Of a stretch of DNA of 32,000 nucleotides, positions 1 to 32,000 are shown piece by piece. The notes under the pieces are model-generated. The model was not told the origin of the DNA and ran no database searches. It saw only the letters and a list, made by a program, of their open reading frames with translations. The translations under genes were made by a program, and so were the position numbers. The stretch's first letter is position 1, and each line of letters starts with the position of its first letter. The stretch is taken from positions 5,157 through 37,156 of the forward strand of contig JAUSKK010000006.1 of the NCBI GenBank assembly GCA_030649345.1, read 5' to 3'. The stretch is from Candidatus Iainarchaeum sp. Its GTDB lineage: Archaea; Iainarchaeota; Iainarchaeia; Iainarchaeales; 0-14-0-20-34-12.

Positions 1-1
1 A

Positions 2-388
2 AAATTAGCTGATGGAAAAAATGTAAAAATTAATGGAAAAACATTCAAGCCCAAAGACGTCATGGATTACTCTCAAGGAAGAACTGGAAGAAAAATATGC
101 ATTGTCATGGACACCTTAGCCAGCACCAGTTATGTAAAACATTTAAAGCAAGCAGACATTTTAGTGCATGAAGCAGTATTTGGAGACGATGGAATCGAAC
201 GAGCATTGAAAACAAAACATTCAACTGCACGGCAGGCAGCAAAGTTGGCAAAAAAAGCCAAAGTTCAAAAATTAATTTTAACGCACATTTCTTCCAGATA
301 CAAAGACACAACCGAATTAGTAAAACAAGCCAAAGAAGAATTTGAACAAACAGAAATGGCTGAAGACTTAATGAAAAAAGAAATTTAA
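2..388 (+). CDS. rnz: Ribonuclease Z (tRNA 3' endonuclease), C-terminal part; 5' end is outside the window
   Basis: The frame is open from base 2, upstream of the ATG at 62 used by the track (KLADGKNVKINGKTFKPKDV...). C-terminal MBL/RNase Z-like signatures: HEAVF, HSTARQAAKLAKKA, LILTHISSRY. Confidence 0.6.
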   Translation, partial: KLADGKNVKINGKTFKPKDVMDYSQGRTGRKICIVMDTLASTSYVKHLKQADILVHEAVFGDDGIERALKTKHSTARQAAKLAKKAKVQKLILTHISSRYKDTTELVKQAKEEFEQTEMAEDLMKKEI

Positions 389-480
389 CAAACAGTCCAG
401 ATTCACAAAAACAGTGAGTCTTATACCAACTCAAATAAAAACCAGAAATGTTCTAATTTTAAAATAAAGCAAGTGAAAAC

Positions 481-1221
481 ATGAATACCAAACACTGGGA
501 AAAAATGTACGCATTACCTTTGGAAAAAATTCCGAACACAGCTATTGTAATGGCCGCCGGAAAAGGAACGCGCATGCTTCCATTAACTGAAACAATTCCC
601 AAAGCACTGGTAAACTGGAAAGGAAAACCATTGATTGTTCACGTACTAAACGAATTGAATAAAACTTCAGTACAAAAAGCAATAATAGTAATTGGATACA
701 AAGGAAAACAAATTCAAAAATATTTAGGGAAAAAATTTGGAAAAATAAAACTAGAATATGTTACACAAACCCAGCAGCTGGGAACAGCGCATGCAGTTCA
801 GACAGGATTGAAGAAAATTCATAATGAAAATTTTTTGGTTTTAAGCGCTGATGTGATTGCGTCAGCTAAAGATTTGAATAAATTTTTAAATTCTACTGGA
901 GATTGCTGTATGGCTTTACGGAAAACAAAAAAACCAGAAAGATACGGAATTATTGAATTAAAAGGAAAAAATATTGTAAAACTAATAGAGAAACCAAAAA
1001 ATTATCCAAAAAAAACTGCATGGATGAATGCAGGAATTTATTCATTTAATGCAAACACTATTCCGTTTATTTTGAATGTACAAAAAAACAAACAAAGAAA
1101 CGAATTTGAATTAACAGATGTTGTACAAAATTTAATTCATGGAAAGAAAAAGGTTATTGGAATTAAGTTTGAAAAAAAAGTCTACGATATTGGAAATTTA
1201 GAAGATTTAAAGCAGAAATAA
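481..1221 (+). CDS. Sugar-phosphate nucleotidyltransferase (glucose-1-phosphate thymidylyl/uridylyltransferase-like)
   Basis: N-terminal AAGKGTRMLPLT pyrophosphorylase loop, LGTAHAV motif, about 245 aa single NTP_transferase domain. The true start may be an internal Met. Confidence 0.75.
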   Translation: MNTKHWEKMYALPLEKIPNTAIVMAAGKGTRMLPLTETIPKALVNWKGKPLIVHVLNELNKTSVQKAIIVIGYKGKQIQKYLGKKFGKIKLEYVTQTQQLGTAHAVQTGLKKIHNENFLVLSADVIASAKDLNKFLNSTGDCCMALRKTKKPERYGIIELKGKNIVKLIEKPKNYPKKTAWMNAGIYSFNANTIPFILNVQKNKQRNEFELTDVVQNLIHGKKKVIGIKFEKKVYDIGNLEDLKQK

Positions 1222-1315
1222 TTTCAAGGAGGGGGTCAGGAAGAACTTGGAACTGGGGGGAACCTGGGTGCCCCGCGGTTCAGTTGGAAACTTAGAAGAT
1301 TTAAAGCAGAAATAA
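1190..1315 (+). repeat. 32-bp direct repeat (1190-1221 and 1284-1315, 31/32 identical) of the 3' end of the nucleotidyltransferase gene, bracketing a 62-bp GC-rich insert (1222-1283)
   Basis: Hand alignment: ttggaaatttagaagatttaaagcagaaataa versus ttggaaacttagaagatttaaagcagaaataa. The intervening sequence (ggagggggtcagg...ggtgccccgcgg) is far more GC-rich than its surroundings. Confidence 0.8.
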
Positions 1316-1335
1316 ATTTGAAACTTTAAAAATAA

Positions 1336-2052
1336 TTAATAGGTAAAAGTCTGTCCTGGTTTTAAAATTTGCGCTTCTGTTTTGATAATGCTTTTATCTA
1401 ATTTTTCTTTGAATTCATTTGGCTGGGCTTTAATAATATCAAAAGTATTGTAATGCATGGGAATGGCATACTCTGGTTTCATGGTTTTTACAGCCCGCAC
1501 AGCATCCACGCAATCCATGGTAACAGTTCCGCCAATCGGCAGTAAAGCAATGGTTGGTTTTAATCCTTGAAATGTTGGAATTAAGTCAGTGTCTCCAGCA
1601 TGAAATACAGTCGTATCTCCGAAAACAATTTTGAAGCCCAAAGGATCAAAAGCATTCGGATGATGTACAGGAACAGCTGTAATTTTTACATTTTTAATAG
1701 TGTGCATTTGATTTCCGACAATGGCTCTTTTTTGGCCTATGGGAATCTTCAATTGAGCCAACACATCATCTGTGCTAATCACAATAGATTTTTCGCGAGT
1801 ACAAATAGCTTCAATGGCTTCTTTGTCAAAGTGATCAAAATGTTCATGGGAAACCAAAATAGCATCAATGTCTTTCATTTCAGTTTGTTTAATTGGACAT
1901 TGAATTAAGCGTTGAATCTTGGCATGATCTGGAGGATTTCCAAAAAAAGGATCAATCAGTAAGTTGCATTTAGGAAAACTTAACTTGAAAAATGAATGAC
2001 CTAAAAATTGCAGCTTTATAATAACCCCTATAAGTAAGAAGCGAGATAGCAT
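1336..2052 (-). CDS. Metal-dependent hydrolase, metallo-beta-lactamase fold (UPF0173-like)
   Basis: LGHSFFKL N-terminus, HEHFDH zinc motif, HAGDT and later His/Asp ligand positions; size is typical for the family. Confidence 0.75.
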   Translation of the reverse strand: MLSRFLLIGVIIKLQFLGHSFFKLSFPKCNLLIDPFFGNPPDHAKIQRLIQCPIKQTEMKDIDAILVSHEHFDHFDKEAIEAICTREKSIVISTDDVLAQLKIPIGQKRAIVGNQMHTIKNVKITAVPVHHPNAFDPLGFKIVFGDTTVFHAGDTDLIPTFQGLKPTIALLPIGGTVTMDCVDAVRAVKTMKPEYAIPMHYNTFDIIKAQPNEFKEKLDKSIIKTEAQILKPGQTFTY

Positions 2053-2093
2053 TTAAAAAGCAATCTTAAAAATACGTTGATTCTAATAAAACT

Positions 2094-2891
2094 ATGCAAA
2101 CCAAAAAAATTTTGGGAGTTGGACTTGCATTTCTGATATTGCTTCATTCAGTTACAGCCATCAGTTATGAAATTGGATGGCACAATATTGAATTGGCCAT
2201 TAATGCAGACGGAACAGGCAAGATCACAGAAAAATTTTACATCAATTTTGACACTCCAGCTGACTTGAATGAATTCAAACAAATTACTTCAAAATTCGGA
2301 ATAGATATTGCCAATCAATGGAAAGCATTTAATCCAAAATTACAGCCCAATATAGGAAAATTTTCAGACATTACTCCAGGCAGCGGAAAAATTGCCTTAA
2401 TTGAAGTAGAAGACAGCTATTTGGAACTCAGTTATGAACTCAAAGAACCTTTGTTTGAAAAAATAGAGGAAACTTCCCGTTCTACAGTATTTGAATTGAA
2501 AAAACCGTTCTTTAATTCATTTTTATCCAAACCATTTTATGTTATTCCAGCCAAAACAGCGATTTCTTTTATTTTACCAGAACAAACAACTGTAACAGCC
2601 AATAATGTTTTGCCTAAAGGAGAAATACAAACACAAAACAACAAAACAGTAGTAATCTGGACTGGAGAAAAAACTACCACTGATTTAGCAATCAAATTCA
2701 CCTACTGGAAACAAATCGCACCCAATTTAAGTTTAGCCATAGTCATAAAAGAATTTTTAGAAAATACGCCCAAAGAATTATTGATTTTGTTAATTATCAT
2801 TTTTGTTTTAGCTGTCAGCTTTTTTTACTTGAAACGAAAAGAATACGGAAAAAAAGTCTCGGACTATATTGTCAAACACTCCGAACTCTAA
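2094..2891 (+). CDS. Secreted, C-terminally membrane-anchored protein of unknown function
   Basis: N-terminal signal-like hydrophobic segment (ILGVGLAFLILLHSVTA), C-terminal TM (LLILLIIIFVLAVSFFY) followed by basic residues. No recognisable catalytic motif. Confidence 0.5.
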   Translation: MQTKKILGVGLAFLILLHSVTAISYEIGWHNIELAINADGTGKITEKFYINFDTPADLNEFKQITSKFGIDIANQWKAFNPKLQPNIGKFSDITPGSGKIALIEVEDSYLELSYELKEPLFEKIEETSRSTVFELKKPFFNSFLSKPFYVIPAKTAISFILPEQTTVTANNVLPKGEIQTQNNKTVVIWTGEKTTTDLAIKFTYWKQIAPNLSLAIVIKEFLENTPKELLILLIIIFVLAVSFFYLKRKEYGKKVSDYIVKHSEL

Positions 2892-2925
2892 ATTTAGCGG
2901 TCTGGCAATATATTTATATATTTAA

Positions 2926-2941
2926 AGATATACGTATATCT
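2926..2941. promoter_or_regulatory. Perfect 16-bp palindrome AGATATACGTATATCT between a TATA-like box (2911-2920) and the vapB-like start; candidate operator
   Basis: Palindrome read directly. It lies 14 nt upstream of the ATG at 2955, and a GGTGA Shine-Dalgarno-like motif lies at 2944-2948. Confidence 0.45.
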
Positions 2942-2954
2942 AAGGTGATCGATT

Positions 2955-3206
2955 ATGGCCAATACAGTTACCATTACTTTGGCATTAAACAAAGAAGATG
3001 AGAAGTTAGCACGGAAATTAGCCGAAAAAAAATATGGCGGAATAAAAGGTTCTTTGTCGAAAGTTTTCAGCGAAGGCCTGCATTTTGTTGAACATGAATT
3101 GCAAAGACAAAAAGCACGCATGCGATTAATTGAATTAAACAAACAAGGATTTGATCTTAGATTCAAAAGCTGGAAAAATCGCAGTGAATTGTATGACAGA
3201 AACTGA
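2955..3206 (+). CDS. VapB-like antitoxin (small DNA-binding protein upstream of a PIN toxin)
   Basis: 83 aa. Overlaps the downstream PIN gene by 14 nt, is preceded by a palindrome and an SD, and has a charged helical C-terminus. Confidence 0.5.
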   Translation: MANTVTITLALNKEDEKLARKLAEKKYGGIKGSLSKVFSEGLHFVEHELQRQKARMRLIELNKQGFDLRFKSWKNRSELYDRN

Positions 3207-3636
3207 AAACAAAATTCATGAAAACTATTTAGTAGACACAAACATTTTGGTTTATGTATTCGATGAAGCAGACATTGCAAAGAAAAAAAAGGCAGAATTA
3301 TTTTTGGCTGAAATTTCACTGGATTCTCACGGTTATTTAAGTATTCAAAATATCGGAGAATTTTTTTCGGTCATGTTAGAAAAACGAAAAAATATTGTGC
3401 CGGCTGATTTTATGAAAACTTGGCTAAGTGAGTATAGGACTATTTTCAATGTAATTCATTACACAGAAAACACTTTACTGGCTGCCGAAGAGTTAAAACA
3501 AAAACACGGAATTCATTTTTGGGATGCTGTGCTAGCCGCAACCATGAAAGAATTTGATATTCATACAATATATACTGAAAACGTAAAAGACTTCCAAAAA
3601 ATTCCAGAACTAACTGTAATTAATCCATTCAAATAA
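3193..3636 (+). CDS. vapC: PIN-domain ribonuclease, VapC-like toxin
   Basis: YLVDTNILVY (first acidic residue), FWDAVLAA and TENVKDF motifs typical of PIN domains. I prefer the ATG at 3193 over the track start at 3151. Confidence 0.7.
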   Translation: MTETENKIHENYLVDTNILVYVFDEADIAKKKKAELFLAEISLDSHGYLSIQNIGEFFSVMLEKRKNIVPADFMKTWLSEYRTIFNVIHYTENTLLAAEELKQKHGIHFWDAVLAATMKEFDIHTIYTENVKDFQKIPELTVINPFK

Positions 3637-3642
3637 AACAAC

Positions 3643-3828
3643 CTATTTATAGGGCGGAAATGCAGAAATTAAACTTCCGAATACTGCAAAAAAACCCATA
3701 ATGAATACAGTTATCGAATAAAAAACAGAAGGCATAACTAAAAGCCCTTGGGCTTCAAAAAAACCCACCAAAAGGTAAGCAATAGAAATAATCAGCAAAG
3801 ACTGAAATGCACGTTGAATGTAAACCAT
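3643..3828 (-). CDS. Small (61 aa) two-TM membrane protein
   Basis: Hydrophobic throughout. A GGAG sits 9 nt upstream of the ATG, inside the loop of an 8-bp inverted repeat (3830-3848). Confidence 0.45.
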   Translation of the reverse strand: MVYIQRAFQSLLIISIAYLLVGFFEAQGLLVMPSVFYSITVFIMGFFAVFGSLISAFPPYK

Positions 3829-3891
3829 TAAAAATTCTCCGAATTTTTAAAGTTTTTAAATTTCCAATTTAAAACCATAATATCACTTGTT

Positions 3892-4260
3892 CTAAGTTAA
3901 AATTCCTAAAGCAACTAAAGCAATGGAAGCATAGAATAATACAACATAAATCAAAGGCAGCCGATTCTTTAATCTTGGAACAGACAAAGCAAAAGTTAAT
4001 CCTGCCACTCTAGAAACATAAACAAATGCAAACCAGCTTGGAATCAAATACATAATTCCTAAACTTGGGAAAAAACTAGTGGTTGCCCAAATATACATGA
4101 CTGTGAAAACCATAGCTCGCAATGTTTGTTTGCCGTCGTAAAAAATATATGCTGCTGCAAAAAACACAAACAACCAAGGTAAGTTGTTGATGATTATAGA
4201 AAACCACCAACTTAAGTCCAGAGTCAATACTGCATACAATGCTTCTGCCAAAATTACCAT
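3892..4260 (-). CDS. Multi-TM membrane protein, paralog of 4444..4842
   Basis: Shares the NNLPWLF motif and overall TM layout with the 132-aa ORF. Starts 4 nt after the stop of the upstream small ORF. Confidence 0.55.
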   Translation of the reverse strand: MVILAEALYAVLTLDLSWWFSIIINNLPWLFVFFAAAYIFYDGKQTLRAMVFTVMYIWATTSFFPSLGIMYLIPSWFAFVYVSRVAGLTFALSVPRLKNRLPLIYVVLFYASIALVALGILT

Positions 4261-4264
4261 ACAA

Positions 4265-4444
4265 TCACAATTTAATAAATAAAATCTCCAATAAAGCCAT
4301 TAAGAAAAATATTACAAAACCTAACTGAGTGGAATACAATGGAGTGAATACTGCTGTGCCAGTAGCTGCTGAAATTAAGCCAGTAACCATATAGAATGCC
4401 ATGGTGAAAATCACTGCAATCAAACTATATCGAACAAGCCCCAT
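4265..4444 (-). CDS. Unlisted 59-aa membrane protein (below the track length cut-off)
   Basis: Hand translation: MGLVRYSLIAVIFTMAFYMVTGLISAATGTAVFTPLYSTQLGFVIFFLMALLEILFIKL. Its ATG overlaps the TAA of the upstream gene (TAATG), which suggests translational coupling. Confidence 0.4.
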   Translation of the reverse strand: MGLVRYSLIAVIFTMAFYMVTGLISAATGTAVFTPLYSTQLGFVIFFLMALLEILFIKL

Positions 4445-4842
4445 TAAAATCCCATCCCAAATATTGCGAATATTCCTAAGTTAAAGAAAATAATAGTAAG
4501 CCATCCTTGAGTTTCATTAATTATAAGTAAATTCTTTTTCAAGTTCGGAGAACTTTCAGCAACAGTTAATACTGTGAATTTTCCCATGTAAAATAAAATT
4601 AACAAATTTCCAACAAACACAATTAATCCTAGCACTCCAACAAAATCACTAATTGTCCACATGTAAATAGAAATAACAATAGTGCCGTAAATTGTATTTT
4701 TGATTTTTCCGCCTAAAAAAATATGCATAATTCCAGCATAGGCAAACAGCCAAGGCAGGTTGTTGAGCAGCAAGTAAAATAACCAACCGATGTCTAGGCC
4801 AATGAGGTGAATTAGAAATTCTACAATACCTAAATCTTGCAT
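4444..4842 (-). CDS. Multi-TM membrane protein, paralog of 3892..4260
   Basis: NNLPWLF motif, four predicted hydrophobic helices; first gene of a co-directional four-gene cluster. Confidence 0.55.
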   Translation of the reverse strand: MQDLGIVEFLIHLIGLDIGWLFYLLLNNLPWLFAYAGIMHIFLGGKIKNTIYGTIVISIYMWTISDFVGVLGLIVFVGNLLILFYMGKFTVLTVAESSPNLKKNLLIINETQGWLTIIFFNLGIFAIFGMGF

Positions 4843-4982
4843 AGATACAACCTGCTGCTCAATGAGCTTTCGCCCTTACTAGCCGAGGTTAATTACGCCC
4901 CAACTTTACTGTTTGTTATAGAATTAGTCTCTGAACCAATATATAATAGTAACTAATATAGGTGAACAAGTTAATTAGTTGG

Positions 4983-5510
4983 TTATTTGGTGAGTTTTTG
5001 ATCCATTTTTGCCAATTGTGCTGGTTTTTTCTTAATTTTTCCACCACAAAAGTCACATTCAGTTAATTTTGTATTTAAACTGAACTTTTTGCCGCAATTT
5101 ACGCATTTAGGCTCAAATTTTATGATTTCTTTGATTTCACGCATGATTACAGCTTGAAATGGAATTTTAAGTAAAGCCAGAAAGTTTTGAATACTATAAT
5201 CATCGGTTAAGACTTGGATTTTTTGTTTTTTTTCCAATAATTCTTTGGCTAAAGCTAAAACAGTTAAGTCTGGATAGCTTAGTTTTTCAAATCCATGCTC
5301 TTTGACTAATTGTTTGAGTTCTTCTAAGTGTTTCCAGTTGGCTTCTTGGATTTTCAGCAAACCTTGAGTTAATGCATTTTCAACTAAATTCCTTGCTTCA
5401 AAGCTTTTCCATTCGCTTAAAACTTCAGGCGTTGTAATATACGAATGTTTAGATTCAAACTCAAAATTGGGTTCATTCAGTAAAGCACTGGCATCTAGAA
5501 CATACAGCAT
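4983..5510 (-). CDS. nob1: Nob1-like endonuclease (PIN domain plus C-terminal zinc ribbon), 16S rRNA 3'-end maturation
   Basis: N-terminal VLDASAL PIN start, central LTDDYSIQN, C-terminal CVNCGKKF...CDFCGG zinc ribbon. Architecture and size match archaeal Nob1. Confidence 0.7.
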   Translation of the reverse strand: MLYVLDASALLNEPNFEFESKHSYITTPEVLSEWKSFEARNLVENALTQGLLKIQEANWKHLEELKQLVKEHGFEKLSYPDLTVLALAKELLEKKQKIQVLTDDYSIQNFLALLKIPFQAVIMREIKEIIKFEPKCVNCGKKFSLNTKLTECDFCGGKIKKKPAQLAKMDQKLTK

Positions 5511-5561
5511 ATCTTACACTTGCGAAGAATGTTTTTAACACTAATTATTCTAATAATACTC

Positions 5562-7013
5562 ATGCAAAACTCGGAATTAAAGCAACTCGTACTTGAACTC
5601 AGTGAAATTGAACGGACTGCACTCAAACAATTGGGAATACATGAAATACATACTTTGGAATCTTTAGCTCAAACAACTGAACTCAACAAAGATGCGGTAC
5701 GCAGAGTTATTGAATGGTTGAAGGAAAAAAAATTAATTCAAGTTCAAGACTTGCAAAGAAAAGCTGAATATAGTTTAACGAAAACTGGAAAAGAAAATTT
5801 AGAAAAAGGTTTACCGGAACGAAGAATGATTCAAGCACTGCAAGAAAAAACACTAAACTTTAAAGAATTGCAAGAAAAAACAAAACTAAATTCAGGAGAA
5901 TTTGCTTCAGGCTTGGGAGTATTAAAACAAAAAAACTTTATTACAATTCAAAGCGGAAAAATTGAAATCAGCGAAGTTGGAAAAGAATTTGCAGGCTCAG
6001 AGTGGATGGAAGAAAAAATTTTAAACAACCCAGATGAATGCAGTTTAGATCAAATTCAAGGATTAATTAAACGAGGATTACTAGAAAAAAAAGAAGTAAC
6101 AGAAAATAGTATTCAAATTTCTGAATTTGGAATTCAAGCAAAAGAGATCTTGGAAACAATTGGAAGCCAACGAGAATTTAATATTCAAGCACCAGTACAG
6201 CCTTTGTATTTAGGAAAAGCCCAGCCGTACAATCAGTTCTTGAAATTAATTCGAAAAAAATTGTTAGAACTAGGATTTACGGAAATGAAAGAACGATTGA
6301 TTGTTCAAGAATTTTACAATTTTGATGTATTGTTCCAGCCGCAAAATCACCCGGCCAGACAATGGACTGATAGTTATCAGCTTAAACAGCCAACGCATGG
6401 AAAATTACCGGATAAAAAAATTGTAGACAAAATTAAAGCAGCTCATGAAACCGGAGGCTTAGCAGATAGCACAGGCTGGGGCTATGAATGGAGTACAGAT
6501 ATTGCTTCTCGGGTAATGCCTACAGCCCATGGAACAGCCATGGATGCCAGACAAATGTGCGAAGGCGTAGAATTTCCAAAAAAATATTTTGTAATCAATC
6601 GATGCTTTCGACCAGACGTTTTGGATGCAACCCATTTAGTTGAATTCAATCAATTGGATTGTTTTATGGTTGGGCCAGGAATTAATTTCCGAAGTTTATT
6701 GCATGTCTTTAAACAATTGGCTTACGAGATTGCTGGAGCCAAAGAAGTCAAGTTTACTACAGCTTATTTTCCGTTTACTGAACCCAGTTGTGAGTTAAGC
6801 ATTAAACATCCGCAATTGGGTTGGATGGAAGTAGCTGGCGGAGGAGTCCTAAGACCAGAAATTACAGAAAATTTAGGAATTAAAGAACCAGCCATTGCCT
6901 GGGGCATGGGAATAGACAGACTGGCCATGGCAAAATTGGGAATTAAAGATATTCGATATTTATTTAGTGACAATTTAGATTGGTTAAGAAAATCCAAGAT
7001 GGTGGTTGAGTAA
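5562..7013 (+). CDS. pheS: Phenylalanine--tRNA ligase alpha subunit (archaeal type)
   Basis: Class II aaRS motifs (FRPD...LVEFNQLD, GGGVLRPE, GMGIDRLAM) and an N-terminal winged-helix repeat region. The ATG at 5562 is preferred over the TTG at 5520, whose extension is purely hydrophobic. Confidence 0.9.
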   Translation: MQNSELKQLVLELSEIERTALKQLGIHEIHTLESLAQTTELNKDAVRRVIEWLKEKKLIQVQDLQRKAEYSLTKTGKENLEKGLPERRMIQALQEKTLNFKELQEKTKLNSGEFASGLGVLKQKNFITIQSGKIEISEVGKEFAGSEWMEEKILNNPDECSLDQIQGLIKRGLLEKKEVTENSIQISEFGIQAKEILETIGSQREFNIQAPVQPLYLGKAQPYNQFLKLIRKKLLELGFTEMKERLIVQEFYNFDVLFQPQNHPARQWTDSYQLKQPTHGKLPDKKIVDKIKAAHETGGLADSTGWGYEWSTDIASRVMPTAHGTAMDARQMCEGVEFPKKYFVINRCFRPDVLDATHLVEFNQLDCFMVGPGINFRSLLHVFKQLAYEIAGAKEVKFTTAYFPFTEPSCELSIKHPQLGWMEVAGGGVLRPEITENLGIKEPAIAWGMGIDRLAMAKLGIKDIRYLFSDNLDWLRKSKMVVE

Positions 7014-8668
7014 TGCCCACAATTGAATGTTCAAAAAAAGATTTGGAAAAATTAATTGGAAAAAAGTTTGACTCTGCCGAAAAACTAGAACAAGCTTTAC
7101 AATATGCCAAAGGAGGCATTGGCTCGCTGGAAGGAGATGCACTCAAAATAGAAGTCCAAGACGCTAACCGGCCGGATTTATGGAGTGCCGAAGGAATTGC
7201 CCGCGAATTAAAAGCACGCTTGGGTTTAGAGACAGGTTTGCCAAAATTTAAAGTCAAAAAAAGCAAGGTTCAATTAATTATTGAAAAAAGTGTCAAAAAA
7301 TCACGGCCGTATATGGTGGCTGCTTTAGCTAAAAATGTGAAAATTACAGAAGAATATTTAGTGCAAATGATTCAATTGCAAGAAAAAGTTGGATTAACCT
7401 ATGGACGAAAACGAAAAGAAGTAGGAATTGGAATTTATGATTTAGACAAAATGAAGGCTCCCATTTATTACAAAGGAATTAAGCCTCGTGAAATAAAATT
7501 TGCTCCTTTAGAATTTGAACGCGATCTAGGATTGAATGAAATTTTAGAACTTCACCCAAAAGGAAAAGAATACGGTCACCTAATCAAAGCTTTTGAGTAT
7601 TATCCGATTGTTATGGACAGTACTGGAACTGTTTGTGCCATGCCTCCGATTATCAATTCAAATTATACTGGAAAAGTTACAGAAAAAACTAAAAACTTGT
7701 TTATTGAAGTCACAGGATGGAATAAAGAAATTGTGAATATTGCATTAAATGTCATGGTGGCTGCAGTGCATGACCGAGGAGCAGACATTGAAGCAGTTGA
7801 AATAGTAGATGAAACAGAAAAAGCAAAATATTTCACGCCCAACTTCGAACCTAAAAAAACAAAAGTAAAAATTGAGTTTATTAACAAATTGGCTGGAATG
7901 AATTGGAGTACAAAAGAAATCGTAAAATTATTGGAACGTGCACGGTACAATTGCACAATAAAAGGAAAAGAAATTTTATTAGAAGTTCCATCCTATCGAC
8001 AAGATTTATTGCATGAAGCTGATATCGTAGAAGATGCTGTGATTAGCTATGGATACAATAACTTGGAACCCAAAGCAACTGAAATGAATGTAGTTGGAAA
8101 AGATTTATTGGAAACCAGACTCAAAGAAGTTATTCGGAGTACTTGTGTTGGATTGCAATTGCAAGAAGTTTTAACTTACAATTTAACCAGTAAAGAAAAA
8201 CAAGTAACCAAACTAGGCCTGAATTTACAAAAAGAAATATTTGCAGAAATAGCCAATCCTATGAGTTCAGAGTATGCTATATTCCGAAAACAAATTTTTC
8301 CAGAATTATTAGAATTCTTGGGAAAAAATTCTCGTTATGAATATCCCCAAAATATTTTTGAAATCGGAAAAGGATTAGAACTCGATGCAAAAAGTGAAAC
8401 TGGAGTTAATGAAAAAAACAAAATTTGCATTATTATCTGTGGAAGAAATGCAAACTTTAATGAAGGAAAACGACACTTGCAAGCTTTAAGCAATTCCATG
8501 AACTGGGATTACGAATTAAAGAAAATAGAGCATTCTGCATTCAAACCAGGATTGTGTGCAGAAATTAAAATTGAAAACAGAATAGGAATTATTGGAGAAC
8601 TTAAAGAAAGTATTTTGAAAAACTTTTCCATAGAAATGCCTGCCTGCGTAATTGAACTGGAATTTTAA
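7013..8668 (+). CDS. pheT: Phenylalanine--tRNA ligase beta subunit (archaeal type)
   Basis: Start overlaps the pheS stop (TAATG). Has B3/4 and B5-like regions (RPDLWSAEGIAREL, SYRQDLLHEADIVEDAVISYGYNN). Confidence 0.9.
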   Translation: MPTIECSKKDLEKLIGKKFDSAEKLEQALQYAKGGIGSLEGDALKIEVQDANRPDLWSAEGIARELKARLGLETGLPKFKVKKSKVQLIIEKSVKKSRPYMVAALAKNVKITEEYLVQMIQLQEKVGLTYGRKRKEVGIGIYDLDKMKAPIYYKGIKPREIKFAPLEFERDLGLNEILELHPKGKEYGHLIKAFEYYPIVMDSTGTVCAMPPIINSNYTGKVTEKTKNLFIEVTGWNKEIVNIALNVMVAAVHDRGADIEAVEIVDETEKAKYFTPNFEPKKTKVKIEFINKLAGMNWSTKEIVKLLERARYNCTIKGKEILLEVPSYRQDLLHEADIVEDAVISYGYNNLEPKATEMNVVGKDLLETRLKEVIRSTCVGLQLQEVLTYNLTSKEKQVTKLGLNLQKEIFAEIANPMSSEYAIFRKQIFPELLEFLGKNSRYEYPQNIFEIGKGLELDAKSETGVNEKNKICIIICGRNANFNEGKRHLQALSNSMNWDYELKKIEHSAFKPGLCAEIKIENRIGIIGELKESILKNFSIEMPACVIELEF

Positions 8669-8686
8669 TTAAAGTAAAGACGAATA

Positions 8687-8863
8687 ATGCTTCGAACACC
8701 CAAGCTATTGAAAAGAATCCTCAGTCGAGGAAAAACCGAATTAAAGTTAAGAAAATTTAAACAAGAACGGTATGCAGTCTACATTAAATTTGGATACACG
8801 CCCTTCCAAGCCAGAGCCATTGCAGCCGATGACGTAAAACGCAAAAGACGTTTTATGAAATAA
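8687..8863 (+). CDS. Possible 58-aa basic protein (not in the track)
   Basis: Hand translation: MLRTPKLLKRILSRGKTELKLRKFKQERYAVYIKFGYTPFQARAIAADDVKRKRRFMK. It fills the pheT-rfcL gap. No clear SD. Confidence 0.3.
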   Translation: MLRTPKLLKRILSRGKTELKLRKFKQERYAVYIKFGYTPFQARAIAADDVKRKRRFMK

Positions 8864-8879
8864 ATTAAATTGGTTAAGA

Positions 8880-10265
8880 CTAAAACAATTTGGTTTGTTT
8901 AATCAAGTCTTCTGGCTTAAGTTCAGTTACAGGTTCTTTATCCGATTCGTCAGTAGAACTATCCAATGCATGTCTTAATAATTTAGATTTTGGTTTTGCT
9001 TGTTCTTTGAAAGCTTGTGCTTGTTCTACAATGGTTTGAACTTTTTTAGTTTCAGGTTTGGTTTCCAACAAAAAAGCAATTTCTTCAGCTTCTAAATCTA
9101 AACTAAATGCAAGCTTGGGCGCTAATTCTTTATTGGTTAATAAAATCTTCAATAAAACCAATTCATTTTGACTGGCCAGTTTACTGGAACAATGAACTTT
9201 TTGGCCAATTTTTTTAGCCAACTTTTTCCGCAAGGCTTGTGCACTTAAACCACCGGTTTTTCTTAAAATTCCAGGAAACGCATAGGCTGTCCAGTTATGA
9301 TAGTCTTTGCTTCTGCTGAGCACAGTGCTGGCAGTCATTAAATCAATGGAATATTTGAGGAACCCATAATATTGTGTGCGGATAATTCTTCCATTAAAAA
9401 TATCTCCTTTGGAAAAAAAATCAAATGCCCGCGAAATATCCTCTCCTGCAAATTCTCTGGGAATATTTTCTTCCACCCATTTCATTAAAAAACTATAATC
9501 TGCTTCGCTTTTGTTGACTGCTTCTTTGACTTCAGCAAATGTTTTTCCGCGAAAAATAGAATGCATAGAATTGAAAATATTGTCTGAGCGTTCACGAAAG
9601 CCAAGCTGTTTTACTTTTTCAAGAGTAATTTTTTCAGAACCCATCATTTGCAAATCCAGTAAAGCAGCTCGAACATCTCCGCCGCATTGTTTAGCTAATT
9701 CTTTGACTGCATCTTCTTCAAATTCAATTTTTTCGCGCGCACAAATTTCTTTCAAATAGCTAGAGATACTTAAATAATTTATTTTTTTGAAATCAATTAA
9801 TTCACAGCCAGCTCTCAAAGGAGCTAGTTTGGTGTCTGCATAAATATCAATAGCTGTCAAAATTACAGGATTGGCAGTTTGTTTAGCAATAGCCAACATG
9901 GCTTGAGTTGCACCGCGATCTACAGAAGCGGTGGCGTCAATTTCATCTAACAAAATTAGTCTACGTGCATTCGAGAAACTAGAATTCAAAGCAGCTGCTT
10001 GCCCTATGCGTTCAATGACATCTTTGGCTCTTAAATCTGAAGCATTTAATTCAAATATTTGCCAATTCAGTTCATTCGCAACCAAATGCGCAATGGCAGT
10101 TTTTCCTACACCGGAAGCACCGTAAATCAATAAAGCTTTTTGCGGTTTTCCTTGACTCCATAGCTTGCACCAGTTTTGAATTTTTTCTACGCTTTGAGAA
10201 TTTCCAATAAATTCAGGCCAATGCATAGGCTTAAATTTTTCAGTGAATAAAATAGCTGAAGTCAT
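8880..10265 (-). CDS. rfcL: Replication factor C large subunit
   Basis: FTEKFKP...FIGN N-terminus, Walker A GASGVGKT, Walker B LILLDEID, acidic/basic C-terminal tail (PCNA-interaction-like). Confidence 0.85.
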   Translation of the reverse strand: MTSAILFTEKFKPMHWPEFIGNSQSVEKIQNWCKLWSQGKPQKALLIYGASGVGKTAIAHLVANELNWQIFELNASDLRAKDVIERIGQAAALNSSFSNARRLILLDEIDATASVDRGATQAMLAIAKQTANPVILTAIDIYADTKLAPLRAGCELIDFKKINYLSISSYLKEICAREKIEFEEDAVKELAKQCGGDVRAALLDLQMMGSEKITLEKVKQLGFRERSDNIFNSMHSIFRGKTFAEVKEAVNKSEADYSFLMKWVEENIPREFAGEDISRAFDFFSKGDIFNGRIIRTQYYGFLKYSIDLMTASTVLSRSKDYHNWTAYAFPGILRKTGGLSAQALRKKLAKKIGQKVHCSSKLASQNELVLLKILLTNKELAPKLAFSLDLEAEEIAFLLETKPETKKVQTIVEQAQAFKEQAKPKSKLLRHALDSSTDESDKEPVTELKPEDLIKQTKLF

Positions 10266-10381
10266 CTAAAAATTGGCTGAGATTGAGTTTAAAATTTGAA
10301 CGGATGCAAAAACTTAAGCTAAGAGATTGGTTGAAAACAAGCTAAATTAGCCCTGTTCAACCGAAAGTCATAAATAAACAT

Positions 10382-10398
10382 GTAACATTTAATGTTAC
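10382..10398. promoter_or_regulatory. Inverted repeat GTAACATT-T-AATGTTAC upstream of the 10421 operon; candidate operator
   Basis: Perfect 8-bp arms with a 1-nt spacer, about 22 nt upstream of the ATG at 10421, downstream of a TATA-like cataaataaa. Confidence 0.4.
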
Positions 10399-10420
10399 GT
10401 ATGAATTCGGAAAATTTTGC

Positions 10421-10747
10421 ATGGAAAAAACAACGGAGTTTAGAATATCTTTATCTATTGAAGATGAATTGCACATTCGGTTTACTAAAAAACAGAATGA
10501 ATTTATTGAGGTTTTAATTGTGTACAGTACTTGCATTAATACAACTTGGCATCAAGTTTTGCGAATTGATCAAAGTCACGGAATTTTACATAAAGACAAA
10601 TTATTTGAACCAAAAATAGAAAATGTAAAAGAACTTATTACTGAAAAGATTACTCCGCAACTTTTGGCTGAATTAATTAGTGAAATTAAAACAGATTGGC
10701 TAGAACTTAAACGATTGTTTATTAAAAATAAATTAGGAAGTGATTGA
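10421..10747 (+). CDS. Small protein resembling TumE/DUF6516-type toxins (recall-based, tentative)
   Basis: VLRIDQSHGILHKD resembles the LRYDNSH...H.H signature I recall for this family. 108 aa, and tightly packed against a wHTH gene whose ATG (10749) lies 1 nt after this gene's TGA stop. Confidence 0.4.
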   Translation: MEKTTEFRISLSIEDELHIRFTKKQNEFIEVLIVYSTCINTTWHQVLRIDQSHGILHKDKLFEPKIENVKELITEKITPQLLAELISEIKTDWLELKRLFIKNKLGSD

Positions 10748-10748
10748 A

Positions 10749-11102
10749 ATGAGAAAAACATTTGAAATCAGAATTGGAAGAGATTTTGCAAAAGATATGG
10801 GTCAATTTTTAGTAAACCCAAAACTTTTGGACAAAGAACCGAGAGTAGTTCGTTACATTGATTCTTTTGAAGTCCTGGCGGCTATTTTAAGCCCAGAACG
10901 TTTAAAGTTACTTCAAACTTTGAAACAAAAACCAAATTGCTCTGTAAACCAGTTAGCTGAACAGGTTGGAAGAAAACGAGAAGCTGTAAGCCGAGACTTA
11001 AAGTTGTTGTCATCCCACGATATGATAAAACTTCAAAAAAACGGAAAACACGTACACATTCAAGCTAACATAGATGAATTGGTCATAAAATTAAATGCAT
11101 AA
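10749..11102 (+). CDS. Winged-helix DNA-binding protein (ArsR/HVO_A0114-like), candidate antitoxin/regulator
   Basis: LSPERLKLLQTLKQKPNCSVNQLAEQVGRKREAVSRDLKLLSSHDMI is a typical wHTH. An SD-like GGAAGTGA precedes the ATG at 10749 (the track uses the GTG at 10740). Confidence 0.55.
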   Translation: MRKTFEIRIGRDFAKDMGQFLVNPKLLDKEPRVVRYIDSFEVLAAILSPERLKLLQTLKQKPNCSVNQLAEQVGRKREAVSRDLKLLSSHDMIKLQKNGKHVHIQANIDELVIKLNA

Positions 11103-11113
11103 AAAAACCAAAT

Positions 11114-11836
11114 TTAAAACGGCATAACTGTAATATCCCAAACCGCACAATGTTCAGACTGAAGGCAAATAAAACAAATAGTTCGAGAAACATCTTGGGC
11201 TTCCAGCATTTGCGGAACTTTTCCTTTCCAGACTTCTTTTTTTCTGCGATTGATTTCTTGAGAAGTAAAAAAAGGCGTTTGAACCATCCCTGGACAAACT
11301 GCACAGACTTTGATTCCAAGCTCAGATAATTCAGCGCGCAAGCCTTCTGTGAATCCCATTAAGCCAAATTTGGCAGCACTGTAAAATTCTCCTTTAGCAA
11401 ACGCACGTTTGCCTGAAATAGAAACCAGATTAATAATTAATCCAGATTTTTGTTTTTTCATAAACGAAACAACTTGTTTGGTTAAAATAGCTGGGCCCAC
11501 TAAATTCAAGTTAATCATTGCTTGAAATTTTTTAACATTCAATTCATCTGCACTCGCAAAATAACCCATGCCGGCATTGTTAATCAAAATATCAATTTGT
11601 TTAAATTTTTGAATAGTTTGAGTTACAATTTTTTTCATTTGTTTTTCTTGAGTTACATCTCCAGATAAAATCAGAAAAGAATTCGAATCAAAACATTCGC
11701 TTAATTCAGATTTCAAAACTTTGCACTCACCGGCATTCGGGGCAAAAGTTGAAACACAAAAGCCCAAATTTAGCAAATCCAATACAGTTGCTTTTCCAAT
11801 TCCAGAGGTTCCACCGCTGATCAAAACAGTCTTCAT
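11114..11836 (-). CDS. Short-chain dehydrogenase/reductase (SDR)
   Basis: TGGTSGIGKAT Rossmann motif, NNAG, catalytic YSAAKFG. ATG at 11836 preferred over the TTG at 11854. Confidence 0.8.
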   Translation of the reverse strand: MKTVLISGGTSGIGKATVLDLLNLGFCVSTFAPNAGECKVLKSELSECFDSNSFLILSGDVTQEKQMKKIVTQTIQKFKQIDILINNAGMGYFASADELNVKKFQAMINLNLVGPAILTKQVVSFMKKQKSGLIINLVSISGKRAFAKGEFYSAAKFGLMGFTEGLRAELSELGIKVCAVCPGMVQTPFFTSQEINRRKKEVWKGKVPQMLEAQDVSRTICFICLQSEHCAVWDITVMPF

Positions 11837-11896
11837 TTCATAAATTAAAGACAATGTAGAATTAAAATCTGTCGGAGTAAAATTTCAAGAGATACT

Positions 11897-13327
11897 ATGC
11901 AGCGTGCTCGTTTTAATCCTAGAAAACACAAGCCAGTCAGAACACAGCACCCTGTATTAGGTGAATTAGAGTTAGACAAACGTTTAGCTCAACAAAAAGG
12001 TGTGCGTTATAAATCTTGGGCAAAAGTAGCTAAAGGATGGTATGGAAATACTGGAATCAGCAGACCCCATATTGAGTTTGTAAGAAAACCCAGAGAAACG
12101 TATCTTTTGTTAAAAAAACTTGCTGAGCATCCCACGCCTGAAAATATTCGAAAAATAAATAGAATCTATCAAGATCGAATTCAAAGTTGTACTCAAACAC
12201 TTTCCAGAGTTTTTGGAATTCGGAATCCACAAGTCGTATTTGAATCCAATGGAACCATGGCATTGGCTTTTTTGCGAGGACTTACAGGAGCTGAAGGAAA
12301 AACAGTCCTGCATACAACCGATATGGGAAGAATTGTTGAACGAGCACTCCAAGGAGAAGATACCTCGCGTACAAAAGAAGACTTCAAACAACCCATTGGA
12401 CTGTTTTCACATGCCGGAGCTTTAAAAGAAGAAAAAATATCTACAGTACATACTATGGATTTATACACAAAAAAGGATACTCCAAAAACAGATACTGAAA
12501 TTTGCCGAGAACTCTTTAGTGAAATTCAAAGACAAAGACCAGCATTAGTAATTGTGCCTCAAATAAGCAGAAGTGGAAGAAGATTGCCAGTAAAACGAAT
12601 TGGAAAATTTGTAAAAGAGTTTAATCAAAAAACTGGTTCTAAAATAATATTTGTTGTGGATGGAGCGCAAACCATTGGCCGAGTTTCTGCTGAAGAAATG
12701 CAAAATCCTTTAGAGTATTGCGACGCTTATATGTTGGTTGGTCAAAAAGCATTGGGTGCCATGATTTCTGCAGCAGTAGTACTGAAACCAGGATTGGTTG
12801 AAGCCAATGCCAATAATTTACTTCAATCCAGTATTGCTGCAAGATTAAGTAGGTATCAGTTTGCGCAACCAGTACCTAAACTAGAGGCATTTCTAAAAAA
12901 AGAATCCAACCATTATGCAGTTTCATTGCCTGAAATTGAATCATTGGATTTAGCACTTCAAGCATTAGAAACCAGAGGAAGAGGCACAACATTTTCTCAG
13001 CGCAGACTGCATCAAGTCAAACGAATGCAAGCATTGCAAAAAACACTTGTTTCCAAACTAAATCAAGTTCGCGGAATTAAAGTACTGCAAGCAGAACCTC
13101 AAACACCACGCACCCACAGCATTGTAACTTTTACATTAACAAAATCAGCTGGAATGACTGCAGAAGAATTCCGAAATAGACTTCAAGAATTAGATTCACC
13201 TATTACATTAGCTCCATTATACCAAAGACCCGTACTTCGGATTGGACTAAGTGAACTCCGCGAACAAAACTTGGATTATTTAGTGCAATCTATCAAAAAA
13301 ATATTGACAAAAGGCAAACACGCCTAA
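11897..13327 (+). CDS. PLP-dependent enzyme, aminotransferase class V-like fold (divergent)
   Basis: VVFESNGTMALAF, FVVDGAQTIGRV and LVGQKALGA (candidate PLP lysine) parallel class V motifs. Long basic N-terminal extension. Confidence 0.5.
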   Translation: MQRARFNPRKHKPVRTQHPVLGELELDKRLAQQKGVRYKSWAKVAKGWYGNTGISRPHIEFVRKPRETYLLLKKLAEHPTPENIRKINRIYQDRIQSCTQTLSRVFGIRNPQVVFESNGTMALAFLRGLTGAEGKTVLHTTDMGRIVERALQGEDTSRTKEDFKQPIGLFSHAGALKEEKISTVHTMDLYTKKDTPKTDTEICRELFSEIQRQRPALVIVPQISRSGRRLPVKRIGKFVKEFNQKTGSKIIFVVDGAQTIGRVSAEEMQNPLEYCDAYMLVGQKALGAMISAAVVLKPGLVEANANNLLQSSIAARLSRYQFAQPVPKLEAFLKKESNHYAVSLPEIESLDLALQALETRGRGTTFSQRRLHQVKRMQALQKTLVSKLNQVRGIKVLQAEPQTPRTHSIVTFTLTKSAGMTAEEFRNRLQELDSPITLAPLYQRPVLRIGLSELREQNLDYLVQSIKKILTKGKHA

Positions 13328-13366
13328 AGTCATTGTGTTTTAAACTTGATTTACAAATAGTTTCCT

Positions 13367-14566
13367 ATGTTAGTCGGAGTTGTCGGAAAACCTTCCACTG
13401 GAAAAAGTACTTTTTTTAAAGCTTTAACCATGGCTGACGTGGAAATTAATCCAAGGCCATTTACTACCATTAAACCAAACCGAGGCGTAGGTTATGTACG
13501 CATAGAATGTGTTGAAAATGAATTTAAAGTTAAATGCAATCCCAGACAAGGAACTTGCTTGAATGGCACCCGATTTGTCCCAATTGACATGCTGGATGTT
13601 GCAGGATTAATTGAAGGAGCTCATGAAGGCAAAGGATTGGGAAATTCTTTCTTGGATGACTTAAGACAAGCCGATGCATTGGTTCACATTGTAGATTGTT
13701 CTGGAAGCACGAACGAAAAAGGAGAGCGCTGTGCACCCTTAACCCATGATCCAGCTATAGACATTAAAATGTTGGAAAATGAAATGAATCAATGGATGGC
13801 ACAAATTATTGGAAAAAATTTTCAAAAATTCAGCAAACGAGTAGCCACTGAAAAAAAACAAATGTACAAAGAATTAGCACTTCAATTAAGTGGTTTGAAA
13901 ATTTCCGAAGAACAAGTCAAAGCAGCTTTGGATAAACTTAAATTAATGGACTTATCTGCTTTGAGTTGGACAGAAAAAGAATTTTTAGAATTAGCCATAG
14001 AATTACGAAAAGCCAGCAAACCCATGCTAATTGCAGCCAACAAAATCGATATTCCTGGAGCCGACAAAAATTTGGAGCGATTAAAGCAGGAATTTCCAGA
14101 TTATTTATTTGTGCCTTGCAGTGCCGAAGCTGAGCTTGCATTAAAAGAAGCTGGAAAAAAAGGATTGATTGAATACATTCCGGGAAGCAATAATTTCAAA
14201 ATTTTAAACGAATCTTTATTAAGTGAACAACAAAAACAAGGATTGCTTTTTTTGCAAAAAAACGTTTTAGACAAATATGGAAGCACTGGAGTCCAAGAAG
14301 TTTTAGATGCCGGAGTATTTAAGTTACTGGAAATGATTGCTGTATTCCCTGGAGGCTTAAATAATTTAACGGATTCCAAAGGAAGAGTTTTGCCGGACTG
14401 TTATTTGATGCCCAAGAATTCTACAGCTTTAGATTTTGCGTTTAAGATTCACACAGATTTTGGGAACAATTTTATTCGAGCAGTCAATGTCAAAAAAAGA
14501 ATGGTTATTGGTCGAGACTACACACTTCAAAACAGAGACGTTATAGAAATTATAAGCGGAAAGTAA
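13367..14566 (+). CDS. Obg-family GTPase/ATPase (YchF/Ygr210-like) with C-terminal TGS-like domain
   Basis: G1 GKPSTGKST, G2 FTT, G3 DVAGL, G4 NKID; C-terminal RDVIEI typical of TGS. Confidence 0.8.
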   Translation: MLVGVVGKPSTGKSTFFKALTMADVEINPRPFTTIKPNRGVGYVRIECVENEFKVKCNPRQGTCLNGTRFVPIDMLDVAGLIEGAHEGKGLGNSFLDDLRQADALVHIVDCSGSTNEKGERCAPLTHDPAIDIKMLENEMNQWMAQIIGKNFQKFSKRVATEKKQMYKELALQLSGLKISEEQVKAALDKLKLMDLSALSWTEKEFLELAIELRKASKPMLIAANKIDIPGADKNLERLKQEFPDYLFVPCSAEAELALKEAGKKGLIEYIPGSNNFKILNESLLSEQQKQGLLFLQKNVLDKYGSTGVQEVLDAGVFKLLEMIAVFPGGLNNLTDSKGRVLPDCYLMPKNSTALDFAFKIHTDFGNNFIRAVNVKKRMVIGRDYTLQNRDVIEIISGK

Positions 14567-14661
14567 ATTAATCACTTGTTTTCAAGATATTAAAATGACA
14601 AAAACAAAACTTGCAAGAATCATTGAAAAAATAAAAGTTGAGAAGATATTGGCTGAAAATA

Positions 14662-14696
14662 TTCGAAATGTTTACAAAAATCGAAAACATTTCGAA
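14662..14696. terminator. 12-bp-stem hairpin (ttcgaaatgttt / aaacatttcgaa) between the convergent GTPase and kinase genes
   Basis: Perfect inverted repeat read directly. The function as a terminator is inferred from its position only. Confidence 0.3.
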
Positions 14697-14755
14697 AAAA
14701 TAAAGGAATTAAAAATTGAGTCTTGGTAATTGAAATTATTTCAGGAAAATAGATT

Positions 14756-15694
14756 TTATTCCGGCAAAACAATTGTAAACCTAGCTCCTTTTCCTGGGCC
14801 GGCAGAATATGCAATTAATTTTCCACCCATTAAATGGACTGCATGCCGAACTAGGACTAATCCAGAACCTGAACCATCTTGCCCAGATTCAGCAAAACCA
14901 CTTCTTCCTTTAAAAAAAGAAGGTAAATCTTTCACGTCAAATCCACGGCCGTTATCTTCCACAGAAATATGCACTTGTCCAGCTTTGCGTTCTGAAGTAA
15001 TACGAATCGGCCAAGGCCTAGACGCAACACTTTGAATAGACTTACCGGAATTTATGGTTAAGTTAAACAAAGCAAAATACAATAAGTTAGGATCTGCTTT
15101 CACAAAAGGAACACGAAAATTTCGAACCACAAGTTTAGTGGATTCAGAAGATAAAAATTTTGGAAAACCGGAAAGATTTACTAGGCTATTGTTTGCACGA
15201 GCCGATTGATTGGGCGAATAAATTTTTCTGTATGCTCGTGTGTTATGCAAGTCTCGTTGTAAAGCAAGTAAAGCTGAATCTCTTCTGCCCACAATATCAT
15301 CCTTACGTCCTGCAGCTAAATCATTGTACACAAAACTAGGCTGGCCTAAAGAATTCATAATATTATGATTGCCTTGACGAAATGCAGCAACTGCAGCTCG
15401 AGTAAACTGAGTTCGAAATCGAGATCCTTTCATTTGACTAGTGATAGCACGCAAACGAATTGCAAAAGCAGTTTGCATTTTCGCAAAACCCAATGCTTGT
15501 TCAGGTGTTGTAGTTTCCGTAATTTTTTTTACATTTTCAATCAAAACAGAAAGACCACGATCGATTTCAGCAAACGATCTAAAAATCACTCTTTGTTGAC
15601 TTGCTAGTTTAGACAAAGGTTTTTGTGCATTCGTTCGAACTAAGCCGCGACGTTTTCGTTGTTCACGCAAGCGTTGTTTAATTCTTTGTTTCAT
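14756..15694 (-). CDS. Soluble histidine-kinase-like protein (HATPase_c with a possible HisKA_2-type H box)
   Basis: N box FNLTINSGKS, G1 VEDNGRGF, G2 GSGSGLVLV. GNHNIMNSL about 100 aa upstream resembles H-R-x-K-N-x-L. No TM segment and no sensor domain recognised. Confidence 0.65.
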   Translation of the reverse strand: MKQRIKQRLREQRKRRGLVRTNAQKPLSKLASQQRVIFRSFAEIDRGLSVLIENVKKITETTTPEQALGFAKMQTAFAIRLRAITSQMKGSRFRTQFTRAAVAAFRQGNHNIMNSLGQPSFVYNDLAAGRKDDIVGRRDSALLALQRDLHNTRAYRKIYSPNQSARANNSLVNLSGFPKFLSSESTKLVVRNFRVPFVKADPNLLYFALFNLTINSGKSIQSVASRPWPIRITSERKAGQVHISVEDNGRGFDVKDLPSFFKGRSGFAESGQDGSGSGLVLVRHAVHLMGGKLIAYSAGPGKGARFTIVLPE

Positions 15695-15732
15695 ATAATG
15701 TTATGTTTGCAAGAAATTAATAAAATGCATGG

Positions 15733-16158
15733 CTATTTCCAAAGTGAAAACTTTTTAGTTAGTTCAGAAACTTTATTCCATTCGCCCAACAAACAAATTC
15801 CAAAATACTCCAAGTTTTCTTCTTTGGTTTTTTGAGTATTTTCATGCTGTTGAACATACGTTCCATCAACCACAGTATTCGTAAAATCAGTAAATGAAAT
15901 ACCTAATTCAATAAGTTGTTTGCGCAGGTTTCGAATTTGATTAGAATTTGCTTTCAATACAATAAATGGAATATCTGAAATTGAAGAATGAATTCCTTGA
16001 TCTGCATCTTGATAATCCTGCAAACGAAGTTCTTCTTTTACAGGAACACTTACACCTAAACCTAAAGCCATGTGCGCCAAGGCATTCAGGATTTTGCCTG
16101 TTTCCATTTTTTCGTTTAATACTGCCACTAATTTTTTTTCAAACGGTTTAAAGTCCAT
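15733..16158 (-). CDS. DUF2000-like protein (peptidyl-tRNA hydrolase 2-like fold family)
   Basis: KLVAVLNEKMETGKILNALAHMALGLG ... IPFIVLKANSNQIRNLRKQ ... FTDFT ... YFGICLLGEWNKV matches my recollection of DUF2000 conservation. ATG at 16158 preferred. Confidence 0.5.
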   Translation of the reverse strand: MDFKPFEKKLVAVLNEKMETGKILNALAHMALGLGVSVPVKEELRLQDYQDADQGIHSSISDIPFIVLKANSNQIRNLRKQLIELGISFTDFTNTVVDGTYVQQHENTQKTKEENLEYFGICLLGEWNKVSELTKKFSLWK

Positions 16159-16192
16159 AAACAAATAACCTAAAAAAATAAAAAAGAAAGAA

Positions 16193-16459
16193 TTATTTCA
16201 TGCTTGGAAATAATTCGTCTCTGGTTTCTGCAGCCATTCTGCGTTCAGCATCTTCTACTAGTCTAACCATATTTTTGAGTTCTTTGTCTTTGCTTTTCAG
16301 TCTCTGCAAAGCATAAAAATAAGCATTAATAATGGAGTCAAAATCTAGTTTTCGTTTCAATCCCATGCGAGCTACTTCTTCAAAATAAACTTTAACTAAT
16401 TTTAAAGCCAAAGCTTCGTCTGCAATGCAGCCGCATTTTTTTCCTTCATCTTCACCCAT
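16193..16459 (-). CDS. Hypothetical 88-aa protein
   Basis: Strong SD (AAGGTGATC) 5 nt upstream of the ATG; helical, charged sequence; no recognisable family. Confidence 0.5.
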   Translation of the reverse strand: MGEDEGKKCGCIADEALALKLVKVYFEEVARMGLKRKLDFDSIINAYFYALQRLKSKDKELKNMVRLVEDAERRMAAETRDELFPSMK

Positions 16460-16505
16460 AATCAGATCACCTTACAAAATACCCTTAGAAAACCAATAAA
16501 AATCT

Positions 16506-17432
16506 TTACCATCGGCCTCCGCCTCCGCCTCCACTAAAGCCTCCGCCGCCGCCAAAGCCGCCGAAACCTCCGCTGCCTGAAGAACCACCACTGCCGCCTC
16601 TCCAGCCTCCATAAAAGCCACCGTATTTGCCTTTTTTGAAACCTTTTCCTTTAGACGCAATATACGAAAATCCAAATACCGTATTTCCAAAAAATGAAAT
16701 AAATCCAAAAGCAAACAAAAAGAATGCACCAAAAACAAGAAAACTTAAAATTAAAAGACTTAAATTAATTCCAAACAAAGATACAGGATATGGAATTTTT
16801 TTGTCTTCTTTTAACTGAAACGGCAAACCGCCAAACAAGAATAAAAACAAAAATGGAAACAAAGGAAACAAAAAAGAAAGCAAAGCAAAACCAACTTCTG
16901 AACCCAAAGAAGATTCTGTTGAAGAATATTTGCTGACAATTTCTGGATCTTGTTGAATATATTTTTCCATATCTTGAATGGCTAAACTAATTCCTTGAAA
17001 ATAATTTCCAGAACGAAAATTATTTGGAAAATCTTCTTCTCCAATGGAATCCACTGCTAAGTCCGGCAAAGTTCCTTCAATACCTTTCGCTGTAGCAATA
17101 AACCAGGCGCGATCATCCACAGCAATTAAAATTAAAACTCCGTTAAACACATCTTGTTTGCCAATTTTCCATTGATTGCCTAAATCAAACGCATAATCTT
17201 CAATGGGTTTTCCTTCCGTTGAATCAATGAACACTACAGCTATTTCTACACTGGTATTTTCATCCAATAAACTCAATTGGTGTTCTAAAGATTCTTTTTC
17301 TTGCGGAGATAAAATATTCGCAAAATCATTCACATAACCCGAAGGATTGGGTACTTGATCAAACGGCAAAGCTAAGGTTGAAAAAATAAAAAAAGAACAA
17401 AAAAAGAAAAAGAAAAAATTTCGATAATTCAT
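16506..17432 (-). CDS. TPM-domain (YgcG-like) membrane protein with glycine-rich C-terminus
   Basis: Signal-like N-terminus, YVNDFANILSPQEKESLEHQL...VEIAVVFIDS TPM motif, TM segments, GGFGGFGGGGGFSGGGGGG tail. Confidence 0.75.
   Translation of the reverse strand: MNYRNFFFFFFCSFFIFSTLALPFDQVPNPSGYVNDFANILSPQEKESLEHQLSLLDENTSVEIAVVFIDSTEGKPIEDYAFDLGNQWKIGKQDVFNGVLILIAVDDRAWFIATAKGIEGTLPDLAVDSIGEEDFPNNFRSGNYFQGISLAIQDMEKYIQQDPEIVSKYSSTESSLGSEVGFALLSFLFPLFPFLFLFLFGGLPFQLKEDKKIPYPVSLFGINLSLLILSFLVFGAFFLFAFGFISFFGNTVFGFSYIASKGKGFKKGKYGGFYGGWRGGSGGSSGSGGFGGFGGGGGFSGGGGGGRW
16512..16625. repeat. GC-rich low-complexity (GGN)n coding tract, including (CCTCCG)x3
   Basis: Encodes the Gly-rich tail of the TPM protein. 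It also creates the spurious antisense ORF 16472..16738. Confidence 0.7.
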
Positions 17433-17443
17433 GGATATCGAAA

Positions 17444-18019
17444 TTATTCAAAGTCTACTGCTGGAGCATTTTCTGCTCCTTCGGTTATGGCTTCAAAGAA
17501 TTCTTTTTCTTTTAAACCCATAAACCCTGCAATCAAAGAACCTGGAATTTGTTTAATGGCAGTATTGTACGATTTAATAGTGTCATTGAATTCATTGCGT
17601 GCAAAAGCAACCCTATTTTCAGTTCCTTCCAATTGAACCAATAAATCACGGTAAGCTTGGGTTGTTTGCAAGGTTGGATAATTTTCTGCAACCAGCAACA
17701 ATTTTGAAATTGTGGATTCCAATTCATTGGCTGTTTGAACTCTTTGAGATTGTTCAGATTGAGTTTGCCATTGAGTTCTTAACTCACTTAATTTGGTTAA
17801 AGTTTCTTGTTCAAAATTTCCAGAACCTTGAATAGTGCTAACTAAATTTGGAATTAAATCAACTCTTCTCTGGTATTGAGTTTCCACTTTAGCCCAAGAA
17901 TTGTTAACTCCTTGATCTAAAGAAACAAACGAGTTATAGGTTCCGAAAAACCATAAAACCAGCAAAACCACTAAAACAGCTATTCCTGCTAAAATCAATT
18001 GTCCTTTACTTAAAGCCAT
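17444..18019 (-). CDS. lemA: LemA family protein
   Basis: N-terminal TM, then YNSFVSLDQGVNNSWAKVETQYQRRVDLIPNLV, a typical LemA signature. GGAGG SD upstream. Adjacent to the TPM gene, as is commonly seen. Confidence 0.85.
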   Translation of the reverse strand: MALSKGQLILAGIAVLVVLLVLWFFGTYNSFVSLDQGVNNSWAKVETQYQRRVDLIPNLVSTIQGSGNFEQETLTKLSELRTQWQTQSEQSQRVQTANELESTISKLLLVAENYPTLQTTQAYRDLLVQLEGTENRVAFARNEFNDTIKSYNTAIKQIPGSLIAGFMGLKEKEFFEAITEGAENAPAVDFE

Positions 18020-18157
18020 TAAAATTCCTCCAGAATTTTAAATTTTCAAATTTTGCCATAAAATTTGAAACCATTCAAATATCACCTTTCAATTATACAA
18101 TTTTGTATAGTATACTATTCAATAAATGAAATTAATAAGCATATGCTTGAACAAAAA

Positions 18158-19273
18158 TTAAAGCAAAAGAGTTAATTGCTCGATAGGAATGGCTAATTTA
18201 ACTTCCCGCGTTTTTCCTCGTTTTTCTAATTTTTTTTCTTCCAAAGAAATTAAATGCATTCCAGCCAGTCTGTTTAATCTGCTTCGAAATTGCCGTTCAG
18301 TCAAAGGTTTTTTGACCAACAGACAATATTGTTCAAACAAAATTCCAGAATGACAAGGCTGAAGTTTGGATAATAGTTCAAGAACTTGTTTATCAATGGG
18401 GTCCAAACTTTTTTCAGCCCTGGCAATTTGCCGTGCGCTAATATCCGGCAAAATTTTTTGCAAATGAGTCAACAAAACTTTTTCTGAATTTTCTCGTTCA
18501 GCTTGTCTTCCAGCTTTCAAGATAGCTTCAATAGCAATACGGGCATCTCCATTATTTTTAGCAGCAAATCCTGCAGCCACATTAATGACTTCAGCATCAA
18601 CTGAGTTTTCCCGAAAAGCAAACTGAACACGTTCTTTTAGAATTGTTTTCAATTGAATGGGGGTATATGATTTGAATTCAATACTGGAATTAAAAAAAGA
18701 ACTGCGAACACGATCATCCAATTGAGATAAAAGCAATGGATTGTTTGAAATCAAAATAATAACTGGAGCATGTGCTACCGGCAAGCGCAATAATTCATAC
18801 AATAAAGTAGAGGCGTTTCCAGTATGCATTAATTGATCGGCTTCATCTAAAACAAGTATTGGATAAAAATCTGATTTTCGTAAAGATTCTTGCACGGACT
18901 CAAAAATTTCTTCACTGGACATTCCTCGCTTGGGCACAGCACACTTCATAAACGAAGCCAAGGCAGCTAAAACAAGATGCCGTGAATTGTATTCAAAGCA
19001 GTTCAAGTACAATGATTTTGCACGAGAAGAAAATTCCTGCAGTTCTTTTAATACAAATTTTGAAATTGCGGTTTTTCCTGTGCCTGGCAAACCAAATAAA
19101 AAAAAATTTTCTGCTTTACGCGCTTTAATCAAAGGTCTTAAACCTAAAGCCAAAGTTTGAATTTCATTTTCTCGGCACGGCAAACGGTCAGGTAAAAAAT
19201 CGGCATACAAACTGGCCTCATTTTTGAATACACTTAAAGAGTCAGGAAATGAAGAGAAAACATTGGAAGGCAT
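18158..19273 (-). CDS. cdc6: Orc1/Cdc6 replication initiator
   Basis: Walker A GLPGTGKTA, Walker B LVLDEADQL, sensor regions, C-terminal winged helix. ATG at 19273 preferred over the GTG at 19333. Confidence 0.85.
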   Translation of the reverse strand: MPSNVFSSFPDSLSVFKNEASLYADFLPDRLPCRENEIQTLALGLRPLIKARKAENFFLFGLPGTGKTAISKFVLKELQEFSSRAKSLYLNCFEYNSRHLVLAALASFMKCAVPKRGMSSEEIFESVQESLRKSDFYPILVLDEADQLMHTGNASTLLYELLRLPVAHAPVIILISNNPLLLSQLDDRVRSSFFNSSIEFKSYTPIQLKTILKERVQFAFRENSVDAEVINVAAGFAAKNNGDARIAIEAILKAGRQAERENSEKVLLTHLQKILPDISARQIARAEKSLDPIDKQVLELLSKLQPCHSGILFEQYCLLVKKPLTERQFRSRLNRLAGMHLISLEEKKLEKRGKTREVKLAIPIEQLTLLL

Positions 19274-19516
19274 ACTTGAAGAAAGATCAAAGAATTTAAA
19301 AAATGCGTACAGAAGACTTCCGGTTTCAAACACAACGAAATGGCTAAAAAAGAATGATAAAAGGCATATTAAAGTTAAAGGAAATAGCTGGGGTTTCCGT
19401 TGATTTAAATACTCGCAAATTATTAGGAACTACAATGCGTTGAATGAATAAAAAGCATGTTTGATTTCAGTTTGCTGAATTAAACAGTATTCAACACATT
19501 GTACGAGGTGGAATAA

Positions 19517-19711
19517 ATGAAAACAATCCGAAATTTAAAAAACCTATATTTGGCTGAATTAGAGGATAAAAAAAACCAATTACTGGAAAGGCTCAGTTTA
19601 GGAAAATCCAATAAAAGAGACAGAAATGCATTATACGAAGTCTTAGGAGTAATGGACTATAAAGCAAGAATTAGCCAAGAAAGAATTCTGCCAATCTCTG
19701 AATGCTTTTAA
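19517..19711 (+). CDS. Hypothetical 64-aa protein
   Basis: GAGGTG SD 6 nt upstream of the ATG. The stop overlaps the left arm of the hairpin element at 19710. Confidence 0.4.
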   Translation: MKTIRNLKNLYLAELEDKKNQLLERLSLGKSNKRDRNALYEVLGVMDYKARISQERILPISECF

Positions 19712-19772
19712 ATGAGTGATGCAAATATTTAGCAAAATAATATACTTGCTTTATACACCGCATCACTCATTT
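19710..19772 (+). repeat. Conserved-core hairpin element, copy A (core 19719-19763; 13-bp outer stem; followed by T5)
   Basis: aaatgagtgATGC...GCATcactcattt. The core is 39/45 identical to 30812-30856, while the flanking stem sequence is unrelated between copies. Confidence 0.7.
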
Positions 19773-19811
19773 TTAAACTAAGCTCTTCAATCTCTCAACA
19801 AGTAGCTCAAA

Positions 19812-19859
19812 AGAGTGTTTGGTAATTCCCGATTACCAGCACTCTGCCCTGGCAAGGGC
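19812..19859 (+). other. GC-rich double hairpin in the leader of the pilin-like locus (candidate cis-regulatory leader or small RNA)
   Basis: Hairpin 1: 19812-19817/19840-19845 plus 19821-19826/19832-19837. Hairpin 2: gccc(19846-49)/gggc(19856-59). A T5 run follows at 19872-19876. Confidence 0.35.
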
Positions 19860-19901
19860 TTAAACCCACACTTTTTAAATAATTTGAATAAAATAATAAA
19901 T

Positions 19902-20213
19902 ATGAGTGATGCCCATTTAGACCATGGAAGTACTGGCCCAACACCAGCCAGTTCAAGTACTGGTTCTGGAATTGAAGGCTGGGTTAGTAAATTAATTACC
20001 TATGTTACTTCTCAAATTCGAACCTTTGTGGCTTTCTTATTTTTTGTTTTCACACTAGGAGCAGTATTGGGAATTTTAATTATGTACAAAGCACCTCAAT
20101 ATGCAGGCTTGCTTGTTTTAGCTCCAGCAATCATGGGTTTGTTGGCTTATTACAATACAACTATTGCAGTTGTTTTATTTATTTTATTTGGATTAATGAT
20201 TTCCATTCTATAA
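19902..20213 (+). CDS. Small membrane protein (about 103 aa, Ser/Thr/Gly/Pro-rich N-terminus, about 3 TM)
   Basis: ATG at 19902 preferred. The track's GTG at 19815 would translate the structured GC-rich leader. Confidence 0.5.
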   Translation: MSDAHLDHGSTGPTPASSSTGSGIEGWVSKLITYVTSQIRTFVAFLFFVFTLGAVLGILIMYKAPQYAGLLVLAPAIMGLLAYYNTTIAVVLFILFGLMISIL

Positions 20214-20283
20214 TCAGGCTTTTTAAGTTAAAGAAAGCTTTTTAGATTCTACGCATTTCAATATCTATGCTAAGAGAGTGTGT

Positions 20284-20805
20284 ATGAATTCAAATGGATT
20301 TTTTTCAATCATAGGTTTTCTAATTCTTGCCAGCTTAATTGTATTTTCTGGATTTGAGCTGGAAAGAACCACTGAACTCAACCAAGCTTTATTGATTGAA
20401 GAAAAGTGGGAAATTCAAAAATTGAAAGAAAATGAAATTCAAGAAAATCTTAAAACAGTTTGGAAAGAAAACATTCGTCAGCTAATTTTAAAAAAAGAAA
20501 TTGAAACACTTAAACTAAAGCAAACACTGGTTCAGGCAACATTCAATTTTTTAGAAAATTATGTTCAAATCGATCCAGAATTAAACTTTTATATTGAACA
20601 CGAAAACCAAATAAACTCTGTTTCTGTTTTGGAATTAAATTCTATTATTTTCGTTACCATTATTCACACCCAACCGGTTTTCTGGATTAAAGTACAAATA
20701 ACTCAAACAGGCAATGATGCAAAATTATGCTGGAAAAAAACAATTGGAACTAACACATTCCATCAATGCTTGCCTCAGCAATTTGAGTTAGAGGCACTGA
20801 TATGA
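20284..20805 (+). CDS. Putative pilin-like/pseudopilin protein (weak class III signal)
   Basis: MNSNGFFSIIGFLILASLIV N-terminus followed by a soluble domain. ATGA overlap with the next pilin-like gene. Confidence 0.4.
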   Translation: MNSNGFFSIIGFLILASLIVFSGFELERTTELNQALLIEEKWEIQKLKENEIQENLKTVWKENIRQLILKKEIETLKLKQTLVQATFNFLENYVQIDPELNFYIEHENQINSVSVLELNSIIFVTIIHTQPVFWIKVQITQTGNDAKLCWKKTIGTNTFHQCLPQQFELEALI

Positions 20806-21161
20806 AATCCAGTAAAGGATTTGGAGCCAGTATTGAAGTTTTCTTAGTATTCTTAGGCTTGCTGTTAATGGTTCATTTAAGTTTGAATGCATTTTCGTTC
20901 AAATCATTAAACTTAGCTGAACAAGAAAAAGAAATGCAAGAATTAAACCAAATTCAATTACTGGACTTAAATATAGATTGGACACAGATCGAAAATTCAG
21001 GATATTTAAATAAACAAAATATTGCAAAAATGAAATGGGAAAACGGAAAGAGTATTCAAGCTCAGCTTTCAATCTGTTCAAAAACAGAAAAAAGATTTGA
21101 ACGAATTGATTTTCAAAACCAGCAAAAAGTACGTATTACTTGGAGGCTTTGTTTTGAGTAA
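20802..21161 (+). CDS. Archaeal type IV pilin-like protein (class III signal peptide)
   Basis: MKSSKGFGASIEVFLVFLGLLL: basic residues, then Gly, then a hydrophobic helix with Glu. GAGG SD upstream. Confidence 0.6.
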   Translation: MKSSKGFGASIEVFLVFLGLLLMVHLSLNAFSFKSLNLAEQEKEMQELNQIQLLDLNIDWTQIENSGYLNKQNIAKMKWENGKSIQAQLSICSKTEKRFERIDFQNQQKVRITWRLCFE

Positions 21162-21516
21162 AGGGTTTGGCTGGTTATGGGAAATTTTGCTAACATTAAT
21201 CTTATTGGGATTAACCGTACAGATACTTTTACAAGATTCGCCTAAATCAAATATAACCGAATTAAAAGTATTTTATTTGCAAACCGATTTATTGAATATT
21301 TGGTTAAAAAAAGAAAACCTAAACCTAGAGGAAATGTTGGAAGATTTTGAATGGGTTTTTCCAAATGCAAATGGCTGTGTACGCATAAATCTGGAAAAAA
21401 AATGCATTGAAACAAGAATACCTAGAAAGACAAATGTACAAAGCTTGTCTGTTTGGAAATATCAAAATCAATCATTTAAAAAAATTCAAATAGACCTGTT
21501 TATTCCAGTAAATTGA
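21154..21516 (+). CDS. Archaeal type IV pilin-like protein (class III signal peptide), TTG start
   Basis: A GGAGG at 21143-21147 precedes the TTG at 21154, giving (M)SKGFGWLWEILLTLILLGL, the same SKGFG...E pattern as the preceding gene. The track's longer ORF (21097) overlaps the upstream gene. Confidence 0.5.
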   Translation: MSKGFGWLWEILLTLILLGLTVQILLQDSPKSNITELKVFYLQTDLLNIWLKKENLNLEEMLEDFEWVFPNANGCVRINLEKKCIETRIPRKTNVQSLSVWKYQNQSFKKIQIDLFIPVN

Positions 21517-21898
21517 CTTGAATTTCATTGTTTTCTTTCAATAATTGAATTGGACATTGAGTTAAGCAAACAAATTGAACAGGTTTTACAGAAACTGAAA
21601 GTTGTTTTTCAAGCATTTGTTGGTTCCAGTTAATTTGGATTTTGTCTTCATAAAACAAAACACGCCATTCTTGGCTGGAATGAATATTTAATTTAAGACT
21701 AGATCCATTGGATAAAAAAGATAATTCTTCAATCGAGTTTTGTATTTGGCTGGCAAAAAAGTCTGCTTTTTTGAATTCAAACCAGTCTAAAGATTTGTGG
21801 TAAAATTGTGTTAAGATTGGAAAAAATAATAAAAAAAAGGAAAGAACAGCCATGGTTAAAATCAAAAATTCTAAGCTGGCTTGTCCTTGCTGGATCAT
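21500..21898 (-). CDS. Archaeal type IV pilin-like protein (class III signal peptide)
   Basis: MIQQGQASLEFLILTMAVLSFFLL is a classic G-Q-x-S-L-E-F class III motif. ATG at 21898 preferred over 21946. The 3' end overlaps the convergent gene by 17 nt. Confidence 0.65.
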   Translation of the reverse strand: MIQQGQASLEFLILTMAVLSFFLLFFPILTQFYHKSLDWFEFKKADFFASQIQNSIEELSFLSNGSSLKLNIHSSQEWRVLFYEDKIQINWNQQMLEKQLSVSVKPVQFVCLTQCPIQLLKENNEIQVNLLE

Positions 21899-21899
21899 T

Positions 21900-22076
21900 T
21901 TAGATCTTCTCGATTTGTTTAAACACGGAATCCATTTTTTTATCAAACTGGTCTGCGGCTTGATTTCCAGTAGACTGTAAACGCGTTACAATCAACAACA
22001 CCATGGCAATCACTGCAGCCAATAATACAATTAATTCCAGCGATACTTGCGCTTTTTCTGAATGCATGAACTTCAT
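21900..22076 (-). CDS. Unlisted 58-aa pilin candidate (class III signal peptide; small major-pilin-like)
   Basis: Hand translation: MKFMHSEKAQVSLELIVLLAAVIAMVLLIVTRLQSTGNQAAADQFDKKMDSVFKQIEKI. A GAGGAGG SD ends about 8 nt upstream of the ATG. The stop lies 1 nt before the next ATG. Confidence 0.6.
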   Translation of the reverse strand: MKFMHSEKAQVSLELIVLLAAVIAMVLLIVTRLQSTGNQAADQFDKKMDSVFKQIEKI

Positions 22077-22150
22077 ACAACCAACCTCCTCTTAGCTTAA
22101 TTAAAGTTTGAATTAAAAGTATTTAAAAAACTACTCTTCTAGTTTAATTT

Positions 22151-22759
22151 ATGACCATCAGCCCAGAAGAAAGAAAAGACTTAATCATTAGTTGGCTGAC
22201 GATTTCGTTGGCTTTTACGTTTTTGTTAAGCGGTCAGCTCATTCCAGGTTTTTCGTTTACCAGCAATTTAATTATTGCTTTTTTCATTTCAGCAATAGCT
22301 ACAGGCACGGGTTTTGTATTGCATGAATTGGCCCACAAATATACGGCTATTTCGTTTGGAGCTCATGCAGAATTTCGGGCTTGGCCTTTTGGATTACTGT
22401 TAGCTTTAGGAACTGGAATTTTTTCTTTATTCAGTGGATTTAATTTTATTTTTGCTGCACCTGGAGCAACCTATGTTTTTGGAGATGAACGAATTGGAGC
22501 CAAACAAAATGCATACATTTCTTTAGCTGGTCCTTTATTGAATGTAATCATGGGCTTAATCTTGCTGGGTATAGCTAGTTTGTTTCGCCGAGATTTAATT
22601 GGATTTATTTTATCTGGAGCAGCGAGCATTAATTTCTTTTTAGCATTCTTTAACATGATTCCCATCTACCCATTGGATGGAAGCAAAGTATTCAATTGGA
22701 ATGTATTGGTCTGGGCTATTGTATTTGTTCCATTATTTGCGTACATTTTTATTTTATGA
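22151..22759 (+). CDS. Site-2 protease family (peptidase M50) membrane metalloprotease
   Basis: HELAHKY (HExxH) in a TM helix and NMIPIYPLDGSKV (NxxPxxxLDG); polytopic. Confidence 0.8.
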   Translation: MTISPEERKDLIISWLTISLAFTFLLSGQLIPGFSFTSNLIIAFFISAIATGTGFVLHELAHKYTAISFGAHAEFRAWPFGLLLALGTGIFSLFSGFNFIFAAPGATYVFGDERIGAKQNAYISLAGPLLNVIMGLILLGIASLFRRDLIGFILSGAASINFFLAFFNMIPIYPLDGSKVFNWNVLVWAIVFVPLFAYIFIL

Positions 22760-23007
22760 AGAAACCAGGAATTCAAAAATTTAGTTCTGAAAGAAAAGGA
22801 TTCAAACCTTTGGTTTATTTTAAAGGAAGACGCGAACATATTCAACGAATGCGAGCTTCAGAGATTGAACAAACTTTAAGTCAAGCTGGAGTGCAATTTT
22901 CTGATTTAGAAACCAAAAAAAGAATTGCAAAAGAATTTAAACAAACAGTTTTGAAAGCTGTTCGTACAATACGAAAAGAAAGATTGTTTGGATTTAAAAA
23001 ACAATGA
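22756..23007 (+). CDS. Hypothetical 83-aa basic protein
   Basis: ATGA overlap with the M50 stop. Ends at a TGA that is in frame with the next ORF. Confidence 0.4.
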   Translation: MKKPGIQKFSSERKGFKPLVYFKGRREHIQRMRASEIEQTLSQAGVQFSDLETKKRIAKEFKQTVLKAVRTIRKERLFGFKKQ

Positions 23008-23088
23008 AAAGGAAAACCACGGGTTCCAACACTGCATGAAATTATTGAATTAAAGTTAGGAGAAAAAAGAGTTTTAGTTAAAGTCACC

Positions 23089-23514
23089 ATGACACCCAGC
23101 GGACAAATTTTAGTTCGACAGCATCCAGTAACACACGGGGTTACAGGTGCTTTTGTTGAAAAATTTTCTGCATTTGAAGATCTTCAAAAAATACTAACCC
23201 AAGGATTCTGGGGACGTATGGCACCCAATGTAAGTTTCGTTAATCGTTCAAAAAGACGAATAATGGCTATCGCTATACTCAATCAAAAACCAGGACTTAT
23301 TTACGATGACAAATACGCCATTGAAATAATGGCTCCTTTGGAAACCAATGAGCCTGAATTTGTACGAAGAGCTGAACCCAATCAAATACTGCGCATTAAT
23401 ATTGAATTAGACTGGAAGCATCCGGAAAGAATTGAAGAGAAAAAAAGATTTTATAAAGAGCAATTAAAAGGCTGGCCAATTCATTTCATTTTCCATAAAC
23501 AGTTAACTCATTAA
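23089..23514 (+). CDS. Hypothetical protein (141 aa from the first ATG; the frame is open back to 23008)
   Basis: Same frame as 22756..23007, separated by one TGA. No SD before the ATG at 23089. No recognisable family. Confidence 0.45.
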
Positions 23515-25676
23515 CCCACATAACTAGGCCTATATTCAGTAACTTTTTCTTTGAATTCACCATAGGCTTTTTCTGATTTTTTGGAAACACTTCCTGTAAT
23601 TTTGTTAAAGGCTGTCTGGAAATGTTTTTTAGAAGCAGTACAAGGTTTGAAATTGTTTTCTTCTAAAGCAATCAAGACAGCTTCGCGAATAAATCCTTCG
23701 ATATCTGCTCCAGAAAATCCTTCGGTTTTTTCCACAAATTCATCTACATCCAAATCTTTGGCCACAGGAACTCCATCCAAGTGAACTTCAAATATTTGTT
23801 TTCTGGTCTCGGCATCTGGAGCAGAAATGAAAACTAGTTTGTCGATTCTTCCAGGCCTTAGTAAAGCAGGATCCATTAAATCCGGCCGGTTGGTTGCAGC
23901 AATAAATACTACATTTTTCAAATCATCCAATCCATCCAATTCAGTCAACAATTGATCTAACACTCGATTGCCTACACCGGAGTCAAAATTGTTTCCACGA
24001 TTACCGGCAATGGAATCAATTTCATCAAAGAAAATTACTGTGGGAGCCACTTGCCTTGCTTTACGGAATAATTTACGAATTCCTTTTTCACTTTCTCCAA
24101 CAAACATGCTTAACAATTCTGGCCCTTTCACTGAAATAAAATTGGCTTCACTTTCCGTAGCTACAGCTTTGGCCAGCAAAGTCTTACCGCAGCCCGGAGG
24201 ACCGTATAACAAAATTCCTTTCGGAGGATTAATACCCATTTTGGAAAAAACTTCTGGATTCTTTAAAGGCCATTCCACTGCTTGTCTTAATTCTTTTTTC
24301 ACAAACTCCATTCCGCCAATATCAGCCCATTTAACTTTTGGAATTCGTACAGCAATTTCACGCAAAGCTGAAGGCTGAACATCTTTAATAGCATCTTGAA
24401 AATCTTTTTTCAAAACTTCTAAGTCTTCTAAAACTTCTGGAGGAATAACTTCATCTTCTAAATTAATTTTCGGCAAATATCTACGCAAAGCTTTCATCGC
24501 GGCTTCTTTGGCTAAAGCTTCTAAATCCGCTCCTACAAAACCATGGGTAATCGCTGCCCAATTTTCTAAGTCTACATCCTTATTCAAAGGCATTCCGCGG
24601 GTATGAACTTGTAAAATTTCCAAACGACCTTTGCGATCTGGAACTCCAAATTCAATTTCTCGGTCAAATCTTCCAGGTCTTCTTAAAGCTTCATCTAAAG
24701 AATTTACTCGATTGGTAGCTGCAATTACAATTACATTACCACGAGCTTCCAAGCCATCCATTAAAGCCAATAATTGTGCAACCACTCTGCGTTCAACTTC
24801 TCCTACAACCTCATCTCGTTTGGGTGCAATGGCATCAATTTCATCAATAAAAATAATACTCGGATTATTTTCTTCCGCATCCTTAAAAATTTGTCTGACT
24901 CTTTCTTCAGCCTCTCCTACAAATTTACTCATAATTTCCGGAGCATTTACACTAATAAAATGTGCATTGGTTTCATTGGCAACAGCTTTGGCCAGCAAAG
25001 TTTTTCCGCAGCCCGGAGGACCAAACAACAAAATTCCTTTCGGAGGATTAATTCCTAGCCTGCGAAATAATTCAGGATGACGCATGGGCAATTCAACCAA
25101 TTCTCGGACTTTCATGACTTGTTCTTTCATTCCACCAATATCTTCGTAAGCTACATTGCCTACACCTTCAGCGTCTTTAACTGGTTTTTCTTTTAAAACA
25201 AATTGAGTAAAATCAGTAACCTTAATTATGCCTGCTGGTTTTGTATTCACCACTTTGTAAACAAACCCTGAACCAAACACACTAATCCAAACAGTATCTC
25301 CTTTCGATAAAGGCCTTCCTAAAAAACTTTTCTTCAACACCCGATTGTATCCAGAAGCAATAATTCGAACTTCTTGGGTTGGAGCTAAAGTTACTTCTTT
25401 GGCTTCCTTAAATTCTGCTTTCGCAATCGTTACAGTATCTCCTAAACTAACACCAGAATTGTGGCGAATAAAATTATCCATTCGCACCAAGCCTTTGCCT
25501 TCATCTTCTGCCCGCGCAGGCCAGACTACAGCAGCTGTTCGTTTAGTGCCGGCAATTTCAACAATGTCGCCTGAAGTAATATTCAATCTTTTTTTAGCCA
25601 ATCGATCTAAAGTGACAATATTTCGCCCAACATGAGTTGGATCCGAATCCTGAACTTTTAAACGAACTTCTTCCAT
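23511..25676 (-). CDS. cdc48: Cdc48/VCP-like AAA+ ATPase (two AAA domains plus N domain)
   Basis: Two [15 protein letters not shown] Walker A sites, two DEID Walker B sites, and the double-psi-barrel-like N-terminus VRLKVQDS...GRNIVTLD. Confidence 0.92.
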
Positions 25677-25703
25677 ATAATATCAAGATTAATTAATGGT
25701 TTT

Positions 25704-26519
25704 TTAAGCCTTTGGCAAAACCAGCCGAATATTTTCCGAAGGCATCATTCGAATAATTTCATCCAAGCCAATTTTGTTTTCTTGAACTTTATAATCCAGC
25801 CATTTTTTAATTTGTTTAGCTGCATTTCCAGGCTTATCGCTTCCTTGAACTAATTTTAAACAAACCAAAGCATGCGTTTGCACAGAATTTTTTGAACCAG
25901 AAATAATTCTATAAGAATTTTCCATTTTTTCAATTCCCAGCCAGCATTCCATGGTTTGATGCTTAAACCATTCGCGTTCTCCATAAATCATAAAAGCACC
26001 GGTACCCAAAGATTCTCCGCTCGGAGCTTTCTTGGAAACTTGTTCGGGTTTCACAGAATAAACATCCACTGAAGCAAATCCTTCCTGCCAAGCTTTCGAA
26101 AACATTCCAGCAAATTGAGCAGCTTCATTTTTTGTTTCAACATCTATTTTTTTGCCTTCCAGTTTCACCACACAATGAGGAGCACCCTGAAATTCTGCAT
26201 GAAAGTACGAATCATTCAAATCCATGTGTTTTTTGACAAGTTGTTCATTTTGATGTGCATCTCTTCCAGCAATTACTAAAATATTTGAACTAGAATAAAA
26301 CCATCTGAATTTTTCAAACCATTCTGTTTTCCGTTTCTGGATTAAAGTTTCTTCTGCTTTTTTTTGCTCTTGTTTGCTTTGAATGTCTTTTAGTTTTTTT
26401 TCCGTAATTTTTAAAGCATCCAAAATACGCGCAGCTTTGTTTTTGGCTTGTTTGCCTTTTTGAAAATAATCTGAAGCATTTTCATTTAAATTTTTGGTTA
26501 AATCAATCCGAATTTTCAT
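25704..26519 (-). CDS. NFACT-R (DUF814) domain protein, a truncated RqcH/NEMF/FbpA-like protein lacking NFACT-N
   Basis: Coiled-coil N-terminus, then WFEKFRWFYSSSNILVIAGRDAHQNEQLVKKH...HAEFQGAPHCVVK, the hallmark NFACT-R motif. The ATG at 26519 lies 1 nt after the upstream stop. Confidence 0.7.
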   Translation of the reverse strand: MKIRIDLTKNLNENASDYFQKGKQAKNKAARILDALKITEKKLKDIQSKQEQKKAEETLIQKRKTEWFEKFRWFYSSSNILVIAGRDAHQNEQLVKKHMDLNDSYFHAEFQGAPHCVVKLEGKKIDVETKNEAAQFAGMFSKAWQEGFASVDVYSVKPEQVSKKAPSGESLGTGAFMIYGEREWFKHQTMECWLGIEKMENSYRIISGSKNSVQTHALVCLKLVQGSDKPGNAAKQIKKWLDYKVQENKIGLDEIIRMMPSENIRLVLPKA

Positions 26520-26520
26520 A

Positions 26521-27060
26521 TTAAACAAATCCTTTGGATTTTTTAATCACTTCAATTAAAGACTTGGTTCGAGAAGCACTTTTATAAACTGGTTCGGTAG
26601 TAAAAATAATTTCTCGGTCTTCAATTAAATCATAAATACCTGGAATGGCATTGTAGTATTCTTGCTGCATGTGTTTTTGATACGATTCCACATCTTGAAA
26701 AATATGTTTAATTAAAACATTCCAGTGCTTGACTCCCAGCATTCCTGAAAACCAATATGCGTGTGAATCTTGTTTGACTTTTTCAGAAAATACAGAAAAC
26801 AAATCTTTTTTGGATAAATTCACTTGAAGCAAAGTAGTCACTTCTAATTTGTATCCAAATTTTCGGAAATCAATTTTAGGGCCATATCCTGAAATTAATC
26901 CTTGTTCTTCTAAAAATTTCAAAGAACTGACAATCGTGGCTTTATGATACCCAGTAATGCGTTTAAGTTCCTGTAAACTAGGTTTGACTGCATTTTTTTT
27001 CAACAAAGCATTCAATAAAGTTAGCCGAACTTCGTCATCAATCCGCATTCCAGACACCAT
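26521..27060 (-). CDS. Winged-helix transcription regulator with an Lrp/AsnC-like C-terminal half (divergent)
   Basis: LQELKRITGYHKATIVSSLKFLEEQGLISGY wHTH, followed by KIDFRKFGYKLEVTTLLQV (RAM-like start). Confidence 0.5.
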   Translation of the reverse strand: MVSGMRIDDEVRLTLLNALLKKNAVKPSLQELKRITGYHKATIVSSLKFLEEQGLISGYGPKIDFRKFGYKLEVTTLLQVNLSKKDLFSVFSEKVKQDSHAYWFSGMLGVKHWNVLIKHIFQDVESYQKHMQQEYYNAIPGIYDLIEDREIIFTTEPVYKSASRTKSLIEVIKKSKGFV

Positions 27061-27089
27061 ATAATATAATTATACTAAAAAGCAATATA

Positions 27090-27108
27090 AATGTACTGTT
27101 TGTACATT
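27090..27108. promoter_or_regulatory. Inverted repeat AATGTAC-N5-GTACATT just upstream of a TATA-like box for the 27060 regulator gene; candidate autoregulatory operator
   Basis: 7-bp perfect arms. On the minus strand, tttatattgc lies about 25-30 nt before the ATG. Confidence 0.35.
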
Positions 27109-27170
27109 AAAAATCGAGTTATTTATATTAATAGTATAAACGTTACGTATTAACAACACAAATATGATAC

Positions 27171-27291
27171 TAGAAGAGGGATAGGCTTACCAAAGCATTG
27201 AAAATTAGCTCACCAAAAATAAAGAATCAAATCTGCTTCTTTATTGATTCAATGCTTTGACCAAACTTTTTCTGAAAAAAACCCTCTTCTA
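27171..27291. repeat. Three-tier nested inverted repeat
   Basis: Outer arms 27171-27180/27282-27291 (10 bp), middle 27191-27202/27248-27259 (12 bp), inner 27218-27226/27237-27245 (9 bp). All are perfect by hand pairing. The outer right arm overlaps the stop codon of the lipoprotein gene. Confidence 0.7.
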
Positions 27292-28203
27292 ATTACATTC
27301 TCTTTCCAAAGAATTCAATACATCAAAAAAGTTTTGCATTTTGGATTCTAAACCAAGTGAAATTTCTGCATTAAAATCTAAATTTAAAGTTTGCATTAAA
27401 GAAGCACGCTCTTGTTGTATTGGAATTAATTGATTTCGGATTTCGTTTAATTTTTCTTTTAAGCTTTGAAGAGTACTAATTTGGCATAAATTTTCTTGGC
27501 TGGAAAATTGTTCAAATTCTTGAAAAAATGTTTTCAGACTTCCAGCAAATACGCAGGTATTGGAAAACAATTCTTGAAATGTTTGAAAATAAAACAAAGT
27601 GTCTCCAGTTTGAGCTGTAGAAATAGCGTATTCCGGCACAGTTGTTTGCATAGATAATTGATACGCTACAGCCCAAGCAACATAATGGTCTTGAAAGGTT
27701 CTGGCTTTTTCTTCCAATACAACTAAGTTTTGTTTCAATAAATTAATTCCAGAAATATTTTCAGAATCACAAGCAGTGAATGAATTGTTTTCTAAACTAA
27801 ATCCTGAAGAAAACAAACCAGACTCCAGTTGCTGGGTTTGGGTTTGAATTTCAATCGTACGTTTTCGCAGCTCAATAATTTCCAGATTAATTGCAAGATA
27901 TTGTTCAACCAAGTCTTTTTCGGAAGTAGGAAAATAATTGCTGATTTCAGTTTTCAGTAATTCCAATTCAGTTTGAATTTGAGTTAATGTGTCGGAAGAA
28001 AAATTAACTGAATCAAACGAATACGGCAATTGTTGAAGAAATGTAGGGGAATTTTTAGAACTCCAAACAGAATCTATTTGTGCAGTTAATTCAGATACAT
28101 TCGCAAACGATTGGGTGCAGGCGCTTAAAAAAAGAAGCGTAAACACAGCAATAAAAATAATGAAATTATTTTGAAGAAACTTTTTTGACTTTTTTAGATT
28201 CAT
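27289..28203 (-). CDS. Putative lipoprotein/secreted coiled-coil protein
   Basis: Basic N-terminus, hydrophobic segment and LSAC lipobox-like motif. Gln/Glu/Leu-rich remainder. The start overlaps the topA 3' end by 38 nt. Confidence 0.5.
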   Translation of the reverse strand: MNLKKSKKFLQNNFIIFIAVFTLLFLSACTQSFANVSELTAQIDSVWSSKNSPTFLQQLPYSFDSVNFSSDTLTQIQTELELLKTEISNYFPTSEKDLVEQYLAINLEIIELRKRTIEIQTQTQQLESGLFSSGFSLENNSFTACDSENISGINLLKQNLVVLEEKARTFQDHYVAWAVAYQLSMQTTVPEYAISTAQTGDTLFYFQTFQELFSNTCVFAGSLKTFFQEFEQFSSQENLCQISTLQSLKEKLNEIRNQLIPIQQERASLMQTLNLDFNAEISLGLESKMQNFFDVLNSLERECN

Positions 28204-30241
28204 TTTCTTTCTCCAGTTTTTTCTTTTTCCATTCGTCTTTGGTCTTACAATTCAAGTTAATACACATATTAAAGCTATACCGTTTTCCAATCAATTTAAT
28301 CATGGGAGCCTTGCATTCTGGGCAAAATTGGTTTAAGTCCTGCAATTTTCCTTGTTGAGGCAAAGGATATGTGGTTGTACAATTGGGGTAGGTATTGCAG
28401 CCCAAGAAACGTTTTCCTGTTCGCCCCAATCGAATGACTAATTTTCCAGTGCATCCTTCGCGGGTACATTTCATTAATTCTTTATCCGTGCGCAAAGCTT
28501 GTCTTAAACTAGAGCCAATTTTGTCTTTGTTGTCCAATAATTCTTGTAAAATTTTATGCAAAAATTCCCTGGATTCTTGAATAACTTCTGTTTTTTCTTT
28601 TTTGCCAGTGGCAATTAAATCCATTTCTTTTTCCAATTCAGCTGTCATTTCCGGCTTAACTACAATACTATTGTGCTGATTTAAAGTATCTGTAACCGCA
28701 ATCCCGATACTATTGGGTTCAATGGATTTTTTTCCAGAAATATAATCTCGTGCATATAATTTTTGAATAATTTCATGCCGTGTAGCTTTGGTTCCTAAAC
28801 CAAGTTCTTCCATTAATTTGATTAAAGTTCCTTGACTAAAGCGCGCAGGAGGCTTAGTCTCTTTGGACAATAATTTCAAATCCAGTAAATCCACCCAATC
28901 GCCTTTTTTGAGTTCAGGCAAAATCATTTCTTCGCTTTTACTGTAGGGATAAAATTCTTTCCAGCCCCATAGAGTATAGGTTTGGCCAAAGGCATAAAAA
29001 ATTTCCTGATTCATATCCATACTGGCCCGTACATTATCTGTAACTGCGTCTTCAGCTAAAGTTGCAAAATATCTGCGCACAATTAATTCATAAATTTTCC
29101 ATTGATGCTCATTTAAAACTTGTTTGGGAATATCCACTGGATGAATGGGCGGATGGTCTTTGGATAATTTTCCTTTGGATGCTTCCAATTTTTTTAAAGC
29201 CAATAATTTTTCAGCATCAGGATAAAATTTAGAATGTTCTCTGAGTTTTTTGACTAAATCTCTTAAATTTAAACTATCCGGATATACTTGATTATCTGTT
29301 CTAGGATACGAAGTCAAGCCAGTTTGATACAAGTTTTCAGCAATATTCATGGCCATACCGGCTGTAAAACCTATGGCTGTAGCAGCCCGCAAAAATTCAG
29401 TGGTATTAAACGGCACTGGTTTTTTTAAAATTCGCTTGCTTTTTTTAACTTCAACTACTTCACATGGACTTTTCTTTTTGGTTAAAATTTTTTCAGCTTC
29501 AGCTTTGTCTGAAAATTTTCCTTTCGAATGTTGGGCAGTAAATTGTTCTTTTCCTTTTTGAAAAACAGCTTCCAATTCAAAAAAAGGCTCGATCTTGAAA
29601 GCCAAGCGTTCTTTTTCTCGAGCTACAATTAAAGCCAAAGTAGGGCTTTGAACTCGGCCTACACTTAAAAAGTCTTTTCCCAGTCTGCCGGAAACTAAAG
29701 AAAGATAACGCGTTAAAACAGCGCCCCAAATTAAATCAATTTCTCTTCTAGCATCTGCAGAATGCGCTAAATTGAAATCTAAATCAGTTAAATGAGCAAA
29801 CGCTGTATCCACATCTTGCTGGGTAATTGCTGAAAAACTAGCTCTAGTAATTTTAACTTTAGAATTAACTGCCAAAATAGCATTTACGGCTTCCAATCCA
29901 ATGCTTTCCCCTTCTTTATCTGGATCTGTAGCAATTACAACTTCTTGAGCCAGAGAGGCTTTTTCGCGCAATAAATCAAAAATATTTTTTTCAGTTTCTT
30001 TGTACAAGACTTCTGCATCCACCAATTTTTTTAAATCAGTGCCCAGCCAAACCGAATAATTTGCAGGAAAATCTACGTTGACTACATGGCCACGTAAAGG
30101 AATAACCAAATAGTCTTGGTTATTTTTTTTAAATTCAAAAAAGCTGACTGTTTTAAAAATTCGGGTAACCATTTTGTTGCCGCTTAACAATTCAGCAATA
30201 CGTTTTCCGGCAATTGGTTTTTCTGCAATTACGATTATCAT
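28166..30241 (-). CDS. topA: DNA topoisomerase, type IA
   Basis: Toprim N-terminus (IIVIAEKP...DPDKEGE), active-site SYPRTDN, C-terminal Cys4-type zinc ribbons (CTREGCTGK...CNTYPNC; CPECKAP...CINLNC). Confidence 0.9.
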   Translation of the reverse strand: MIIVIAEKPIAGKRIAELLSGNKMVTRIFKTVSFFEFKKNNQDYLVIPLRGHVVNVDFPANYSVWLGTDLKKLVDAEVLYKETEKNIFDLLREKASLAQEVVIATDPDKEGESIGLEAVNAILAVNSKVKITRASFSAITQQDVDTAFAHLTDLDFNLAHSADARREIDLIWGAVLTRYLSLVSGRLGKDFLSVGRVQSPTLALIVAREKERLAFKIEPFFELEAVFQKGKEQFTAQHSKGKFSDKAEAEKILTKKKSPCEVVEVKKSKRILKKPVPFNTTEFLRAATAIGFTAGMAMNIAENLYQTGLTSYPRTDNQVYPDSLNLRDLVKKLREHSKFYPDAEKLLALKKLEASKGKLSKDHPPIHPVDIPKQVLNEHQWKIYELIVRRYFATLAEDAVTDNVRASMDMNQEIFYAFGQTYTLWGWKEFYPYSKSEEMILPELKKGDWVDLLDLKLLSKETKPPARFSQGTLIKLMEELGLGTKATRHEIIQKLYARDYISGKKSIEPNSIGIAVTDTLNQHNSIVVKPEMTAELEKEMDLIATGKKEKTEVIQESREFLHKILQELLDNKDKIGSSLRQALRTDKELMKCTREGCTGKLVIRLGRTGKRFLGCNTYPNCTTTYPLPQQGKLQDLNQFCPECKAPMIKLIGKRYSFNMCINLNCKTKDEWKKKKLEKENESKKVKKVSSK

Positions 30242-30307
30242 TTAAAAAATCGCCTGGTTTTTTAAATATTTCAAAATTTGCAATTTTGAATTCAAACACT
30301 AACACCG

Positions 30308-30781
30308 TTAAAATTTCTTTTGAGCTAAAGAAGAAGGCAAACTATTGGATTGTTTTAATTGACTGACAACCACTAAAGATTTCATGTCTTGGATTCCATC
30401 TACAGCAGATAAGCGCGCCAGAAAAGGTTCGACTGCACTTAAAGAAGGCAAGACTACTTTCAATAATAAATTGTATTCTCCCAAGACTTGATGAATTTCA
30501 ATAATATTTTCCAAAGTTTCCAATTTTTTAAATACATCTTTGGATTTAGATAAATCTGTACGTAGTTGAATAAACAAAGGTTTCTCAAAACCAATAGCAG
30601 AATAATTTAGATTCGCAGTAATGGAAGCAATGACTCCTTTTCGTTTCAAGGATTCCACACGTTTTTTTACAGCCACATCAGTTAAATTTGTATTTTTGGC
30701 TACAGCACTATAACTGGCTCGACCGTCATCCAATAAGGCTTTCAGAATTACAATATCAATTTTATCCAACAATACAGTCAT
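30308..30781 (-). CDS. lrp: Lrp/AsnC family transcriptional regulator
   Basis: LDKIDIVILKALLDDGRASYSAVAKNTNLTDVAVKKRVESLKRKGVI HTH plus a RAM domain; canonical size. Confidence 0.85.
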   Translation of the reverse strand: MTVLLDKIDIVILKALLDDGRASYSAVAKNTNLTDVAVKKRVESLKRKGVIASITANLNYSAIGFEKPLFIQLRTDLSKSKDVFKKLETLENIIEIHQVLGEYNLLLKVVLPSLSAVEPFLARLSAVDGIQDMKSLVVVSQLKQSNSLPSSLAQKKF

Positions 30782-30799
30782 TCAAACCAGCTCAATCTT

Positions 30800-30868
30800 T
30801 AGTAAAGAATAATGCAAATATTTAGCTGAACAAAATACTTGCTTTATACAGTGCATTATTCTTTAGTA
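30800..30868 (+). repeat. Conserved-core hairpin element, copy B (core 30812-30856; 16-bp outer stem with 1 mismatch)
   Basis: tagtaaagaataATGC...GCATtattctttagta. Lies 19-87 nt upstream of the lrp ATG (30781, minus strand). Confidence 0.7.
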
Positions 30869-30886
30869 TTCTAAACAAAAACATAT

Positions 30887-30932
30887 AAAAAGTTTGCTTG
30901 TTGAACAAACCAGTTATGTTTGCAAACTTTTT
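30887..30932. terminator. 11-bp-stem hairpin (aaaaagtttgc/gcaaacttttt) flanked by T-runs in the minus-strand sense, downstream of the 30973 gene
   Basis: Perfect inverted repeat. In the minus-strand sense it is followed by UUUUUAUAUGUUUUUG. Confidence 0.45.
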
Positions 30933-30972
30933 GAGTGAAAAACATCTAAAAAGCGAATTAACTGAATTTTAT

Positions 30973-31716
30973 TTAACGATGATGTAATTCTTCAATACTG
31001 CGAATAATTCCGTACTTCATCATGTAAAAATAGGTTTTCAAAGACTCCAAAAAAGGAATTACAAACAGTAAAGCCAACAGCAAGGAAACAATTCGGCCGG
31101 CAAACAAAGAAGGAAATGCAGTGTCAATAGCAAATTCGATAAACAATAAAATAGCCAACAAAATAGATCCTAAAACTAAAATCATTCCAGTAAATCTCCA
31201 GTTTCGTTTCGTGAAATCCAAAGATTCAGCTAAAGCTTCAAAGATTGGCAATTCTTCAATCACAATAATTTGAGGCATAAACAAAGTTGGAATACTTAAA
31301 ATCAATAAAACTACAGCAATTCCCAGTAAAGGAATTTTGACAGCAAATAAACCAAAAGCAAGCACAATCAAAAGCAAAGAATACAAAATATAAAACGCAA
31401 ACATTTTGAAGGCAATTTTACTCAATACTTCTTTGAAATAATATTGAATTCGAACTGCACTCAATTCTTTGCGTACACCAAATACCACCATGCACAAAAA
31501 GAATGAATACACTAAAACATATACAATAACACTCAATAATTCAACCAGCAATGTTTGAGTTTCAGTAAAACCATATTCCCAGAAAACAGTTCCCGAAGAA
31601 TAAATCATATTAAAAAATACCGGAAACCAGGCAGTGAAAACCAAAAGTAAAGCAAACCATAAAGACACCGATAAGCTGCCCAAGTATACTTTCCATGCAT
31701 TTACAAAAAGCCCCAT
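30973..31716 (-). CDS. Polytopic membrane protein of unknown function
   Basis: Six or more hydrophobic segments; no recognisable motif. Confidence 0.55.
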   Translation of the reverse strand: MGLFVNAWKVYLGSLSVSLWFALLLVFTAWFPVFFNMIYSSGTVFWEYGFTETQTLLVELLSVIVYVLVYSFFLCMVVFGVRKELSAVRIQYYFKEVLSKIAFKMFAFYILYSLLLIVLAFGLFAVKIPLLGIAVVLLILSIPTLFMPQIIVIEELPIFEALAESLDFTKRNWRFTGMILVLGSILLAILLFIEFAIDTAFPSLFAGRIVSLLLALLFVIPFLESLKTYFYMMKYGIIRSIEELHHR

Positions 31717-31863
31717 ACTAGTATTTCTTTCAAAAAAGGTTATTAAAACTATGTTTTAGATTTCAAGGCCAAGCAAACTTTTTAAACAAATTCAAAGCCA
31801 AAAAATACAGAATTTTAAAAATTAGTTTCCCAGCACATTAAAGTTTAGAGTTTGCTGCTAATT

Positions 31864-32000
31864 TTAAAGTTTGTTACTGGCTTCCAGTTTATGAATTACA
31901 GCATATGCAACCCAGCCTAAAATTCCAGCATACACAAACCAAATAAAAGTAGACTGAACCCAAATTGGCCAAAACTCAAAGAAAATAATTTCTCCGCCTT
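31864..32000 (-). CDS. C-terminal fragment of a membrane protein (5' end outside the window)
   Basis: Open frame from the window edge: GGEIIFFEFWPIWVQSTFIWFVYAGILGWVAYAVIHKLEASNKL*, hydrophobic. Confidence 0.35.
   Translation of the reverse strand, partial: GGEIIFFEFWPIWVQSTFIWFVYAGILGWVAYAVIHKLEASNKL

Follow-up and report, generated by a model that had tools for sequence, protein, structure and literature searches.

The window, by which we mean the whole 32-kb stretch of DNA analysed here, forms part of a 37,156-bp contig of a Candidatus Diapherotrites (DPANN) MAG with approximately 34% G+C. It is a housekeeping region that encodes the alpha and beta subunits of PheRS, an RFC-like ATPase, Orc1/Cdc6, CDC48, an NFACT-like protein, topoisomerase I, and a regulator of the Lrp/AsnC family. 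Most genes in the window show a leaderless layout, with a TATA box shortly before the ATG. Searches with Pfam, PHROGs, and NCBIfam identified no transposase, integrase, viral family, or HUH-type (Y1/RAYT-like) protein among the window ORFs, and a scan for tRNA and tmRNA genes detected neither kind. Two long hairpins with a common core, designated copies A and B, lie next to o64 and o102 and next to the Lrp/AsnC gene, respectively (Table 1).

Table 1. Positions of the hairpins, the adjoining genes, and related sequence features within the window.
Feature	Position	Strand	Description
Hairpin copy A	19710-19772	+	arms 19710-19722 / 19760-19772; core 19719-19763
Hairpin copy B	30800-30868	+	arms 30800-30816 / 30852-30868; core 30812-30856
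Hairpin C	27191-27259	minus	arms 12/12 complementary; 45-nt spacer
Hairpin D	19431-19503	+	arms 14/15 complementary; 43-nt spacer; encloses the o64 promoter
Orc1/Cdc6	18158-19333	minus	
o64	19517-19711		conserved small protein, divergent to the adjoining cdc6
o102 (MSDA...)	19902-20213	+	gene downstream of copy A; ancestral N-terminus MSDAH
Lrp/AsnC regulator (MDO8427735.1)	30308-30781	minus	
Third copy of the arm sequence of A, ATGAGTGATGC	19902-19912	+	first 11 nt of o102
Incomplete, inverted copy of the core's right half, ATGGACTATAAAGCAAGAAT	19651-19671	+	within the conserved o64 codons GVMDYKAR; weak, p~0.09
Conserved Lrp/AsnC promoter block, AAGCAAACTTTTTATAT	30883-30899	minus	23-26 nt before the ATG in relatives, 102 here
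Stretch of ~76 nt absent from the Lrp upstream regions of L002 and L003	30781-30856	minus	MAFFT alignment

When the window was searched for the pattern ATGCAAATATTTAGC-N8-ATACTTGCTTTATACA-N2-GCAT, exactly two matches were obtained, one at each core and both on the + strand, and no match was found in 100 dinucleotide shuffles (chance expectation, 0). The two 45-nt cores align without gaps and are identical at 39 of the 45 positions, as reported in the first-pass annotation of this DNA. The alignment score of A against B (42.5, compared with a shuffle mean of 13.9) shows the two copies to be homologous by sequence, and no convincing homology between them was found outside the hairpins. A Logan assembly made independently from the same sample shows no difference at either copy (contig L001 for B), indicating that the repeat is not an artefact of a single assembler.

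Each core is embedded in complementary flanks, a second point on which the earlier description held. The arms of copy A, AAATGAGTGATGC and GCATCACTCATTT, are complementary at 13 of 13 positions with 37 nt between them, and those of copy B are complementary at 16 of 17, giving units of 63-69 nt. Folding of both strands, proposed at the outset as a check, gave structures far better than those of shuffled sequences (z = -8 for A and about -4 for B). The core alone forms a weaker hairpin, in which TAT..AGC is paired with GCT..ATA around a variable apical loop. Thirteen stem pairs can be compared between A and B: nine are identical, four are changed on both sides and thereby compensated, and none is broken. 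The arms had been described as wholly dissimilar, which proved too strong. In a gap-free alignment (AAtGAgTgATGC vs AAaGAaTaATGC) they are identical at five of the nine positions beyond ATGC by hand count, although this identity is not significant (p~0.1 by hand estimate). The value fits both homologous arms with compensatory changes and unrelated arms, and establishes neither.

The six differences between the cores all fall within the 8-nt apical loop and a 2-nt internal loop (clustering p~0.026), so that six of the 10 loop bases differ as compared with none of the 35 interior positions elsewhere. Invariance of these 35 bases beside altered loop bases suggests that the interior sequence is under functional constraint. 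The interior is also quasi-symmetric, with half-sites of the form ATGC-N3/4-TATWWAGC, and GCAAATATTT(A)GC is a near-palindrome. A peptide-coding role for the core on the minus strand was considered and rejected: the ORFs are open, but the substitutions hit codon positions 2 and 3 and change residues, which argues against peptide conservation.

To place copies A and B among other hairpins of the window, inverted repeats with a spacer of 20-70 nt were collected if their arms either matched perfectly over 12 nt or more or reached 15 nt or more with a single mismatch. This search resulted in four inverted repeats (A, B, C, and D) with spacers of 35-45 nt, compared with a mean of 0.8 and a maximum of 3 in simulations. 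All four, including A and B as previously stated, are located in the intergenic 10% of the window. Hairpin C had been put forward as a weaker third relative of A and B. It is a genuine and strong inverted repeat, but its kinship with A and B is not significant (covariance model 14.8 bits, E 0.66; Smith-Waterman p 0.08-0.13), and we rejected it as a third copy. Its relative is hairpin D. The alignment of C(-) with D(+) scores 25.5, as compared with 11.2 +/- 2.1 for shuffles, and makes their homology clear. The arms of both conform to CAAWGCRTTGAA and include two compensated changes and one T.G pair. Among the cross-pairs, A-D gave p=0.046 and the others 0.08-0.26, and the covariance model of C and D (R2) scored B at E=0.045. 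These values are only suggestive of a single sequence family that would link the A/B pair to the C/D pair.

The setting of copy B can be compared with orthologous loci. In relatives whose Lrp proteins share 57-59% identity with that of the window, the gene order of a 248-aa gene, Lrp, and topoisomerase I is kept, the spacers upstream of Lrp measure 67-79 nt, and the TATA box stands 23-26 nt before the ATG. A block, AAGCAAACTTTTTAT...GTTTTTGTTTAG, is common to the window (minus strand, ~30899-30871) and the orthologous locus L002. Between this promoter block and the ATG, the MAFFT alignment places a 76-column gap in both L002 and L003, extending from the ATGC in core B (30856) as far as the Lrp ATG (30781). 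The stretch missing from these relatives holds core B, the 3' arm on the minus strand, and an SD-like GAGCTGG (30793-30787). The alignment thereby shows copy B to be an insertion of ~76 nt relative to the orthologous loci, placed exactly between the Lrp TATA block and the ATG. In the relative with the closest Lrp (P0005, 93% identity), the spacer is 115 nt as compared with 191 nt here, or about 76-85 nt shorter; this spacer, known from its coordinates only, fits the absence of B. Nothing resembling A or B was found in the orthologous Lrp promoters of relatives.

The inserted DNA bears on the reading of the Lrp transcript. Translation of the insert from the position of the ancestral start gives an uninterrupted frame of 24 codons, MHCIKQVFCSAKYLHYSLLKIELV, whose TGA stop abuts the Lrp ATG. 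The SD-like GAGCTGG stands 5 nt before the Lrp ATG, and o64 has the same layout (GAGGTGG, 5 nt, ATG). Since the conserved Lrp TATA box is located 27 nt before the first ATG of the 24-codon ORF, the Lrp transcript would be expected to start inside the 5' arm of B, and the outer stem would then be unable to form in the Lrp mRNA. The hairpin and T-run that follow B on the + strand, which had been interpreted as the end of a possible short transcript, correspond instead to the terminator belonging to the 247-aa gene and to the conserved promoter of Lrp. In the hairpin at 30887-30932, the conserved sequence GCAAACTTTTT from the Lrp promoter supplies one arm, and a new inverted copy of this sequence supplies the other. 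Hairpin D has a similar composition: the o64 promoter that it encloses, consisting of the TAAAAAGCAT box, ATTGTAC, and the SD, is conserved in the homologous locus L034, where the inverted copy is absent. As D and the hairpin at 30887-30932 each have one ancestral arm, this lineage carries such hairpins repeatedly.

At the other locus, copy A directly follows the o64 stop codon on the + strand and is itself followed by T5, and a scan of 19300-20000 for the terminator consensus returned no sites. The T-run further downstream, which the first-pass annotation had noted after copy A, proved to be the TATA box of o102, TTTTTAAATAA, which lies 19-22 nt before the ATG in the leaderless arrangement. 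The distance from the stop codon of the o64 homologue to the ATG of the o102 homologue is 20 nt in a relative with 48% identity (L033), as compared with 190 nt in the window, and on this comparison of spacing copy A is shown to lie in lineage-specific spacer DNA. The 190 nt contain hairpin A, two G+C-rich hairpins (19812-19860), and the o102 TATA box. In the nearest relative (ENA ERZ27297570), the spacing between o64 and o102 is 167 nt, known from coordinates only; as the spacer before o102 is also long there, copy A may be old. Sequence from the neighbouring genes recurs in the hairpin. The left arm of A matches the opening 11 nt of o102 exactly, and an 11-nt match arose in six of 5000 simulations (p~0.001). 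The right arm of A with 3 flanking nt (19760-19775) is complementary at 15 of 16 positions to 19897-19912, a segment that spans the o102 ATG. A weak similarity links the left half of the core to o102 codons 3-7 (ATGCccATTTAG), and the right half resembles the inverted piece of o64 listed in Table 1. Relative to their flanking genes, A and B have opposite orientations.

Both copies have candidate target duplications: the 9-nt TACTAAAGA flanks B and the 7-nt TTTAAAA flanks A; their lengths differ, and both overlap the near-palindromic ends of the arms. A further direct repeat, between ATGcACTGTAT in core B and ATGACTGTAT at the start of Lrp, was rejected as a target duplication because it was not significant in an unbiased test of the flanks.

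A lack of further copies in relatives had been named as evidence against the first interpretation, and none was recovered in any of the collections scanned. Within the window, the covariance model of A and B (R1) recovered its two source copies alone, and it had no match in 11 loci of related Diapherotrites. A search of 185,579 GTDB representative genomes with a 20-base sub-pattern resulted in one chance match without a hairpin. With a looser pattern, 23 matches were obtained in metagenome contigs, none of which has ATGC, TATACA, GCAT, or the arms. Two scans of viral contigs gave 68 matches, all attributable to chance. BLAST searches of phages and plasmids gave no match. No Rfam family matched anywhere in the window at the gathering score, and when the threshold was relaxed to E<=10 around A, B, and 1100-1400, there was again no family, with only miRNA and snoRNA noise of 12-20 bits at A and B. 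The lack of copies in the GTDB, metagenome, and viral collections agrees with restriction to a lineage. As used here, the term dispersed describes an apparent spread over two loci 11 kb apart within the 32-kb window. The repeat has so far been seen in a single Diapherotrites genome, and it looks like a small lineage-specific palindromic repeat and not a conserved RNA gene.

Several known systems resemble these units in part. REP and REPIN sequences are likewise short extragenic hairpin repeats between genes, often just after a stop codon. REP elements are recognised as folded DNA and mobilised by RAYT transposases. The units described here measure 63-69 nt, share their interior and vary in their arms, and are known as two copies in a 32-kb window, whereas REPs are 14-40 nt in length, have a consensus over the whole palindrome, and occur in many copies (PMC12306157). 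Most REPs also have a GTAG or CGTC head (PMC3733652); neither head is present at either end of A or B, and the window contains no RAYT gene. As a small non-coding insertion with inverted ends that is absent from L002 and L003, copy B also resembles a MITE. A MITE family, however, conserves its terminal inverted repeats and a target duplication of fixed length, whereas the arms of A and B differ and no consistent duplication was seen. The earlier judgement that this is not a classical MITE, the arms not being the conserved part, is borne out.

The attC sites of integrons offer another parallel as sites folded from a single strand, in which stem pairing is kept while sequence varies and the terminal loop is variable. 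An attC site conserves outer R''/R' boxes (RYYYAAC / GTTRRRY) and depends on cassette arrays and the IntI integrase. In A and B conservation is internal, no such boxes are found at the feet of the two hairpins, and the window has neither an integrase nor a cassette array. Copy A resembles a terminator in that it follows a stop codon and precedes TTTTT on the + strand; B lacks a T-run, and a conserved interior of 37 nt is foreign to terminators composed of a hairpin and oligo-T. A bulge-helix-bulge (3-nt bulges 4 bp apart) is absent, as the outer stems are uninterrupted and their first break is an opposed 3x4 internal loop.

The comparative data point to duplicative insertion as the origin of A and B, in preference to a long-conserved RNA gene or an operator evolving in situ. 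Our preferred reading, which we hold tentatively and would place a little short of probable, is that they are copies of a small dispersed palindromic DNA repeat that spread by duplicative insertion and acts at the level of DNA. With the same reserve, we regard them as a lineage-specific variant of the REP/MITE kind in which the interior is conserved in place of the arms. Among the alternatives raised in the first-pass annotation, a mini-element that inserts fits best, given that B is a ~76-nt insertion and that the spacer around A measures only 20 nt in a relative. The unit would consist of a 13-16-bp stem around a 37-nt interior that is itself a weak hairpin, and it would have arisen and spread within this Diapherotrites lineage. 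The opposite orientations of the two copies, the expected start site inside the arm of B, and the enclosure of a promoter by D argue for a feature of the DNA; the unit would act as a hairpin in single-stranded DNA or as a cruciform in an AT-rich context, with no transcript involved. Stem and invariant bases may be kept because an agent that copies or binds the unit reads the folded form, or the arms may be homogenised by template switching, a process reported to even out the arms of short inverted repeats and to invert the spacers between them (PMC8604942). The arms would derive at least in part from local sequence, the arm of A corresponding to the start of the next gene. Because the window encodes no mobilising enzyme, mobilisation, if any, would take place in trans. 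At the Lrp locus, the insertion would have given a leaderless mRNA a 5' ORF of 24 codons, with its TGA abutting the ATG and with the SD-like GAGCTGG, and Lrp expression would be preserved by termination-reinitiation.

The same contrast between an invariant interior and altered loops suggests that a plain selfish or neutral repeat is insufficient by itself, and it also speaks for a shared DNA regulatory module, an alternative that we consider unlikely but worth weighing. Here the 35 interior bases would bind a factor such as the Lrp/AsnC protein, whose gene lies 31 nt from core B; at B the factor would regulate its own gene, and at A its target would be o102, o64, or cdc6. Relative to the conserved Lrp promoter, copy B occupies about +1 to +45, where repressors typically sit, A is located upstream of o102 and adjoins cdc6, and the recurrence of the arm sequence of A on the o102 start is as expected for an operator. 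The quasi-symmetric half-sites may suit such a role as well; an Lrp-type operator is a 13-15-bp palindrome with an AT-rich centre. However, operators normally evolve in place and B came as a 76-nt block, the orthologous Lrp promoters of relatives carry no similar sequence, and recognition by a sequence-specific protein leaves the complementarity of differing arms unexplained; binding by Lrp is itself a prediction.

A related idea is that of a promoter cassette. Putative mobile promoters, in which near-identical upstream sequences are reused before unrelated genes of one genome, have been described (PMC3575422), and the location of B in a 5' region and the real, conserved promoter within D recall them and could likewise be counted in favour of a regulatory module. 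TATA-like boxes had been noted on both strands of the core. When they were scored with a TATA PWM built from 16 local upstream regions, they reached only 3.7 bits (+) and 1.6 bits (-), as compared with 5-8 bits for real sites at -24 to -32, and their spacing to the genes (34 nt at B and ~145 nt at A) is atypical. The quality of the core as a promoter is weak, complementary arms are foreign to the mobile-promoter concept, and the promoter-cassette idea is correspondingly a weak one on these sequence scores.

That A and B specify a structured RNA, whether an independently promoted small RNA or an element acting in cis in a leader or 3'-UTR, strikes us as quite improbable. Compensated stems, a variable apical loop, and conserved internal loops form a classical RNA signature, both strands fold strongly, and the T5 that follows A after the o64 stop gives it a terminator-like appearance on the + strand. 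The internal loops could bind a protein or RNA, and the right arm of A could pair with the o102 start through the 15-of-16 complementarity described above, as in an attenuator-like switch. Nevertheless, the same RNA could not be produced from the host mRNAs because A and B are oppositely oriented to local transcription, and the start site expected for Lrp would fall inside the 5' arm of B. The o102 gene has its own leaderless-type TATA box, and its mRNA would therefore lack the arms. No convincing promoter was found upstream of either hairpin on the + strand, and no bulge-helix-bulge, K-turn, or C/D signature was found in the folds. The short transcripts once proposed for the two copies would share no sequence and correspond to no Rfam family, which weakens that proposal. 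Moreover, compensated arms need not reflect selection, as template switching can produce them without it (PMC8604942).

Template switching has also been weighed as a full account, in which replication errors built the hairpins in situ out of flanking sequence and a segment was copied from A to B, with neither function nor mobility. In the process reported for quasi-palindromes (PMC8604942, PMC7202029), arms are homogenised to perfect complementarity and are copied from neighbouring sequence. The identity of the arm of A with the o102 start, the resemblances of the two halves of the core to o64 and o102, and the pairing of one ancestral with one new inverted arm in both D and the hairpin at 30887-30932 would all follow. 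The individual similarities to o64 and o102 are weak, though, and a copying event to the Lrp locus 11 kb away would still be needed. Template switching is a mutational process that alone gives no conserved interior at two distant loci, and identity at 35 interior positions beside diverged loops and arms is left unexplained. We consider this account improbable.

Two coincidental terminator hairpins, or the attL and attR sites of an integrated element spanning 19.7-30.9 kb, would account for the T5 after A and for direct repeats 11 kb apart, but chance matches to the core are expected 0 times, B has no T-run on either strand, and CDC48, NFACT, topoisomerase I, Lrp, and others that lie between the copies are syntenic core genes in distant relatives with no integrase in the window, so the attL/attR reading is ruled out and this very improbable pair of explanations is effectively refuted. 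Copy A is ~380 bp from cdc6, but an origin (ORB) reading seems unlikely, as B is 11 kb away and both copies are unlike the ORB consensus.

A more far-reaching version of the DNA-level reading, for which we see only a small chance, is that A and B, possibly together with C and D, represent a new archaeal hairpin module in which a protein reads the interior on extruded or single-stranded DNA and the stem serves only to pair. This would be the principle of attC or REP in mirror image. Such a module may be mobilised in trans and draw on the target for its arms, or it may be a cruciform-type control site clustered close to cdc6 and genes for regulators.

The genomes of DPANN archaea are tiny and densely packed, and their non-coding DNA is little known. 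At the Lrp locus, a hairpin block came to lie between a conserved leaderless-type promoter and the start codon, and the gene apparently survived, perhaps by means of a 5'-terminal uORF whose stop abuts the original ATG. If A and B are the only copies, the repeat is a local curiosity; if more copies exist, the family would offer a manageable system for studying how small palindromic repeats originate, retain their fold, and rewire archaeal 5' regions.

Across the upstream regions of the whole window, most genes carry a TATA box 21-24 nt before the ATG (for example, TTTTAAA, TTTAAAAA, and TTTATATT), and leaderless mRNAs are therefore implied. In a minority, consisting of the conserved small-protein gene o64 and the genes at 16193-16459 and 17444-18019, this layout is replaced by a GGTG/GGAGG Shine-Dalgarno sequence.

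Coordinates of inverted repeats, hairpins, and other features in the window
Feature	Position	Description
Hairpin D	19431-19503	long-spacer inverted repeat, homologous to hairpin C
Hairpin C	27191-27259	long-spacer inverted repeat, homologous to hairpin D
Lrp promoter inverted repeat	30887-30932	arms 11/11 complementary
ORF-start hairpin	21067-21111	C/D-like arms CAATCTGTTCAA and TTGAACGAATTG, 10/12
Two adjacent G+C-rich hairpins	19812-19860	directly upstream of the TATA box of o102
GGAAATAGCTGGGGTTTCC	19378-19400	in the cdc6 upstream spacer
304-aa ORF	27289-28203	between topoisomerase I and a 179-aa HTH gene
NTP-transferase gene	481-1221	
32-nt direct repeat	1190-1221 and 1284-1315	31/32 identical
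62-nt G+C-rich segment	1222-1283	insert flanked by both repeat units

At the end of the NTP-transferase gene, the exact protein product of which is not in the gene index, the direct repeat duplicates the last codons and the stop. The segment between the repeat units is foreign to the host genome, which has a GC content of 34%; it has no stable RNA fold and no match in Rfam. The 304-aa ORF, for which no family matches were found, overlaps the topoisomerase I gene by 38 nt. It was assigned as a lineage-specific insertion because the matching interval is only ~160 nt long in the related loci L003-L005.

Hairpins C and D, a second homologous pair besides A and B, have arms of the pattern CAAWGCRTTGAA; with up to two mismatches allowed, 47 instances of the 12-mer are present in the window versus 25.6 expected. 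Hairpin D encloses the o64 promoter within the cdc6/o64 divergent spacer. Hairpin C adjoins a lineage-specific gene and precedes a weakly Lrp-like HTH gene by 130 nt. Also upstream of cdc6, GGAAATAGCTGGGGTTTCC has the layout GGAAA...GGGG...TTTCC, which is reminiscent of archaeal origin recognition boxes. The two G+C-rich hairpins preceding gene o102 have no match in Rfam and could represent an unannotated small RNA; in a distant relative, the same place is occupied by a structured, G+C-rich spacer of 458 nt (L030 4643-5100).

The right arm of the ORF-start hairpin forms the start of ORF 21097-21516 (TTG AAC GAA TTG) and is located within the overlap of this ORF with the preceding one; the structure may be a coupling hairpin that sequesters the start codon. 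In the inverted repeat at the Lrp/AsnC regulator gene, the conserved Lrp promoter sequence GCAAACTTTTT, common to the window and the related locus L002, makes up one arm, and the other is a new inverted copy that is absent from relatives. Together with its T-runs, this repeat resembles a bidirectional terminator that has been joined to the promoter.
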